Shown here: in pieces, positions 1 through 64,000 of the stretch
Position numbering within the stretch: position 1 is the stretch's first letter
How the letters are laid out: every line of letters begins with the position of its first letter
Origin: an uncultured bacterium
Lineage (GTDB): Bacteria; Patescibacteriota; Minisyncoccia; UBA6257; 2-01-FULL-56-20
Direction of reading: 5' to 3'
Length of the DNA stretch: 64,000 bases
Assembly (NCBI GenBank): GCA_963807165.1
Contig: CAWDZM010000001.1
Span: 198,306 to 262,305 of the forward strand
Position numbers and translations under genes: made by a program
The notes under the pieces: model-generated
What the model saw: the letters and a program-made list of their open reading frames with translations, nothing else
Database searches by the model: none
Told to the model about the DNA's origin: nothing

Positions 1-483
1 GAAAAGATAAACCACGCGATCCATACTGACATCAAACGATATCTGGCACTCATTATTAAAGAGGGTTGGAGCTATAGCGAGAAAGGGGAAAAGAGCCAGG
101 AAGTGGAAGATGTCATCACCGACCTCAATAACAGTATTTATAAAATTTTTGATGAAGCGCCGCAGCTGATGCCGACTTCTTTCGCGCTCCTTTCGATCGT
201 GATGAATAACCGCTCTGCGCGGCTGCAGCACAGCGCCGAGCACATGCCGCCGCTTCTGCGCAACACGCTACGCTTCGCCGCATTCCTACTCATTGCGCTC
301 TCGATGTTCATCGCCATCAGGGATATCTATCTCGCGTTTCTGTTTACCGCAAGCATTGGCAGCCTCTCATACTCCATCTTCTTGGTCTTGAATGATCTCG
401 ATAATCCACTGAAGCCCGGGGATTGGCATATCACGACGAAGGATTATAAGGCGTTGCTCGAAAAGATTGCGCAGAGTTATTGA
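1..483 (+). CDS. Hypothetical membrane protein, 5' partial; the reading frame is open all the way to the window start.
   Basis: Frame 1 has no stop from position 1 up to the ORF-track Met at 103. Hydrophobic C-terminal half. No recognisable family. Confidence 0.35.
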   Translation, partial: EKINHAIHTDIKRYLALIIKEGWSYSEKGEKSQEVEDVITDLNNSIYKIFDEAPQLMPTSFALLSIVMNNRSARLQHSAEHMPPLLRNTLRFAAFLLIALSMFIAIRDIYLAFLFTASIGSLSYSIFLVLNDLDNPLKPGDWHITTKDYKALLEKIAQSY

Positions 484-556
484 TTGACCGGTCAGTATAT
501 TTATAGTACGCTAAAAACGTTTTCAATCAGCACCTTGTAGGTTCAGGGAGGGAATC

Positions 557-901
557 ATGGCAATGAGGATGAATTTTGAGTTGTTAAAAGATGACGAAAA
601 AAAGATCGTCGGAGTCGAACTTGTGGGAGATGGCAGTACGGAAGCCAAGATTTGGGCTGCGACCTTTCCTAGAGCTTTAGCTGCTGGAAGAGCAACTATT
701 GGGTTCAGTGGCAAAAAGATCTTCTTCAATCATTTAAAAGGAGAATTCCCGGCGACGTTTACATTTGAACTATCCGAGGAAGAGATCGATCCCCTGAGAA
801 CAGTTTTCCGATATGATCAACCGTTGAAATCGGAATCTTCAGAGGCGTGGTGCGGGGGATTCAAGCTTTTTCTTCCCAACGAACTGCCCGTGGCTAGCTA
901 A
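557..901 (+). CDS. Hypothetical protein
   Basis: 114-aa ORF followed by a hairpin plus T-run. Confidence 0.35.
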   Translation: MAMRMNFELLKDDEKKIVGVELVGDGSTEAKIWAATFPRALAAGRATIGFSGKKIFFNHLKGEFPATFTFELSEEEIDPLRTVFRYDQPLKSESSEAWCGGFKLFLPNELPVAS

Positions 902-917
902 GAAGCCAGTTCGCATA

Positions 918-958
918 TGGCGCTCCTCAATAATATGAGGGTGCGCCATTTTTTTATT
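918..958 (+). terminator. Rho-independent terminator: hairpin atggcgc...gcgccat followed by T7.
   Basis: Inverted repeat followed directly by ttttttt, downstream of the 557..901 ORF. Confidence 0.4.
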
Positions 959-985
959 TAAACTTGACGCCACATCACTACTCCG

Positions 986-2140
986 TTACTGGTACTGTAT
1001 ATAGCTCGGCTGGGGGCTGAGCTGAAGAACTTGCTGTGGCGTGAGCATGCCGGTACTCGGCGGCAAGAGATCGTTCTTATAAAATAATTTGAATCCAGTA
1101 AACTGCACCGGCTCGGCTTCTTCAACGCGCTGATACGTATTAATTTTTTTTGCCTGCGAACCCCATCCATCCATATCAATTACCACTTGCACCTGTGGCA
1201 GGGGGTTAATGTCCTGATAATTGGTCACCATATCTTCCGTGAACCGATGCACCACCAAAATTTTCGGCGGGAGATTATTTTGATTCACGATATTCGCCAG
1301 AAAGTTTGCGGCAAAGTTGATATCCTTCGCATCCATCGTGCCGATCTCCTGATCCGGCTTTACACCCGGCTCCATATCGAATTCCGGATCAAGCGAGAGT
1401 TCTACGTTTGGTAGCTTTAAATATTGTGCGAGCAACGGCACTTCCGTTTCCACATTACTCCATCCTACTTGGACATCGAGGAATACGAGTCCGTTTACTG
1501 AGTTGGCAAGAGTGATCGCTTTCTCGATCTGGCTTGCGGGCATGCGATCACGCCATTTTCCATCCGCACCCGGACTCCCTTGCGCGGTGACGGCGATGTA
1601 ATCAAGTGCAGGGATCACCGGCGTGGATGGATCCGCCGCGCGCCATTCGGCGGTGGTTGATGCAAGCATCGCCATCATCTGATCCGGTGGATACTGGCCG
1701 AGCACGCCCATCTGGGTGGAATAGAAATTGCCGTAATACGCAACGATGCGATTGAAGGGGAGTAATGCGCCGGCATCGGGCAGTACTGTTTTGACCGGCC
1801 ATGCGCTTGTGGAAGAAACAATCTTCGTCGTCTTTATCCGTGCGATGGTAGAAGTGCCTGGGATCGTGGAGGTAACAATGATCGTTACCGTGTGCGTGGG
1901 AATGTTTGCGATAGCCAATAGCTTTGCGTTATATGCGGCCGCATTGATCGGCGTCAGCGCGGAAAGGGAAGTGCTCGCGCCGGCAACGGCTGACGTGGTG
2001 GAAGAAGAATCGCCTTCTGCGAAAATGTTATACGTTTTGGAGAGAATATCCGCATGAGCCGCCGCATAAAAAATAATGACGAGCGCTCCGGCGCCGACGA
2101 TCACAAAAAATATAGCCCATCGCTTAAAGAAGTTTCTCAT
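986..2140 (-). CDS. Membrane-anchored extracytoplasmic protein; possible glycoside-hydrolase-like TIM-barrel domain. Family assignment is uncertain.
   Basis: N-terminal TM helix, a Ser/Thr-rich linker, then a ~280-aa globular domain. Confidence 0.4.
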   Translation of the reverse strand: MRNFFKRWAIFFVIVGAGALVIIFYAAAHADILSKTYNIFAEGDSSSTTSAVAGASTSLSALTPINAAAYNAKLLAIANIPTHTVTIIVTSTIPGTSTIARIKTTKIVSSTSAWPVKTVLPDAGALLPFNRIVAYYGNFYSTQMGVLGQYPPDQMMAMLASTTAEWRAADPSTPVIPALDYIAVTAQGSPGADGKWRDRMPASQIEKAITLANSVNGLVFLDVQVGWSNVETEVPLLAQYLKLPNVELSLDPEFDMEPGVKPDQEIGTMDAKDINFAANFLANIVNQNNLPPKILVVHRFTEDMVTNYQDINPLPQVQVVIDMDGWGSQAKKINTYQRVEEAEPVQFTGFKLFYKNDLLPPSTGMLTPQQVLQLSPQPSYIQYQ

Positions 2141-2189
2141 CGATATTGATAGGATACCACACTAAAAGTGGTGGTAGGAAAAAATGTCG

Positions 2190-2717
2190 CTAGAACTCCA
2201 CGGTGAACTTTGCCTTCGCGCCCGCGTTGAAAGGATGCTTGATCTCGCGCATCTCGGTCGCAAGGTCGGCGGCGTCAATCAGCTCCTGTGGCGCGCCACG
2301 CCCGCTCACAATTAATATCTTATCCTCCGGATAGTCCTTGATGGCATCAAGGACTTCCTGCACGGTGAGCAACCCGAGCGAGATCGCGACGTTCACCTCG
2401 TCGAGCGCGATCATGTGCCACTTGCCGGAATTCTTTTCCTCCACAAACATCGCAAGTGCTTTACGCGCCGCCGCTTTGTGATCCTCCAGCGGCAATTTGT
2501 CGCCAAGGATGCCGACGAAGCCAAGCCCCATTTTTCGGATCGCAAAGCGCTCGGCGGGAATATTATTTTTAGCTGCAAACTCATCTTCGCCAGAGATCCA
2601 GGGGCCTTTAATAAATTGAATCATCAGCGCCGTCTTGTCGCGCCCTAACACGCGAACCATTTGTCCAAGCGATGCAGTCGTTTTTCCTTTTCCGTTGCCA
2701 GTGAAGAGAAGAATCAT
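2190..2717 (-). CDS. cobO: Cob(I)yrinic acid a,c-diamide (corrinoid) adenosyltransferase, CobA/CobO/BtuR family
   Basis: P-loop LFTGNGKGKTTA and QFIKG motifs align along the full length to CobA. Start moved to the internal Met (MILLFTGNGKGKTT). Confidence 0.8.
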   Translation of the reverse strand: MILLFTGNGKGKTTASLGQMVRVLGRDKTALMIQFIKGPWISGEDEFAAKNNIPAERFAIRKMGLGFVGILGDKLPLEDHKAAARKALAMFVEEKNSGKWHMIALDEVNVAISLGLLTVQEVLDAIKDYPEDKILIVSGRGAPQELIDAADLATEMREIKHPFNAGAKAKFTVEF

Positions 2718-2809
2718 GGTGATTATTATACCGAAATCCATCCAACAGGCGCAACTTGATGACCGTCGGCTGTTACTATACAATATAGGCAGAAAGAGGA
2801 GGTTTTATC

Positions 2810-3499
2810 TTGAAATTGAAGTGGGCGATTTTTGCAATTGCTATTGCATTGCTTTGCCTTGCATCCCCAGCTGTGGCACGCGCTGATACCTTCACGCTAG
2901 GAACGGGGTATCAGTATGTAACCCTCAACAACCAATTTGTGGTCGGGCTCATCACCGGCAGTACGCTCAACGGCAAGGCCATCGGGCCCGTCATCTGTGA
3001 CACCTCCGATAAGGAGAGTTTCCTTGGGTCTACGTGGATGGTTAACGTGAACCCGCTGACTGGGCCATGGAGTCCTCCACCGATGTTTTCCGGCGTTGGC
3101 GCCACCGGCTATGAAGTGGCAGCAATCGCGGAATACGATATGACTCTGCCGGCCAATCAAAACCAGAACGAGCAAAATCTACTGCAAGATCTGGTGTGGG
3201 ATGAGATGATTCCGGGAAGCGGGGCGGCCATAACGGGCCTTCCTGTTGGCGCTGACAACACACTCCTTGCCCAAATAGCAACGGAGGTTGGAAACTACAA
3301 CTATTCCGGATCAATAATTCTCACCCCGGCCGGTAATGATCCAGATCAGGAATTTCTTGAAATCAATGCAGTCCCTGATCCGGTTCCCGAGCCAGCATCA
3401 CGAACCTTGACGTTAGTCGGACTCCTGTTCGGATTGTCAGCGCTGGGATACAAACAATGTTTCCGGCGCGCGCTTCAAACGCACCGACCGATAGACTAA
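2810..3499 (+). CDS. Secreted PEP-CTERM domain protein
   Basis: Signal peptide. C-terminus is VPEPAS + hydrophobic helix + RR (canonical PEP-CTERM sorting signal). TTG start preceded by AGAGGAGG. Confidence 0.7.
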   Translation: MKLKWAIFAIAIALLCLASPAVARADTFTLGTGYQYVTLNNQFVVGLITGSTLNGKAIGPVICDTSDKESFLGSTWMVNVNPLTGPWSPPPMFSGVGATGYEVAAIAEYDMTLPANQNQNEQNLLQDLVWDEMIPGSGAAITGLPVGADNTLLAQIATEVGNYNYSGSIILTPAGNDPDQEFLEINAVPDPVPEPASRTLTLVGLLFGLSALGYKQCFRRALQTHRPID

Positions 3500-3502
3500 T
3501 AC

Positions 3503-3540
3503 CGCTGATCCACTCCCCATGGATCGGCGGTTTTTTATCT
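3503..3540 (+). terminator. Rho-independent terminator: 11-bp stem ccgctgatcca/tggatcggcgg, then T6.
   Basis: Seen directly after the stop of the 2810..3499 gene. Confidence 0.5.
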
Positions 3541-3563
3541 CTGAAATGTGCTATCATTTTTAT

Positions 3564-4157
3564 ATGAACCAGAAAAAAATAGAGTCGGGGATTGATGGGC
3601 AGGAGCAGGAATTAGCGGCGGATGCCGTGCAAGAGGATAAAAAACCCACGCCAGAGGATTACCATGATTTCTTAGCTCAATTTTCGGTCACGCCGGAAGT
3701 CGAACAAAAACGAGCCGAACAGTTAGCCAAAGATCCTACCATGCTGAAGGTCATGGAAGATCGCAATGAGCGAATAAAATATCCGGAGGCATGGCAAAGG
3801 ACTCTCGAAGAATCCAAGGCAAAAGCGGTGGAGCAGTTAGGAAAAATTACCGCGCTTGAAGATGCTTTTAAAAAACTTCCACAGTCCGATGTGATGTTGC
3901 TTATAAAAGTAGATAGCAATGGAAAGTCCGTGAAGGTAGAGGCGAGCAAGGAAGTGCATCACGAGATTTTAAATACATTAGAATTATTCATTAACGATTG
4001 TAGCGAAGTGAGAATTCCAAAACGTTTTTACGGCACAGACGTTGAAGGTGTCCACTTCATCAGCCTATTTCCTGCATCAGGAGGTTATCGCACCTCTCCA
4101 TCGGATTTTTTTGCGCTAGCGAAGGAAGCACTCGAAAGCGCAAAGGAGGTTGAATAA
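3564..4157 (+). CDS. Hypothetical protein
   Basis: ORF 3519..4157. Start set at the internal Met (MNQKK) because the upstream part overlaps the terminator. Confidence 0.4.
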   Translation: MNQKKIESGIDGQEQELAADAVQEDKKPTPEDYHDFLAQFSVTPEVEQKRAEQLAKDPTMLKVMEDRNERIKYPEAWQRTLEESKAKAVEQLGKITALEDAFKKLPQSDVMLLIKVDSNGKSVKVEASKEVHHEILNTLELFINDCSEVRIPKRFYGTDVEGVHFISLFPASGGYRTSPSDFFALAKEALESAKEVE

Positions 4158-4207
4158 AAAAAATAAAAAGAAACCCGCCAAGCAATGTGTTTCCATTGGG
4201 CGGGTTT
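4156..4207 (-). terminator. Terminator for the minus-strand gene 4247..4969: hairpin aaacccgcc/ggcgggttt with a T-run on the minus strand.
   Basis: 9-bp stem. The A-run on the plus strand is a T-run on the minus strand. Confidence 0.45.
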
Positions 4208-4246
4208 GAGTTTAGGCGAGCACTATCCCAGTTTTGGGATGAATGG

Positions 4247-4969
4247 TTATAGGTTGGCTGAAAGGAGCTTTCGACGTGCGAGGCCAGCGGCAAAGACAAG
4301 CCCCGTTCCGAGCAGCATCAGAGACGAAGGTTCGGGCGTCGGTGCGACGGGGGTTAGGTCGATGGTAAGGCTTGGATCGATGGCATCTCCGCTTGTGGGC
4401 AATGCCGACAATGTGATGGTATAGGTGTCGGCGGCATTGGGGTTAAAGCTGAGCGGTGTCGCTAGAAACGCGAAGCCGAGATTCTCAGCATTCTGAAATC
4501 CATCGTCGCCCGGCTGCATCGCGCAACCCGAGCAGACAATTCCAGAACCGTTGGCCTGACCGTTGTCCGGCAACAGCGTTGGATTGAAGGAGACTACCGC
4601 GTTTGTTGTGTCGTTTGCAATGATCAGGTTGTAGGTGTACGCGCCCAAAGGGTCGCTCCCGGTATTCACGGAGAATGCGAAATCCCAATTGGCGAGCGTG
4701 CCAGCGTTTGGCGAATAGTAGTAGTCGTTCGTCGTTGGCGTGATCGGCCCCACAAAGCGGGTAATCGCTTCGAGCCCGAGTTGCAGAGTGCTTCCATCCG
4801 AATTTGTCGCAGTGAGTACATCCCAGCCGGCGTTGACGTTTCCGGTTCCAAAGTAGACCCCGGGGTTAGACAGACTGGAGTTGAAGGTCTCATCCGCGTG
4901 TGCAGTTGCCAATGTGGCTCCTCCCATCGCGGCCAAGGCCAAGAACAACATAAACTTTTTACTTTTCAA
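4247..4969 (-). CDS. Secreted PEP-CTERM domain protein
   Basis: Signal peptide. C-terminus is TPEPSS + hydrophobic helix + RRK. Confidence 0.7.
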   Translation of the reverse strand: MKSKKFMLFLALAAMGGATLATAHADETFNSSLSNPGVYFGTGNVNAGWDVLTATNSDGSTLQLGLEAITRFVGPITPTTNDYYYSPNAGTLANWDFAFSVNTGSDPLGAYTYNLIIANDTTNAVVSFNPTLLPDNGQANGSGIVCSGCAMQPGDDGFQNAENLGFAFLATPLSFNPNAADTYTITLSALPTSGDAIDPSLTIDLTPVAPTPEPSSLMLLGTGLVFAAGLARRKLLSANL

Positions 4970-5049
4970 GATTACTCCTCCTGATCGATTTATCCCTATA
5001 ACATAAGGGACGAAGAATATTGTATCCTAAATATGCAAAAAATACAAAT

Positions 5050-5120
5050 GCTGCGGGACTTGGATTCGAACCAAGATTAACGGATTCAGAGTCCGCGTGC
5101 CTACCATTAGCAGATCCCGC
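5050..5120 (-). tRNA. tRNA-Gln (anticodon CTG)
   Basis: Cloverleaf folded by hand: 7-bp acceptor stem, T-loop TTCGAAT, anticodon loop CTCTGAA. CCA is not encoded. Confidence 0.8.
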
Positions 5121-5123
5121 AAT

Positions 5124-5780
5124 TCAATATTCGCGAAAGGCAATGAGTTTTCTCAATTTCTCGACTTCCGCTTTTCTTCTTATCCGTATTGCATTATTAC
5201 GTACTTCGGGATGAAATTCAAGCCGCCGCAAAATGTCTTCGACGATATTCAATAATGATTGATTCTTATTTGAAAACGAGAAATTATAGGTGCAAGTTGG
5301 TAGGTGAATATTGAGGGAACCCTCTGCCTCGAATAATCCGCGAAGAAATCTTATGGAAAATGATTCGTTCTCGTTTATCCAATCCGGAAGAGTATACGGC
5401 ACATCTTTTCTATTACCGCTCGCTATCCCCAGCCGCTGGGAAATATATTTTTGGTATAAGCTGATCCGAAGCGCATTTACATCTTTTAGTTTGGTAACCG
5501 TAGGTTCGTTGCCAAATAAAATATGAGTTAATCTTGTGTACCGGCGGATAAATTCTGGGTTATTGCTATTGCCCACGATTATTAACCGCTCCGTTCGCGG
5601 GCATGCTTCAATATTTCCATCTCCAAGCACCACCCCGATATATTCAGCAAGATCACCGTTACGGGGAAGATCCGCATAGCGAACGCGGTGGTCGTCGCGC
5701 CATTTTTTAAAATTATCAATTTTTCTCGCCTTCATAGTGCGAGATATTTTTTCTGCGCGAGAAAATTTGTGATTTGGCAT
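5124..5780 (-). CDS. LAGLIDADG homing endonuclease, double-motif. Its stop codon lies 3 nt before the 5' end of tRNA-Gln.
   Basis: Motifs YIGVVLGDGNI and FLRGLFEAEGSL. Confidence 0.8.
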   Translation of the reverse strand: MPNHKFSRAEKISRTMKARKIDNFKKWRDDHRVRYADLPRNGDLAEYIGVVLGDGNIEACPRTERLIIVGNSNNPEFIRRYTRLTHILFGNEPTVTKLKDVNALRISLYQKYISQRLGIASGNRKDVPYTLPDWINENESFSIRFLRGLFEAEGSLNIHLPTCTYNFSFSNKNQSLLNIVEDILRRLEFHPEVRNNAIRIRRKAEVEKLRKLIAFREY

Positions 5781-5874
5781 ATAATCTTGTTCGGATTATA
5801 TACCTCCCGCATTAAATTTTTATTAAATCTCTATCTCTATTATTAAACTAGCACAGCCAAGCGAGCGCCTGCGT

Positions 5875-6978
5875 TTACATTAGCTGCTCCACTAGCGCCA
5901 CTTCGAGTGGGACGATGGCGAACGGGGAGTAGCGCATCTCCGCGTACGCGCGGATGAGCGCTTTAATGAACTTAACGAGCGTGGCAGTGTCTGCGGCCGT
6001 GCCGAGCGCTATTGCGCCCGCGACCTCGTCACGCGTGAGGTCGCGCTCCATCACCGACTTGAGCGACGGATTGACCTTAAGCGACAGCACTTTACGCAAG
6101 TAATGGATAAGGTCTTTAGTGAACTGAACAAGATTGTGGCCGTCCTCGTTCAGCTCATTCAGGTTGGCGAGCGCCGCTTTGACATCTTTTTTAACAATGA
6201 GTTCCGCAAGCTCGTGCACTTTCTTCAGCCCGGTGCGGCCGGTCACACGCTCCGCATCGGCAAGTGTGATATTTTTTTCGAGCGATGATATCTGGTCAAG
6301 CAACGATTCCGCGTCGCGGAAGCTGCCTTCCGCGGCGGCCGCGATGAGCTCGATCGCCGGCGCATCTATTGTTATCTTTTCCTTTGCCGCGATCGACGTC
6401 AGCTTTTCAATGATCGTCGCCTTGGTTAATTTTTTAAAAACGAACCGCTGTGCGCGAGAGGTAATTGTCGGCGGAAGTTTTTCAAACTCCGTCGTCGCCA
6501 AAATGATCACCGCATGCTTGGGAGGTTCCTCCAATGTTTTGAGCAGGGCATTGAACGCCGCGCCGGTGAGCATGTGCGCTTCGTCTATAATATAAACCTT
6601 GTGCTCGGCGCTCGCGGGCGCGGTGCGGATGTTTTCCTTGAGGTTGCGAATCTCGTCGATGCCGCGATTAGAGGCTGCGTCGATTTCTACGACATCGAAC
6701 GAATTCTGCGCATCGATCGCCAAGCACTCACGGCACCCGTTGCACGGCTCGCCGAGCGCGGCGAACTTTGGATCCGTGCGGCGCTTTTCGCAATTGAGCA
6801 GCTTTGCGATCAACCGCGCCGTCGTCGTCTTGCCAGTTCCCCGCGCGCCATAAAAAATGTAAGCCTGCCCGAGCCGGTTTGATTTTGCCGCATTCTTAAG
6901 AATCTCAACGTTCGTTTCTTGGCCGAGGACGTCGTCGAGTTTCTGTGGGCGATATTTGCGATAGAGGGCTTGTGCCAT
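5875..6978 (-). CDS. dnaX: DNA polymerase III subunit gamma/tau (short form)
   Basis: Walker A GARGTGKTT and clamp-loader motifs. TATAAT sits 8 nt upstream of the ATG on the minus strand. Confidence 0.85.
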   Translation of the reverse strand: MAQALYRKYRPQKLDDVLGQETNVEILKNAAKSNRLGQAYIFYGARGTGKTTTARLIAKLLNCEKRRTDPKFAALGEPCNGCRECLAIDAQNSFDVVEIDAASNRGIDEIRNLKENIRTAPASAEHKVYIIDEAHMLTGAAFNALLKTLEEPPKHAVIILATTEFEKLPPTITSRAQRFVFKKLTKATIIEKLTSIAAKEKITIDAPAIELIAAAAEGSFRDAESLLDQISSLEKNITLADAERVTGRTGLKKVHELAELIVKKDVKAALANLNELNEDGHNLVQFTKDLIHYLRKVLSLKVNPSLKSVMERDLTRDEVAGAIALGTAADTATLVKFIKALIRAYAEMRYSPFAIVPLEVALVEQLM

Positions 6979-7050
6979 GTGAGATTATTATAGCCGCAGT
7001 TGCATAATTATCAAATAAATGTCATAATCGTTATAGGAGGAAAGTTGCGG

Positions 7051-7176
7051 ATGTCGACGCTTCGAAATTACAGCCCGAGAGTAAGAATCATTCTATTTCT
7101 CTTGATCATAGTAGGGGTTCCAGGCGTATGTCTTTTGCTCATTGCTCACCCCAACTGTTTTCGCTGGCTTCACTAG
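7051..7176 (+). CDS. Possible 41-aa small hydrophobic protein. Not in the ORF track.
   Basis: ATG preceded by GGAGG at 8 nt spacing. Single TM-like segment. Followed by a hairpin plus T-run. Confidence 0.25.
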   Translation: MSTLRNYSPRVRIILFLLIIVGVPGVCLLLIAHPNCFRWLH

Positions 7177-7243
7177 CCCCGGAAGAAAAGCCTCGCGCTT
7201 GCTATCCCCGGGGCTTTTCTTTATTTATCATTAAATTTTTCGT

Positions 7244-8032
7244 ATGATGGAGATAATAGTCATCTCCATGGAATATGAAACGCGCGTAGGAGAGTTTAGC
7301 GGGCCGCTCGAGAAGCTTCTGGAGCTGATTGAGGCGGAAAAGATGGACATCAACGAGGTCAGCCTAGCCAAGGTCACGGATGATTTTTTGCGCTATCTGG
7401 AGACCTTTAAGGGCGGCCTGGAGATAAGTGCCGAGGGCATGACAGATGCGGAGAACAAATTTCGTATTGATCTTCGCGTCCTCGCGGATTTTGTTTCCGT
7501 CGCAAGCAAGCTGATCTTTCTCAAATCGAAATATTTATTGCCGGGCTTGGCACTTTCAGAAGAAGAAGAGGCGGACATTAAAGATCTCGAATCGCGTTTG
7601 CACATCTACCAACAACTCAAGCCTGCGATCAAGCTGATCAACCAACTCTGGGCTACGAGTCATCACTCATTCAGCCGTCCGTATCTGATCGGAAAGATGA
7701 CGATGCCCGGCCAGACGACTTTTTATCCTGGAAAAAGTTTGAGCACGGAAGCGCTCGCCGCGGCGCTTAGCAACATTTTCGAATCCATAAAGACGTACGA
7801 CATGGAGACGGAGACGATAAAAGAGAAGATCGTCACGCTGGAGGAAAAGATCAGTGAGGTGTTGGGGCGCATCCAAAAAGAAGGGGACATGCACTTCAAC
7901 GCGCTGTCCGGCGAGAAGTCGCGCGGCGAGATGATCGTGGTCTTCCTCGCAATCCTTCACCTCGCGCGCGAACAGCTCGTACTTTTGGAGCAAATGGAGA
8001 ATTTTTCTGATATAATGGTGAAGAAAAAATAA
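7244..8032 (+). CDS. scpA: Segregation and condensation protein A
   Basis: ScpA N-terminal motif (PLEKLLELIEAEKMDINEVSLAKVTDDFL). Gene order is scpA then scpB. Confidence 0.8.
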   Translation: MMEIIVISMEYETRVGEFSGPLEKLLELIEAEKMDINEVSLAKVTDDFLRYLETFKGGLEISAEGMTDAENKFRIDLRVLADFVSVASKLIFLKSKYLLPGLALSEEEEADIKDLESRLHIYQQLKPAIKLINQLWATSHHSFSRPYLIGKMTMPGQTTFYPGKSLSTEALAAALSNIFESIKTYDMETETIKEKIVTLEEKISEVLGRIQKEGDMHFNALSGEKSRGEMIVVFLAILHLAREQLVLLEQMENFSDIMVKKK

Positions 8033-8042
8033 TTAACTTTTC

Positions 8043-8636
8043 ATGAAAAACGGACGGGCGTCACTTGAGGCATTGCTATTTATCCATGGGGAACCACTTT
8101 CGTATAAAAAGATACAGGCTGTTTTAGGGATAGAAAAAGAAGAGCTGGAAACGATTATAAAAGAACTTGAAAGCGATCTCACAAACGATGGCCGTGGGTT
8201 GCAACTCGTTTCAGATCGCGAGAAGATCCAGCTTGCCACCAAGCCGGAGTTCAACGACATCCTCGAAAGTTTTATGAAGGAGGAGATTTCCGAGGATCTT
8301 TCACCCGCATCGCTCGAGGCGCTCTCTATTATTGCGTATCTTGGACCAATTTCCCGCGCGCGGTTGGAATATTTGCGTGGCGTGAACTCGATCGTCATCC
8401 TGCGCAGCCTGATGATCCGCGGACTCGTCGAGCGGTTTCCCGATCCGGAGCGCCCCGCGAGCTTTTTATACCGCGGCACATTCGACCTCATGAAGCACTT
8501 GGGTATAAAAGAAAAGGAGGCGTTGCCGGATTACGAAAAATTTCAGGAATTATTAAAAGTATTCGACGCACCAAGCACGGAACCCGCGGGTAGTCCAAGC
8601 GCGGGCAATCCGCCAGCGCCAACCGCGACACAATAA
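8043..8636 (+). CDS. scpB: Segregation and condensation protein B
   Basis: ScpB winged-helix motifs (LEALLFIHGEPLSYKKI). Confidence 0.8.
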   Translation: MKNGRASLEALLFIHGEPLSYKKIQAVLGIEKEELETIIKELESDLTNDGRGLQLVSDREKIQLATKPEFNDILESFMKEEISEDLSPASLEALSIIAYLGPISRARLEYLRGVNSIVILRSLMIRGLVERFPDPERPASFLYRGTFDLMKHLGIKEKEALPDYEKFQELLKVFDAPSTEPAGSPSAGNPPAPTATQ

Positions 8637-8646
8637 TCAGCGCATT

Positions 8647-9666
8647 ATGAAACACTCCGAGAAATTCATTTTTTTATTGGTGGTGATTGGCGCGATTTTT
8701 TTTGCCCGCCTTATCTATCCGAATATTTCCGGCGTGCCATCATTCGCGAGCACCGACCCACCACAGTCCGCTGACGCGCAGATAATCACCGCGCCACCAA
8801 CGCTCGTATTGCCACAAACCTCTGTAAGCGATGCGGGCGGCGTCGGATCCGGCGGTGCGAATGCGGGCGTGGATAAAAATGAAAATGCCAGCGGAACAAT
8901 GGCGGTCACAAATTCTGTTTTCTCTCGCATCAATGACACGCCGCTTCCGAGCTTCGATAATACAGCCTACATGATAGCGGATCTTTCGACCGGCGCTGTG
9001 CTCTCCGGCGCAAATACCACGACGCGCTGGCCAACCGCATCGCTTACCAAGCTCCTCACGGCGACACTGGTATTTGATCAACTGAGCACAAGTACCAAGA
9101 TCACTATCACTCCGGAGATGTTCGCGGCGGATCCGACGGAAGAAACGCTCGTCGTCGGCGGTACGTACACCGTTGAAGATCTTCTCCATGTGATGCTGAT
9201 GCCATCCAGCAATGTTGCCGCACAGGCATTCGCGGATTATATCGGTCAAACACAATTTATGAACGAGATGAATGCTCGTGCACAACAGTGGGGGATGACC
9301 GATAGCTACTTCGCCGATCCATCCGGCATTTCCGCCGCAAATGAATCAACCGCAAATAATCTTTTGATCCTCGCCCAACATGTCTATAATAATTATCCAG
9401 GCATTCTCGCGATCACGGATACGCACCAAACGACGATCACGGAATTGAACAGTGGCGAGAAGGTGGCCGTAACGAGTATCAATGATTTTGCGGGTGAACC
9501 GGGATTTGTTGGCGGAAAAACAGGCCACACCACCCAAGCAGGAGGCAATCTTTTATCGATTTTTAATGATGATGGACATCCGGTGTTGATCATCGTGCTC
9601 AACACGATCGATCGCTTTGGAGACACATCAAAGCTTTACACCTGGTTCCGGGCGAACTATAAATAA
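8647..9666 (+). CDS. dacA: D-alanyl-D-alanine carboxypeptidase (S11 penicillin-binding protein)
   Basis: SxxK (ASLTK), SxN (SSN) and KTG (KTGHT) motifs. N-terminal TM. Confidence 0.8.
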   Translation: MKHSEKFIFLLVVIGAIFFARLIYPNISGVPSFASTDPPQSADAQIITAPPTLVLPQTSVSDAGGVGSGGANAGVDKNENASGTMAVTNSVFSRINDTPLPSFDNTAYMIADLSTGAVLSGANTTTRWPTASLTKLLTATLVFDQLSTSTKITITPEMFAADPTEETLVVGGTYTVEDLLHVMLMPSSNVAAQAFADYIGQTQFMNEMNARAQQWGMTDSYFADPSGISAANESTANNLLILAQHVYNNYPGILAITDTHQTTITELNSGEKVAVTSINDFAGEPGFVGGKTGHTTQAGGNLLSIFNDDGHPVLIIVLNTIDRFGDTSKLYTWFRANYK

Positions 9667-9677
9667 ATTATAACGAT

Positions 9678-10740
9678 ATGGTACTTATGCATTCCCTATT
9701 GCTCAGCGAAGCGGTGCGCGTCACTATTTTGACGACGATATCATTCGTGGTCGCGCTCCTCGTTACACCGCTGTGGTATAAGTTCATCATCAAATATAAA
9801 TTCGGGAAGCAGTTGCGTAATGGCGCGGAAACGCCGGTATTTGCGGAGCTCCATAAGAATAAAGCCGGCACGCCGACGAGCGGCGGCATTATCATCTGGA
9901 CAACCGTGATCGGTATGGCGATCATCTTCGATGTCATGCGTCACATTTTTGGCGGCGGATGGAATTATTTTAACTTCGTTGATCGCGCGGAAACCTATCT
10001 GCCGATCGCGGCATTCCTTATCGCTGCATTGCTTGGACTGCTCGACGACTGGCTTAATGTACTTAAAATTGGCGGCGCGCCAGGCGGGGGATTAAAAATT
10101 CGCCAGAAGGCGATTGGTACGTCTAATCATCGCGCTCATCGGCGCATGGTGGTTCTACTTCCGCCTTGGATGGAACGTACTCACCATCCCGTTCGTTGGT
10201 AATATTACGATCGGCTGGTGGTATATCCCTATATTTATTTTTATCATTTTTGCCGCAGCATTTTCTGCAAACGAAACCGATGGCTTGGACGGTCTCCTTG
10301 GTGGTGTATCGCTCTTTGCGTTCGTGTCGCTCGCCACGGTCGCATTTGTTCTGCACGACTATAACCTTGCCGCATTTTGCGGAGCCGTCATCGGAGCACT
10401 TCTCGCATTCCTGTGGTTTAACATCTATCCGGCAAAATTTTTTATGGGAGACACCGGCTCGATGTCGCTCGGCATTACGATCGGCGTCATCGCAATGCTC
10501 ACCAATACCACGCTCATCCTTCCATTCTTTACCATCATTCTCGTCGTCGAATCACTTTCCGTCATCATCCAGGTAATCTCCAAAAAATTGCGGCGAGGAA
10601 AGAAAGTATTCCGCTCCGCGCCGATCCATCACCACTTTGAAGCACTCGGCTGGCCCGAGTCGCAAGTTACCATGCGTTTTTGGATCGTCTCCGCGGTATT
10701 CTGCGCACTCGGACTCGTTATATTCTTCCTTTCTCACTAA
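9678..10740 (+). pseudogene. mraY: Phospho-N-acetylmuramoyl-pentapeptide transferase MraY, with a +1 frame break near 10120. Probably a 1-nt insertion artefact.
   Basis: Two ORFs (9678..10202 and 10114..10740) together cover MraY. Removing one nucleotide restores the frame. Confidence 0.8.
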
Positions 10741-10820
10741 GAATTAATTATTAAAATAAGATAAAAAAATGGAAGGCACGATGTGTGTCTTCCATTTGCT
10801 CCATGGCCGAGGCCGAGATG

Positions 10821-11417
10821 CTACAGGTTGTGTTGTATGAGGCGCGGTTGGATGCTGAAGCGCCGAAGGCCGAAGGCGAAAGCCAGCAGGCCGGAACCGA
10901 GTAAAAGTAATGATGATGGTTCCGGAACTGGCGGCGTTGCTATTTCTGTCAGTGTAAATGTCCCAGGCGTCTGGACGAAGGTGCTCTCGAGAATGGTATC
11001 GCCAGCAAAGATGTTTATCTGAACGCCGTCGGTGGCGAGAAAGAGAACTCCAGCCGAATCGAGTTCTTCTCCCCCAGATCCAGGAAAAGAGAACTTGTTA
11101 TCAAAGAAACAATTTCCTCCGGCTGGGCACAATACTGCCCCGGGGAAATATCCATCTGCCGGGCCCGCGTTGTTGCTGGTCGGATTGAGCGAACCGGTTG
11201 TCCCCGTCGTTAGAAAAAGTGGATCGCCATCAACTACAAGCACCGTGCCGTCGGTGGCCTGATATTGGCCATCGCCAAGAGGTACAGCGGTAAGAGTGCC
11301 TGTCAGAATGGGCGTTTCGTCTGGTGCCGTAAAGGTGAATGTGAAGCTGTCAGCGACAGCCGCACGAGATGCGATCCCGAGAACTGCGATCGCGAGAAGT
11401 GCAGGAATTTTTTTCAT
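10821..11417 (-). CDS. Secreted PEP-CTERM domain protein
   Basis: Signal peptide. C-terminus is VPEPSS + hydrophobic helix + RR. Confidence 0.7.
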   Translation of the reverse strand: MKKIPALLAIAVLGIASRAAVADSFTFTFTAPDETPILTGTLTAVPLGDGQYQATDGTVLVVDGDPLFLTTGTTGSLNPTSNNAGPADGYFPGAVLCPAGGNCFFDNKFSFPGSGGEELDSAGVLFLATDGVQINIFAGDTILESTFVQTPGTFTLTEIATPPVPEPSSLLLLGSGLLAFAFGLRRFSIQPRLIQHNL

Positions 11418-11500
11418 CTAAAACAATCCCCCTCATCAGAGTTGACAAAAGTTCTGTCTGGTGTCGAGTATATATTAAAATTCCATAAAGTCAATCTTAT

Positions 11501-11529
11501 TTGACTATCCCTAACCATTTGTTATACTT
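11501..11529 (+). promoter_or_regulatory. Sigma-70-type promoter of rpsB: TTGACT, 17-nt spacer, TATACT. The ATG is 6 nt downstream, so the mRNA is leaderless.
   Basis: Hexamers read directly from the sequence. No SD upstream of the ATG at 11536. Confidence 0.45.
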
Positions 11530-11535
11530 TCTCGT

Positions 11536-12339
11536 ATGCCAGAAGACACAATAGTATCTATGCAAAACAACCAGACGTCCGGATATCCGGCGGAAGGATC
11601 CCGCGAAATGATGGATGCGGGAGTTTTTTATGGCCGCAAAAAAAGCAAGACGAATCCCAAAATGCGTCCGTTCGTGCTCGCTAATCGTGGCGGAATCGAG
11701 ATCATCAACCTCCAGAAGACGGAGGAGTTGATGGATACCGCAGCAGCGTTCATCAAAGAGAAGTCCCGGAATAACGGTTTGGTATTGCTCGTCGGCACAG
11801 AGCCGGCGGCGGAAATGAGCGTCACGGCACTCGCAAAGAAGCTCGGCATTCCGTACGTCACAACCCGCTGGGTCGGTGGTGCTATTACGAACTTCAAGAT
11901 CATCAATAAGCGCATCGAGCATCTTAAAACACTTCGCACCGATCTCGCGTCCGGCGCGCTCGTCAGCAAGTATACCAAGAAGGAGCGTCTTGATATGGAA
12001 AAAGAAATGAAGCGTTTGGAAGTACTCATGGGCGGTCTTGAAAATATGACAAAGGAGCCAGATGTCGTCGTTATCATCGATCCGATTTTGCATCACACCG
12101 CGCTCAGCGAAGCGAATACAAAAAAGATCCCCGTGGTCGCGCTGGCAAACGTGGACGCAGATCCGGACAAGATCGCATATCTCGTTCCAGGCAACGATAA
12201 GGCGAAGAAGAGCATTGAGTGGTTCATTGAGCGCGTGGGTAAAGCCTATGAAGAGGGGGTAAAGTTGCGTGCAGTGGCGCCGACACCTTCCACGCCGATG
12301 GCGGCAGTGGTTGCCTCAGCACCGGTAGAGGAAAAGTAG
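11536..12339 (+). CDS. rpsB: 30S ribosomal protein S2
   Basis: Full-length S2 homology. Classic rpsB-tsf pair. Confidence 0.9.
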   Translation: MPEDTIVSMQNNQTSGYPAEGSREMMDAGVFYGRKKSKTNPKMRPFVLANRGGIEIINLQKTEELMDTAAAFIKEKSRNNGLVLLVGTEPAAEMSVTALAKKLGIPYVTTRWVGGAITNFKIINKRIEHLKTLRTDLASGALVSKYTKKERLDMEKEMKRLEVLMGGLENMTKEPDVVVIIDPILHHTALSEANTKKIPVVALANVDADPDKIAYLVPGNDKAKKSIEWFIERVGKAYEEGVKLRAVAPTPSTPMAAVVASAPVEEK

Positions 12340-12378
12340 TGGTGCGCTTGGAAAAGTAATGTAGTATAATTTGAAACT

Positions 12379-12840
12379 ATGGAAATCAAAACAACGGTGA
12401 CGGCAGAGATGGTTCAAAAATTGCGCGATGTGACGAGCGCGGGAGTGATGGATTGCCGCAAGGCGCTCATCGAAGCAAACGGCGACGTTGATGCTGCGGT
12501 CAAGATCATTCACGAGAAGGGATTGGCAAAGGTAGAGAAGCGCGCGGATCGCGAGACTGGCGCGGGACTTGTGCAGTCGTATGTTCACAACGAGCGCATC
12601 GGCGTGTTGCTGCGTTTGAGCGCAGAGACCGACTTTGTTGTTCGCTCGGAACCTTTCAAGGCGCTGGCCCACGATCTCGCGATGCATATCGCGGCGGCGG
12701 CACCAAAAAATGTTGAGGAATTGCTTGCACAGCCGTATGTAAAGGATGAATCTCGCACGGTAAAGGATGTGGTAGGCGAGGTCATTGCAAAGGTGGGGGA
12801 GAACGTCGCCGTCGGCGAGTTCTATCGCGTCGAAGCATAA
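12379..12840 (+). CDS. tsf: Elongation factor Ts (short form)
   Basis: EF-Ts UBA-like N-terminus (VTAEMVQKLRDVTSAGVMDCRKAL). TATAAT sits 8 nt upstream of the ATG. Confidence 0.85.
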   Translation: MEIKTTVTAEMVQKLRDVTSAGVMDCRKALIEANGDVDAAVKIIHEKGLAKVEKRADRETGAGLVQSYVHNERIGVLLRLSAETDFVVRSEPFKALAHDLAMHIAAAAPKNVEELLAQPYVKDESRTVKDVVGEVIAKVGENVAVGEFYRVEA

Positions 12841-12864
12841 CGCCCGCACGCACCGCGCATTCAC

Positions 12865-13200
12865 ATGGAATTAATCTTTACTATAATCCTGATGATCTGC
12901 CTGGGCACCGTACTGTACCTGACAGTGCAAGCATTACCTCGCATTGAAGAAGTGCCGGTGGATGAGAAAGGATTCCTCGAGCGCTGGGCGCATTCCGAAA
13001 TGCCGGAAAAGATCGACGCCGCATTCAATAATTTCTTGCTCAAGTTTTTGCGCCGCATAAAAGTGCTCATCTTAAAGTTCGACAACGCGCTTGCGAAGCA
13101 TCTTCAAAAGATCAAACCAGAAGAAGACAAGCGTCCAACCATTGATTTTAAAGAGATTAGCGGGCAGGGGAACAAGGAGGAATCGGACGAAAAAATTTAA
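12865..13200 (+). CDS. Hypothetical small membrane protein
   Basis: N-terminal TM helix, Lys/Glu-rich tail. Confidence 0.35.
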   Translation: MELIFTIILMICLGTVLYLTVQALPRIEEVPVDEKGFLERWAHSEMPEKIDAAFNNFLLKFLRRIKVLILKFDNALAKHLQKIKPEEDKRPTIDFKEISGQGNKEESDEKI

Positions 13201-13235
13201 TGAAGTTTTAATGCGGTTTTTGTTATGGTTATTCC

Positions 13236-14021
13236 ATGGCAAAACGTTGGACTCACAGCGAGGAGCTATCTTACGGTGATCAATTGCGGAAGTTATATCT
13301 ATTGGAAAATAGAACCATTTCTGATATCGGTTTGATATTAAATATATCGCCGAGTGCGGTATACCATCGGCTGATAAGACTAAAAATTCCGGTTGTGCGA
13401 GAGAAAAAAGCTCATTATTTAAATCGTCGATCGGATATTATTATCCCAACGCACCATTCCAACACTCTCGCAGAAATTTTTGGCATCATGTTGGGCGATG
13501 GGAAATTATCTCATTACCAGACTATGGTCACGCTGGGGAATAAGGAGGAAGTATACGCCAAGTATGTCGCCGAACTGCTCATTAAAATTTTTGGGGTTCA
13601 TCCAAAAATAATTACCGACCCTCATAAAGGTTATCGAACGGTTTATTTAGGATCAACGGAAATAGCAGCGTGGTTGGTAAGCGAAGGATTGGTATATAAT
13701 AAAGTTGCGTCACAAGTTGATGTTCCTCTGTGGATACTGGATAAAGAGCAATATATGAAACGATTCGTTCGTGGATTTTTTGATACCGACGAATCGATCT
13801 ATAAATTGAAATATGGCGCACAATTATCTTTTACCAATTATTCCGTCCCGTTGCTTATATCTTTACAATGGCTACTAAGACGGTTAGGATATAGAGTGTC
13901 CGAAATAAGCGGACATCGATTTTATCTTACCAAACAAGGCGAGATAGAAAGATTTTTTAAAGAGATCGGCCCGTGCAACCCAAAACACGTCAAGCGATTT
14001 AATCTCTTTATTAATTCTTAA
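13236..14021 (+). CDS. LAGLIDADG homing endonuclease, double-motif, with an N-terminal HTH. Its stop codon lies 11 nt before tRNA-Tyr.
   Basis: Motifs IFGIMLGDGKL and FVRGFFDTDESI. Paralogous to 5124..5780. Confidence 0.8.
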   Translation: MAKRWTHSEELSYGDQLRKLYLLENRTISDIGLILNISPSAVYHRLIRLKIPVVREKKAHYLNRRSDIIIPTHHSNTLAEIFGIMLGDGKLSHYQTMVTLGNKEEVYAKYVAELLIKIFGVHPKIITDPHKGYRTVYLGSTEIAAWLVSEGLVYNKVASQVDVPLWILDKEQYMKRFVRGFFDTDESIYKLKYGAQLSFTNYSVPLLISLQWLLRRLGYRVSEISGHRFYLTKQGEIERFFKEIGPCNPKHVKRFNLFINS

Positions 14022-14032
14022 TATAAGCTCAT

Positions 14033-14116
14033 GCGTCGGTGGCAGAGCGGTCAAATGCTCGAGACTGTAAATCTCGCGCCCTATGGGCTACGCAGGTTCG
14101 AATCCTGCCCGGCGCA
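14033..14116 (+). tRNA. tRNA-Tyr (anticodon GTA), long variable arm
   Basis: Cloverleaf folded by hand. Anticodon loop CTGTAAA, T-loop TTCGAAT. CCA is not encoded. Confidence 0.85.
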
Positions 14117-14135
14117 CACATAGAAAAGAAAAAAC

Positions 14136-14185
14136 GCCTTGTGGATTTCGTTAAAACGAATATCCAAAAGGCGTTTGAGACTCGC
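14136..14185 (-). terminator. Terminator hairpin aaacgcctt/aaggcgttt with a T-run on the minus strand, downstream of 14219..14464.
   Basis: 9-bp stem seen in the sequence. Confidence 0.35.
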
Positions 14186-14218
14186 TCTCAATAATGAGAG
14201 CCGATCAATCTTGAAGTG

Positions 14219-14464
14219 CTAATGGCCGGGATCGCTTTGGCCCATTTCGGCGATAACCTGATCCTCTCCGGATTCCCGGAAGTAGTAGCTTGCGCAGATA
14301 TAGAGCCCAAGAAATGCAGTCACCGAGATAGAGCCGGTCACCACCCCAATGTGATGATGCTTTGTGACTAATGCGCCCACGGAAGCCACGGCACTCAAGC
14401 AAAACAGAAGATGAAACATGAAGCAGGCCCTATTCCAACGACCCACTACAACGGATTGATCCAT
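14219..14464 (-). CDS. Hypothetical small membrane protein
   Basis: 81 aa, two hydrophobic helices. Confidence 0.3.
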   Translation of the reverse strand: MDQSVVVGRWNRACFMFHLLFCLSAVASVGALVTKHHHIGVVTGSISVTAFLGLYICASYYFRESGEDQVIAEMGQSDPGH

Positions 14465-14570
14465 ATACTCCTCCTCAAAGATCGATTTCTACTGGCACAA
14501 ATCTATTATAACACTGTAGTTTATATATTGTCAATTTTCTTTTTCTGTAAGCAAGCGCCATAATAGAGCC

Positions 14571-15107
14571 ATGCAAGAATACGTAACCGACGCGGTGGTA
14601 CTCCGAAAAGATTCACAAGGCGATATCGACGGGCGCTATACGCTTTTTACGAAGCGATTTGGAAAAATCCGCGCGAAGGCAAAGAGTTCACGTAAGATCA
14701 CTTCAAAACTTGCGCCGCATCTTGAGCCCGGCATCGTGGCAAAAATACGCTTTATTGATACGAAGGGGACACAGCTGATCGATGCGCTCAAATCCGCACG
14801 GCTCGCCCTCCCGCTTGCGGACCTGCACTTTTTGAGCCAGCTTTTGCCGGATGCGGAACCGGAACCAGCACTGTGGGAATTATTAATAAACGGCACGGAC
14901 GATGCCACGACTGGCGATAAAAGTACCAGCTGGTCATGGGCAAAGGCGCTCGCGGTGCTTGGCTGGGATCCGGGAGAAGCGGAGTGCGTGGACTGCGGCG
15001 CAAAGCGACCATCATACTTTTATATCACGCGTCAAGAATTTTATTGCCGCACGCATGCTTCAAAAGCGCGCAAAGATGCGGTAATATTCATAGATGCCCG
15101 AGTATAA
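14571..15107 (+). CDS. recO: DNA repair protein RecO-like (short)
   Basis: N-terminal OB-fold pattern (DAVVLR...LFTKRFGKIRAKAK) and a C-terminal C-x2-C...C zinc finger. Confidence 0.55.
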   Translation: MQEYVTDAVVLRKDSQGDIDGRYTLFTKRFGKIRAKAKSSRKITSKLAPHLEPGIVAKIRFIDTKGTQLIDALKSARLALPLADLHFLSQLLPDAEPEPALWELLINGTDDATTGDKSTSWSWAKALAVLGWDPGEAECVDCGAKRPSYFYITRQEFYCRTHASKARKDAVIFIDARV

Positions 15108-17007
15108 TCCGAATTCCGTCTGGGAGAGCAAGGAAAAGAAATATGAATATACTCCGCCCGGCGGAAGATCGTCGCTTCAACCGAGCGGTTCCATACGGCC
15201 GCCGGATGGCGCGCCGCTTAATAGTGATGAACCGAAACAGCCCTCATTCTTCCGCCGCCATGGGCTGATCTTTTTTACCATCGGTATTTTTCTTGCGATC
15301 GGGCTCGCGGCGTTCATCTATTATCTTTTACTCCCACCACCGACGCCGAATGTGGTCATCTCATTTTCCAATCCCGGCTCAATCACCGTCGGCGTTCCAT
15401 TTCCAATCATCATCACGGTATCGAATGAATCAAAAAGCGTCCTCGAGAACGCGACATTGAATATTATGCTCCCCGGTGGAATTTCTTTTGCGAGCGGCAC
15501 GACGCCGACGCAATCCGTCGGCACGCTGAGCTCCCAAACGATCAATCCGCCGGATACGATTTGGCTCGTTGCCGGCGCGAACTCCGGTGCGGCATCGATT
15601 GTTGGAACGACAGAGACCCTGAATACGACGCTGACCTACCAGACCGCCGAAACCGCAAGCACAACGTATACCGCGAGTGCGAATACATCGCTCTCTATCG
15701 GCACGCAATCCGCGCTCACGCTTTCATATAATGCTCCGTCGAGCATTTTTAGTGGGCAAAATTTCGATATCACCGTAAATTATCAGAATGATACGCCAAA
15801 TGCTCTGCAGGGAGTTCAGCTCCAGATGCAATATCCACCGGCCTATCATTTTGTGATGAGTAGTGCGACATTGCCGATCGATGCGGGCAACGACACCTGG
15901 AATCTTGGCACGCTCGCGGCGAACGCGACGGGCACGCTTGTCATCACCGGCAATATCGTGGGACCGGCGCAAGCGCACTATCAGCTGACCGGCACGATTG
16001 GCGCAACGTTTTCCGGAGAGAATTATCCTGCAATTGCCGCGCCCGTAAGCTTCGTCGTCACTCCATCTCCGCTCTCGCTCGCGATCGCACTGAACGGCTC
16101 CTCCACATATATAGCAAAATTGGGGGACGGCCTTAACTATGTGCTGACGTATACGAATAATTCCAACGTAGCGTTCAAGAATGTGAATATTTCCGCCGTG
16201 CTCACCGGATCGATGTATAATCTTTCGTCGTTGAAAACAAGCGGGTCATTTAATTCGCGATCGAATACCATCACATGGTTCGCGGCAAACACCCCGGCAC
16301 TCGCATCACTCGCGCCCGGACAATCTGGAACGGTGGACTTCACTATCAATACCCTGCAAACATTCCCAACACAGCTTGTGAGCGAGGGGTATAAAAATTA
16401 TTCGCTGGACGTGACGGCCACGGCAGTGTCGCCGACTGTGCCACCGAATACCGCCGGAACAAACACCACATCTATCACCGAACTCACAAGCAAAGTGGGC
16501 GGAGAGATCACGCTCACCGCGAACGGCTATGTAAAGGAAACGACGCCAGGAATCGCAAACACCGGCCCGTACCCGCCAGTGGTGAACCAACCCACGCTGT
16601 ATACAATCCATTGGGATATCGCTAATTATTCCACGGACGCGACGAGTGTGACCATATCGGCATATCTGCAATCGGGGACGACGTTCACCGGTGTGGCGAC
16701 CAGCACAGGACTAGCATCCAACACGATCCCGACGTATGATGCGGGAACGGGGCTTGTCTCGTGGACCATCCCATCCATTTCGGCAACCACGGGCGTGATC
16801 AGCCCTCCAGTGCAGGCGATCTTCCAGGTGAGCAATACGCCGGCGGTCAATCAGGTAGGGGAAACGGTAACCCTACTCGGACCGACAACGCTCAGTGCGA
16901 TTGATGAATATACCGGCATGGCCGTGACGAGCGCCGCTCCGGCCGTGACCACCTATCTTCCAAACGACCCCTCCGTCGACAGTCAACCCGGCGACGTAAC
17001 ACAATAA
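15094..17007 (+). CDS. Large cell-surface protein with an N-terminal TM anchor and Thr/Ser/Asn-rich repeated beta-domains. It resembles the conserved-repeat domain seen in some bacterial and archaeal surface proteins (DUF11).
   Basis: 637 aa. TM helix after a ~60-aa cytoplasmic N-terminus, then internal repeats. Confidence 0.5.
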   Translation: MPEYNPNSVWESKEKKYEYTPPGGRSSLQPSGSIRPPDGAPLNSDEPKQPSFFRRHGLIFFTIGIFLAIGLAAFIYYLLLPPPTPNVVISFSNPGSITVGVPFPIIITVSNESKSVLENATLNIMLPGGISFASGTTPTQSVGTLSSQTINPPDTIWLVAGANSGAASIVGTTETLNTTLTYQTAETASTTYTASANTSLSIGTQSALTLSYNAPSSIFSGQNFDITVNYQNDTPNALQGVQLQMQYPPAYHFVMSSATLPIDAGNDTWNLGTLAANATGTLVITGNIVGPAQAHYQLTGTIGATFSGENYPAIAAPVSFVVTPSPLSLAIALNGSSTYIAKLGDGLNYVLTYTNNSNVAFKNVNISAVLTGSMYNLSSLKTSGSFNSRSNTITWFAANTPALASLAPGQSGTVDFTINTLQTFPTQLVSEGYKNYSLDVTATAVSPTVPPNTAGTNTTSITELTSKVGGEITLTANGYVKETTPGIANTGPYPPVVNQPTLYTIHWDIANYSTDATSVTISAYLQSGTTFTGVATSTGLASNTIPTYDAGTGLVSWTIPSISATTGVISPPVQAIFQVSNTPAVNQVGETVTLLGPTTLSAIDEYTGMAVTSAAPAVTTYLPNDPSVDSQPGDVTQ

Positions 17008-17021
17008 AATTATTTAATACT

Positions 17022-18452
17022 ATGGGAAAGAACGCAGATGCAAAAAATGAGGCTGGGCTAATGGAAAAGATCGTATCGCTCGCTAAGCGACGGGGGTTTG
17101 TGTTCCCTGGATCAGAGATTTATGGTGGCCTCGCCAACTCTTACGAATATGGCCCAGTAGGAGTGGAACTTAAAAAAAATATCCAGGATGAATGGTGGCG
17201 CGTATTTGTGCGCGGGCGGAGCGACATGGTCGGCCTCGATTCATCTATTATCTTGCATCCAAAAGTATGGGAAGCGTCGGGGCACGTCGCTGGGCTCGTT
17301 GATGCAATGGTGGAGTGCAAAGCATGCCACACGCGCACGCGGGCAGATCATTTGATTGAGAACCATTACGAAGCGAAGGGTGAGAAAATAAGCGTTGAAG
17401 GAAAAACTGAAGCGGAGCTCGATGAGATCATCAACGCCGAAAAAATAAAGTGTCCGAATTGCGGCAAGTTCGACTGGACGCCCGTTCGCAAATTCAATTT
17501 ATTATTTGAAACACACGTCGGCATCGTGCCGGAAGCGCAATCAAAAGTATATTTGCGCGGCGAAACGGCGCAGGGCATTTTTATCAGCTTTAAAAACATT
17601 TTGGATTCCACGCGCGTGCGATTGCCATTCGGCGTCGGCCAGCTCGGAAAGAGTTTCCGCAACGAGATCACCAAGGGTAACTTTATTTTCCGCACGCTCG
17701 AATTCGAACAGGCAGAGATCGAATACTTCTTTGATCCGGAAACCACCGACTGGAAAGAGTTATATGAAAAATGGAAAGGTGATATGTGGAGCTTCGTAAC
17801 CGGAAATCTTGGTGTGAAGGCCGACGCCCTGCGCTGGCGCGAGCATGGCGATGAAGAGCGCAGCTTCTACAGTAAGCGCACGGAAGACATGGAATACAAG
17901 TTTCCGTTCGGCTTTAAAGAACTCTGGGGATTGGCATATCGCACCGACTATGACCTTAACCAACACATGAAGTTCTCCGGCGTGGATCTTTCATACACCG
18001 ATCCAACGTCCGGCAAAAAGTTTGTGCCGCACGTGATTGAACCGGCAGTCGGCGTGAACCGCCTTATGGCGATGGTCATGCTTGACGCCTACACCGAAGA
18101 CGGCGATCGCGTTTATCTAAAACTCAAGCCGCGCCTTGCCCCCTACAAAGCCGCAGTATTCCCGTTGCTCGCCAATAAGCCGGAGCTCGTGGAGACCGCG
18201 CGGAAGATCTACGACGCGCTCCGTGCGGTCTTTACCGTCGCCTGGGATGATCGCGGCAACATCGGCAAGCGTTATTATGCGCAGGACGAGATCGGCACGC
18301 CATTCTGCATCACAGTAGATTTTGCCACGATCGAAGGAGGGGATGATGGCGAAAAAGGCACCGTTACCGTGCGCGATCGGGATACGGGAAAGCAGGAACG
18401 CATCGCGATCAGTGAACTGGAAGACTATCTCGATGGCAAAATTTATCATTAA
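17022..18452 (+). CDS. glyQS: Glycine--tRNA ligase (dimeric class II type)
   Basis: Full-length GlyRS homology. Confidence 0.9.
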   Translation: MGKNADAKNEAGLMEKIVSLAKRRGFVFPGSEIYGGLANSYEYGPVGVELKKNIQDEWWRVFVRGRSDMVGLDSSIILHPKVWEASGHVAGLVDAMVECKACHTRTRADHLIENHYEAKGEKISVEGKTEAELDEIINAEKIKCPNCGKFDWTPVRKFNLLFETHVGIVPEAQSKVYLRGETAQGIFISFKNILDSTRVRLPFGVGQLGKSFRNEITKGNFIFRTLEFEQAEIEYFFDPETTDWKELYEKWKGDMWSFVTGNLGVKADALRWREHGDEERSFYSKRTEDMEYKFPFGFKELWGLAYRTDYDLNQHMKFSGVDLSYTDPTSGKKFVPHVIEPAVGVNRLMAMVMLDAYTEDGDRVYLKLKPRLAPYKAAVFPLLANKPELVETARKIYDALRAVFTVAWDDRGNIGKRYYAQDEIGTPFCITVDFATIEGGDDGEKGTVTVRDRDTGKQERIAISELEDYLDGKIYH

Positions 18453-19749
18453 AGGCGGCAAGCCACTGTTCGGGGAGATCATGATCGCGGGAGCAAAGAA
18501 TGCAGTTTCAAAGATGATGGTGACATCGCTCCTGACCGATGAGCCGTGCATTTTGGAAAATGTACCGACGATCGGCGAGATCGATATCATTTTCGAGTTC
18601 TTAAAAAATATCGGGAGTGAAATCGATAAAGCCGGGCCGGTGGTAAAGATCGCCACGCCGATCATAAAGAATAATCGGGTGACGACGCTCACGCGGCGCA
18701 ATCGCATTCCTATTTTGGCGCTCGGGCCCTTACTCGCGAGGACGGGTGAGGCTGAGGTGCCGGTGCTCGGCGGCGATAAGATCGGACCGAGGCCGGTGGA
18801 TATTCACCTAGAGGGACTTTCAAAGCTCGGCGCGCAGATCCAGATCACAAAGGATAGCTATCACGCGTGGGCGCCGAACGGTCTGCAAGGCGCGGAGATA
18901 GAGCTTCGATTCCCGAGTGTTGGTGCTACGGAGAATATTATGCTCGCCGCCGTGCTGGCAAAGGGCAAGACCGTCATCAAGAACGCAGCGCTTGAGCCGG
19001 AGATCATCGAGCTTATGAAGATGCTCCAAAAAATGGGTGCGATTGTGGAGCTCTGCCCTCCGCGCACGATCACGATCGAGGGCGTGGAGAAACTGCATGG
19101 CGTCACACATCGCACCGTGCCGGATCGCAACGAATGCGTTTCTATGGCGTGCCTTGCCATCGCCACGAACGGCCGCATCATGTTGCGTGGAGCCGTGCAG
19201 GAACACCTCATCACGTTCCTCAATGTCGTGCGCCGCATGGGCGGCGAGTATGAAGTCACCGATGATGGCATCGCATTCTGGAAACCCGCCGCGCAGAATG
19301 GCGGCCATGCAGGACTGAAACCGCTCGAGATCCGCACCGACGTCCATCCCGGATTCATGACCGACTGGCAACAGCCGCTCGCGGTGCTGCTTACGCAGGC
19401 ACATGGCATTTCCACCATCCATGAAACGATCTACGAGGATCGCTTCGCCTTCGCGCTCGACCTCAATGAGATGGGGGCGAAAATAAAAATATCGACTGAG
19501 TGCCCACCAAACGATCTCTGTCGCCTTAACGGCAAAAATCATTATCACTTCGCAACGATCGAAGGGCCAACGCCACTCACGAGTAAGAACCTTACCGTGC
19601 GCGACCTCCGTTCCGGCATGGTGGACATCCTCGCCGCACTCGTCGCTCAAGGCGTCTCCGAAGTGGAAGGCGTGGAAGAGATCGACAGGGGATACGAACG
19701 GATCGATGAACGCCTTCGCCAGCTCGGCGCGGACATCACGCGGGTTTAA
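18433..19749 (+). CDS. murA: UDP-N-acetylglucosamine 1-carboxyvinyltransferase
   Basis: MurA N-terminus MAKFIIKGGKPLFGEI. Start placed at the internal ATG at 18433, 20 nt into the end of glyQS. Confidence 0.9.
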   Translation: MAKFIIKGGKPLFGEIMIAGAKNAVSKMMVTSLLTDEPCILENVPTIGEIDIIFEFLKNIGSEIDKAGPVVKIATPIIKNNRVTTLTRRNRIPILALGPLLARTGEAEVPVLGGDKIGPRPVDIHLEGLSKLGAQIQITKDSYHAWAPNGLQGAEIELRFPSVGATENIMLAAVLAKGKTVIKNAALEPEIIELMKMLQKMGAIVELCPPRTITIEGVEKLHGVTHRTVPDRNECVSMACLAIATNGRIMLRGAVQEHLITFLNVVRRMGGEYEVTDDGIAFWKPAAQNGGHAGLKPLEIRTDVHPGFMTDWQQPLAVLLTQAHGISTIHETIYEDRFAFALDLNEMGAKIKISTECPPNDLCRLNGKNHYHFATIEGPTPLTSKNLTVRDLRSGMVDILAALVAQGVSEVEGVEEIDRGYERIDERLRQLGADITRV

Positions 19750-19878
19750 ACAGTTTTGCAATCATTAAAAAATCATTAAATTAGTTTTGACAATTTTGCG
19801 TAGAGATTTATTATTGGAATATGCCTGTGAGGATCTAGAGTTCTCAATCGGCGAAAAGTGCTGATGACAGGCGGGCAG

Positions 19879-19905
19879 GGTCCACGCTTATGGCGTGGAT
19901 TTTTG
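19879..19905 (+). terminator. Rho-independent terminator: hairpin gtccacgc/gcgtggat, then ttttt.
   Basis: Seen ~130 nt after the murA stop. Confidence 0.45.
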
Positions 19906-20280
19906 CTTCTTGCCGTACACGGTCAAAAAATGTTTTTTACCATTCGGCGTCTGTTTAATAAGGATTGTTATAGGTATATCGTTGATCGTCGCAGTGAAAA
20001 TCCAATAACGTATATAAATATCATTGATAATTTTGAGTTCGTAAGAATAATGCGCATTTGGGTTCTGCAATACAGCCGGAACGTGATGAAGTAAAAGAAA
20101 TCGCCGTCTTTGTTCGCTCCGTGGACGGATTATATCTTTCTTTCCGATAAGATGATCAAGACCGCCCCTCGTAAAAGCAACATAATCATTCAGCACCGGG
20201 CACCAGATTTGCCCAATAACCCGATAAAACTCCTTTATTGATCGCTTGGCATCAGCATAACTCTCGCGGGAAATTTCCAT
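19888..20280 (-). CDS. Hypothetical protein. Weak resemblance to small RelE-fold toxin families (ends ...HFLTVYGKKQK).
   Basis: 130-aa ORF inside an otherwise non-coding, AT-rich ~800-bp gap. Confidence 0.3.
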   Translation of the reverse strand: MEISRESYADAKRSIKEFYRVIGQIWCPVLNDYVAFTRGGLDHLIGKKDIIRPRSEQRRRFLLLHHVPAVLQNPNAHYSYELKIINDIYIRYWIFTATINDIPITILIKQTPNGKKHFLTVYGKKQKSTP

Positions 20281-20563
20281 CCCGCCATTCTACGAAAGAG
20301 ACGATTAAAATTATTTAAAAGCTTTACGAGTATATAGTCATAAAGCTTAAGTTCTACCGAAATTTGGCATCTCTTAGATAGCAATTAGAATTATGATTGC
20401 GGTGGATTGATTTCATCGTGACCTAAATGCCTGAATAAGGCGGGAGGGGTAATTCTGAAAAGACAAGGTTAGCCCCTTCTGGAGCGGGTAGAGCAAAGAA
20501 TTCACAGCCAACTGTGAGCGATAATGCTTGTGCGAGGAGCCTTTTTCGCCTATAATAGCAAGC

Positions 20564-21571
20564 ATGTTCGGCAAGAAAATCGGCATCGATTTGGGCACGG
20601 CTAACACCGTTGTTTTTGTGCCGGGAAAGGGATTTATCATCAACGAGCCCACGATCGTGGCACTTACGCAGCCCGATAATACCGTGCTTGCGGTGGGCGC
20701 GGAGGCGAAGGAAATGATCGGCCGCACCCCGGACGAGATCGTGGCATACCGCCCGCTCAAAGACGGCGTGATCGCGGATTACTATATTACGAAAGCGATG
20801 CTTACGTACTTTATCTCGAAGGCGTCGGGCTGGTTCAACATCCTTAAGCCGGATGTCGTCATTTCCGTTCCAGCGGGCATCACGCAGACCGAACGCCGCG
20901 CCGTCATGAACGCCGCGCGCGAAGCGGGTGCGGGCAACGCGTTCATCGTACGCGAGCCGATCCTCGCCGCGCTTGGCGCCGGCATCCCGATCAACGCGCG
21001 TAGCGGAAATATGATCATCAACATCGGTGGCGGCACGAGCGAGCAGGCGGTGATCGCGCTTGGCAACATCGTCTCGTGGAACTCGCTCCGCATCGCCGGC
21101 AATAAGTTCGACCAAGCGATCATGGACTACATTAAAAAGAAGTATGCACTCGCGATCGGCGAACAGACGGCAGAGCAGGTCAAGATCGAGATCGGTTCGG
21201 CGATGCCGACGAAGGAAAAAATGGAATATCAGGTGCGCGGGCGCGATCTTGTAACCGGCTTGCCGAAGGACGTCGTCATCAACTCGAATGAGATCGCGGA
21301 GGCGTTGAATCCGTTGCTCATTGAGATCGCGAGTAGTGTGCAAAACGTCTTCAACGTAACCCCGCCGGAGCTCGTCGCTGATATTATGGAAAAGGGGATC
21401 ATCCTGAGCGGCGGCTCGGTGCAACTTCATCACCTTCCGGAGTTCTTTGAACGCTTCCTCGGCGTTCAAGCATACGTCGCTGAAGACCCGTTGTTCTGCG
21501 TGGCAAAAGGCACCGGCCTTATTTTGAATCATCTGGACACGTACAAGAGGACATTGCTCAACAAGCGATAA
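20564..21571 (+). CDS. mreB: Rod shape-determining protein MreB
   Basis: Actin-fold motifs (IGIDLGTANT). TATAAT sits 7 nt upstream of the ATG. Confidence 0.9.
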   Translation: MFGKKIGIDLGTANTVVFVPGKGFIINEPTIVALTQPDNTVLAVGAEAKEMIGRTPDEIVAYRPLKDGVIADYYITKAMLTYFISKASGWFNILKPDVVISVPAGITQTERRAVMNAAREAGAGNAFIVREPILAALGAGIPINARSGNMIINIGGGTSEQAVIALGNIVSWNSLRIAGNKFDQAIMDYIKKKYALAIGEQTAEQVKIEIGSAMPTKEKMEYQVRGRDLVTGLPKDVVINSNEIAEALNPLLIEIASSVQNVFNVTPPELVADIMEKGIILSGGSVQLHHLPEFFERFLGVQAYVAEDPLFCVAKGTGLILNHLDTYKRTLLNKR

Positions 21572-22450
21572 ATGATCGGCCACGAAGCAATTGTTGAAGA
21601 CTTAAAAGATCTCTCCGCGCGCGGTGTTCTTGGCCACGGCTATATTTTCGTCGGTCCGGCCATGGTGGGAAAACGGACGGTTGCGACGGCGCTTGGGCAC
21701 TTTTTAGAAAAAGGCACGTTTGAGCCGCCGCGCGATGCCGCGTCCGAACACGAAGAAGTGTTGCAGGACTTTAAAATTATCGACATCGCTTTCATGAAGA
21801 TGCTGAATTCTGACGCGAGCGGGGATTCAATCGGCATTGACGCGGCGCGCGAGGTAAAGACGTTTTTATGGCAAAAGCCAAACACGAGCGCGCGTCGCAC
21901 GCTCATCATTGATAATGCGGAGTTGCTGACGACAGAAGCCCAAAATGCATTACTAAAAATTACTGAAGAGCCACCCGCAAGCTCGTTGCTTATTTTAATA
22001 ACATCGGACATTGAAAGTATTTTACCGACGATCGTATCGCGCTTGCCAAAATTATATTTTGGCGCGGTGGCCCAGACGACAATAGAAGAATGGTTGATAA
22101 GAGAGGAACACCTCACCAGAGCCAAGGCGGCGGCGCTTGCAAAGCGCTCGCTTGGCAAACCCGGCATCGCATGGCGGATACTGCACGATGAGGCATTCCA
22201 GAAAAATCTTGAACTCGCGGAAGCGTTCCTTAAAACCACGCCGACCGCACGCCGCGACTTCATCAAAAAACTGATCGATCCGGACGACTTCAGCTTACGC
22301 ATATTCCTCGATGCTGTTATAATGACCCTGGCGTGGGAGACTCCGTCAAAGGCAACATCAGCGTTCTGGCACAAAACATTGAAACTGTATGAAGGCGTGA
22401 ACAACTTCAGCCTCAACCCACGACTCCAGCTTGAAGCACTTATGAAATAA
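21572..22450 (+). CDS. holB: DNA polymerase III delta'-like AAA+ clamp-loader subunit
   Basis: P-loop GPAMVGKRT and an SRC-like TIVSRLP motif. Confidence 0.55.
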   Translation: MIGHEAIVEDLKDLSARGVLGHGYIFVGPAMVGKRTVATALGHFLEKGTFEPPRDAASEHEEVLQDFKIIDIAFMKMLNSDASGDSIGIDAAREVKTFLWQKPNTSARRTLIIDNAELLTTEAQNALLKITEEPPASSLLILITSDIESILPTIVSRLPKLYFGAVAQTTIEEWLIREEHLTRAKAAALAKRSLGKPGIAWRILHDEAFQKNLELAEAFLKTTPTARRDFIKKLIDPDDFSLRIFLDAVIMTLAWETPSKATSAFWHKTLKLYEGVNNFSLNPRLQLEALMK

Positions 22451-22465
22451 TCGTTAAAACGCACT

Positions 22466-23026
22466 ATGACCATCTCCGAACAAATAACAAAAGATCTTGA
22501 ACTCGCACTCTCCGGCGTGACGGCAAAGCTGAAAGAAGACTTCGGCCAGATCCGTGGCAACCGCCCATCACCGGACATGATCCAAAATATCCGGATCAAT
22601 CTTTATGATCAGCAATTGACTATTCGCGAACTGGGATCACTCACTGTTTTACCACCGCGCACCATTCAGATCAGTGTCTGGGATCCCGGCGCGATCAGCG
22701 CGGTCATGAAAGCGATCGATGATGCGCATCTCGGGCTTTCCACCAATAATGACGGCACCACCATCCGCGCAACACTTTCACCGCTCGGCGATGAACGCCG
22801 CGACGAGATGACCAAGCTCGTCAAAAAGATCTCCGAGGCCACGCGCATCCAAATCCGTGCCCGACGGGAGGACGCGGTCAAGCGGCTTAAAGATAGCGAA
22901 GGCCGCAAAGAAATTACGGAAGACGATGCATTCAGGGGTAAAGAAAAGATTCAGAAGACCGTGGATAAGGCGAACGGAGAAGTGGAAGCGATGGTGAACG
23001 GCAAGCTGGCCGAGCTGGGAGAATAA
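22466..23026 (+). CDS. frr: Ribosome recycling factor
   Basis: Full-length RRF homology. Confidence 0.9.
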   Translation: MTISEQITKDLELALSGVTAKLKEDFGQIRGNRPSPDMIQNIRINLYDQQLTIRELGSLTVLPPRTIQISVWDPGAISAVMKAIDDAHLGLSTNNDGTTIRATLSPLGDERRDEMTKLVKKISEATRIQIRARREDAVKRLKDSEGRKEITEDDAFRGKEKIQKTVDKANGEVEAMVNGKLAELGE

Positions 23027-23054
23027 AAAACGCGTTATCTGATACACTTATACC

Positions 23055-24110
23055 GTGCTCATCATCATTCTCGTTATTATTGGATTATCGGTTTTGATCC
23101 TCGGCCATGAAGCCGGGCATTTTTTCGTCGCAAAATGGTTTGGGGTAAAAGTAGAGGAATTCGGCATCGGATTTCCACCGCGCATCATAGCGAAACGGTT
23201 CGGCGAAACGGAATATAGCATCAATTGGCTCCCATTCGGCGGGTTCGTGCGTATCAGCGGCGAGCGCGGGGAATTTGAGGCGATCAGCCCAGACGAGGAT
23301 ACCGCAGCACTTTCGGATGCGGATAAAGCACGGCTCTTTTATAACCAACCGGCGTGGAAAAAAAGCTTGATCGTCCTCGCGGGGGTGTTTATGAACTTTA
23401 TCCTGGGCTGGCTACTCATCGCCGCCGTGTTCATGACCGGCGTGCCGCAGACGCTCGTGATCTCGGCAACAGAATCGGGCTCGCCTGCCGCTGTGGCCGG
23501 CATCCAGGCAGGGGATGTGGTCAAAGGCTATAGCGATTCGCAAAGCTTCATCAATTATATCGACGCGAATAAAGGCACGCCGGTTACCGTCACCATTGTC
23601 CGCGACGATAAAGATATCAGCTTCACCATGACCCCACGCGTGAACGCGCCAGCGGATCAAGGTGCGCTCGGCGTTGCACTGGAAGAAGGCGGCGCGGCGC
23701 GCGAGAACTTCTTTAAGGCCCTGTGGGATGGTCTTCAAGATGCCGCGATCATCTCATGGCTCACCCTCCAGGCATTTTATGAACTACTCAAACAAATTTT
23801 TGTCCACGCATCGATCCCTGCCGATGTCGTCGGCCCCGTCGGTATCTTTGGCATTGCGGAAGAAACCGGCAAAATCGGTCTGGCATATCTTTTGCAATTT
23901 CTTGGGATCATCTCCATCAACCTGATGATCGTCAACTGCATTCCGTTCCCGGCACTCGACGGCGGCCGCTTCCTTATTGTTCTCATTGAAAAGATAAAAG
24001 GTTCGGCGATACCCTATAAAGTGGAAGCGTGGGTGAATGGCATAGGATTTGCGCTATTGCTGTTGTTGATGGTGGTGTTAACAGTGCGAGATGTAAGCAT
24101 GTTGCTGTAA
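23055..24110 (+). CDS. rseP: RIP metalloprotease RseP (site-2 protease)
   Basis: HExxH (HEAGHF), PDZ domain, LDGG motif. GTG start. Confidence 0.8.
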   Translation: MLIIILVIIGLSVLILGHEAGHFFVAKWFGVKVEEFGIGFPPRIIAKRFGETEYSINWLPFGGFVRISGERGEFEAISPDEDTAALSDADKARLFYNQPAWKKSLIVLAGVFMNFILGWLLIAAVFMTGVPQTLVISATESGSPAAVAGIQAGDVVKGYSDSQSFINYIDANKGTPVTVTIVRDDKDISFTMTPRVNAPADQGALGVALEEGGAARENFFKALWDGLQDAAIISWLTLQAFYELLKQIFVHASIPADVVGPVGIFGIAEETGKIGLAYLLQFLGIISINLMIVNCIPFPALDGGRFLIVLIEKIKGSAIPYKVEAWVNGIGFALLLLLMVVLTVRDVSMLL

Positions 24111-24147
24111 CCCGAATAGTCTTTTTGAAGGCGCTATACTATAAGCT

Positions 24148-25353
24148 ATGATCCAACGTGGTATAGCTTCTTTCGGACTCGACTACGGCAAGTGTCCGCC
24201 GTGGCTTTTTGAGCGCATGGTAAAGCTCGGACGCGAAATGATGTATGTATTGATAGCCGAATACGGCCCGGACGAGTTTATCAAACGCATCGCCGACCCG
24301 GCGTGGTTTCAATCGCTCGGCACAGTGCTCGCGTTCGATTGGAACGCGAGTGGACTCACGACTATTTTAACCGCGGCACTCAAGGAAGCAATCCGTGGGC
24401 ACGAGGCAGATTTCGGCATCGTGATCGCTGGGGGAAAAGGAAAGACGTCCCTAAAGACGCCGGATGAGATCCAGGCATGGGGCGATCGCCTGGCGATGCC
24501 CGTTGCCCAGACAAAAAAGCTGGTCTATAACTCCAAGATGAGCGCCAAGGTGGATTCCGCACTCGTGCAGGACGGCTTCCAGCTCTATCATCACGCGTTC
24601 TTCTTCTCACGCGGCGGTGCGTGGGCAGTCGTCCAACAGGGAATGAATGCGGAGAAACAATCAGCGCGACGCTACCATTGGTATTCGGAGGACGTGAACG
24701 ATCTGGTATCCGATCCGCACTCCGGCATCTCATCGCCAGTGACACTCAAGACCGTGCTCGATCTAAGCGCGGCAAAAAGCGATAAGACCCGCGAGATCTC
24801 GACCGAGCTCACGCAGGCCGGTTACGCGACGCTTATGAAGGACATCACGCTCTTGCGAAAATATTCATCACATCTTTCGCAAATGGCAAAGATTCAAATC
24901 GACGGTGATGGCCGACAGAGCCAGCAGCTCAGCCTGCTCAATTTAGAATCTGTTGAGTTCACCACCCATCCTGTCATATTTGAGGATTTTTCCAAGAGTA
25001 AATATTTAGAAAAAATATTGGCAAAGGTGACTGACGAAAAACCGCAAAGCTATGAAAAACTTCTCGCCACAGAAGGCGTCGGCGCAAAGACCGTCCGCGC
25101 GCTTGCGCTCGTCGGCGAGATCATCTATGGCGCATCGCCATCATACGAAGATCCTGCGCGTTATAGCTTTGCCCACGGCGGAAAAGATGCCACGCCCTAT
25201 CCAGTGGATCGCAAAACATACGACGAGACCATCATAATGCTCGGCCGCGCCGTGCGGAAGACACGCCTCCCGCTCGCCGACAAGCAGAAGGCACTCAACC
25301 GACTCAACGGAACCAGCAACAACATCGACACGCCACCGACCCAAATACTATAA
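24148..25353 (+). CDS. Conserved hypothetical protein (possibly DUF763-like)
   Basis: 401 aa, soluble. Family assignment from memory only. Confidence 0.35.
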   Translation: MIQRGIASFGLDYGKCPPWLFERMVKLGREMMYVLIAEYGPDEFIKRIADPAWFQSLGTVLAFDWNASGLTTILTAALKEAIRGHEADFGIVIAGGKGKTSLKTPDEIQAWGDRLAMPVAQTKKLVYNSKMSAKVDSALVQDGFQLYHHAFFFSRGGAWAVVQQGMNAEKQSARRYHWYSEDVNDLVSDPHSGISSPVTLKTVLDLSAAKSDKTREISTELTQAGYATLMKDITLLRKYSSHLSQMAKIQIDGDGRQSQQLSLLNLESVEFTTHPVIFEDFSKSKYLEKILAKVTDEKPQSYEKLLATEGVGAKTVRALALVGEIIYGASPSYEDPARYSFAHGGKDATPYPVDRKTYDETIIMLGRAVRKTRLPLADKQKALNRLNGTSNNIDTPPTQIL

Positions 25354-25373
25354 CGTATGGTATAATTTTATAC

Positions 25374-25658
25374 ATGAACACATTGATTCATGCAGATATT
25401 TTCTTTTTTGTGACAACAATTGCAGTTATCATTGTTGGGATCGCACTCACCATAGCACTCATCTATCTCTCAAAGGTATTGAGTGATATTAAAGAAATAA
25501 CGAAGCAGGTAAAAGAAGAAACAATGTTATTCCGAGAAGATATCAAAGGGTTGCGGAGCGATGTTAAACGAGAAGGGTTCCGTATTGAACGCTTTTTGAT
25601 GTTCATTAAGAACTTGTTCAAAAAGACAACGGCAAGGTCGAAAAAGGAAATGAAATAA
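25374..25658 (+). CDS. Hypothetical small membrane protein
   Basis: N-terminal TM helix, charged tail. Confidence 0.3.
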   Translation: MNTLIHADIFFFVTTIAVIIVGIALTIALIYLSKVLSDIKEITKQVKEETMLFREDIKGLRSDVKREGFRIERFLMFIKNLFKKTTARSKKEMK

Positions 25659-25685
25659 TAAATTTTTAATAAAACATCTGATACT

Positions 25686-26114
25686 ATGGCAATAAAAAAG
25701 AAAGCGGCAAAGAAGGGGAGTGCTGCGAAAGCATGGGGCATCGGCGGCGCTATCACTGCGGCAACGATCGCAGCGGCAGCCGGGGCATATCTCCTTTCTG
25801 ATAAGAAGACGAAAACAAACGCAAAAAAGTGGATAGCGAGTGCACGCAAAGAGGTGATCAAAAATGCAAAGATGGCAAAGAAGCTGGGCGAAAAGGAATA
25901 CGGCAAGATCGTTGAGCAGGCAGTCAAGCATTATGGCTCGCTTGAAAATCTCTCTGCTGCGGACGTCATCGCCGCCGCAAAAGAAATGAAGGGTGAGTGG
26001 AAAAAGATCCATGCCGAAGCGGATAAAATGATGAAGGCATATGCGCCGAAGAAAACAGGCACAAAGAAGAAATCTGCGCACAAAGCCAAGCCCGTAAAGA
26101 AAGCACGAATATAA
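25686..26114 (+). CDS. Lysine/alanine-rich small protein with an N-terminal hydrophobic segment
   Basis: Composition. Followed by a strong terminator. Confidence 0.4.
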   Translation: MAIKKKAAKKGSAAKAWGIGGAITAATIAAAAGAYLLSDKKTKTNAKKWIASARKEVIKNAKMAKKLGEKEYGKIVEQAVKHYGSLENLSAADVIAAAKEMKGEWKKIHAEADKMMKAYAPKKTGTKKKSAHKAKPVKKARI

Positions 26115-26148
26115 AATCGCGCTCGATAGTGTAATTAGTAATAGATTA

Positions 26149-26176
26149 AAAACTCCGGAGACCCCGGAGTTTTTAA
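26149..26176 (+). terminator. Rho-independent terminator: aactccgg/ccggagtt, then ttttt.
   Basis: 8-bp GC-rich stem followed by a T-run. Confidence 0.55.
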
Positions 26177-26257
26177 TCTATATTTCAATATTGACGAAAG
26201 CGCTCTATTTGTTCTACCCTACTCACAGCAAGCGCATCTGCGCATTGGGAGAATCTT

Positions 26258-27112
26258 ATGAAAGTCGAATTGGGAATTCCTTGGATAGTGATAGGGATTG
26301 CAATGATGATACTCAGCGGCGGTGCTCTTCTGTTCTATCATCCGGTACCCCAAAGCGTAACGCGCGTCTCTGCGGATCGAGAGATCGTCGTTGTCACCAA
26401 CGTCGAAGATAAGGGATCAACAGCGACGGTGTGGGTAGAAAGAATCCCTGACGACAACGGTCGTTATCCCCTGAAGATCATTGAAGAATTCGGGATAAAT
26501 TCCGACATTATCAATAGATTTAGCATAAAAAAAGGTGACTTGTTGATTGTGCGGAGTTCTTATCTGAAAGAACAATCAGGAGAGTCCCTCACAATTTTTA
26601 TGAATTCTCCGATCACGGGAACGGTGGAATCGCTAACCGATAAGCCGAAGGTAATAACGAATAGACCACCCCTCCCAAAGAGGAAGCCACACCGGCCTCC
26701 TCTTTTTTTATTTCTTCTCACTAGGTCTCCACGTGCACTACTCGTACCTGAGCGCCTCGATCGGACTCTTCCGCGCGGCCTGGCTGGCAGGATAAATGCC
26801 GAATGCGATACCAGTGACACTCGAGACCACGACCGCGATGATAACAGCGGACAAGGGGAATGCAAACGTCCATGCGATACCGGCGATCTTGGTAATGACC
26901 AGCCATGCAGCGCCAACCACGAGTCCGCCAAGGGCGATACCGATGATCCCACCAATAAAGGTCAGCATCACGGACTCCACGAGAAATTGCTGAAGGATAT
27001 CATTATTGGTGGCACCGACCGATTTACGCAGGCCAATCTCTTTTGTGCGTTCAATGACAGACACCAACATGATGTTCATGATCCCAATCCCACCGACAAC
27101 CAGCGAGATTGA
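26258..27112 (+). CDS. Hypothetical secreted protein. The 3' ~150 codons are low-complexity and antisense to the permease gene, so they are doubtful.
   Basis: N-terminal TM/signal. Stops appear in other frames near 26660, just before a terminator-like ggcctcctcTTTTTTT. Confidence 0.3.
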   Translation: MKVELGIPWIVIGIAMMILSGGALLFYHPVPQSVTRVSADREIVVVTNVEDKGSTATVWVERIPDDNGRYPLKIIEEFGINSDIINRFSIKKGDLLIVRSSYLKEQSGESLTIFMNSPITGTVESLTDKPKVITNRPPLPKRKPHRPPLFLFLLTRSPRALLVPERLDRTLPRGLAGRINAECDTSDTRDHDRDDNSGQGECKRPCDTGDLGNDQPCSANHESAKGDTDDPTNKGQHHGLHEKLLKDIIIGGTDRFTQANLFCAFNDRHQHDVHDPNPTDNQRD

Positions 27113-27985
27113 TGCGATCGCGGCAAGGAAAAGGGTGAGGATGGAAGTGATGTTGCCGAGCAATGAAAGCACATCCTGCTGTGTTTCGATCGTAAAATCA
27201 TCCTTGTTTGGATCGGTGATGCTGTGATCTTGTTCCAAGATCGATTCCACCCGCGATTGGGCAAAGCTCACCGTATACGCATCGTTCGCCTCCACCTCGA
27301 TATCACTGAAATAATTGATACCGAGCATTTGCTTCTGCCCGACAGTGATGGGAACCAGCACAAGATCATCCTGATCAACGCCGAACGCACCGGTACCTTT
27401 TTTTGCCAAAACACCAACCACGCGGAATTGGATATTTTTTACCTCTATATATTGCCCCACCGGATCCGATCCGGCGCCAAAGAGGGTCGTCGCAAGCGAG
27501 GAACCAATGACCGCAACGTGGTTAAGCGATTGCACATCATTATCGGTGAACGGATACCCATTCTGTACTGCAAAATTACGAACGGTAAAGAAGTTTGCCG
27601 GCACACTATCGAATGTCACGGTCTCGCTATTATCCCCAAAACTTGCTGTCGCCTGGCCGCGCACTTCTTCCGTTACCGCAGAGATCGATGGATCGCGAGC
27701 AAGCGCATCCGCATCCTGCTGTACCAAGCTCGTAATAATGATACCTTGCGCTGAAGCAGGGGAGGAGAATTTTCCGTTATTCGTGCCGCCGGGCAAAATA
27801 ATAATGAGGTTCGAACCCAATCCCTGCACCTGCGCCAAAATATAATCCTGCGCGGACTGGCCAATGGACATCAAAATAATAACGGATGAAATACCAATGA
27901 CGATGCCGAGCATCGTCAACAGCGAGCGCATCTTACCGTGCCTGAGTGTTGCCCTGGATGATTTTACGAGATCGCTGACGCGCAT
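26738..27985 (-). CDS. ABC transporter permease, MacB/FtsX family
   Basis: MacB-type periplasmic domain plus FtsX C-terminal helices, ending ...EALRYE. Confidence 0.85.
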   Translation of the reverse strand: MRVSDLVKSSRATLRHGKMRSLLTMLGIVIGISSVIILMSIGQSAQDYILAQVQGLGSNLIIILPGGTNNGKFSSPASAQGIIITSLVQQDADALARDPSISAVTEEVRGQATASFGDNSETVTFDSVPANFFTVRNFAVQNGYPFTDNDVQSLNHVAVIGSSLATTLFGAGSDPVGQYIEVKNIQFRVVGVLAKKGTGAFGVDQDDLVLVPITVGQKQMLGINYFSDIEVEANDAYTVSFAQSRVESILEQDHSITDPNKDDFTIETQQDVLSLLGNITSILTLFLAAIASISLVVGGIGIMNIMLVSVIERTKEIGLRKSVGATNNDILQQFLVESVMLTFIGGIIGIALGGLVVGAAWLVITKIAGIAWTFAFPLSAVIIAVVVSSVTGIAFGIYPASQAARKSPIEALRYE

Positions 27986-28000
27986 AGAATATAAAATATA

Positions 28001-28711
28001 TTATTTGAAAAATTCATCTTTGGAATGCCGCGGGTTCTTGACCGGCTGATCACTCTCGATCACGCCGTCGCGCAGACGGATGATACGATCCGCGAATTCG
28101 GCAGTGTTCGTCTCGTGGGTCACAAGAATGACCGTGCGGCCAGCATGGTTTAATCCATCAAGGATACTCATCACCTGGGCACCGGAAACAGAATCGAGGT
28201 TGCCCGTCGGCTCATCGGCAAAGATGATATCCGGATCATTCACGAGCGCACGGGCGATCGCGATGCGCTGTTTCTGGCCGCCGGAAAGCTTCGCCGTTTC
28301 CACATAAAGCTTTTCATCAAGACCCACCGAGTGGACCGCATCCTCGATCATCTTTTTGCGTGCTGCAGGCAGAACGTCGGAATAGATGAGTGGGATTTCT
28401 ACGTTTTCATATACCGTCAAGCGGGTAAGGAGGTTGAACGACTGGAATACGAACCCGATGCTCTTGTTGCGGATGTGTGCGAGCTCCACGTCCGTCATAT
28501 CATCGATTTTTTTACCGTTAAAGGTGTAGCTGCCGCCAGAGGAGCGATCAAGGAAGCTGAGTATCTGCACAAGGGTAGATTTTCCGGAACCGGATGGGCC
28601 CATAATAGAAACAAAATCTCCTTTATTGATAGTAAAAGTAACACCGCGAAGTGCGGATGTCATTCCGGCGTCATCGTTATAATCTTTTTTGAGGTCTTTG
28701 ACTTCGATCAT
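28001..28711 (-). CDS. ABC transporter ATP-binding protein (MacB/LolD-like)
   Basis: Walker A GPSGSGKST, signature LSGGQKQR, Walker B. Confidence 0.9.
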   Translation of the reverse strand: MIEVKDLKKDYNDDAGMTSALRGVTFTINKGDFVSIMGPSGSGKSTLVQILSFLDRSSGGSYTFNGKKIDDMTDVELAHIRNKSIGFVFQSFNLLTRLTVYENVEIPLIYSDVLPAARKKMIEDAVHSVGLDEKLYVETAKLSGGQKQRIAIARALVNDPDIIFADEPTGNLDSVSGAQVMSILDGLNHAGRTVILVTHETNTAEFADRIIRLRDGVIESDQPVKNPRHSKDEFFK

Positions 28712-28730
28712 TCAGTGCTGGATTACGCGA

Positions 28731-30308
28731 TTATTGTGTTTTTAATCCGATGTTAATGACTTTTTCTCCATTCGTAACGCCCGACATGATCTCTACGTTG
28801 CCGCTTTGATCAACAATGCCAAGCTTCACCGGCACCTGTGTCTCTGCACCATTTTGCAGAATATCCACAAACGTGCCGCTCGCATTTTGTATCACCGCAT
28901 ATTGTGGAAGGATGAGTGCGTTCTGATCGGTCTGCGTATTGATATCAAGATTGGCGGTCAAGCCACTCTTGATACGCGGATCAGGTGTGGTGAATGAGGT
29001 CTTCACAAGATAATCAACAACACCGCTTTGAATCGTCTGGGCTGGATCGATATAGAATATCTTTCCGGCAAAGGTCTCGCCAGGAAATGCATCAAAGGTC
29101 ATATTCACCGTATTGCCCACCGCCACCTTTCCAATGTCTGTCTCTGGAACATAGGCATCCACCTCAAAATTATTTGCTGAAATAATAGAAGTGATAATTT
29201 GACCCGGAGTCGCAACCTGACCTACCTTTGCATTCTGTACGGTAACAACACCGTTGATAGGGGAGACGAGCGATGCGTTATTGATGTTAACCTGGATGCT
29301 TTGCGCGTTTGCCTGCGCCTGTGCCACGGCAGCCTGCTGTGCCGCGATCGCCTGTGGTGTCGAACCGGCCTGCGTCTCGGAAAGCTGTGCCTGTGCCTGC
29401 ACCACAGCCGCCTGCTCAGACGCGACGCTTTGCTGAATACCATTGATCGCGGTGGCGGCAGTGCTCACCTCCGTGATCGCGCTCGCCACGTCATTTTTAT
29501 ACGTTGCCGCAACGCTCGGCGTAAGGCCGCTTTCATCCACCACCGCATTCGCATCAGTGTTTAACATTGCAGTCACCACAGAAAGATGATTGGCCGCATT
29601 CTGTAACGCTTGAGAGAGTGTGGAAGTGGATGCGGAAGGCGAGAGCGCACCGATTTCCATCTGCCATGTATTCAATTCATTACCAACCTGAACCCGCTCG
29701 GCATCCGCATTGTTCACCACCGCTGAATTCTGATCGTTGGTTGAAAACGAAAGCTGGGGATTGCTTGAATCCGCATTATTATAGAACGTCGCAATTTGAT
29801 TCTGCACCGCATCATTCGCTTTTGCATACGCACTGGTAACCGCGTTCCCGACGCTGGTATAGGTGTTCGCCAAGGTCTGATTGGCGGTCGCGAGCGCAGC
29901 CTGCGAGACCGCAATCGCTTGCGGCGTAGCTCCCGCCTGAAGGTTCGCAAGCGTTGCCTGTGCCGCCGCGACGCCCGCCTGCGCCTGCGCGAGTTGTGCC
30001 TGCAAGCTACCGGTATCAAGGCGCACGAGCGTATCACCGGCGTTCACGGTATCACCCGCATTCTTATAAACCGCGGCCACAGTACCACCATTTTCAAAAG
30101 AAAGATCTAAGCTTTGGATAGGAGTAGTGTTGCCCGTCACACTCACCACCTCCGTGATCGTACCCTGAGTGACGGTTACAAACTGATATTTACCACCACT
30201 ATTTGCGGCAACAAAAAAATAAATGATGATTCCCACAACCACCACCGCAAGAACGGCGATGATCACCTTTTTCTTTCCAAATCCAAACCGTGTTAATAAT
30301 GTCTTCAT
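28731..30308 (-). CDS. Periplasmic adaptor (HlyD/MacA family, membrane fusion protein) with a very long Ala/Gln-rich coiled coil
   Basis: N-terminal TM, long alpha-hairpin repeats, C-terminal beta-barrel/MP domain. Confidence 0.75.
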   Translation of the reverse strand: MKTLLTRFGFGKKKVIIAVLAVVVVGIIIYFFVAANSGGKYQFVTVTQGTITEVVSVTGNTTPIQSLDLSFENGGTVAAVYKNAGDTVNAGDTLVRLDTGSLQAQLAQAQAGVAAAQATLANLQAGATPQAIAVSQAALATANQTLANTYTSVGNAVTSAYAKANDAVQNQIATFYNNADSSNPQLSFSTNDQNSAVVNNADAERVQVGNELNTWQMEIGALSPSASTSTLSQALQNAANHLSVVTAMLNTDANAVVDESGLTPSVAATYKNDVASAITEVSTAATAINGIQQSVASEQAAVVQAQAQLSETQAGSTPQAIAAQQAAVAQAQANAQSIQVNINNASLVSPINGVVTVQNAKVGQVATPGQIITSIISANNFEVDAYVPETDIGKVAVGNTVNMTFDAFPGETFAGKIFYIDPAQTIQSGVVDYLVKTSFTTPDPRIKSGLTANLDINTQTDQNALILPQYAVIQNASGTFVDILQNGAETQVPVKLGIVDQSGNVEIMSGVTNGEKVINIGLKTQ

Positions 30309-30416
30309 ATAAGTGTATTATATCATAATACTGCTCATTACGCAGAAGTTATCCACAGGGTAGTTAAGCAACTGAACAATTATGGTTTATAATTAATAAT
30401 ATATTAATCATTATCT

Positions 30417-31223
30417 ATGGAAAACATTATTGAGGTAAAAAATCTGGTCAAGAAGTTCGGCGATTTCACCGCGGTGAAGGACATTTCCTTTAGCGTCAAA
30501 AAGGGTGAAATTTTTGCGTTTCTTGGGCCGAACGGGGCGGGCAAGTCGACCACAATCAAAATGCTGACTACCATCCTTAATCCCACGAGCGGGGATATTA
30601 AACTGAACGGTCACGACGCGACAAGCGACGCCGATGCCGTGCGGCACTCGTTCGGAATCGTATTCCAAGACCCAAGCCTGGACGACGATCTTACCGCAAT
30701 CGAAAACATGAATCTGCACGGCGTGCTCTATGGCGTGCCAAGCAAGGCTCGCAAAGAGCGGATCGAACAGTTGCTCAACTTTGTGGAGCTGTGGGATCGG
30801 CGCGACAGCCAAGTAAAGGAATTCTCCGGCGGCATGAAGCGTCGCCTTGAGATCGCGCGCGGACTTTTGCATCATCCCACCGTGCTCTTTTTGGACGAGC
30901 CGACGCTTGGCCTCGATCCGCAGACCCGCAATCATATGTGGAGCTATCTCCAAAATCTCAACAAGACCGAAGGCATCACGGTATTCTTTACCACCCACTA
31001 TATGGAAGAAGCCGAGCGTATTGCCCAGCGAATCGCGATCATCGATCACGGCACGATCATTGCATTAGGAACCGCAGATGAATTAAAGAAAAAAACGGAG
31101 ACTAATTCTCTTGAAGATGCTTTCTTAAAACTGACCGGCAGTGTGATCCGTGATGAGGAAGCTAATTCGGCCGACCGTATGCGATCACAAAGCAAAATGT
31201 GGCGCGGCGGCGGACGGCGCTAA
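30417..31223 (+). CDS. ABC transporter ATP-binding protein (ABC-2 exporter type)
   Basis: Walker A GPNGAGKST, signature FSGGMKRR. Confidence 0.9.
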   Translation: MENIIEVKNLVKKFGDFTAVKDISFSVKKGEIFAFLGPNGAGKSTTIKMLTTILNPTSGDIKLNGHDATSDADAVRHSFGIVFQDPSLDDDLTAIENMNLHGVLYGVPSKARKERIEQLLNFVELWDRRDSQVKEFSGGMKRRLEIARGLLHHPTVLFLDEPTLGLDPQTRNHMWSYLQNLNKTEGITVFFTTHYMEEAERIAQRIAIIDHGTIIALGTADELKKKTETNSLEDAFLKLTGSVIRDEEANSADRMRSQSKMWRGGGRR

Positions 31224-31255
31224 CAATATACAAAAATTATTTACATTAAAATTTT

Positions 31256-32002
31256 ATGAAAACGATCTATATATTGTGGCTCCGCGAGATCAAGCGCTAT
31301 CTGCGTTCAAAATCGCGCATTGTGGGTTCACTCGGACAGCCAATCCTGTTCCTCCTCGCACTCGGCTACGGACTCGGTTCGGTGTTCGCAAAAGCAGGGG
31401 AGGGGAATTACTTCCAGTTCCTTGCGCCGGGCATCATCGGCATGAGCATCATCTTTACCGCGATCTTCTCCGGGATTCAAATCATCTGGGATCGTCAGTT
31501 CGGCTTCCTTAAGGAGACGCTCGTCGCACCCGTGAATCGTCTGAATATCATGATCGGCCGCACGCTCGGCGGCGCCACCGTCGCTACCATGCAGGGGATA
31601 CTCGTGCTCATTATTGTGATGTTTTTTGGCTTCCGGCCGTATAGCTGGGCGCTGGTGCCGATTGCAATACTCTTCATGTTGCTGGTTGCATTGCTCTTCG
31701 CCGCGCTTGGCGCGATGATCGGATCACTACTCGATGACATGCAAGGCTTCCAGCTCATCATGAACTTCCTCGTCATGCCACTCTTCTTCCTTTCCGGTGC
31801 GCTCTTCCCATTGAACGGCCTCCCCGCGATCCTCGACGGCATTGTTAAGTTCGATCCGCTTTCATACGGCATCGATTCATTCCGCATCCTCCTCGTAAAC
31901 AGCGGTAGCTTCGGCCTCGGCGTGGACTTTGCCGTACTCGCCGTCGTCACCGCAATCTTCCTCGGCCTCGGCAGCTACTTCTTCTCAAAGATACAGGTAT
32001 AA
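31256..32002 (+). CDS. ABC-2 type transporter permease
   Basis: Six hydrophobic helices. Immediately follows the ATPase. Confidence 0.75.
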   Translation: MKTIYILWLREIKRYLRSKSRIVGSLGQPILFLLALGYGLGSVFAKAGEGNYFQFLAPGIIGMSIIFTAIFSGIQIIWDRQFGFLKETLVAPVNRLNIMIGRTLGGATVATMQGILVLIIVMFFGFRPYSWALVPIAILFMLLVALLFAALGAMIGSLLDDMQGFQLIMNFLVMPLFFLSGALFPLNGLPAILDGIVKFDPLSYGIDSFRILLVNSGSFGLGVDFAVLAVVTAIFLGLGSYFFSKIQV

Positions 32003-32052
32003 AAAAATCCGCTCGTAATCAACGAGCGGAGTCACCTGCAACGATTTTACTT

Positions 32053-32484
32053 TTACAACCAGAGAAGAAGATAAACAAGCATATCTCCCGTGGTGATGGT
32101 GGAAATACCAAGGAGTAGCGCGGGAATTGCAAAATATTTATGCGCTCGCGGATACTCGTCTCCGTTAAACCAAAGCGTCAGGAAAAAAAATGGTAGAAAC
32201 AGCAAGAGCAGGGGAAGGTGAACCCAAAAGAACGGAATGTGTGGAAGCCCAAGCGCCACACGAGCACCCTCGATGGCCAAAACCGCCGCCGCCATGGTCC
32301 ACGTTGATAATTTGGCCGCTCTCTTATGGCGGGAAAATGCGATCAACTCAAGAGGGTCACCATTCATGTGCCCCCATCGATAATACCCAACCCACGCACC
32401 ATACCAACCCGTTTGGAGAAATCGGTAAGCAAAGAGGGTTGATAACCCCCAAAGAAGCAGTGCGGTACAGTGAAAAAGAGTCAA
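32053..32484 (-). CDS. Hypothetical polytopic membrane protein
   Basis: Four hydrophobic helices. Confidence 0.35.
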   Translation of the reverse strand: MTLFHCTALLLWGLSTLFAYRFLQTGWYGAWVGYYRWGHMNGDPLELIAFSRHKRAAKLSTWTMAAAVLAIEGARVALGLPHIPFFWVHLPLLLLFLPFFFLTLWFNGDEYPRAHKYFAIPALLLGISTITTGDMLVYLLLWL

Positions 32485-32556
32485 AGCCAGTACCTCCTGG
32501 CCACAGCATAGCTTATGTTCTACATTATTTCAAATTAAAGAGGTATACTATACAAC

Positions 32557-33276
32557 ATGAAGATCCAATGGAATAAAGTGACGTGGTATTCAAAGTTCCT
32601 GGCGCTGGCGCTCTTTGTGGCCCTGCCGTTCATTGGGTTTTATTACGGGATGCAATATGGCAGGATGACGGCGATACTTGGCGAGATATCAACCATCAAT
32701 TTAAAAAGCAGCGGTACCGCCGATAACAGCGCGGCGTACTATAATGATCCCGCCGAGTGGCAGATAGATGCGAACAATATCGCAGGTGGATTCAACATCG
32801 CATATCCACTGGATTTTGATACGCAAGATAATTATTCTGCAACGCCATCCACCGACTGGCGTTTGAATGCAAACGCGCCGGGAGTAAAATATTTCACCCT
32901 GACCGTGCCGCGCGCGTTCGAACCGCAGACAAACTTTGTGGATGCCACGCTCACCGTCGGTGCAAGCCAGGACAGCGCCGCGATCGCCTCATGCCTCACG
33001 CCTGATCAACTCGGAGAACCGACAACCGCCGCTTTGAGTGCAACGATCAACGGCATCGCGTTCACTATTTTCAAGTTCAATGGCGCCGGCGCCGGAAATT
33101 ATTATGAGACTACAAGCTACCGCACGCTCCACGCAGGCGCATGCTACGCGGTTGAATATACGGTTCACTCCGGTCAGATTGCAAATTATCCTTCATCGTA
33201 TAATCTTCAACCATTCGATGGGTCAAAAATAGACTCCTTAATGCAAAACATCGTTGGCACGTTTAGATTTCAATAA
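32557..33276 (+). CDS. Hypothetical secreted protein
   Basis: Signal/TM anchor. Confidence 0.4.
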   Translation: MKIQWNKVTWYSKFLALALFVALPFIGFYYGMQYGRMTAILGEISTINLKSSGTADNSAAYYNDPAEWQIDANNIAGGFNIAYPLDFDTQDNYSATPSTDWRLNANAPGVKYFTLTVPRAFEPQTNFVDATLTVGASQDSAAIASCLTPDQLGEPTTAALSATINGIAFTIFKFNGAGAGNYYETTSYRTLHAGACYAVEYTVHSGQIANYPSSYNLQPFDGSKIDSLMQNIVGTFRFQ

Positions 33277-33291
33277 ATTCAACAGTGTTCT

Positions 33292-33981
33292 ATGAAAAAA
33301 TCTAATAAGATCATCGTCATCATTGTGCTCGCACTCGTCGTACTATTTGGCGTTGGGCAATTTTTCGCGGGCTCAAACATCACGGCGACGCCAAATCAAA
33401 CTACCTCGACCTCCACACAAAGCACTCCTGCCGTGCCCGCCACGCAGGTCATCGTATATGCGCCGGTCCAGCCTGCCAGCTCCACGCCAGTTGAAAAAGG
33501 CTCCTGCTGGACGAACTCCATCGCCGCGCCGTTCCGTGCCGACGCCTGGCGTTGCGCGGTGGGCAATGGCATAAGCGATCCGTGCTTCCAGATCCCGAAT
33601 AGCACAAGTACGTTGCTCTGCGCCATCAATCCGACGGTATTGAACTCTACTTCCACGTTTGTGCTTAAACTCACTCAGCCGTTGCCACAATCGGAGCCTA
33701 TACCGGGACTTCCGCCTTCCGACTGGGCATGGCTTGTTCAGCTCGCCGACGGCACATTATGTACGCCATTCACCGGGACCCTGCCCGTCACCGCCACGGG
33801 CGAAGCGGCAAACTATGGCTGCGCCCCCGGGTCACTCGGCAGTAGCACCCTCATCTTTGGCGACCTCAATGCTTCAAGTAGCGTGTGGACCGCAGAGGTA
33901 GGAACACTCTCCGAAACAAGTTCGAGCATGCCGACCATCGCCAGCTCATCCACCGTTTCCGTTGCGACAATCTGGCAATAG
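33292..33981 (+). CDS. Hypothetical secreted Cys-containing protein
   Basis: Signal/TM anchor, Thr/Ser-rich linker, 8 Cys. Confidence 0.4.
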   Translation: MKKSNKIIVIIVLALVVLFGVGQFFAGSNITATPNQTTSTSTQSTPAVPATQVIVYAPVQPASSTPVEKGSCWTNSIAAPFRADAWRCAVGNGISDPCFQIPNSTSTLLCAINPTVLNSTSTFVLKLTQPLPQSEPIPGLPPSDWAWLVQLADGTLCTPFTGTLPVTATGEAANYGCAPGSLGSSTLIFGDLNASSSVWTAEVGTLSETSSSMPTIASSSTVSVATIWQ

Positions 33982-34072
33982 GGCAAGAAACAAAAAGACC
34001 CTCTCGTTTTTGACGGAAATGCCACGTAGGAACGTGACCGTCAAAAACGAGAGGGTCTTTTTGTTTCTTGCC
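33982..34072. repeat. Perfect 35-bp inverted repeat (arms 33982-34016 and 34038-34072, 21-nt loop) exactly filling the gap between two convergent genes. Presumed bidirectional terminator or protein-binding palindrome.
   Basis: The left arm ggcaagaaacaaaaagaccctctcgtttttgacgg is the exact reverse complement of the right arm. Confidence 0.75.
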
Positions 34073-34929
34073 TACTGTGCGCTCGTTGAGGCGGAAACGG
34101 TCGCGCTCACATTTGCAGAAACCTTGAACGTCGCCAGTGCTTTGACGATTGCCATAGCATCGGCACGCGCAGAAACGAAATCCTGCTGTGCCGCGAGGAT
34201 TTTGGAATGTGCATCCTTCAATGTCGCCGTATTCGACGCCATGATGGTCGCATTGCCATTGTCCGGCGTGAGTGTTGCTACCTCGGAAGCTGCTGCGGTT
34301 GCCTGTGTGTTTGCGCCGGAGACTTTGGCGTTGAAATCGATGAGTGAAGCCTGTGCCGCCGTCACATTATTTCCGGCCGTCTGTGCGGCAGAGATCCGTG
34401 CAGAGAGTTTCGTGCCAAGATCGTTCATAATCCCAACAATTGTGAGTACGCGGTCGGAAGCCGCTTCGATCGCACCCTGAGGAAGGATCAACGCAAAAAT
34501 GCGGTATGAACCGGTAATGGACTGCACATCGGTCTTAAGGCTGCTCGTGCTATTCGCTGCCGCATCGGCGGCGATCTGCGACTGAAGGGTATTCATCGCT
34601 GTGATCTGCGCCTGGATCGATGTCGATAAGTTGCTTTTATCATTTGCGGAAAGCCGTGCCATCGCATTTACCCGAGTACTTAACGCATTGAGTGCATCAA
34701 CGCGACGGGTAATCTCTTGATCAGCCCGAGTCATGATGTTCGTGATGCGGGTCGCCAATGCCGCTGATAATTTTGCGGTAACGCTGGCCACGGTATTTCC
34801 GGAAACGGTCGCTGATGCGCTCAGCCCAACGGAAAGTCCCGTCTGCGCGAAAGCGGGGAGTGTCGCCGCGGCGCCGATCACGGCAGCCACGCCAACCGAG
34901 GTGATGACCTTGATAAATTTATTATTCAT
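34072..34929 (-). CDS. Secreted Ala/Thr-rich coiled-coil protein
   Basis: Signal peptide, low-complexity heptad-like repeats. Confidence 0.4.
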   Translation of the reverse strand: MNNKFIKVITSVGVAAVIGAAATLPAFAQTGLSVGLSASATVSGNTVASVTAKLSAALATRITNIMTRADQEITRRVDALNALSTRVNAMARLSANDKSNLSTSIQAQITAMNTLQSQIAADAAANSTSSLKTDVQSITGSYRIFALILPQGAIEAASDRVLTIVGIMNDLGTKLSARISAAQTAGNNVTAAQASLIDFNAKVSGANTQATAAASEVATLTPDNGNATIMASNTATLKDAHSKILAAQQDFVSARADAMAIVKALATFKVSANVSATVSASTSAQ

Positions 34930-34959
34930 GATGTTGATGAAATGGTTTTTATGACAACG

Positions 34960-35274
34960 TTATTCTGCCTGCTGGACCGGCTGGTCGTTCATGCTTTGTG
35001 TGACGCTCGCATTATCGGAGCTCAATCCATTCATCTGCGCGTTAACACTCGCCATATCCTGGTTGATAGACTGATCCGAATCTCCCTGCGGATACGAAGT
35101 TGACGCCGTCGCGCTCGTCCCCGAAGTCGAACTTGAGGCAACCGTTGCGCCGGTGTTGTTATACATCGCTGCAGGAGTAGTACCCGCTTGACTTGCCATC
35201 CACCACCAAATTCCTCCACCAACCACAATCACTGCGAGAACAACCCACAAAATTATTTTTCCTGTTTTTGACAT
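34960..35274 (-). CDS. Hypothetical small membrane-anchored protein
   Basis: N-terminal TM helix, Ser/Thr-rich tail. Confidence 0.3.
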   Translation of the reverse strand: MSKTGKIILWVVLAVIVVGGGIWWWMASQAGTTPAAMYNNTGATVASSSTSGTSATASTSYPQGDSDQSINQDMASVNAQMNGLSSDNASVTQSMNDQPVQQAE

Positions 35275-35395
35275 AGCAATAAATTATTTTACTTATTTTT
35301 TAAGCTTTCTTGAGACCACAACCCTTACCGTATTCGACCTGTCCGGCAGAGTGTGCTCCACTAACTTATTATACGACATATACCCCGGCTTGGTG

Positions 35396-36169
35396 CTAAC
35401 GATATCCAACCTTCTTCAGCCAATCTTCATGTTCCCATTCCCACAGTTTTTTTGCGCCCAAAAACCCATTAAAATCATCCTGCCAATAAGGGAACTCCTT
35501 GAGCTCGATATCTCCATAGAGTGCCGACCATTCATGCACACAGCCGCGCATGGCGGAATTCTTCCAGTCGGTTTTGATCTTTTCCCGGCCGCCTTTCACG
35601 CGCCGAATTGCGCCACAGCGCACGCACTTTTGTATTTGATCGATCTTTAATATCCAGCGCGTCGAAAGATCCTCAAATTCGTTTTTGAGGGCATCCATGT
35701 ATGCGGACGTCTGTAGATTGTAATCGCGGTAGATCGCTTGCGAGGTTTTGATGTCGAGTACGCCGAGCTTGCCGCCGATGCGCGCGATCGCGTCCACCGT
35801 GCCCGCATAGCGATGATCGCGGTTGACGATCCGGCGCTCCACGAGTTCCGGCGTCACGTGGATATGATTCTTCTCAAAAAATTCCTGGAACGCATGCACG
35901 GCTGGCGCCACCGCTTCAGGAATGGCATCCGCCTTCCCGAGTAATAATCCCTCCACTGCCTCATGCAACATCGTGCCTTCTTCGGCGGAACGTTCTGTTG
36001 ATTCCTTTGCCGCCCAATAGCTCTTTGCCTCGCCATAGAAATAATAGAGTGCAGGCTTGGCCTTGATGCCAACGATCTTCGTCACCCGCGGATACCAATC
36101 GCCATCGATGGTATAGCCACATTGCTCCTTAAAATCGTTGATATCCTTAAATTCTTCAAATAGTGACAT
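35396..36169 (-). CDS. PD-(D/E)xK superfamily nuclease, Cas4/RecB-like, with a C-terminal Cys cluster
   Basis: Motifs GTVDAI...LDIKTS...QTSAYM (D, ExK, QxxxY) and C-x2-C...C near the C-terminus. Confidence 0.5.
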   Translation of the reverse strand: MSLFEEFKDINDFKEQCGYTIDGDWYPRVTKIVGIKAKPALYYFYGEAKSYWAAKESTERSAEEGTMLHEAVEGLLLGKADAIPEAVAPAVHAFQEFFEKNHIHVTPELVERRIVNRDHRYAGTVDAIARIGGKLGVLDIKTSQAIYRDYNLQTSAYMDALKNEFEDLSTRWILKIDQIQKCVRCGAIRRVKGGREKIKTDWKNSAMRGCVHEWSALYGDIELKEFPYWQDDFNGFLGAKKLWEWEHEDWLKKVGYR

Positions 36170-36184
36170 TCGTGACGTAATAAA

Positions 36185-37588
36185 TTATTTCAACAACTTT
36201 CCGGTAAGGTCGGAAATATCGCCAGCACCCATCATGATGACGACGGGGGATAGGGGGAGTTGCTTGTTCGGTTGCATATGGTTAAGGATAGTATCCACCG
36301 CAGGACGGATATTTTCCGGATGCTCAAGATAAAAGATTGGTTTTTGGGGCGAACTTTTCTGCATCACGTTTACGAGAGCGGCAGAGTCATGCGCAAACTT
36401 TTCATCACGGCCGAGCACTTTATAGAGCGGCAAAATAAAGATGATATCTGCGGCATCGAACGCACCCGCAAAATCTTTGAATAACAGATTTAACCGCTTC
36501 GCTTGATGCGGCTGGAAGATGCAAAAGAGCGGGGAGTGCGGGAACTTTTCGCGGAACGCGGCGAGTGTTGCCTTGATCTCCGTCGGATGGTGCGCGTAAT
36601 CATCATAAACGAAAACTTTTGTTCCTTTCACTTTTCCCTTGAGCTCCATCCGACGCCACGCGCCTTTATAACCCGCGATTGCGGTTAAAATTTTCTTTTC
36701 AGGAATTTTTAATATCTTGCCGAGCGTTAACACCGCTGTCGCGTTCGAAATGTTGTGTTCGCCGGCGATCGGGATAATTTTCTTGATCTTGCGCGCCGTG
36801 GCCGCGCCGCCGCTCATGCCCACACCCGCACCACGCGTGGAGAACCAAATCACTTTCAACTCACGCTTCTTTGCCATTGCGGCGATCGCCGTGCGCAAGG
36901 AATAAAGCGATGCATCATCACGATTTAAGATTAAAACACCCCCCACGCGTGTGCGCGATAAGAATTTTAAAAATGCGCGCTTGGCGTTCGCAAACGTCTT
37001 ATAAAAATCCATGTGCTCGCGATCGACGTTCGTCACTATAGAAATTGCAGGTGAGTAATCCAAAAACGCGGCGTGGAAATCGTCTGCTTCTAAAACAAGA
37101 TATGGCCCGCGGCCGATGCGGATATTTTTTCCGCCGAGGTCCGCCAACTTGGTGCCAACCAGGATCGTCGGATCCAAACCCGCGCGCAAGAGTGCGAGTC
37201 CAGCGAGCGCGGTCGTCGTACTCTTGCCGTGCGAGCCGGTGATGGCGATCGTCTCATAATCTTCCGTGATCCGCCCGAGCGCCTTGGAATAGGGGAGAAC
37301 AACGATCGCTTTGCCGGCTCGCACGGCGGCCTCGGCGACCAGCAATTCGGGATTTTCCGGGGAAATCGCCCTATTATAGATGACGAGGCTCGTGCCGGTC
37401 GGTATATTGCCCTTTTTATGCCCAATTTTGACCGCTATACCATCTTTTATGAGCTCTTGCGTCATCATGCCCTCGGCCGCGTCGGAGCCAGAAACCGCCC
37501 ATTTATGGGCAAGAAAATAGCGGGCTAGGCCGCTCATGCCGATCCCGCCAATACCGATAAAGTGAACGCCGAGGGTTGCTGATTTCAT
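36185..37588 (-). CDS. murC: UDP-N-acetylmuramate--L-alanine ligase
   Basis: MurC N-terminus HFIGIGGIGMSGLA and Mur ligase domains. Start at the internal Met (MKSATLG). Confidence 0.85.
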   Translation of the reverse strand: MKSATLGVHFIGIGGIGMSGLARYFLAHKWAVSGSDAAEGMMTQELIKDGIAVKIGHKKGNIPTGTSLVIYNRAISPENPELLVAEAAVRAGKAIVVLPYSKALGRITEDYETIAITGSHGKSTTTALAGLALLRAGLDPTILVGTKLADLGGKNIRIGRGPYLVLEADDFHAAFLDYSPAISIVTNVDREHMDFYKTFANAKRAFLKFLSRTRVGGVLILNRDDASLYSLRTAIAAMAKKRELKVIWFSTRGAGVGMSGGAATARKIKKIIPIAGEHNISNATAVLTLGKILKIPEKKILTAIAGYKGAWRRMELKGKVKGTKVFVYDDYAHHPTEIKATLAAFREKFPHSPLFCIFQPHQAKRLNLLFKDFAGAFDAADIIFILPLYKVLGRDEKFAHDSAALVNVMQKSSPQKPIFYLEHPENIRPAVDTILNHMQPNKQLPLSPVVIMMGAGDISDLTGKLLK

Positions 37589-37634
37589 GGGATTATTATA
37601 ACGCCGCGATGCCAGAAAAACCATTAAAAAATGA

Positions 37635-38075
37635 TTATAAAAACTTTTCTATCACCAATTGTTTTATTTCTTCCGGCTTGAGATCAATATCTTTTAATCT
37701 TGAAAGGGGAATCTTTACCGGGTCGTGCGTACCGTCAACCGCGTACGGAGTGTTTGGCTGATATTCCGGACCATCACCGGCGCCAAACGTACCACCGACC
37801 TCCTTGCACAGATAAAAATCATGCACCACTTCTTCTTTGCTATCATGGCCTTCGTGATGATATTCCGCGAAGCGCTCTCCGACGCTGACTTCCACTCCCA
37901 ACTCTTCTTTCATTTCGCGATGCAATGCCTGCAAAATTGTTTCTCCTTTTTCCACACCACCGCCGGGGAAAATATAATATGTCCGATCTCCTTTGACCCG
38001 TTCGATGAGCGCAATCTTACCATCTTCAATAATAATTCCTCGAACACGTTTATTCATAGCGCTCAAAGTATACAC
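37635..38075 (-). CDS. NUDIX hydrolase
   Basis: Nudix box GGGVEKGETILQALHREMKEELG. Confidence 0.8.
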   Translation of the reverse strand: MYTLSAMNKRVRGIIIEDGKIALIERVKGDRTYYIFPGGGVEKGETILQALHREMKEELGVEVSVGERFAEYHHEGHDSKEEVVHDFYLCKEVGGTFGAGDGPEYQPNTPYAVDGTHDPVKIPLSRLKDIDLKPEEIKQLVIEKFL

Positions 38076-38084
38076 GATTTTTAT

Positions 38085-38756
38085 TTATTGATACACCGTC
38101 CCCAAATAATTCATTGGGTCCACATCGCGCCCTTGCGGATAGGGACCACAGCCGTGCGCGGGCGCCATGCTGAAACCCGCGGCTTCAAAGATAGAAAAAT
38201 GGAGGTGGGTGCCGGTCTCGTCACCACTATCACCGACGGTGCCAATGAGTTGATCCTTCATAATACTCTCGCCGGGCTGAACATCGATGTCGGCCAAGTG
38301 CGCGAATAAAAGATCGAGATGATTCGTATTGTCCTCGAGCACGATGAATCGTCCGAATGCGAGACGCGGGCAATAATCATCCTGATCGCCGGTGGCAAGG
38401 ACCGTCGCAACGGCAGGCGAGTAGATCGGCGCGCCATAGACGGCAGCGATGTCGATGCCGTTATGCCAGTCGCCGATATACATGTATGAGTACGGTGTGC
38501 GGCCGTAGCCTTGAGTGATGGCACCATATCCTTTGCCACCTTTGGCGAATAGATCGAAATTGATGGTGGTCAGGCCGTTCGCAGCGCCGCCGCCGCTTCC
38601 ACCCGGACCAAAATATGCCCCGGACAGGGGAGTCATGCTCGGCATCAACGACGAAAGCGTTCCCGAGTCCAATGCGTGTGCGGCCGTCGCCACAATATCG
38701 TAGCCGATCGCAACCACAAAGATGACGAGAAAAATAAATCCAATTTGTTTTAACAT
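38085..38756 (-). CDS. M23 family metallopeptidase (LytM-like)
   Basis: HxxxD ... HLHF motifs. N-terminal TM. Confidence 0.8.
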   Translation of the reverse strand: MLKQIGFIFLVIFVVAIGYDIVATAAHALDSGTLSSLMPSMTPLSGAYFGPGGSGGGAANGLTTINFDLFAKGGKGYGAITQGYGRTPYSYMYIGDWHNGIDIAAVYGAPIYSPAVATVLATGDQDDYCPRLAFGRFIVLEDNTNHLDLLFAHLADIDVQPGESIMKDQLIGTVGDSGDETGTHLHFSIFEAAGFSMAPAHGCGPYPQGRDVDPMNYLGTVYQ

Positions 38757-38895
38757 CTATGGTATTGTGCCTGAACTGAAGGCGATATGGAATAGCGAGG
38801 GAATAGAGCCCTTTTCAAGACTTCATCTGTCGCCCAATATACCTTTTACGTCAGATATATAGCTTAAACCAGCTTATATGGCTTTTTATCTATTT

Positions 38896-39393
38896 TTAAT
38901 GAAACAATCCCAGCAACCAGTTCACCGCCTGCTGTGCCAGTCCAAGTGCCCATGAAAATAAATTTAATAGCGCAACAAGAATTCCATTGAGTTGAATGCC
39001 GGTCACGCTATAGAACCAATTATCGAACTGACCGATCCACTGGCTCAAAATATTTTGCACGCTGGTCTCGAGCACCGGCGTCATGTTGACGGTCGGCCAT
39101 GTGGCACCCGGCATGCCATTCGTGTTAACCGTTGTATTATTGTTCAGCTTAAGGCTGTTAATGAACCCGGTGAAGGGCGAAATAAGATTCTGGAACGAGT
39201 TACCGATATTATAATTGCCGCCACTAAGATCCGTAGAGCCGGCCGTGATGCCGCCGCCCGAGCCAGTCGATCCGACAGCATACGCGCGCGCCTGCGGTGC
39301 GGCAAAGATGCCGCCGAACGCACCCAAGAAAAGAAAAACAGCAATCAGACCAACGATCGCTGTCTCAAAGAACATCACGCGGTTCTTTTGCAT
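38896..39393 (-). CDS. Hypothetical membrane protein with hydrophobic segments at both the N- and C-terminus
   Basis: 165 aa. Topology only. Confidence 0.35.
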   Translation of the reverse strand: MQKNRVMFFETAIVGLIAVFLFLGAFGGIFAAPQARAYAVGSTGSGGGITAGSTDLSGGNYNIGNSFQNLISPFTGFINSLKLNNNTTVNTNGMPGATWPTVNMTPVLETSVQNILSQWIGQFDNWFYSVTGIQLNGILVALLNLFSWALGLAQQAVNWLLGLFH

Positions 39394-39416
39394 AACTTTA
39401 TTATAGCACTTTCGAT

Positions 39417-40930
<1,514 letters not shown>

Positions 40931-41004
40931 TTAGCACGAAAACGGGGGCGAGGCTAGGGGGGCAACAATTAGTGTTTCAAAATAGCCGCCTGTATAATGT
41001 AGCT

Positions 41005-41610
41005 ATGGGAAACACAGAACCGACAAAATCAGTCGAATCAGAAAAACACAATTTGGCCTTTGTCGATGCACAAAACATGCATTTTGGCACAACCAAGTGT
41101 TATGAATGCATCGCTAAATTAAGGTTGGAAAACCCAGATCTTAAAATCGAAAATGTTAAACTTTCCGATTGTTCTTGCGGAAAAGCATGGGAAGTTAACC
41201 TCGCTAAGTTCAGAATTTATTTGAAAGAAAATTATAACGTTTCTGAAGCCTACTATTTTCTTGGCAATCTCCAAGATAAAAATGAGGAGCTTTATAAAGA
41301 TATACAAAAAGCCGGATTCATTTTAGTTTTTAAAGAACACACGAGCCTAGCCAAGTCGAAAAAGAAAGGAAATGTTGACACTGATTTAGTTTTCGAAGTT
41401 ATGAAAAATATGGTTGATAACTCAGAGTTCAACCAAGTTGTTATTGTTTCTGGAGATGGCGACTACAAAAAATTAGTTAATTACCTGATTTCTAAAGATA
41501 AATTTAGAAAGATTCTCTTCCCAAACAAGAAATTTGCATCGTCTCTATACAAAGAATTCGGCGGAGAAAGGTTCGACTATCTTGAAAATATACGGACTTA
41601 TATAGCCTAA
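41005..41610 (+). CDS. NYN-domain (LabA-like) putative ribonuclease with an inserted 4-Cys segment. It sits inside the AT-rich island.
   Basis: Motifs LAFVDAQN... and VVIVSGDGDY. Start moved to the internal Met because the upstream part is the GC-rich gltX leader. Confidence 0.6.
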   Translation: MGNTEPTKSVESEKHNLAFVDAQNMHFGTTKCYECIAKLRLENPDLKIENVKLSDCSCGKAWEVNLAKFRIYLKENYNVSEAYYFLGNLQDKNEELYKDIQKAGFILVFKEHTSLAKSKKKGNVDTDLVFEVMKNMVDNSEFNQVVIVSGDGDYKKLVNYLISKDKFRKILFPNKKFASSLYKEFGGERFDYLENIRTYIA

Positions 41611-41816
41611 AAATGAAAAAGGCCCCTAGGGCACTTACACCTTTCGGGTCCTCTCTCGTATTGATACTTGTATACTACACCCAGTTTATCCAAAAGTCAA
41701 CACGGGGGGTAAATAACCCACATAGATTCTACACTTTCGCACCTCTCGAAGCGTCCTCAATGTTCCAAATTCCCCCATTTTGGCACGAAATGGTGCAAGA
41801 ACTTGAGTGAAAATTA

Positions 41817-42785
41817 CTATAGTCTTCCAGAAATTTCAAATCGATTGAGAATATATTGACGGTTGTCAAAAATTTCTACATGCCCATAATCAGCGTTAGC
41901 CTGGATACGAAAATTATTGAGTTCGAGAGCTCTTTTTACAACATACATCCCAATACCTAGCCCATCTATGCCTTTGGCATGCTTACCCCTAAATCGCAAG
42001 TTGAAAATCTTAGTAAGCTCCTCTGGCTCAATTCTTAAGCTTATCATGCCTATTGTTAATTTAAATTCCCCTCCTTCGATTTCAAAATAAAATCGTATAT
42101 CTGAATTAGGCTTTACATACTTAAACGCATTATCAAGAAAATTATAAAAAGCTGTGTTAATTGTTTTATAATCTAATTTTATTTTATTTGCCTCCGCCAT
42201 CGAGTCAGCGAACCAAAAACTCGGTTTAACCCACGTTTTATTTGATTGATCTTCGAATGCATGAAGTACTTTAATTATAATATCGCGAATATTATGTGGT
42301 CGGATATCAAGCTGAATCTCCTCGCCCATATTGATAATTTCAAAGCTTGCCATATGAGCATCGATTTCTACTATTCTCTGTTGTAGATTAATCAAAATAT
42401 CCGCGACCCCTTTGGTATCAGCTTTTATGTCAGCGATCACTATTTCCCTTTGTTCTTGAAAATCCTTATTCGCGAACTTGCGATAATCTACGATCCCTTC
42501 TATTTTCTGTTTTAATTGTCCTTGTAATTTTATTAGACTGTGAGAATGTTCTTTTATTTGATCAATAAAACCATCCTCGATTGAAAAAATGATCGGGCTA
42601 CTAACCTCGACCACTTTCCGTAATATTTTTGATCGCTTTACAAGTTCAAGATCGTCGGTGATAAACTCAATCACCCCGTCGCCTATCTGAAATTCTCTAA
42701 TGGCATAACCAGATTCATTAAAATTATCTGGTATATTCGTGGAGACAACTTCTCCGTCTGAAGTTTTTCTCCGATAGAAAGTCAT
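41817..42785 (-). CDS. Cytoplasmic histidine-kinase-like ATPase (GHKL HATPase_c) with an uncharacterised N-terminal domain. AT-rich island.
   Basis: N-box LDNAFKYV, G1-box GIDGLGIGM, and a possible H-box EIDAHMASF. No TM segments. Confidence 0.55.
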   Translation of the reverse strand: MTFYRRKTSDGEVVSTNIPDNFNESGYAIREFQIGDGVIEFITDDLELVKRSKILRKVVEVSSPIIFSIEDGFIDQIKEHSHSLIKLQGQLKQKIEGIVDYRKFANKDFQEQREIVIADIKADTKGVADILINLQQRIVEIDAHMASFEIINMGEEIQLDIRPHNIRDIIIKVLHAFEDQSNKTWVKPSFWFADSMAEANKIKLDYKTINTAFYNFLDNAFKYVKPNSDIRFYFEIEGGEFKLTIGMISLRIEPEELTKIFNLRFRGKHAKGIDGLGIGMYVVKRALELNNFRIQANADYGHVEIFDNRQYILNRFEISGRL

Positions 42786-43240
42786 TTAATTTTACTCAGC
42801 TCCGATTCAATCATAGAAATAAATTCTGACGTTTCGGAATTTTTTGACATTTGATTATCAGCCACTCGCATATCCACGCTCAATTTAAATCGCCCATATG
42901 CAGAATATAGAATCACTCTTTTCTTATCGCGATACGCATTCTTAATTGCCCGAATTACACTTATACCCTGCTCTTTTTCTGATAATTTATCACCGACTCC
43001 TTTATAGTCGACGAAAATAATATCTGCTCTTTTTATATTTTCGTCTTGGATATTAATAATGTCATTTATTTTCCTTACTGCCCACCCCGCTTTTTGTAAA
43101 TTTTCAACAACCGGGCACTCGGAATCATCAATGAAAAGAATGTTCGCTGAAATTTTATCCAATTTCTTTTTGCGCCGAAACGGCCACCAAAAATTGGGCT
43201 TGAAATCTATGTCTACGTTGACTACGTTAAAATCGCCCAT
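42782..43240 (-). CDS. Stand-alone receiver (REC)-like domain protein. Its stop overlaps the kinase start (ATGA). AT-rich island.
   Basis: ILFIDD (acidic pair), IIFVDY (phospho-acceptor Asp), ILYSA (Thr/Ser). ~30-aa N-terminal extension. Confidence 0.5.
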   Translation of the reverse strand: MGDFNVVNVDIDFKPNFWWPFRRKKKLDKISANILFIDDSECPVVENLQKAGWAVRKINDIINIQDENIKRADIIFVDYKGVGDKLSEKEQGISVIRAIKNAYRDKKRVILYSAYGRFKLSVDMRVADNQMSKNSETSEFISMIESELSKIK

Positions 43241-44463
43241 ATTTCCTTTGAAAACTTCCCTTTCGACCCCTTAACAGAACTATCTAATAAAATTTGATTT
43301 TTAGCAAGCCCCTCCCCTACCTCGCACTGATCCGCATCAGCTCGTCCGCGATCTTGTCCGCGGCGCCGGGGATAAAGAATGCCGAACGACGCGGCGCTCA
43401 TCTTGGCGCGCAGGTCGGCGTCCCCCAGGATCTGCTTGAGCTGGGTAAAGAAGATGCCGGGCAAAAGGTTTGCCTCTTCGATGACGATCGCGGCGCCGGA
43501 CTTGGCGAACTCGTAGGCGTCCACGCGCTGGTGGTCGTTCGCGGATTCGGTGAGCGGGATCAGGATGGCGGGAAGACCAAATGACGCGAACTCGCAGACG
43601 GAGCTGCCAGAACGCGCAACGACGAGATCCGCGGCGGTAAGTGCGGTCGCCATATCATTGCCACCTTCCGGCGTGCCGCCAAAGTAGCCAACGGCGACGT
43701 AGCGGAACGTGATCGGCGCGTTCGCGAGCGCGACTTTGGCCAATTGTTGCACCTCTGCAAAATTGTCTGGGCCGGTCTGATGCAAAACCGACGTCATGGA
43801 AATAAATTGGGTGATATTCGCAAGCACGAATTCATTGATACGTTTTGCACCTTGCGAACCGCCAACGATAAGCACAAGCGGCTGAGTCTTATCAAAACCC
43901 ATAATTTCTTTTGCTGCTTCTTTTGATATTCGCTCGCCGAGCAACTCTGTGCGCAACGGCGCGCCCGTGATCATCACTTTATCGGCGGCGAAGAACGCCG
44001 CTGCGCGATCAAAACTCAAGAACACGCGCGTGGCAAAACGGCCGGAGGTGACGTTGGTGAGCCCGGGCTGGGCATCGGAATCGTGGATTGCGATGGGAAT
44101 GCGATAAAACCACGCGGCGAGAACGACGGGCAAGGCTCCGGTACCGCCCTTCGAGAAAACGACATCGGGCATCATAAAATAGAGTTTCCATAACGCTTGG
44201 AAGAATCCGATCACGAACTTTGGCGCATCGAGAAAATTATCGATCGAAAAATAGCGGCGCATCTTTCCCGACGCGATCGGATAGATCGGAATGCCGCGCT
44301 GTGCGAGGAGCGCCGCGTATGGATCGTTCGGACCAAAATAGGCAAACTCCACCGGCGCATGGAGCGCGTCGCACTTTGCCTGCAATGATTCGGCCACCGC
44401 GAGCAATGGATAAATATGTCCCCCACTCCCACCGCCGGTAAACGCCACTCTGAATTTTTCCAT
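43222..44463 (-). CDS. murG: Undecaprenyldiphospho-muramoylpentapeptide beta-N-acetylglucosaminyltransferase MurG, with a ~50-aa C-terminal extension running into the AT-rich island.
   Basis: FTGGGSGGHIYP motif. ftsW-murG gene order. Confidence 0.85.
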   Translation of the reverse strand: MEKFRVAFTGGGSGGHIYPLLAVAESLQAKCDALHAPVEFAYFGPNDPYAALLAQRGIPIYPIASGKMRRYFSIDNFLDAPKFVIGFFQALWKLYFMMPDVVFSKGGTGALPVVLAAWFYRIPIAIHDSDAQPGLTNVTSGRFATRVFLSFDRAAAFFAADKVMITGAPLRTELLGERISKEAAKEIMGFDKTQPLVLIVGGSQGAKRINEFVLANITQFISMTSVLHQTGPDNFAEVQQLAKVALANAPITFRYVAVGYFGGTPEGGNDMATALTAADLVVARSGSSVCEFASFGLPAILIPLTESANDHQRVDAYEFAKSGAAIVIEEANLLPGIFFTQLKQILGDADLRAKMSAASFGILYPRRRGQDRGRADADQCEVGEGLAKNQILLDSSVKGSKGKFSKEIWAILT

Positions 44464-44467
44464 TTTT

Positions 44468-45577
44468 TTAATTATACCGTGTAACGTTCAATGCCACACC
44501 ACTCATCGTGATGAACACCGCGAGCGCCGTACCGCCATAGCTGACGAACGGCAATGGCACACCAGTGAGTGGAATGATGCCGGAGATCGAAGCCATGTTG
44601 ACGAATGCTTGAAGCGCAATAACGGTGCCAAAACCGAACAGAATCATGCGTCCAAACTGATCGCCCGTCTTGCGCGCAAGCCAGAACATGCGGAAGGTAA
44701 CGATCCCAAAGAGCGCCACAAGCGCGCCGGCGCCGACGAAGCCAAGCTCTTCCGCCACGACCGCAAAGATCGAATCATCGATCGGCGTCGGCAGATAACT
44801 GTCCTTCGTTGCTGACTGGCCGTAGCCCACACCGAACAAACCGCCCGACCCAATTGCAATGAGCGACTGGTTGACCTGATAGTTTTGCCCCTGCAAATTT
44901 TGTGTCGGATGCAAAAATCCGGTGATGCGCGCCATGCGGTACGGCGTGATGAAGATAAGAAGCACGACCGCCGCAACCGCGACGCCGATAATGCCAGCGA
45001 TATATTTTATCGGAGCGCCGCTCAAAAAATAAACGATAAGCCCCGAACCGAGTAAGATCGCGACCGTACTCGTCGCCGGTTGAAGCACGAGCAAGATCGC
45101 CATGACACCGGAAATGATCGCAAACGGCAAAAGCCCTGTTTGAAAATCCGTGCTCCGTTTTTTTGAATTCGAAAGCCACGCTGCAAGATATAAAAGATAG
45201 GTGAACTTCATCAGCTCCGCAGGCTGAAAACTAAGCGGTCCAAAGCGCAACCATCGAGTGGAACCGCTTGCGGCGGTGCCGAGCGGCGTAAACACCAACA
45301 CGAGCGCGACCATGCTGATGAGCAAAAGAATGAATGCAACATCTTTAAATTTATAATAGGGAACGAAATAGCCAATCAGAAATCCAACGATACCAACCCC
45401 GAGCCCGAATGCTAATTGATGCTCAAGATAATAATAACTGTTGTTAAATAACTGCTTTCCAAGATCGGAAGATGCGGACGAAAGCATGGCAAGCCCGAAC
45501 ACGAGCAGAATGCACAGCGCCGCCAATAAAAAATAATCAGGATTGCCAGCGCTGGTTCGTCGTAGATTCTTTGCCAT
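44468..45577 (-). CDS. ftsW: Peptidoglycan glycosyltransferase FtsW/RodA (SEDS family)
   Basis: Ten-helix SEDS topology and conserved motifs. Upstream of murG. Confidence 0.85.
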   Translation of the reverse strand: MAKNLRRTSAGNPDYFLLAALCILLVFGLAMLSSASSDLGKQLFNNSYYYLEHQLAFGLGVGIVGFLIGYFVPYYKFKDVAFILLLISMVALVLVFTPLGTAASGSTRWLRFGPLSFQPAELMKFTYLLYLAAWLSNSKKRSTDFQTGLLPFAIISGVMAILLVLQPATSTVAILLGSGLIVYFLSGAPIKYIAGIIGVAVAAVVLLIFITPYRMARITGFLHPTQNLQGQNYQVNQSLIAIGSGGLFGVGYGQSATKDSYLPTPIDDSIFAVVAEELGFVGAGALVALFGIVTFRMFWLARKTGDQFGRMILFGFGTVIALQAFVNMASISGIIPLTGVPLPFVSYGGTALAVFITMSGVALNVTRYN

Positions 45578-45580
45578 GCC

Positions 45581-47101
45581 TTATAGGGATTTTTTAAGCG
45601 TCCTCCCCGGAAGCGCCGACTGGAATTCATTCTCTTTTTCCACCACCTTTCCGTTTACGATAGTAAACTTTACTTCGCCGCCACGGAAACATACGAGGTC
45701 GGCATAATTCCCCTCTTTGATCGCTCCCCTGCCCGCGATGCCGAAAAGGCGTGCCGGATCGAGCGTTATTTTTCGGATCGCATCCTCGAATGACATCGAT
45801 TTCTTTTCCTCAACGAGCGAGAGAAATGCGGAGAATGTGGCGATCGCGCGATCGGACTTAAAATGTTTTATCCCCGTCGCGCGATCGCCGACGCTCGGCG
45901 CATTCGATGCGATAAGGCTGCGCGGTGAAGCGATCGCGCGAGCGATCAGATCCGCATCAAGATTCTTATAAAGCACCGTGCCCTTGAGCTGTAGCGCCTG
46001 CATCAACCGCAACAGCACATCGCGATTATCATCCACTTCATAAATATCTTTGATCTCCCTCAGTGACCGGCCGACGAGAATCTCGTTGCCCGGCGCTTGC
46101 GCAATAATAAAATGATCCTCGTCAATATCCGGAATATCTTTTTTGATGCGCGGGAGCAACCACTCATCGTTGATGTTCTGCCGCATCACGGCAAGGCCGC
46201 CGTTCTGTACCCACTCCGGCAAAAAAGTGTAAATAGGCAAAAGCGAGTTGGCCGACGGAGAAATATCAAAACGCAGATCGATCTCTGGCGGCAGATCATT
46301 GATCAACACAAGCGCTTCCTCATATTCCTTTTCCGCACCGACGACCGGCGCAAAATGGCTGATGATCGTCGAGACGCCCGTCTCACGCGCAAGCTTGAGC
46401 GTTTCTTCCACCGCCTCCTTTATCCCCACACCTTCATTACGTAAGTGCGTCGCATACACGCCGTGATATTTTTTTACGATCTCCGCGAGCGTGCGCAATT
46501 CCGCGTACGGCGTCTTTCGCGCATGCACATAACTCAGTCCGGTTGAAAGCCCGAATGCACCCTCGGCAAGCGCCGCTTGGAGCGTACGTGCAAAGACACC
46601 AAGTTCGTTTTTGGTAAGGTCGCGCAACGCCTCGCCCACGATCGCACGGCGGATGGTAGCATGCCCCACGAGCGTGCCAAAGTTCACCGCAGCAGGATGT
46701 TTCTCCATCACCTTCAAGAATTCTGCCATCGTGTGCCAGTTCACATTGATACGATCGGTGTCTCCCCATTTTTGCAGCGTTTCAAGACTGCCATAGAGCA
46801 ACGGCGCGAGCGACGCTCCGCACATCCCGCCCATGATCGTGGTCACACCCTGCCGGATAAAATCCTCCTGGCTCGGATTGTCGAACAACGTTAAATAGTG
46901 ATCCGAATCTGTATTGCAATCGATAAATCCCGGGCCAAGATATGCGCCTTGCCCATCGAGAACGACGTCAGCTTTTTTATTGGAAAAATTGCCGATGGCG
47001 GAGATCTTATTATCGCTCACAAAAACATCGCGAGGCTCTGCGGTGGCACCCGCGCCACGCGTGCCACCAACAACTTGCACGTTCTTAATAAGAAGTGTCA
47101 T
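45581..47101 (-). CDS. Amidohydrolase-3 family protein (N-acyl-D-amino-acid deacylase-like)
   Basis: D-aminoacylase-like architecture (GFIDCNTDSDH ... catalytic domain ... C-terminal beta-sandwich). Confidence 0.6.
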   Translation of the reverse strand: MTLLIKNVQVVGGTRGAGATAEPRDVFVSDNKISAIGNFSNKKADVVLDGQGAYLGPGFIDCNTDSDHYLTLFDNPSQEDFIRQGVTTIMGGMCGASLAPLLYGSLETLQKWGDTDRINVNWHTMAEFLKVMEKHPAAVNFGTLVGHATIRRAIVGEALRDLTKNELGVFARTLQAALAEGAFGLSTGLSYVHARKTPYAELRTLAEIVKKYHGVYATHLRNEGVGIKEAVEETLKLARETGVSTIISHFAPVVGAEKEYEEALVLINDLPPEIDLRFDISPSANSLLPIYTFLPEWVQNGGLAVMRQNINDEWLLPRIKKDIPDIDEDHFIIAQAPGNEILVGRSLREIKDIYEVDDNRDVLLRLMQALQLKGTVLYKNLDADLIARAIASPRSLIASNAPSVGDRATGIKHFKSDRAIATFSAFLSLVEEKKSMSFEDAIRKITLDPARLFGIAGRGAIKEGNYADLVCFRGGEVKFTIVNGKVVEKENEFQSALPGRTLKKSL

Positions 47102-49087
47102 TACTGTTTATTATACAACAAAAATATGGTTGTATCGCTCGCATCAGGGCTGTGGGCATGTGCTTCATCGGGCGCCGTGATATCGATCTCACCACCGGAG
47201 CCAAAGCGGATCCTATCCCCTGCACCAACCGTGATAAGGGGGATATGCTTTGCCTCAATCATATTCGCAAACTGAGTCCATTCGGCGCTATGCGAGTCAT
47301 CGCTTCGACCGTTATAGAGAAATGCGCCGACGCTATAATGCTGGAGTACATATTGATAGCCTTCATAATCGGACACCTCTGGTGCAGGAATGATCGCAAG
47401 GTCAATATATGTCGCCGCGCCGGATGGCAATGTTTTTTGGAGATCGTCCACGATGGTGGCATCCGAACCCGCATCGGTGAGCACTGTCGCTCCACCCGGT
47501 AACACGAGTAGAGTAGACGTAGCATGCGTAAGCGGCAAAGAATATACATGCGGGGCAACAGAATTCCGCGCAGTAAAAATAGTCCTCCACATCATAAGAT
47601 CGAGTGCGAAGAGTGCAAGAAGAATGATCGCGCTTATGACATCAATTATTTTCTTGTGATGGTGCGCCATAATAATAAGTAACGATAATGATCATTCCAA
47701 AATAGAATGCGGTGACGAATGCCGAGCCGAAGACTGCCGGCATCGGCACCACGATCGCGGCAAAGGCATGGATGATAAATAATTCATATTGCAAAAATAT
47801 GCTCACGACTCGCGCCGCGCAGAATGCGAGTGCCGGAGAGGCAAACCCAAACAACACCATAAGCGCCCCGAATCCGATCACCGCGGCCCACGGGATCATG
47901 ATTAAAATATTAGAGACGAATGACGTAAGCGAAAATTCTCCGAACGTATTCATAACAATGGGGAGAATCGCAAGGTTGGTGGCGAGAGAAAGCATCGCGT
48001 GTTCTTTCCATTGCAATACTCCGCCATCCGTCCAGTGAAAATAATGATTAATCGCCGGACCGAGATAATAAATACCGAGAAAGCTGAGGAATGAGAGTTG
48101 GAACGCCGCATCAGTGAGCAACGTCGCATTCAAGAGCACCATGCCAAGCGCGGCAAACGTGACTGCATTGCGCGCGCTGAATACTCTGCCCGTTCCGCGT
48201 GCGACGATGGCGAACGATCCCATCACGGCCGCGCGCACCGCGGAGATCGCGCCGCCGGACGCCATAACAAATAGTGCTACCACCCCAAGTGTTACCCACA
48301 GCAACGCCCGGCGCGATAAACGATCCTTCAATGCCACGGCGAGCGCGGCCGTGATGAGCGCGATCTTATATCCATACATATTGACGATATATGACGTACC
48401 CGACGATTCCATTTGTGCCTTGAGTGTTGCGCTCACGGTGCCGGTCGTACCAATCAAAATCCCTGCCAACAGCGCCGCCTGATCCGGCGGTAATAATTGC
48501 GCAATCTTCGCCACAATCGCCGCCTTGAAATTTATCAACACCTCCTTTATCCAATATCCTTGATGCTGGGCGATAACCCGCATCGGTGGCAAAAACATGG
48601 CCAGCGGCTCGCCCGCATCGCTCGCATCCTTGGATACGCTTACCGATCCTTTTATCCATAACTCATCGCCATAATGAAACTCTGTATTATTCGGCGTCGT
48701 GAAAATATCTAGCGTACCGGCATATGGCTGTGCAAGGGTGATGACGAGCATCGTAAAATTACCGGCCGCCTTTGGTTCTTCCGCCACAACACCAAAAAAT
48801 GCCACGCCTTTTCCAGCCGGAAGATGCGCATGCGCCGTCTGCCAGTCAATGTAGGTATGGTAATAAATAACGCCCGCACTGGCAGCAAGAAAAAATAGTG
48901 CAATATACTTCCAAAATCCACTACGATAAAAAAATAATATGGCAGATGCAATGAAAAAAAATATAGCGAGCGCTATCGTGATCCTAAACGACCAAAAATC
49001 CCATCTCCTATTCGCTGCAAAGATCCCAAAAAGAAACACCACGGCAACGCCAAAGAAAATATCCCCCGCTCTTATATATGTGCGCAT
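47101..49087 (-). pseudogene. comEC: DNA internalisation competence protein ComEC/Rec2, split at ~47655 between the competence domain and the metallo-beta-lactamase domain. Probably an extra A in a homopolymer.
   Basis: Competence membrane domain plus MBL-like domain. Deleting one A in gaaaat fuses them in frame. Confidence 0.7.
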
Positions 49088-49168
49088 GCATCCATCATAC
49101 TCACGCGGGATTAAAAGAATATAAAAAACGGCGTAGCTCTATAAAAGAGCCACGCCGGTGGATACATT

Positions 49169-49588
49169 TCATGCACATACCCCCTCAACCACATCAACCG
49201 CCTTGAGGTATTCATCGAAATCTTCCCATTGCCGTTCGGTCAGCATGTCTATCGGTAAGGCACCATGCCTTTGAAGAAACCTCCATCGTTTCATGCATTC
49301 AATCCGTGCGGCAAAAAGCTGACTCTGTGTCGCATTTACATTGCCTTGATAGAACTTCTCTTCGATCGGTGAGAGTTTTTCTTTCTTTCTTAGCGAAAGT
49401 CTTTCACGTTCTCCCTTGCGACGCCGCACCGCGCTTCGAAAAAACTCAAGTTCATTGAGATTCCTTTGAATCTTTTCTTGCTTCCGTTCCGCGTAATAGC
49501 TGCGGATGGCCTGACCAACTCCTTTCGTAAATTTTGATAAACTTGCGAAAATAGTCGCGCCGTTGATAAGAACAATGACTGCAGACAT
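49169..49588 (-). CDS. Hypothetical protein
   Basis: 139 aa, basic, coiled-coil-like. Confidence 0.3.
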   Translation of the reverse strand: MSAVIVLINGATIFASLSKFTKGVGQAIRSYYAERKQEKIQRNLNELEFFRSAVRRRKGERERLSLRKKEKLSPIEEKFYQGNVNATQSQLFAARIECMKRWRFLQRHGALPIDMLTERQWEDFDEYLKAVDVVEGVCA

Positions 49589-49630
49589 ACCTAACCTCCT
49601 CGATTTTCAAGCTTCCGCAGATATTGTATC

Positions 49631-50299
49631 CTATTTTTCACTTACCCGCAACCCCTTGCGCCATTCGGTGATCTTCTTGTGATTGCCAGAAAGGAGCACC
49701 GGTGGCACATTCCATTTTTTCCCTTTTGTAGGAGAAAAAACCTCCGGGCGTGTATAGGTCGGGAATGAACCATTGATCTCTTCAAGCGATTCTTCTTTTC
49801 CTAAAAAACCAGGGAGCTGGCGACTGACCGCTTCCATGAGCGCGAGCGCGGGAATCTCGCCGCCGGACAGGACAAAATCTCCGATCGAGATTTCCTCATC
49901 GGTAATATGGTGCGCCACGCGCTCATCCACGCCTTCATACCGGCCGCAAATCAGAATAAGATCATCATATTTCGCCAGACGTCGCGCCACGGCCGCATCC
50001 AAATGCTTTCCACGGGTAGAAAACAACACTACGCGCGTTTTACGTTTTTTTAATGTTTTTTGCGTGGCTGTTTTTATCTTCTTTACCGCATCATAGATGG
50101 GCTGGACAGACAGCACCATCCCCGGGCCACCGCCAAACGGACGATCGTCCACTTTCCGATGCTTATCTTTGGTAAAAGAGCGAAGGTCGTACGCGCGCAC
50201 GGCGATGATCTTATTTTTTTGCGCACGTTTAAAAAGCGATTCGCCAAGATACGAATCGAACATGCCAGGGAACACGGTGATGATATGAAAACGCATCAT
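49631..50299 (-). CDS. trmD: tRNA (guanine37-N1)-methyltransferase
   Basis: SPOUT TrmD motifs. Confidence 0.9.
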   Translation of the reverse strand: MMRFHIITVFPGMFDSYLGESLFKRAQKNKIIAVRAYDLRSFTKDKHRKVDDRPFGGGPGMVLSVQPIYDAVKKIKTATQKTLKKRKTRVVLFSTRGKHLDAAVARRLAKYDDLILICGRYEGVDERVAHHITDEEISIGDFVLSGGEIPALALMEAVSRQLPGFLGKEESLEEINGSFPTYTRPEVFSPTKGKKWNVPPVLLSGNHKKITEWRKGLRVSEK

Positions 50300-52143
50300 G
50301 CCGTTGGCGCGTCCCCTTCCGACTGCTTCTTTAACGATTCATTGATAGAACGGCGCAGGGCGTCGATATCCACTTTCTGCCGGACATATTGTTTTGGCGC
50401 GGTCGTGGGGGCAACCACAGGTGCTTCAGCTGTAGACGCGTCGTTAATCTTGACGCTCGCATCAGTAACGGTGTCAGTATCAACAACACTGTCAATTTTT
50501 TTAGGGATATTTACTGGAGGAATACTCTGCGGCACAGCATGTGGCACGGGCTGGGGTGCCGTTGCGCGTACCGGCGGAACAGACGCGGAACTGGGTGCGG
50601 ATACCACGCGAGGTGCTGATACCGATTGCAACGGTGGGATTGAGGCAGGAATATGATGAGTTGGGGCTGATGAAGTCGAGGCCGGAGTTGACGTTGCCGT
50701 TCGCGGCGCAGTCGTGCGCGAAGTGCGGAAATCACCGCCCGCGCCGTAGCCGGTACGCGGCGCATCCGGTCGCAATACCTGCGAAAGCGACTTCTCATCG
50801 CGCCGCCCGATCTTCTCGTTGATCACGGCATCGCTCTGGCCATTCCACTCGCTCGCGATCCGCTCGTCCACAATCTTGCGCGGCACCGCATAATGTTCAC
50901 GGGTATTCTTGATGATGATATCTTTATAGGATTGCAACGGCTGGATATGTGGCGGAAGCGTCGTAGCGGAAAACGGCTTTGAAGAAACGCCGTCGATCAT
51001 CAGTTTGATATAAATATTTGCCTTCGCGAGGTTGACGAGGTCGTTCTGCAAAAATTCAGGCATGAATTCCTTTTCAAGAAACTCGCCATCGGCGGCGCCG
51101 ACACGGAATGTAATGATCGTGCCGACGTTACCGAACACCGCGTCGCGTACTTTTGTGTTGCCATCGTTCGAGACGAGCTGTCCGATATATTGGTGCGCGA
51201 GCGTCAGCGAGAGGCGATATTTGCGCGCCTCGGAAAGGATGCTCGCGAATGAATCCGTCGCAAAGTTTTGGAATTCGTCCACATACATGTAGAAATCGCG
51301 GCGCTTCTCCTCCGGAATATCCACGCGGGACATTGCTGCCAACTGCAAGCGCGAGATGATCATCGCCCCGAGCAATGCGGAATTGTCCTCCCCCATCTTT
51401 CCCTTTGAAAGATTGACGATAAAGATCTTTCCCGTATCCATGATCTCGCGCATATTAATAGTAGAGCGCGACTGACCCAAAATATTTCTGATCAGCGGAT
51501 TAGAAACGAACTGTCCCACTTTATTTTGAATGGCAGCAAGCGCCTCAGTTTCAAGTTTTTGCGAATACCGCGCGAACTCGTTCTGCCAGAATGCCTTGAT
51601 GACCGGATCCTGCAGATTGTCCACGATCTTTTTGCGGTACGGCGGCTCGGCGAACATCCTCAAAACGCCCAACAGAGTTGAGTTCGGGAGCTCGAGTAAT
51701 GCGAGCAGGGTGTTGTTCAAAATATATTCCATACGAGCGGACCACGCGTCCACCCAGATCTTTTTGAATACGCCCATGATACCAGACGCAACGAGGTGGC
51801 GGAATTCCGTACCCACCTGCTCCATCGGATTGAACGCAATTGGGAATTCCATATCCGACGGATCGAAATAGATCACATCATCCAACCGATCCTCGGGAAT
51901 ATAGTCGAGCAATTTTTCTGCAGACTCGCCGTGCGGATCCAGGAACGCGATGCCGCGGCCGGCCTCGATGTCCGCGATCGCCATATTCTCAAGCAAGGTG
52001 GATTTTCCAACGCCGGTCTTTCCTACCACGTAGACGTGGCGACGGCGGTCATCAAATTTGATACCAAATTTTTGATCGCTATTACCGCGATAGTTATGAT
52101 AGCCGATCGGCGTAATGTCGCTAGGTGATTTTCCGTTTGCCAT
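50296..52143 (-). CDS. VirD4/TraG/TraD-family (type IV coupling protein-like) P-loop ATPase, cytoplasmic, with a C-terminal Pro/Ser/Thr/Ala-rich disordered tail
   Basis: Walker A VGKTGVGKST, DPHGE, Walker B MYVDEFQNF, and a TLAHQYIGQL motif. Confidence 0.55.
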   Translation of the reverse strand: MANGKSPSDITPIGYHNYRGNSDQKFGIKFDDRRRHVYVVGKTGVGKSTLLENMAIADIEAGRGIAFLDPHGESAEKLLDYIPEDRLDDVIYFDPSDMEFPIAFNPMEQVGTEFRHLVASGIMGVFKKIWVDAWSARMEYILNNTLLALLELPNSTLLGVLRMFAEPPYRKKIVDNLQDPVIKAFWQNEFARYSQKLETEALAAIQNKVGQFVSNPLIRNILGQSRSTINMREIMDTGKIFIVNLSKGKMGEDNSALLGAMIISRLQLAAMSRVDIPEEKRRDFYMYVDEFQNFATDSFASILSEARKYRLSLTLAHQYIGQLVSNDGNTKVRDAVFGNVGTIITFRVGAADGEFLEKEFMPEFLQNDLVNLAKANIYIKLMIDGVSSKPFSATTLPPHIQPLQSYKDIIIKNTREHYAVPRKIVDERIASEWNGQSDAVINEKIGRRDEKSLSQVLRPDAPRTGYGAGGDFRTSRTTAPRTATSTPASTSSAPTHHIPASIPPLQSVSAPRVVSAPSSASVPPVRATAPQPVPHAVPQSIPPVNIPKKIDSVVDTDTVTDASVKINDASTAEAPVVAPTTAPKQYVRQKVDIDALRRSINESLKKQSEGDAPTA

Positions 52144-52158
52144 ATAATAATTATCCCG

Positions 52159-53454
52159 CTATTCCTCGATAATAGGAAGCGATGCCGGCGGACTGCCACG
52201 GCGCGACTCCACTTTTTCGAGCTCGGTCGTTGACACCACCGCCAATGGGAAATGGAAAATGGTCGCCAGCTCCTCTATATTAAGGATTGATTCGTGATGT
52301 GCTGGAGAAAAATGCCGATACGCCTCATAGATATGATGTTTGCGTGCCCGAATACGGGTCTGTTTGAATAATGGCCCCTTCACCGAATACGATGCAGTGT
52401 TGGTCGGGCTGTCCGGCTTCAGCGAATTTAAATTCTGCGTATTGAATTGACGGATAAATCCATGAATGGAATTCGTATGGCCTGCGTTTGTGGATTCTTC
52501 CTTTTTCTCCAGATAAATAAACCGAAGTGTCGCCTCAAACGCGATCTTGGATATTTTGAGATGGATCGCATCCGCGCGCTCTTTATCCACCGGCGTCATC
52601 AAGAAGCGGGGCAATTTTTCCTGCTTTGCATCCTTACTCGACTTCGCTTCGCCGGGATGCTCAAATGGCCCGCGGATGATCTCACTCGGAGTAAGGCCCA
52701 AATCGAACTTTGGCCACAGACTCTGCTTTTTCGGCTCCTCGATACCAAGTAATTTTTTAATTTCCTTCTCGCCTTCGGTGCGAAATGCCTCACCAGTCGG
52801 CTTGATCACCACCTGAAACCATAGTTGTTCATTATCTTTTAACTTCGACATCGCCTCCATGAGCGGGGCAATCGTATCGATACGGTGCTCTTCCACCGCT
52901 TCTTCGAACATTGGGTAGGTACGGATCGGCAGATAATTTTCATGCCGCAACACTTCCTCCAGTCCGGAAATGTCGAAGGTCTCATTGGGGAAGGTATGTG
53001 GCAGTTCTTCCAAATAATCTTCCGCTTCCGTGATCTCGGCTTCCGGATACGCCGCGTAGATCGCCGACTCCATCATATTCCGATATTGCGTCGGCACGCG
53101 AAGATAAAAATGCGTCTCGCCGGCGCGGGCGACAAGCTCGAACACCATCCAGTATTCATCCTGCCCTTGTACATATTTCTTAAATGGCGGGATACCATAG
53201 GTATACGGCGCGTGCGCAGCAGCAAAAATCTGCTCCATTGCTTTTGGAGTTTTAAGAATTGTCTTTGGAACTTTGATCTCGAGCAACTTCCACTTAATAC
53301 CGGTGACCCATTTATAATGGAGGTGTAAAAGCCAAGATTCCCATAAAATGATGATGGCGATGATCGGCAATGCGATCCACCACACCAACCCCCACACAAC
53401 GAGGATGCTTTGAATAATGCCGGATAAAATAGTGCCCATATATACTATTATCAA
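52159..53454 (-). CDS. Membrane protein (N-terminal TM hairpin plus a ~380-aa cytoplasmic domain) immediately upstream of the VirD4-like ATPase. Possible partner.
   Basis: Start/stop juxtaposition with the ATPase on the same strand. Confidence 0.4.
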   Translation of the reverse strand: MIIVYMGTILSGIIQSILVVWGLVWWIALPIIAIIILWESWLLHLHYKWVTGIKWKLLEIKVPKTILKTPKAMEQIFAAAHAPYTYGIPPFKKYVQGQDEYWMVFELVARAGETHFYLRVPTQYRNMMESAIYAAYPEAEITEAEDYLEELPHTFPNETFDISGLEEVLRHENYLPIRTYPMFEEAVEEHRIDTIAPLMEAMSKLKDNEQLWFQVVIKPTGEAFRTEGEKEIKKLLGIEEPKKQSLWPKFDLGLTPSEIIRGPFEHPGEAKSSKDAKQEKLPRFLMTPVDKERADAIHLKISKIAFEATLRFIYLEKKEESTNAGHTNSIHGFIRQFNTQNLNSLKPDSPTNTASYSVKGPLFKQTRIRARKHHIYEAYRHFSPAHHESILNIEELATIFHFPLAVVSTTELEKVESRRGSPPASLPIIEE

Positions 53455-53502
53455 CTTTTAGAGATCAAAGTGCAAAAAATGCGGAACCGCTGGGAAATCG
53501 AC

Positions 53503-54534
53503 TTAGGATTCCCGAACGCGATATTTTCCGTCGTTCATGCGCTCGAAGAAATTCCGATTCTGAAGATTGATGAGGATTGTGTTCTGCTTAAAGAAGCGCT
53601 GGGCGTTGACATGGGTGACAACATCGGTCGGTTTGAGTGGACCCTTCATCTTCAAGACCTTGGCGATGACCTCGCGCGCAGTACCGGCTTCGTATCCATT
53701 CTCTTTAAGTCCGTACATACCGCGACCAACGAGCACAAAGCGCGGGTCTTTGATGAGCTCGTTATGTACGGTCGGCGCAAGTGCCTTCTGATCGTCAAAT
53801 CCGACTTTATTAATGTGCGTCGCAATGTCCTCAAAGTGCAACGGTTCGTTTTTCTTTTTGAGTACCAGATAGATCTTGTCGCGCACGGTTGCCGGATTGA
53901 TCTCCGCCCATTCGTTCAAGCCCATATCGCCGTATGGATTCTTGTCGATCTGCTTCGAGATGCTCAGATAGTTTTCGGCGATCTCCTGCGCAACGGACTT
54001 TGTTTTGACAAAGCTCGCGAGCTGAATCTGATATGAATCAGTGAACACTTTTTCCTTGTGGCTCTTTAGGAAACCAACCCAACCGTTAACGAACGTGCTC
54101 GCAGTTTTGAGGTCTTTGTCCGTAACATAATAGAACGGGTGGAATGCATCATCTTCGCGATGAAGATTGAATACGCCCGAGGCCTCGGCGAGAAAATCGA
54201 GATGGTTCTCGCGGACGCCGCTCGTGAGCGTCGTCGTATAGCGAACCACATCTGCCTTGCTCAACACGCCGCCCCGCGCGGAAATGAATTTCTTTACCTT
54301 ATCCAAAATGACGCCCGCTTCCGGATTCTTTGAAATATTGGCTTTGACGAGCACAATCGCGCCATTTTCGATCTGACGTACGCGCTCACGGGTCACGCCT
54401 AAACGATCGCCGATCGCAGCGAGTGTTTCGCCGTCCGTCTTGCCGTCCAAACCAAACCGAGCCGTAATAACCTCCTTTTGGCGAGGATTAAGGCCGTTAA
54501 GCGATGTAGTGATGAGTTTTGTGATGGATGCCAT
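53503..54534 (-). CDS. DNA-binding protein with an N-terminal sigma-70 region-4-like HTH and two HARE-HTH-like modules
   Basis: Region-4-like LGVTRERVRQIE. Repeated LVLKKKNEPLHFEDIATHI / AKVLKMKGPLKPTDVVTHV patterns. Confidence 0.45.
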   Translation of the reverse strand: MASITKLITTSLNGLNPRQKEVITARFGLDGKTDGETLAAIGDRLGVTRERVRQIENGAIVLVKANISKNPEAGVILDKVKKFISARGGVLSKADVVRYTTTLTSGVRENHLDFLAEASGVFNLHREDDAFHPFYYVTDKDLKTASTFVNGWVGFLKSHKEKVFTDSYQIQLASFVKTKSVAQEIAENYLSISKQIDKNPYGDMGLNEWAEINPATVRDKIYLVLKKKNEPLHFEDIATHINKVGFDDQKALAPTVHNELIKDPRFVLVGRGMYGLKENGYEAGTAREVIAKVLKMKGPLKPTDVVTHVNAQRFFKQNTILINLQNRNFFERMNDGKYRVRES

Positions 54535-54695
54535 AGGTTTTTATGTATCGGTAATATTGTATATTATAGTAAGATATATGTCAAGCGGCACATCCAACAC
54601 TGGACTCCCCTCTCAATTTATCCTAAAGTATTGTAATTCATATTAAACTAAATTACAAGCACAGTCAAGAAATCTGGGGATAACCTGCACGATCA

Positions 54696-55595
54696 CTAAA
54701 CGTTTTCAGCCGGGCTCACGAGCGCCAATGCCGGGCTCGCGATGAAGATCGACGAATAGATACCCGTCGTCACTCCGACTAAAAGCGTCAAGATGAAATA
54801 TTTGAGATCCGCCGGGCCTACAAAGTAGAGTGCGAGGAGCACCAAGATGAGCGTGAGCGATGTGTTAATGGAGCGCGCGAGCGTCTGGTTAACGCTGTCA
54901 TTGATGATCGTCGCGAACGGCATCTTGCCGCGATGATTCAAAAGGTTTTCGCGAATGCGGTCGAATACCACGATCGTATCGTGCACGGAAAATCCCATGA
55001 CGACGAGCAGTGCAACGATAAAGTCGGAATCGATTTGTACTCCTTTAAAGTGCCCGAGGATAGCGAGCATGCCCGCCGGGATGGCAACGTCGTGGAACAG
55101 CGTGATCAGCGTGATCCATCCGTACTTCCATGAACTGATCGGCCGCGACGCCTTCCGAAACGCGAACGCGATGTAAAGTGAGATACCGATCAAGACGAGG
55201 ATGATTGCGATGATCGAATTGTTGCGCAAATTGGTTCCCACCGATGCGCTGATGGACTGAAAGCTCAACTCTTTGAACGACGGCCACACTTGCTGCAACT
55301 CAGTAATGTACTGCTGATGAGCAACCTCGGTGATGGATCCGAAAATAACAAGGAATGACTGATCGCCGGTATTCGCGCTCACCTGCGCATCCGTAATGTG
55401 CAAATTATTGACAAGCTCGTTCTGCACATCGGTTACAGAAAGATTCTGTCCGGGAATCTGGAACTCCCACAATGTACCGCCCTTCAACTCAGCGCTTTCT
55501 TGAAATCCGTACGTTGCAATAGCAAGCACGGCGATACCCACCAAGATGATGGAGATGGTAAACCAGATTTTCTTATGTCCTACGATGTTGAGCAT
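54696..55595 (-). CDS. secF: Protein translocase subunit SecF
   Basis: Six-TM SecF architecture downstream of secD. Confidence 0.85.
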   Translation of the reverse strand: MLNIVGHKKIWFTISIILVGIAVLAIATYGFQESAELKGGTLWEFQIPGQNLSVTDVQNELVNNLHITDAQVSANTGDQSFLVIFGSITEVAHQQYITELQQVWPSFKELSFQSISASVGTNLRNNSIIAIILVLIGISLYIAFAFRKASRPISSWKYGWITLITLFHDVAIPAGMLAILGHFKGVQIDSDFIVALLVVMGFSVHDTIVVFDRIRENLLNHRGKMPFATIINDSVNQTLARSINTSLTLILVLLALYFVGPADLKYFILTLLVGVTTGIYSSIFIASPALALVSPAENV

Positions 55596-55607
55596 GGTGA
55601 TAATAAT

Positions 55608-56858
55608 TTATGCTTTAGCCGCCGGTTTATCGTCCTTCAGAAAGAAGCGCAAGAAGAGCCGCGTGGTCGTGATAGCACTAAACAAACTGACAAGCGTTCC
55701 AATAAGGAGTGTAAGCGCAAAGCCCTGCACAAAGCTGGAGGTAAAGAAGTATAAGATGATCGAAGTGATGATCGTGGAGGTGTTTGAATCGCGGATAGAC
55801 GGCCACGCGCGGCGGAACCCTTCCTCTATCGCTGAAGATTTTGGCAATCCCCGCTTGAGCTCTTCTTTTATACGCTCAAAGATCAGGACGTTTGCGTCAA
55901 CTGCAGTACCGATCGTCAGCACGAAGCCCGCGAGGCCCGCCAAGCTGAGCGTGATCGGGATCGCTTTAAAAACGCCGAGTGTGAGCGCGATGTAGATGAG
56001 CAACGCAAGCGCGGCGAAGAGGCCAAGCAAGCGGTAGTAAAAAATCATAAAGAGCATGACGAGGAGGGTGCCGATAATAGCGGCGATAATCACCTTCTTT
56101 AATGAGTCGGAGCCGAGAGAAGGACTGATCGTCTGTTGGCTGACAAGCGTAATCGGCGCAGGAAGCGCACCAGCATTAAACCGCTCCACTAATTGCTGTG
56201 CCGTCGTGACCGTGAATCCTCCACTGATCACCGCCTGTCCACCGGAGATCGCCTGCTGGACGACCGGCGCTTCAATAAGCTGGCCATCAAGGAATATCGC
56301 GAGCGGCTTACCGACGTTCGCCGAAGTGATTTGCTCAAAAAGCGTAGAACCCTGACTGTTAAAAGAAATAGAAACCTGCGGTGAGTTTGTTGTCTGATCG
56401 AACGTCAACTGCGCGCCGGTGATGTACTGGCCGGTAAGGTTCGTCGGGGTATATTGCGGCGGCGTGCTCGATCCAGTGGATTGCACCGTCTCGAATTGTA
56501 GCAACGGCGTCTGCCCAATCTCGTTGATCGCATCGCTCACGTTATTGATACCGGCGAGATCGACAAAAAGCTGCGCCTGATTCGTACCCTGCGAGGTATA
56601 AATATCCGGCTCGCTCACACCAAATAAGTTAACGCGCTTTTCGATCACGTCGCGCAAGCCGGAAACAACAGAACTCTGATCCGTCGAGGAAACATTCGAA
56701 AGATCAATCTGGTAGACCAAGTGGCTGCCCCCAACGAGATCAAGGCCGAGCTTCCACGGCTCCACCTTTTCCCCGACTCCCTTTGGATACACGAACACAC
56801 CCGCGATAATAGCGAGCACGACGATAAGCGATAAAAATAGGCCTGGATGGCGCCTCAT
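55608..56858 (-). CDS. secD: Protein translocase subunit SecD
   Basis: SecD periplasmic domain plus C-terminal TM bundle. Confidence 0.85.
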   Translation of the reverse strand: MRRHPGLFLSLIVVLAIIAGVFVYPKGVGEKVEPWKLGLDLVGGSHLVYQIDLSNVSSTDQSSVVSGLRDVIEKRVNLFGVSEPDIYTSQGTNQAQLFVDLAGINNVSDAINEIGQTPLLQFETVQSTGSSTPPQYTPTNLTGQYITGAQLTFDQTTNSPQVSISFNSQGSTLFEQITSANVGKPLAIFLDGQLIEAPVVQQAISGGQAVISGGFTVTTAQQLVERFNAGALPAPITLVSQQTISPSLGSDSLKKVIIAAIIGTLLVMLFMIFYYRLLGLFAALALLIYIALTLGVFKAIPITLSLAGLAGFVLTIGTAVDANVLIFERIKEELKRGLPKSSAIEEGFRRAWPSIRDSNTSTIITSIILYFFTSSFVQGFALTLLIGTLVSLFSAITTTRLFLRFFLKDDKPAAKA

Positions 56859-56909
56859 TGGAAATGATTATAACAGATTGTTTTGGAAGAACAAGGGCTG
56901 CCTCTGTTG

Positions 56910-56990
56910 TGCGCGGGAGAGGATTCGAACCTCCACGCCTTTCGGCACACGCACCTCAAGCGTGCTCGGCTACCATTACGACACCCGCGC
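56910..56990 (-). tRNA. tRNA-Leu (anticodon GAG), long variable arm
   Basis: Cloverleaf folded by hand. Anticodon loop TTGAGGT. CCA is not encoded. Confidence 0.8.
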
Positions 56991-56991
56991 G

Positions 56992-57675
56992 TTATATTGT
57001 CAGCTTCTTATTTATTACCGCCAACGCATCTTCGATCTTTTTGCGCTTTCGGGATAAACAAACCACCTCGGGATTATAATACATCTTTGGTAATAATTTC
57101 AATGACTCAGCCTTCGCATATTTTATTTCATACATGGGAGCCTTCCCCGTCTTTGTAATATGACCCTTTATCGCTAATCTCCGAAGTATTCCCTCCCGTA
57201 TCCATACGATATGTTTTTCGCTGGCAGACATAAAAACCGTGTAAAACATATAGCTTGATCGCCAGCGGGGGTCCCAATATGAGTAGAACGTTCCGTCACC
57301 GTCGAAATGGCCACGAAGGAAATCGAAGAAATATTCGGGTGGAATATCTATACTCCCGATTATTTTCGATTTTTGCGGCATAATGCCGATGCTATTAAGA
57401 AAATTGCAAAATGCGACATCGCCAACCTGAAGATTAAAGTATTTTTTCTCTCTATTCGATCCGCTGCTTTTCATTCCAATTTTGTTCGTAATACCCAAGC
57501 ACCCCATAAAATTTTTCATCTGCTCTTCATCTTTTGAAGTAAAATTTATCATTTTGCGATTGGAGTATATGCATCCATCCGTCACTAAAAGCCCGATTGC
57601 GTAGGCAAATTCGGGCGACCATCGTATTGCGATCTTATGTTGCGGATGCATACCCGACCCTACCACACCGCACAT
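56992..57675 (-). CDS. LAGLIDADG homing endonuclease, double-motif. Its stop codon lies 1 nt before the 5' end of tRNA-Leu.
   Basis: Motifs AIGLLVTDGCI and FLRGHFDGDGTF. Confidence 0.75.
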   Translation of the reverse strand: MCGVVGSGMHPQHKIAIRWSPEFAYAIGLLVTDGCIYSNRKMINFTSKDEEQMKNFMGCLGITNKIGMKSSGSNREKKYFNLQVGDVAFCNFLNSIGIMPQKSKIIGSIDIPPEYFFDFLRGHFDGDGTFYSYWDPRWRSSYMFYTVFMSASEKHIVWIREGILRRLAIKGHITKTGKAPMYEIKYAKAESLKLLPKMYYNPEVVCLSRKRKKIEDALAVINKKLTI

Positions 57676-57753
57676 TAAAAATTTCTTAAAAGATCTTTGA
57701 TAATAAAAAAACCTCGCGAATATGCGCGCGAGGCATGCCCAAACATCGCCATA

Positions 57754-58143
57754 TCACTCTTCCGCCTTGGGCGGAAACTGCGCCTTCGCGAGCCAGGGCA
57801 GATACGCCGTCTGGAGATGATGTATCGCCGACGAAGTCATCCCTTCGAGCGAGCGCAGAAACGCGTTATCGGCACGTTCCTGCCGCGTCCAGTCTCCATG
57901 CTTTTTTTCTTTGACCTTTCGGCAGAACCGCAGAGAAAGCTGGCTCGTTAACACGACCACTTTCTTGTAGCTTCCGTCCGTCAGTTCGAAATGCTCTTTC
58001 ATGGCAGACAAATCGGTCCCGGCGTTGCACTCCCGCAGCGTGGCGGCACAATGGCGTTGCAACCCTTCGAACTCCGCCAATGCTTCAGCGCATATTTCCC
58101 GGAATTCGTTCTGATTCCATAGACGTAGATTTTCAATAATCAT
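57754..58143 (-). CDS. Hypothetical protein
   Basis: 129 aa, no recognised motif. Confidence 0.3.
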   Translation of the reverse strand: MIIENLRLWNQNEFREICAEALAEFEGLQRHCAATLRECNAGTDLSAMKEHFELTDGSYKKVVVLTSQLSLRFCRKVKEKKHGDWTRQERADNAFLRSLEGMTSSAIHHLQTAYLPWLAKAQFPPKAEE

Positions 58144-58240
58144 GACCGGCTCCTTACTAAGTTAAGACTAGCACTAAAATCTTTATATGGACAAATAAAA
58201 AAGGCGCAAGTCTCGAGCGAGGAACCTGTGCCTTTTTTAT

Positions 58241-58567
58241 TTAGATGGAGACCTTCAGCTTCTGGCGAATCTTGGCGCCAGAGATGCCGCGGACGAAATA
58301 CAATTTTGAGCGATGGACTTTCTTTGGTGAAGAAACGACGTCGATCTTGACGATCGAAGGCGAGTGGATCGGATACACTTTTTCCACGCCGACGCCTGCG
58401 AGTGTGGTGCGGACGGTGAACGTCGCGCCCGGCTCAGAGCCATGCTTGCGCGCGATCACTAAACCGGCGAATGGGGTTTTACCCTCATACACCTTTACCT
58501 TCGCGCCCGGCTTTATTTTTTTGAGAATTTCCTCTGAGACCATGGTTGTTATTATGTTATGCCACAA
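58241..58567 (-). CDS. rplS: 50S ribosomal protein L19
   Basis: Full-length L19 homology. Confidence 0.85.
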   Translation of the reverse strand: MWHNIITTMVSEEILKKIKPGAKVKVYEGKTPFAGLVIARKHGSEPGATFTVRTTLAGVGVEKVYPIHSPSIVKIDVVSSPKKVHRSKLYFVRGISGAKIRQKLKVSI

Positions 58568-58940
58568 GGCTGGTTATTTTTCCAATAAGATCGTCGATCG
58601 ATACCTTCACTTTGACGAAATATTCCTTTGCGCCAAGCTGTCGTGCCTTTTCAATGTCGGAATCTTGAGCAAGATTGCTCACGATCACGACCGGCACCTT
58701 ATCAAGCCCAGGAGTGATGGAAACCATCTGCAAGACTTCGAACCCGGTGACCTTTGGCATGATGAGATCGAGGACGATCAGCGCAGGAACCTCTGCTTTG
58801 AGAACCTGCATTGCTTCCTCGCCATCAAACGCCTGCACCACCGTAAAGCCCTCCTTTTCTAGCCGTGCCTTCATGAGCGACGACAGAAAATGGTCGTCTT
58901 CAACGATCACGATCTTTTTAGCACTCGCATCAGTAGGCAT
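58557..58940 (-). CDS. Single-domain response regulator (CheY-like receiver)
   Basis: VEDD, VLDLIMP and IVSN receiver motifs. No output domain. Confidence 0.75.
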   Translation of the reverse strand: MPTDASAKKIVIVEDDHFLSSLMKARLEKEGFTVVQAFDGEEAMQVLKAEVPALIVLDLIMPKVTGFEVLQMVSITPGLDKVPVVIVSNLAQDSDIEKARQLGAKEYFVKVKVSIDDLIGKITSLVA

Positions 58941-59079
58941 AGTAGTATTCTATCATATTTCTGTAAAGAGCTTTTTAGTTGTCCCAATTACCTCCCTCGC
59001 TTTCGCCTGCGATCGATTCGCTGGCCAAAGAGAAGAAAGTTCGACATATATAGAACCGAAGTTTTATATATTTAGTTTA

Positions 59080-60626
<1,547 letters not shown>

Positions 60627-60802
60627 GATAAAAAGATATCGCCCAAAGTCTCAAAAACTTTGAACGTTGATCCTAATGTTATTGTTGCAACATTTGATTA
60701 CTTCTTAACGTTGCCAAAAAGAATAAATTGGGACAACTAAAAAACTCTCTCTTTTTTCCTTACCATTAAATTGTGAAGGGACAGCTCGATACAACGAGGT
60801 CT

Positions 60803-60830
60803 ATTGTAGCAAACGCTGGGATAGTGTCAA
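60803..60830 (-). promoter_or_regulatory. Candidate 16S promoter on the minus strand: TTGACA, 16-nt spacer, TACAAT, ~170 nt upstream of the mature 5' end.
   Basis: Hexamers read from the reverse complement. Confidence 0.4.
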
Positions 60831-60904
60831 CCCTACGGGAAAGGGGTTTTATAGGCCTCCCTGGAGATGATAGTTTTGCCATCAATATCGCTTCTCGAGA
60901 TGAT

Positions 60905-60934
60905 TTGACAAGATAGCAATTTTTATGGTAATAT
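60905..60934 (+). promoter_or_regulatory. Strong consensus-like promoter on the plus strand (TTGACA, 18-nt spacer, TAATAT), divergent from the 16S promoter. It would start a ~260-nt untranslated transcript upstream of the rpmE promoter.
   Basis: Hexamers read directly from the sequence. Confidence 0.4.
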
Positions 60935-61194
60935 AAGTGTCAGAAATCCCAATTAGGGACAGGAGAATACAGGATGAATCCACATGACGACGACGGGCTG
61001 GAAAGCTTTTCGATTCCTGGACGACGAGCAGGCAGAGACATCGCCCATCGGAGGTATGTTGATATCCTCCTGTGGGCGCTCGGCATCGTGATTGCTTCTA
61101 CCGCAATATGCGTGCGCCACGCACACTAATCGTCGCAGTTGCCACAACCATAACAGGGCTTCCCCCAACCGGAGGCCTTTCACTTTTTAATTAT

Positions 61195-61223
61195 TTGACT
61201 ACTTAAAATTTATCGCATATAAT
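61195..61223 (+). promoter_or_regulatory. rpmE promoter: TTGACT, 17-nt spacer, TATAAT. The ATG is 10 nt downstream, so near-leaderless.
   Basis: Hexamers read directly from the sequence. Confidence 0.5.
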
Positions 61224-61233
61224 AGACAACATC

Positions 61234-61476
61234 ATGAAATCAACAATCCATCCGAAATATTTCCCTCACGCCGCAGTCATCTGCGCGTGCGGCAACACGT
61301 TTACCACCGGCGCCACTCAGGAAGAGATCCGCGTTGAAATTTGCGCACAGTGCCATCCGTTCTATACCGGCGAAGAAAAGCTCATCGACACCGCAGGACG
61401 CGTAGAGAAGTTCAAATCACGCCGTGCCGCGAAGGTTGAACCGAAGGCAAAGAAGATCCGCCCGAAGAAGCAATAA
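61234..61476 (+). CDS. rpmE: 50S ribosomal protein L31 (Zn-ribbon type)
   Basis: C-x-C ... C-x2-H zinc ribbon. Full-length L31 homology. Confidence 0.85.
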
Positions 61477-61943
61477 AAATACCCACCGCTATTTCGCTCC
61501 AGCGTAAGAACGCCCACTCGCTCAACAGCAGTGGGTATTTTTATTACTTCCGTGCGGGATAATATCTCCTTCACTTTTGTCACAGTAATATCAAGATCCT
61601 CGGTCTTATCGATAAAGTCATCCATGCCGATCGCTTTCGCGAGATCATTGCGCGGCACTGATGTTTGAAACCATGGATCTTTGAGATTACTAAGGAACGC
61701 GATCTTGATATCCTTGGTCTCCGGATCCTGCTTGATCTGAAGCGCCGCATCGGTGCCCGAAACGCCCGGCATGTGGATGTCCATCAAGATAAGATCGGGA
61801 TGCATCTTCTTTGCCACATCCACCGCTTCGACCGCACTCCCGGCAGCCGCCGTATCAAAGCCGGACGCATTCAACTTAATCGACATGATCTCACGAAGAT
61901 CCTGCTCATCATCAACAACAAGGATCAGCGGTTTTTCTCTCAT
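61362..61943 (-). CDS. Single-domain response regulator (CheY-like). The native end is probably ~61530 (TAATAA in the +1 frame). The ORF as given runs antisense through rpmE because of a probable 1-nt insertion.
   Basis: The first 129 aa are a complete receiver domain paralogous to 61940..62329. Deleting one A in gaag exposes a tandem stop. Confidence 0.65.
61512..61545. terminator. Compound hairpin region between the convergent rpmE and response-regulator genes (cccact...agtggg + tattttt)
   Basis: Inverted repeats flanked by A/T runs on both strands. Confidence 0.4.
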
Positions 61944-62329
61944 GATAAAAATGCTTTTATCTTTCCGCTCAGCGTGTTCAAATCTTCGGTCTTTCGTAAA
62001 TACCCCTGAGCACCAAAATCTTGCGAGAGTTTATGATTCAATTTCTGTATTTCAAGTTGGGGATCACCAAGATTGCTAAGAAACACTACTTTAATATCCT
62101 TCGTCTCAGGATCTTCGCGCAACTTCAATAATGCGGTCGGACCATCCATCACCGGCATATTAACATCCATAAGGATCAGGTTGGGCTTGAGTGCCTTTGC
62201 CCTTTCAACCCCCTGCTCTCCGTTATCCGCGGTCTCCACGCGAAAACCCTCCGCCGTCAGCTTTACGCTGAAGATCTCGCGGAACGCGGGCTCGTCATCA
62301 ACAATCAGAATGAGGGATGATTGTTCCAT
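61940..62329 (-). CDS. Single-domain response regulator (CheY-like), tandem paralog
   Basis: 129-aa receiver. Shares [18 protein letters not shown] with its neighbour. Confidence 0.75.
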   Translation of the reverse strand: MEQSSLILIVDDEPAFREIFSVKLTAEGFRVETADNGEQGVERAKALKPNLILMDVNMPVMDGPTALLKLREDPETKDIKVVFLSNLGDPQLEIQKLNHKLSQDFGAQGYLRKTEDLNTLSGKIKAFLS

Positions 62330-62375
62330 ACTTTTATGATACCATAGTGATTGAAAATATAACCGATTCTACGAC

Positions 62376-63113
62376 ATGACCACCAACAAGATCATTATAG
62401 AAATACGCGCGGGCGCGGGCGGCGACGAAGCATCCATCTTCGCCGGGGATTTGGCACGCATGTATCAGCGCTATGCCGCAAAGCGCGGCTGGGTTTTTTC
62501 CATTTTGGATTCCAGCGAGAACAATCAGGGGTATAAAAGTTTGACCGCAGAAGTGCATGGCGAAGGATGCTACGAAGCGTTAAAGCATGAATCCGGCGTC
62601 CATCGCGTGCAACGCATTCCGAAGACGGAAAAGGCGGGACGCGTGCACACCTCCACGGCTTCGGTCGCCATTTTGCCGATCGTCGAGGCGCGCGAGGTGA
62701 ATATCTCACCGAACGACCTCGAAGTAACGTTCTCACGCGCCGGTGGGCCGGGAGGACAGAACGTCAATAAAGTGGAAACTGCAGTACGGATATTGCACCG
62801 GCCCACCGGCATCGTCGTCGCCTCACGCGAGGAGCGCTCACAATATGCCAACCGGGAGAAGGCGATGGATGTTCTCCGCGCCAAGCTTTACGAGCTCGAA
62901 CAGATCCGCGCCGTCGGCAATATCGCCCAGGACCGCCGCGACCAGATCGGCTCCGCCGACCGTTCCGAAAAAATCCGTACCTATAACTTTCCCGACGATC
63001 GCATCACCGATCACCGTATTGGCAAAAAGTGGCACAACATCGAAAAGATCTTGGAGGGTGAATTCGATCCAATCATAAAAGCGTTCAGTGAACTTCAGAA
63101 ACCGCAAAATTAA
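62376..63113 (+). CDS. prfA: Peptide chain release factor 1-like protein lacking the N-terminal domain 1
   Basis: PxT-type tripeptide (PKT) and GGQ motif (GPGGQNVNK). Only 245 aa, with no upstream room for domain 1. Confidence 0.65.
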
Positions 63114-63552
63114 GGATCTCTTTTCCGTCATCGGTGAAAAGAAAACGTCCTTTTATCTTTTTTCCTGCGAGCACGAATGGCACCCAATGCGAATCATCAA
63201 CCCACATTGATTCAAACGGCAGCCTCCCGACAGTAAACCATTCCGGCCGCATCTCTTCGGACTCCGAAGGCTCACCGGTCCAATCCATCGCAATAAAAAT
63301 ATGGCACATATTATCCCAATCGGGGGTGTTTTGAAAATGGAATTCGAGTGTCCCCGCTTCCTTTAAATCATCAGGCGCAAGGTCCACACCGATCTCTTCT
63401 TTTATTTCACGCACCGTGGCGATCTTTACATCCTCGCCCTCTTTTAATTTTCCGCCAAAACCATTCCACTTACCCACGCCGAAACCACGCTTTTTCATCC
63501 CAAGCAAAACCTTTCCGTCCTTTATTAAGAAGCAAAGATTTGTTTGCTTCAT
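63085..63552 (-). CDS. NUDIX hydrolase (MutT-like)
   Basis: Nudix box [23 protein letters not shown]. Confidence 0.75.
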
Positions 63553-63559
63553 GGTTTTG

Positions 63560-64000
63560 TTATTGTTTTAAAGTAATGCTCGTATACGACGGACTATGAG
63601 AAACTAATTCTTCCGGTTTGAACCATACCGCCACTTCCGCCTCGCCCTCTTCTTTTGAACCCGAAGCATGGATAAGGTTGAACACGCCCATCTTGTGCTC
63701 GTCGGCGTGCTTGAAAGACACATGAGCGAAGTCGCCACGGATCGTTCCCGGTGCGGCGGACTTTGGCTCCGTCGCTCCCACCATTTTGCGCACCACCTCC
63801 ACCACTTCAATACCCTCAAGCGCGAGCGCGATAATTGGACCGGATGAGATCATGTTGATCATCAGATCGCGCACCGCCTGGCCACGCCGAACGGCGAGAT
63901 CCTCCGTGTAATGCTTCTTTGCCGTCTCTTCGTTCGCCACCACCATCTTTAATCCCACGATCTTAATCCCCGCCCGCTCAAAGCGCTGGATGATCTCCCC
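63560..64000 (-). CDS. ndk: Nucleoside diphosphate kinase, 5' end truncated by the window edge
   Basis: NDK active-site region (NLIHASGS). The frame stays open upstream of the ORF-track Met through 64000 (…GEIIQRFERAGIKIVG). Confidence 0.85.
   Translation of the reverse strand, partial: GEIIQRFERAGIKIVGLKMVVANEETAKKHYTEDLAVRRGQAVRDLMINMISSGPIIALALEGIEVVEVVRKMVGATEPKSAAPGTIRGDFAHVSFKHADEHKMGVFNLIHASGSKEEGEAEVAVWFKPEELVSHSPSYTSITLKQ

Follow-up and report, generated by a model that had tools for sequence, protein, structure and literature searches.

Candidate free-standing LAGLIDADG homing endonuclease genes at the 5′ side of tRNA-Leu(GAG) genes in Patescibacteria

How could a homing endonuclease gene (HEG) persist at the edge of an essential tRNA gene when it is housed in neither an intron nor an intein? 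In the usual view, hiding in a self-splicing intron or an intein is the one way for a HEG to persist in an essential gene. The question is raised by a stretch of 64,000 nucleotides from an uncultured bacterium of the Patescibacteriota (hereafter the window), which holds three tRNA genes, as predicted by ARAGORN, each immediately preceded by a co-oriented ORF that matches LAGLIDADG_3. The tRNA-Gln(CTG) gene (5050..5121) is preceded at a gap of 2 nt by an ORF at 5124..5780, and the tRNA-Tyr(GTA) gene (14033..14117) at a gap of 11 nt by an ORF at 13236..14021, so that the tRNA-Leu(GAG) locus studied here is indeed the third instance of its kind, as the first-pass annotation of this DNA had counted it. 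Pairwise identity among the three LAGLIDADG proteins is 20-25%, and a TTTAATG..GCGG..GGTA motif is common to the leaders of their genes. The names carried by homologues and by related loci point to a MAG of the Patescibacteria (Paceibacterota/Minisyncoccia).

The endonuclease gene of the tRNA-Leu(GAG) locus

All features of the tRNA-Leu locus lie on the minus strand. The tRNA-Leu(GAG) gene (56909..56990, ARAGORN) is of type II, has no encoded CCA and scores 47.2 bits with the Rfam model RF00005 (at 56910..56990). The free-standing, double-motif LAGLIDADG gene upstream of it (56992..57651, 219 aa) ends in a TAA codon at 56992-56994, and base 56991 alone separates this stop from position 1 of the tRNA at 56990, confirming the 1-nt spacing that had been noticed at first inspection. 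The longest reading of the ORF spans 56992..57675 (227 aa); according to the family alignment, the true start is probably the ATG at 57651. The gene is preceded by a leader (TTTTAAGAAATTTTTAATGTGCGGTGTGGTAGGGTCGGGT, 57652..57700), which carries the TTTAATG..GCGG..GGTA motif, and by a hairpin resembling an intrinsic terminator (57701..57734), with an 8-bp stem of which 6 pairs are GC and a TTTTTTTATTA tail, located at the 3′ end of a gene for a hypothetical protein of 129 aa without a Pfam match (57754..58143). Further upstream lies rplS (58241..58567), the gene of ribosomal protein L19 and the ancestral neighbour of tRNA-Leu(GAG) on its upstream side. Given its position upstream of the endonuclease gene, the terminator-like hairpin would isolate this gene and the tRNA from transcription of the rplS operon.

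The product of the tRNA-Leu-linked ORF matches the Pfam model LAGLIDADG_3 in two stretches (E=1.6e-8). The first motif (YAIGLLVTDGC, 57571..57603) contains the putative catalytic residue D33 (57577-57579) and the second (FDFLRGHFDGDGT, 57289..57327) the putative catalytic residue D127 (57295-57297), both in the numbering of the 227-aa reading. No substitution of these two aspartates, or of the D and G of motif 1, occurs among 45 aligned homologues, and in 120 they are conserved to at least 98%; motif 2 has F, L, R, G and DGDG as invariant positions in the 45. We take the D-G of motif 1 and the DGDG of motif 2 to be the catalytic-metal-binding positions of the LAGLIDADG family. Altogether 47 columns are invariant among the 45 aligned members of the Leu family, a family for which the search returned at least 2704 database clusters, the best 120 of 2704 being 60-84% identical and about 217 aa long. 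Homologues are labelled 'WhiA' in some sources.

The AF2 model of the protein (pLDDT 84.5, pTM 0.86) displays two alpha-beta-beta-alpha-beta-beta-alpha halves in a pseudo-symmetric fold. Among solved structures, Foldseek places I-Tsp061I (2DCH, E=3.5e-10), intein endonuclease domains and I-DmoI among the best matches, and further matches are I-SceI, I-AniI, WhiA (3HYI) and the bI3 maturase. The LAGLIDADG fold is therefore shared with WhiA, as the match to 3HYI attests. WhiA, however, is a universal single-copy gene in its own lineages, has lost the catalytic residues and carries a C-terminal HTH domain, whereas the Leu family is patchily distributed, its acidic residues are invariant and a Pfam search of the Leu-linked protein found no HTH domain. 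In these three respects the Leu family does not fit a domesticated regulator of the WhiA type. The Pfam model LAGLIDADG_WhiA gave no match to the Leu protein and stayed below threshold for the Gln protein.

An HEG encoded within an intron or an intein was also considered and ruled out, the ORF lying between two genes with a start and a stop of its own. Rfam, run at gathering and E-value thresholds, found no group I intron or other intron RNA around the ORF, and yielded the tRNA, a chance match to msiK at 16.5 bits and nothing more. On the evidence of sequence and structural model, the Leu-linked ORF is the gene of a monomeric, double-motif LAGLIDADG endonuclease for which cleavage is predicted.

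Linkage to the tRNA, empty sites and mobility

A protein-first scan of metagenome contigs provided 80 loci, 74 of them evaluable in that at least 95 nt of sequence follow the ORF. The gene immediately downstream, on the same strand, is tRNA-Leu(GAG) in all 74 evaluable homologues, and the adjacency seen in the window is therefore not a matter of chance. In 71 of the 74 loci the stop codon falls between 17 nt before the tRNA and 36 nt inside it. An assembly look-up of four homologues (67-70% identical) gave the same arrangement, tRNA-Leu(GAG) starting 1-7 nt past the stop in 4/4. Of the 80 metagenome loci, 55 have the L19 gene at most 400 nt upstream.

Species-representative genomes were scanned with a tRNA-Leu(GAG) pattern, which gave 120 loci. 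The species representatives contain 16 intact copies of the endonuclease gene, two copies with in-frame stops, two stubs and 40 empty rplS-tRNA sites. At these 40 HEG-less Patescibacteria loci, rplS is the next gene upstream of tRNA-Leu(GAG), at 0-160 nt and often at 0-8 nt, and at occupied loci the order is rplS, about 100 nt of sequence, the endonuclease gene and the tRNA. Since HEG-less relatives have the arrangement rplS-tRNA-Leu(GAG), the insert consists of the endonuclease gene and its leader; the tRNA downstream of rplS is a native gene, and what has been added between the two is the HEG. The first-pass annotation had described an inserted module made up of endonuclease gene and tRNA together. 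In the light of the 40 HEG-less loci, mobility of the endonuclease gene is retained from that description and the tRNA is removed from the insert.

The comparison of synteny in relatives, which had been proposed at the same time, agrees with mobility. The two relatives nearest by L19 identity have no HEG: L087 (94%), with the gene order RR-L19-tRNA-Leu-CYTH-SecD, and L007 (91%), with the order RR-L19-hyp-tRNA-Leu; L005 (L19 88%), L006 and L001 possess it. Because L007 retains L19-hyp-tRNA-Leu without the HEG, the 129-aa gene is independent of the element. The HEG thus displays presence/absence polymorphism at one fixed and conserved site among related genomes. Although widespread and well conserved, it is patchy, being absent from most Patescibacteria with near-identical tRNAs, and in L003 it occurs outside the rplS context. 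Insertion boundaries were sought by DNA alignment with the empty locus of L007 and were not found, the flanks being too diverged, so that the tRNA alone aligns.

Signs of decay accompany this distribution. The copies of L055 and L081 are called pseudogenes on the strength of single in-frame stop codons in MAG assemblies, and in L077 and L037 the last 35-45 codons are all that is left between the upstream gene and the tRNA. Also, divergence of the HEG is nearly uncoupled from that of its hosts: mean HEG identity is 60% at L19 identities of 30-45% vs 66% at 75-85%, and the correlation between the two is low (rho 0.26, 2926 pairs), on an axis that is noisy since L19 is the sole host marker and a short one. 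Close hosts (L19 85-95%) may carry HEGs with identity down to 55%, and distant hosts (L19 38%) HEGs with 72%. Base composition is likewise unlike that of the surroundings, with a GC content of 40% in the Leu-linked HEG vs about 52% in neighbouring genes; for all three endonuclease genes of the window the ranges are 39-41% for GC and 37-46% for GC3, vs 49-55% and 53-68% in their neighbours. From these sequence patterns the endonuclease gene looks mobile and is probably selfish. A conserved, non-mobile gene with a non-endonuclease function, which had been named as the finding that would speak against mobility, is not what the relatives show: the gene is patchy among close relatives, it decays and it keeps its catalytic residues. 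Against the selfish reading, about 60% HEG identity across hosts whose L19 identity is 35-45% is unusually high conservation for a parasite, and a host function could be an alternative.

A fixed substitution that would confer 'immunity' on the tRNAs of occupied loci was sought by comparing occupied and empty sites and was not found. The nearest occupied/empty pair of tRNAs (L022 vs L008) is 1 nt apart, in the variable loop, so that with a target wholly inside the tRNA the occupied alleles would not be obviously immune. The sole pointer in this direction is a bias at pair 30:40 of the anticodon stem, which is G-C in 53 of 82 occupied vs 7 of 37 empty tRNAs when phylogeny is ignored; we regard it as a hint.

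A predicted tRNA promoter in the ORF and a tRNA relic in the leader

The 3′ coding end of the window's endonuclease gene contains a sigma-70-like promoter (57073..57102, minus strand) composed of TTGAAA, a spacer of 18 nt and TATAAT, with 11 of 12 hexamer matches. Read from 57102 to 57073, it overlaps the codons for SLKLLPKMYYN, and 82 nt lie between the end of its -10 box and the tRNA. Promoters were scored across loci by cutting the ORFs into 110-nt bins and accepting at least 10 of 12 hexamer matches. The last 110 nt of the ORF hold such a promoter in 15 of 18 genome loci and 64 of 72 metagenome loci, and every other bin does so in 0-1 loci. Two placements of the -10 box are preferred, its end lying about 16-33 nt or about 72-82 nt before the tRNA. 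Synonymous codons are chosen in favour of the hexamers: two Tyr codons located there are TAT in 22/22 cases vs 77% elsewhere in the ORFs, and a Leu codon is TTG in 9/11 vs 18%. The C-terminal stubs of L077 and L037 keep precisely the promoter-bearing part. Empty sites with an intergenic spacer often have a similar promoter 9-24 nt before the tRNA. From these regularities we infer that the element supplies a predicted promoter to tRNA-Leu, the leader of the transcript being removed by RNase P. A TTGACA located 7-8 nt before the tRNA in several loci was evaluated as a -35 box and rejected, since its spacing would place the transcription start inside the tRNA; it encodes the C-terminal L-T-K.

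The upstream end of the element carries a different signature. In 58 of 89 occupied loci, TTGG(T/C)A(T/G)ACGCTAYNNNCTTGAGG is found within 20-70 nt before the start codon. This motif is collinear with positions ~16-38 of tRNA-Leu, a stretch that begins in the D loop, includes the anticodon and ends at the 3′ edge of the anticodon loop, and it was found in 0/40 upstream regions of empty sites and in 0/89 ORF bodies. A fuller relic in L188 covers positions 1-38 and starts with GCGCGGGT, corresponding to position 1 of the tRNA, and in L011 a duplicated 5′ fragment of the tRNA adjoins the HEG. The anticodon-stem part of the relic does not follow the host's own tRNA, which implies that the relic either travels with the element or is constrained within it; at pair 30:40 the relic is of the 'empty' type. 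It is followed by a -10-like box, the geometry TTGG(T/C)A-18-TAnnnT, which is that of a promoter, being present in 46 of 56 loci. Because the relic stops at the 3′ border of the anticodon loop, the putative endonuclease target would lie within the tRNA gene.

These patterns suggest an initial insertion that disrupted a tRNA-Leu gene at about position 38, the gene then being healed by a duplicated 5′ part together with a new promoter. A clear relic in the window's own leader was looked for and rejected, the resemblance being weak and the local alignment not significant (z ~0); this leader may combine expression signals of the endonuclease gene with what is left, in degenerate form, of the 5′ part of the tRNA.

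A sequence of events can be proposed from these observations. The endonuclease would cut HEG-less tRNA-Leu(GAG) loci at a site within the tRNA gene, and recombinational repair from an occupied allele would copy the HEG into the cut locus. The insertion would separate the essential tRNA from its own promoter or from co-transcription with rplS, for which reason the 3′ coding end of the element would hold a substitute promoter, and the element may at first also have brought a replacement 5′ segment of the tRNA. The pre-tRNA would start inside the ORF and its leader would be trimmed by RNase P at 56990. The displaced old 5′ fragment of the tRNA and the adjoining -10 box would then serve as the promoter of the HEG itself.

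Competing explanations and relation to known systems

The reading that we consider probable is that of a monomeric, double-LAGLIDADG HEG, intron-less and intein-less, belonging to a large Patescibacteria family that is dedicated to the 5′ side of tRNA-Leu(GAG) and supplies the promoter of this tRNA. Two other readings account for part of the same evidence.

In the first, the protein is a domesticated LAGLIDADG host factor that serves the adjacent tRNA, as a WhiA-like regulator of the embedded promoter or as a maturase-like chaperone of the pre-tRNA, and the linkage is kept by co-expression. The invariable association with the tRNA and the promoter shared with it would be expected of such a factor, and so would the thousands of copies, the 47 invariant columns in 45 sequences and the identity of about 60% across distant hosts; WhiA and the bI3 maturase are among its structural neighbours, and the tRNA-like motif in front of its start codon could act as an operator. 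The active site, however, argues otherwise, since WhiA and many maturases have lost the catalytic Asp residues that are invariant here. Also against it, the closest relatives have no such gene, nor do most Patescibacteria with near-identical tRNAs, and pseudogenes and stubs are found; the foreign base composition of the gene, its divergence uncoupled from that of the host and the absence of an extra HTH domain point the same way. Domestication is therefore unlikely.

The second reading assumes a single ancient insertion in an early ancestor of the Patescibacteria, now immobile, inherited vertically, lost repeatedly and kept where its 3′ end has become the sole promoter of the tRNA. Promoter-only stubs, which imply selection on the promoter and not on the protein, fit this history, as do the rplS-HEG-tRNA synteny of 55 of the 80 loci and the lack of an evident immunity difference between occupied and empty tRNAs. 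It is nonetheless improbable, because an immobile remnant does not explain why intact ORFs with invariant catalytic residues are maintained throughout the family, why close hosts have divergent HEGs and distant hosts similar ones, why GC3 has not been ameliorated to that of the host, or why non-rplS contexts such as L003 exist.

That endonuclease gene and tRNA form one mobile cassette dropped between secD and a hypothetical gene is very unlikely: despite their adjacency and shared promoter, and although the duplicated 5′ tRNA fragment of L011 and of many leaders indicates that some tRNA sequence travels with the element, HEG-less relatives keep tRNA-Leu(GAG) after rplS (in L087 before SecD), tRNA bodies track the host lineages and no second copy of tRNA-Leu(GAG) was seen in the loci.

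The preferred reading, a HEG family dedicated to the 5′ side of tRNA-Leu(GAG), invites comparison with several known types of element. Phages and genomic islands that target tRNA genes repair the gene at which they integrate by means of a duplicated piece of tRNA sequence. In the loci described here, as with these integrative elements, the inserted DNA is flanked by a partial and by an intact tRNA copy, one at each end, but no integrase is present and the insert is a single endonuclease gene of 0.75 kb. Also, the duplicated part is the 5′ and not, as in integrative elements, the 3′ part of the tRNA, which requires that a promoter be supplied too.

In the same phylum, LAGLIDADG homing endonucleases are encoded by introns in the rRNA genes of CPR/Patescibacteria (Tsurumaki et al. 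2024, PMC11270868). The Leu-linked protein resembles these enzymes, as well as the archaeal intron endonuclease I-Tsp061I and the archaeal I-DmoI, in its two motifs, its conserved acidic residues and its fold, and it shares with the rRNA-intron endonucleases both the host phylum and the use of highly conserved stable-RNA genes as targets, which in the present case are putative. It differs from them in that the HEG of tRNA-Leu lies outside any intron or intein, at the 5′ end of the RNA gene, and would be made harmless by a predicted promoter and not by splicing. Group I introns have also been reported in the anticodon loops of Patescibacteria tRNA genes, with HNH endonuclease genes in tRNA-Asn introns; most of the tRNA introns have no endonuclease gene, and LAGLIDADG genes were reported only for tRNA-Arg introns of cyanobacteria (PMC13011429). 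Phylum and class of target are the same as here, and the relic ends where these tRNA introns insert; however, the tRNA-Leu gene of the present locus is uninterrupted and a ribozyme is absent. In the papers on Patescibacteria that we found, LAGLIDADG genes are described from rRNA introns alone, and HNH genes from introns of tRNA-Asn (PMC11270868, PMC13011429). In the same literature on CPR/Patescibacteria we found no description of tRNA-flanking, isoacceptor-specific LAGLIDADG families, of a tRNA promoter embedded in an ORF or of a relic of a tRNA half.

The closest parallel in lifestyle comes from phage T4, in which SegB is a free-standing homing endonuclease of the GIY-YIG type encoded in a tRNA gene cluster; its recognition site includes the conserved T-psi-C stem-loop and related genomes occur without the gene (Brok-Volchanskaya et al. 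2008, PMC2330249). Both systems comprise a free-standing endonuclease gene among tRNA genes, with recognition of the tRNA being our working model for the present family. They differ in that SegB is a GIY-YIG and not a LAGLIDADG enzyme and resides in a phage and not in a cellular chromosome. The SegB motif is common to many tRNAs, whereas each family of the window is tied to one isoacceptor, and neither an embedded tRNA promoter nor a tRNA-half relic, as proposed for the Leu family, is reported for SegB in the abstract (PMC2330249). As a LAGLIDADG enzyme the Leu-linked protein is ordinary; its lifestyle, by functional analogy, resembles that of free-standing phage endonucleases such as SegB. 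The present case suggests a third way for a HEG to survive, at the 5′ edge of a tRNA gene, to which it brings a promoter and apparently once brought the 5′ half of the tRNA.

Parallel families at tRNA-Gln(CTG) and tRNA-Tyr(GTA) may follow the same strategy. The Gln family stands ahead of tRNA-Gln(CTG) in 5/5 loci and the Tyr family ahead of tRNA-Tyr(GTA) in 5/5, several ORFs of the two families end inside the tRNA, and the database clusters matching them number at least 728 and at least 233, respectively (at least 2704 for Leu). Candidate embedded promoters of these two families, sought in few loci, have 9-10 of 12 matches, and their positions, about 71 nt and 125-142 nt upstream, are conserved; leaders of the Gln family contain relics of positions 1-21 of tRNA-Gln.

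Tentatively, the three families could belong to a class of 'gene-healing' homing elements, undescribed so far in Patescibacteria, an extension that we hold to be possible and somewhat doubtful. Each family of the class would cut one essential tRNA gene and, being intron-less, would insert an ORF, a promoter in its last codons and a replacement for the 5′ part of the tRNA, with the displaced fragment acting as promoter of the endonuclease gene. The class would comprise several LAGLIDADG families and some HNH genes, and a noticeable share of tRNAs (3/3 in the window) would be expressed from parasite-supplied promoters. If this is true, many Patescibacteria proteins now designated 'hypothetical' or 'WhiA-like' would be explained, and some essential tRNAs of minimal genomes would depend on promoters derived from parasites. 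The promoter-only stubs would then illustrate a route from selfish element to indispensable regulatory sequence, and the families would provide, ready-made in nature, a collection of compact monomeric meganucleases with targets predictable from the neighbouring tRNA.

ORFs located 5′ of tRNA-His in several loci were also considered as endonuclease genes and rejected in favour of a housekeeping gene, whose product we take, from its sequence, to be adenosyltransferase-like.

LAGLIDADG genes and the tRNA genes of the window

All three tRNA genes of the 64-kb window (3/3) have a LAGLIDADG gene on their 5' side. Besides the tRNA-Leu(GAG) copy, these are a Gln-family ORF (5124-5780, minus strand), whose partner is tRNA-Gln(CTG) at 5050-5121, and a Tyr-family ORF (13236-14021, plus strand), whose partner is tRNA-Tyr(GTA) at 14033-14117. 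Linkage is strict in both families, to tRNA-Gln(CTG) in 5/5 loci and to tRNA-Tyr(GTA) likewise in five of five, and the 3' end of the ORFs often lies inside the partner tRNA.

The three LAGLIDADG genes of the window are unrelated to one another, and their leaders (57652-57700 for Leu, 5781-5850 for Gln and 13201-13235 for Tyr) share the motif TTTAATG..GCGG..GGTA(G/T) directly 5' of the start codon. This motif could represent either a lineage-specific expression signal or degenerate relics of tRNA 5' ends. Relics of tRNA-Gln positions 1-21 are present in Gln-family leaders.

Variation at tRNA-Leu(GAG) loci

In the alignment across loci, 65% of the tRNA-Leu(GAG) genes located behind an endonuclease gene have G-C at anticodon-stem pair 30:40, whereas 81% of those at empty sites have C-G. 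This difference may be a polymorphism related to immunity, or an artefact of phylogeny. In one locus of the scan, L011, the final 200 nt before tRNA-Leu(GAG) contain, after the endonuclease stop, a duplicated tRNA-Leu 5' end (GCGCGCGGGTGGGCGA...). Between this copy and the real tRNA lie about 110 nt capable of acceptor-stem-like pairing. The sequence ahead of the real tRNA may represent a second fragment of tRNA origin or else a pseudo-tRNA.

Other candidate genes adjacent to tRNAs

HNH-type endonuclease ORFs (Pfam HNH_3/HNH) occupy the same placement as the LAGLIDADG genes, directly 5' of different tRNA genes, at two further loci: L130 (1387-1902, minus strand), preceding tRNA-Leu(TAA) at 1293-1375, and L094, with a weak match and a 15-nt overlap with tRNA-His(GTG). 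ORFs of about 225 aa precede tRNA-Gly(GCC) in L074 and L107 and tRNA-Ile(TAT) in L027, and either stop 1 nt short of the tRNA or extend 10 nt into it. They carry an N-terminal HTH domain and a single LYWAEG/LYWGEG motif and may constitute a further endonuclease family, an identity that Pfam did not confirm. The opposite gene order is found at L060, where tRNA-Leu(TAA) comes first and a distant LAGLIDADG relative (995-1750, minus strand; E=5e-29 against the Leu-family profile) begins 11 nt after it; a terminator, instead of a tRNA, stands downstream of this gene.

Other features of the window

The complete 16S rRNA gene (59074-60631, minus strand; 1352 bits), upstream of the response-regulator/rplS genes, is uninterrupted and carries no insertion, in contrast to many CPR 16S genes. 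Between 40800 and 43240, a 2.4-kb island has 34-38% GC in a window of 50% GC, and encodes an ORF read as NYN/LabA-like (40825-41610, plus strand) together with histidine-kinase-like (322 aa) and receiver-like (152 aa) ORFs, both on the minus strand. The island is probably foreign DNA.

Follow-up and report, generated by a model that had tools for sequence, protein, structure and literature searches.

A class I release factor of the RF1 type without domain 1, shared by a subclade of Paceibacteria

The window analysed here, a single stretch of 64,000 nucleotides (64 kb), carries murC, murG, ftsW, secDF, comEC, trmD, rpsB and scpAB along with many open reading frames (ORFs) without a family, a gene content typical of a small-genome bacterium. 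A 16S rRNA gene occupies 59074–60631 (minus strand), and neither 23S nor 5S was detected anywhere in the 64-kb window; thus, the rRNA genes appear to be unlinked. The subject of this report is a short release-factor gene. Its closest RF1 relatives occur in metagenome-assembled genomes (MAGs) labelled Paceibacterota, Minisyncoccia, Patescibacteria, Jorgensenbacteria and Liptonbacteria, and an identical protein is recorded on a contig of 726,381 bp. The gene, its motifs and its neighbours are as follows.

61234–61476, plus strand: rpmE, for ribosomal protein L31, conserved as the gene ahead of prfA (Pfam and synteny)
61362–61943, minus strand: second receiver-only response regulator, probably of 132 aa, reading 193 aa in the window through an indel (Pfam)
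61940–62329, minus strand: receiver-only response regulator that starts at 62329 and diverges from prfA (Pfam)
62352–62354, plus strand: in-frame TGA, 7 codons 5' of the ATG, which closes the frame (sequence reading)
62376–63113, plus strand: short prfA, an RF1 with domains 2, 3 and 4 only (Pfam, NCBIfam and structure matches)
62412–62432, plus strand: GAGGDEA, residues 13–19, the tip of helix α5, where the first base of the stop codon is read (the same in all 26 aligned family members)
62619–62627, plus strand: PKT, residues 82–84, the RF1-type PxT 'tripeptide anticodon', followed by GRVHTS (sequence)
62751–62759, plus strand: GGQ catalytic motif, residues 126–128 (sequence; invariant in the 26-member alignment)
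63085–63552, minus strand: convergent gene for a NUDIX hydrolase, which shares the final 29 nt of prfA (Pfam)

As read from the ORF list and the sequence, the short prfA runs from an ATG to a TAA and encodes 245 aa. The initial annotation had it starting directly at domain 2, and the first residues are indeed the first strand of that domain, followed by the helix-α5 tip. Its remark that there is no room upstream also holds, because the TGA at 62352–62354 is in frame and only 46 nt separate the gene from its neighbour. None of the seven codons between this TGA and the ATG is ATG, GTG or TTG, and the open frame, taken from the equivalent in contig L001, spans at most 252 codons. The neighbour itself had been described as a convergent gene ending at 62329; this needs correction, as the minus-strand gene at 61940–62329 starts there and is therefore divergent, and the actual convergent neighbour is the NUDIX ORF at 63085–63552.

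Gene order places the short gene in a conserved setting. Across Paceibacteria, with few exceptions and whether prfA is full-length or truncated, rpmE lies directly 5' of prfA on the same strand, as it does in several non-CPR (cyanobacterial) loci. Among the truncated relatives the two genes are separated by 122 nt (L006) or 42 nt (L011), and in L012 by 22 nt. In the window and in L003, two response-regulator genes on the opposite strand are inserted between rpmE and prfA; a similar pair occurs at L010, and none at L006, L011 and L012, where rpmE abuts prfA. The second of these genes (61362–61943, minus strand) reads 193 aa in the window and 132 aa in L001, a near-identical Logan contig, owing to an indel near 61545–61555, which may be an indel error or a difference between strains. 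The 61 additional residues are read antisense to the 3' end of rpmE and do not look like coding sequence.

Profile matches delimit what the short protein contains. Pfam PCRF (PF03462, E 3e-43) aligns with residues 4–97 and covers only positions 100–194 of its 194, and Pfam RF-1 (PF00472, E 5e-38) aligns in full with residues 107–214. The NCBIfam prfA models align over positions 104–341 of 347 and 112–351 of 361, and from these starting points it follows that about 100 N-terminal residues, that is domain 1, are absent. The elements of codon recognition and catalysis are in place: PKT at residues 82–84 and GGQ at 126–128 can be read directly, as had been stated at the outset, and RVHTS follows at residues 89–93. 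Across an alignment of 26 family members, G13–A19, Q79, P82, T84, R89–S93 and G123–R138 are invariant, and the middle residue of the PxT tripeptide varies (K/R/A/S/E/N) between the fixed P82 and T84. The residue after GGQ (region 62751–62790) is Asn in the short RF1; His is usual at this position.

Scored against NCBIfam models of the RF1, RF2 and PrfH families, a comparison the initial annotation had recommended, the short protein matches prfA best (360.6 bits with NF001859 and 354.1 bits with TIGR00019), followed by prfB (237 bits) and prfH (82.1 bits). This ranking, together with the PxT tripeptide, bears out the RF1 specificity that had been proposed, as far as sequence can indicate it. 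The protein stays below both prfA equivalog cut-offs (400 bits for NF001859 and 423.25 bits for TIGR00019), a shortfall due entirely to the missing N-terminal domain, and well below that of prfH (166.65 bits, TIGR03072). Two further identities were rejected. RF2 (PrfB) is contradicted by PKT in place of SPF and by a prfB score of 237 against 360 bits for prfA. ArfB is contradicted by a match to NF006718 that is confined to residues 105–139 (53 bits against a cut-off of 100) and by the presence of domains 2 and 4: ArfB and ICT1-type proteins share a GGQNVNKV-type motif with the short RF1, but consist of a GGQ domain and a basic tail that do not read codons, whereas the short RF1 has full domains 2 and 4.

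The resemblance to PrfH needs more care. PrfH acts together with RtcB2 to rescue and repair ribosomes. Like the short RF1, PrfH (RFH, TIGR03072) is a class I release factor without domain 1 and of similar length, a paralogue of the housekeeping factors; absence of domain 1 is common to both and thus not diagnostic by itself. The 'anticodon' loop of PrfH differs from that of the short RF1, the gene for PrfH neighbours RtcB, and PrfH occurs alongside RF1 and RF2. Of the PrfH-type likeness that had been suggested, only the three-domain layout without domain 1 stands, and every other feature of PrfH is missing. The earlier observation that no RtcB partner lies nearby is upheld: a Pfam scan of 45 window ORFs, the neighbours included, gave no RtcB. 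Together, these comparisons support the assignment of ORF 62376–63113, by its sequence features, to the class I release factors of RF1 type, without domain 1 and not to PrfH.

Comparison with canonical RF1 of known structure points in the same direction. Domains 2–4 of T. maritima (1RQ0), T. thermophilus (4V63) and E. coli (2B3T_B) RF1 are 47–56% identical to the short RF1, with 56% identity to the T. maritima core (residues 85–321 of 1RQ0) and 47% to the T. thermophilus core. RF2 chains score far lower than RF1, and the PrfH structure 9mor_A matches at only E 5e-17. An AlphaFold2 model built from the 26-sequence alignment, of moderate confidence (pLDDT 68, pTM 0.67), superposes on closed RF1 (2b3t_B with TMq 0.78, 1zbt with 0.76 and 1rq0 with 0.75–0.76), which indicates that domains 2, 3 and 4 are intact. 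The short protein shares with canonical RF1 the PxT tripeptide, GGQ, the GGDEA tip, RVHTS, the upstream genomic partner rpmE and, presumably, the role at UAA and UAG. It differs in that all of domain 1 (about 85–120 residues) is gone, in having N rather than H after GGQ, and in the net charge of the core, which is about +5 where non-CPR RF1 has about −3. Over core residues 5–237 this charge is about +4 to +5 in CPR whether domain 1 is present or not, and about −3 in the 42 non-CPR sequences. As domain 1 carries a net charge of −8 to −10, a basic core from which the acidic domain has been lost makes the short RF1 distinctly basic, and this basic charge is possibly a compensating feature.

The truncation is widely shared. 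The best 120 matches in a collection of 5.8 billion proteins, at 80–100% identity, measure 213–254 aa, nearly all of them 239–250 aa; they represent >100 protein clusters, and the assemblies behind them, from NCBI, JGI, ENA and Logan, are independent and include single contigs of 0.73–0.90 Mb. The N terminus MTTNKII.E.RAG is conserved from residue one in the alignment of 26 family members, and of 118 family members, 110 begin <10 residues ahead of the core. Against L003 (chromosome OY970354.1, 93% identical) dN is 0.060, dS 0.937 and dN/dS 0.064, and against L004 dN/dS is 0.09, ratios that indicate that the short prfA is under strong purifying selection. A remnant of domain 1 was sought in the window and the 10-kb flanks of 10 truncated loci by tblastn with 66 N-domains, and none was found; a hidden Markov model of the same 66 N-domains gave nothing significant on six-frame ORFs of the window and the 10 truncated loci, and tblastn with the E. 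coli RF1 N-domain recovered no domain-1-like sequence from the 64-kb window. The possibility raised earlier that domain 1 is encoded upstream is thus contradicted by the closed frame, the conserved N terminus and the lack of domain 1 in any frame.

To place the short gene among its relatives, one genome per GTDB species was scanned, the best 80 loci were taken and the ORF was re-derived in each. The ORFs fall into the following length classes, with the number of residues that precede the IEIRAG core.

Window and L003–L011: ORF of 239–249 aa, 10–15 residues before the core
L012: ORF of 267 aa, 33 residues before the core
L023 and L025: ORFs of 270 and 292 aa, 31 and 59 residues before the core
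Most other Paceibacteria: ORFs of 312–341 aa, mostly 81–91 residues before the core, and up to 101–110 in L017 and L026
Non-CPR bacteria: ORFs of about 352–380 aa, 112–141 and mostly 116–122 residues before the core

A 'stepwise erosion' passing through the ~85-residue N-domains of Paceibacteria was considered and rejected, since T. maritima RF1 (342 aa, 1RQ0) is equally long. Its core starts at residue 85, so that the class with 84–91 residues represents a complete, compact domain 1.

In a neighbour-joining tree built on 235 core columns of RF1, the window protein and L003–L011 form one clade nested within Paceibacteria (CPR) RF1, with the 267-aa L012 as its sister and the full-length L014 (360 aa) next. 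The single truncated clade in this tree goes back to one inherited loss. As judged from these sequences, complete loss of domain 1 marks out a single monophyletic subclade of Paceibacteria, with MAGs labelled Jorgensenbacteria and Liptonbacteria among its members, and the truncation is inherited throughout the clade and not peculiar to the window's genome. The nesting in the tree and the conserved rpmE–prfA slot together identify the short gene as the orthologous prfA. We infer that the 245-aa factor is likely the sole RF1 of its genome, a status made likely by its rpmE–prfA position, its nesting in Paceibacteria RF1 and strong purifying selection.

Stop-codon usage, which the initial annotation had proposed to examine, fits this role. 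The 68 non-overlapping ORFs of the window end in TAA (40), TAG (16) and TGA (12), and the use of all three stops indicates the standard code. With 16 of 68 ORFs ending in UAG, RF1 activity is needed; UGA is also a stop, so RF2 is needed as well and its gene would lie outside the window. No second release factor was found in the 64-kb window by tblastn with the short RF1, E. coli RF1, its N-domain and E. coli RF2, nor in the flanks of L003–L012, up to 10 kb per side where the contig allows. Searched with E. coli RF2, the window and 82 loci returned only RF1 genes, and E. coli PrmC as query detected no prmC in the window or the truncated loci. The genome-wide search for full-length prfA, prfB and prmC suggested earlier was thus carried through for the 64-kb window and the relatives' flanks, and none of the three was found there. 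A DNA pattern (F-D-x3-RRHTSF...GGQNVNK) retrieved at least 120 RF2 loci from metagenomes (L086–L205), from other phyla, and these have full-size N termini wherever they are complete, the short ones being cut by contig edges or frameshifted (for example, L157). GGQN is common in RF2 of contigs resembling Bacteroidota, Firmicutes and Actinobacteria. Since it is common in other phyla, this variant is not CPR-specific and the retrieved RF2 loci are not assignable to CPR.

Several other explanations for the short gene can be weighed against these data. It is barely credible that the gene is an artefact (a pseudogene, a mis-assembly or an ORF with the wrong start) whose domain 1 really lies upstream. 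Broken RF1 genes do exist in low-coverage assemblies, as at L083 and L084, but here a TGA stands in frame 7 codons 5' of the start, a divergent gene begins 46 nt away, domain 1 appears in no frame, and the same architecture recurs in >100 clusters from independent assemblies that include single-contig genomes of 0.73–0.90 Mb. The clusters, the conserved N terminus and a dN/dS of 0.06 together exclude a pseudogene, a mis-assembly and a misplaced start. An accessory PrfH-like or rescue paralogue, with a full-length prfA elsewhere performing housekeeping termination, is a less far-fetched idea, given that PrfH shares the three-domain architecture, that 9mor_A matches at E 5e-17 and that the ~0.73-Mb genome was read within the 64-kb window only. 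We nevertheless consider it unlikely: the prfH score is 82 bits against a cut-off of 166.65 and a prfA score of 360, PxT is present and the PrfH motif is not, no RtcB occurs among the scanned window ORFs, and the gene occupies the ancestral rpmE–prfA slot and nests among orthologous RF1s. Additionally, no second RF1 locus appears in the truncated-copy genomes among the 80 best GTDB matches listed, and duplicated translation factors are probably uncommon in genomes as small as those of this clade (~0.7–0.9 Mb).

Two further possibilities would retain the gene as RF1 and change how it works. If the gene were split, domain 1 could be supplied in trans by a separate small ORF, and a profile of 23 CPR N-domains searched against the 5.8-billion-protein collection did return 35 short PCRF-N proteins of 45–187 aa, in a search of limited sensitivity that listed no full-length RF1. 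However, these proteins are 50–77% identical to the N-domains of lineages with a complete RF1, they lie on short contigs of which none was traced to a contig with a truncated RF1, the two inspected (L083 and L084) are prfA genes interrupted by unrelated sequence, and no such ORF occurs in the window or in the flanks of the 10 truncated loci. This low-sensitivity search, in which any full-length RF1 was missing, thus gave only broken-contig fragments and no stand-alone domain-1 gene, and we regard a split gene as very unlikely. At L083 (629–892) and L084 (56–415), prfA breaks off a little past the core start and runs into unrelated sequence of different composition; both are probably chimeric low-coverage assemblies, and contigs of this kind give rise to spurious 'domain-1-only' proteins in databases. 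We give as little weight to a change in specificity, by which the short factor would be omnipotent or read another signal and termination in the clade would be altered. The tripeptide PxT does vary at its middle position (K/R/A/S/E/N), and no RF2 was found in the window or the locus sequences searched, but GGDEA, Q79, P82, T84 and RVHTS are all invariant and all three stops occur at ordinary frequencies, as expected with a separate RF2. Variation in the middle of PxT is not unusual, as this residue is A in E. coli and V in T. maritima and T. thermophilus.

We thus favour the reading that the gene is a functional, orthologous prfA of Paceibacteria (Parcubacteria; CPR/Patescibacteria), that the ancestor of the subclade lost the whole of domain 1, and that the product is most likely an ordinary UAA/UAG factor; comparative sequence evidence makes this reading quite probable. 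In other bacteria, domain 1 consists of three helices, touches the L11/GTPase-associated region and recruits RF3. In the short factor, the unit of domains 2 and 4 would enter the A site, where the stop codon would be read by the GGDEA helix tip, the PxT loop and the RVHTS segment, and domain 3 would place GGQ in the peptidyl-transferase centre for peptide release. The domain-1 contacts to the L11/GTPase-associated region or to RF3 would not form. Lacking the three-helix domain, the factor would have to bind and leave the ribosome alone, without RF3.

An engineered precedent makes such a factor plausible. RF1ΔN of E. coli (Mora, Zavialov, Ehrenberg & Buckingham 2003, Mol Microbiol 50:1467) retains domains 2–4 only, with effectively the same deletion boundary. 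As Mora et al. 2003 is summarized in PMC1586002, removal of the N-terminal domain leaves the codon specificity of E. coli RF1 unchanged. The same summary in PMC1586002 describes the domain as dispensable for release in vitro, with truncated RF1 working in vivo, and as required only for the interaction with RF3, in which it stimulates nucleotide exchange. RF1ΔN is, however, a laboratory construct in an RF3-bearing organism, whereas the short RF1 is natural, clade-wide and selectively maintained. E. coli RF2 from which the N-terminal domain has been removed is reported to work poorly. RF3 itself is non-essential, and many lineages of bacteria have lost it (PMC1586002, PMC4342817). Many RF3-less bacteria keep domain 1, so the truncation is not accounted for by RF3 loss by itself. 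According to a comment in PMC1586002, E. coli RF1 is inactive on ribosomes without L11, which implies that the domain-1/L11 region can matter for RF1.

Reduction of domain 1 extends beyond the window's clade. Further short CPR forms were seen among 50%-identity representatives: P0123 (232 aa), P0125 (242 aa), P0130 (269 aa), P0234 (256 aa) and P0242 (235 aa). Candidatus Amesbacteria GW2011_GWA2_47_11b is the source of P0234, which is annotated as its RF1 (KKU58406.1, UniRef A0A0G1SLA7) and has been public since the groundwater genomes of 2015. Its best 120 relatives (P0312–P0430) comprise 49 with a stub of ~25 residues (MDY[FEQ]EWKK...), 21 with 57–67 residues before the core and 35 with 70–77. 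The N-terminal MDY... is kept throughout this Amesbacteria-type series, which points to internal deletions. Like the short RF1, the factor of Amesbacteria (Microgenomates) is a CPR RF1 whose domain 1 has been cut down; unlike it, the Amesbacteria protein keeps a stub of ~25 residues (MDYFEWKKLQENK...), has intermediates of ~57–77 residues and is only ~50% identical. On this comparison, the Amesbacteria reduction is independent of that in the window's clade, and reduction of domain 1 of RF1 is a recurrent feature of CPR of which the window's clade is the extreme case. L012 and L023 carry W-x-x-W stubs similar to those of Amesbacteria, yet sit in different parts of the tree. Three other proteins (P0121, P0122 and P0133; 293–481 aa) contain internal tandem duplications of RF1 segments that look like assembly artefacts and not like real fusions.

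A broader reading can be put forward tentatively, although we see it as somewhat more doubtful than probable. The short protein may be the sole RF1 of the whole Paceibacteria subclade, and domain 1 may be in the course of being shed repeatedly and stepwise across CPR, with complete loss in the subclade, 31–59 residues left in L012, L023 and L025, and stubs of ~25 residues and intermediates of 57–77 in Amesbacteria. If true, CPR ribosomes would terminate at UAA and UAG without the RF1–L11/stalk–RF3 pathway, in a minimal cycle of termination that evolved together with their own reduction, and the basic core would make up for the lost binding surface.

To our knowledge, the four-domain architecture of RF1 and RF2 has been treated as universal in bacteria, and we know of no evidence that domain 1 is dispensable other than the engineered E. 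coli mutant. In the literature covered, which is an incomplete selection, there was no description of a natural housekeeping RF1 without domain 1 or of the trend in CPR. A natural housekeeping RF1 of this kind, selected across a lineage, would mean that a minimal factor is viable over evolutionary time, and its clade-wide occurrence suggests that these bacteria dispense with the usual RF1–RF3/ribosomal-stalk contact in termination. Given the engineered precedent, a termination specialist may find this only moderately surprising. Termination factors would join the list of slimmed-down CPR translation components. The short RF1s could be useful as a natural minimal RF1 and as ready-made proteins for dissecting the roles of domain 1, L11 and RF3 in termination speed and recycling. 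The truncation also affects annotation. NCBI gives six of the short RF1s (P0062, P0093, P0110, P0114, P0274 and P0325) no other name than 'PCRF domain-containing protein', since their scores fall short of the prfA equivalog cut-off, and automated surveys may score RF1 as missing in genomes that have the short form.

Two features elsewhere in the window deserve mention. A PEP-CTERM sorting motif stands at the end of two minus-strand ORFs, at 4247–4969 and 10821–11417; this signal is usually paired with an exosortase, and none was noticed among the window ORFs scanned. All three tRNA genes of the window (Gln-CTG, Tyr-GTA and Leu-GAG) are preceded on the same strand, at a distance of 1–11 nt, by a free-standing LAGLIDADG_3 ORF of 218–261 aa (regions 5050–5780, minus strand; 13236–14117, plus strand; and 56909–57675, minus strand). 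The three ORFs are ~25% identical to each other and thus are not recent copies, and their pairing with every tRNA gene of the window looks non-random.
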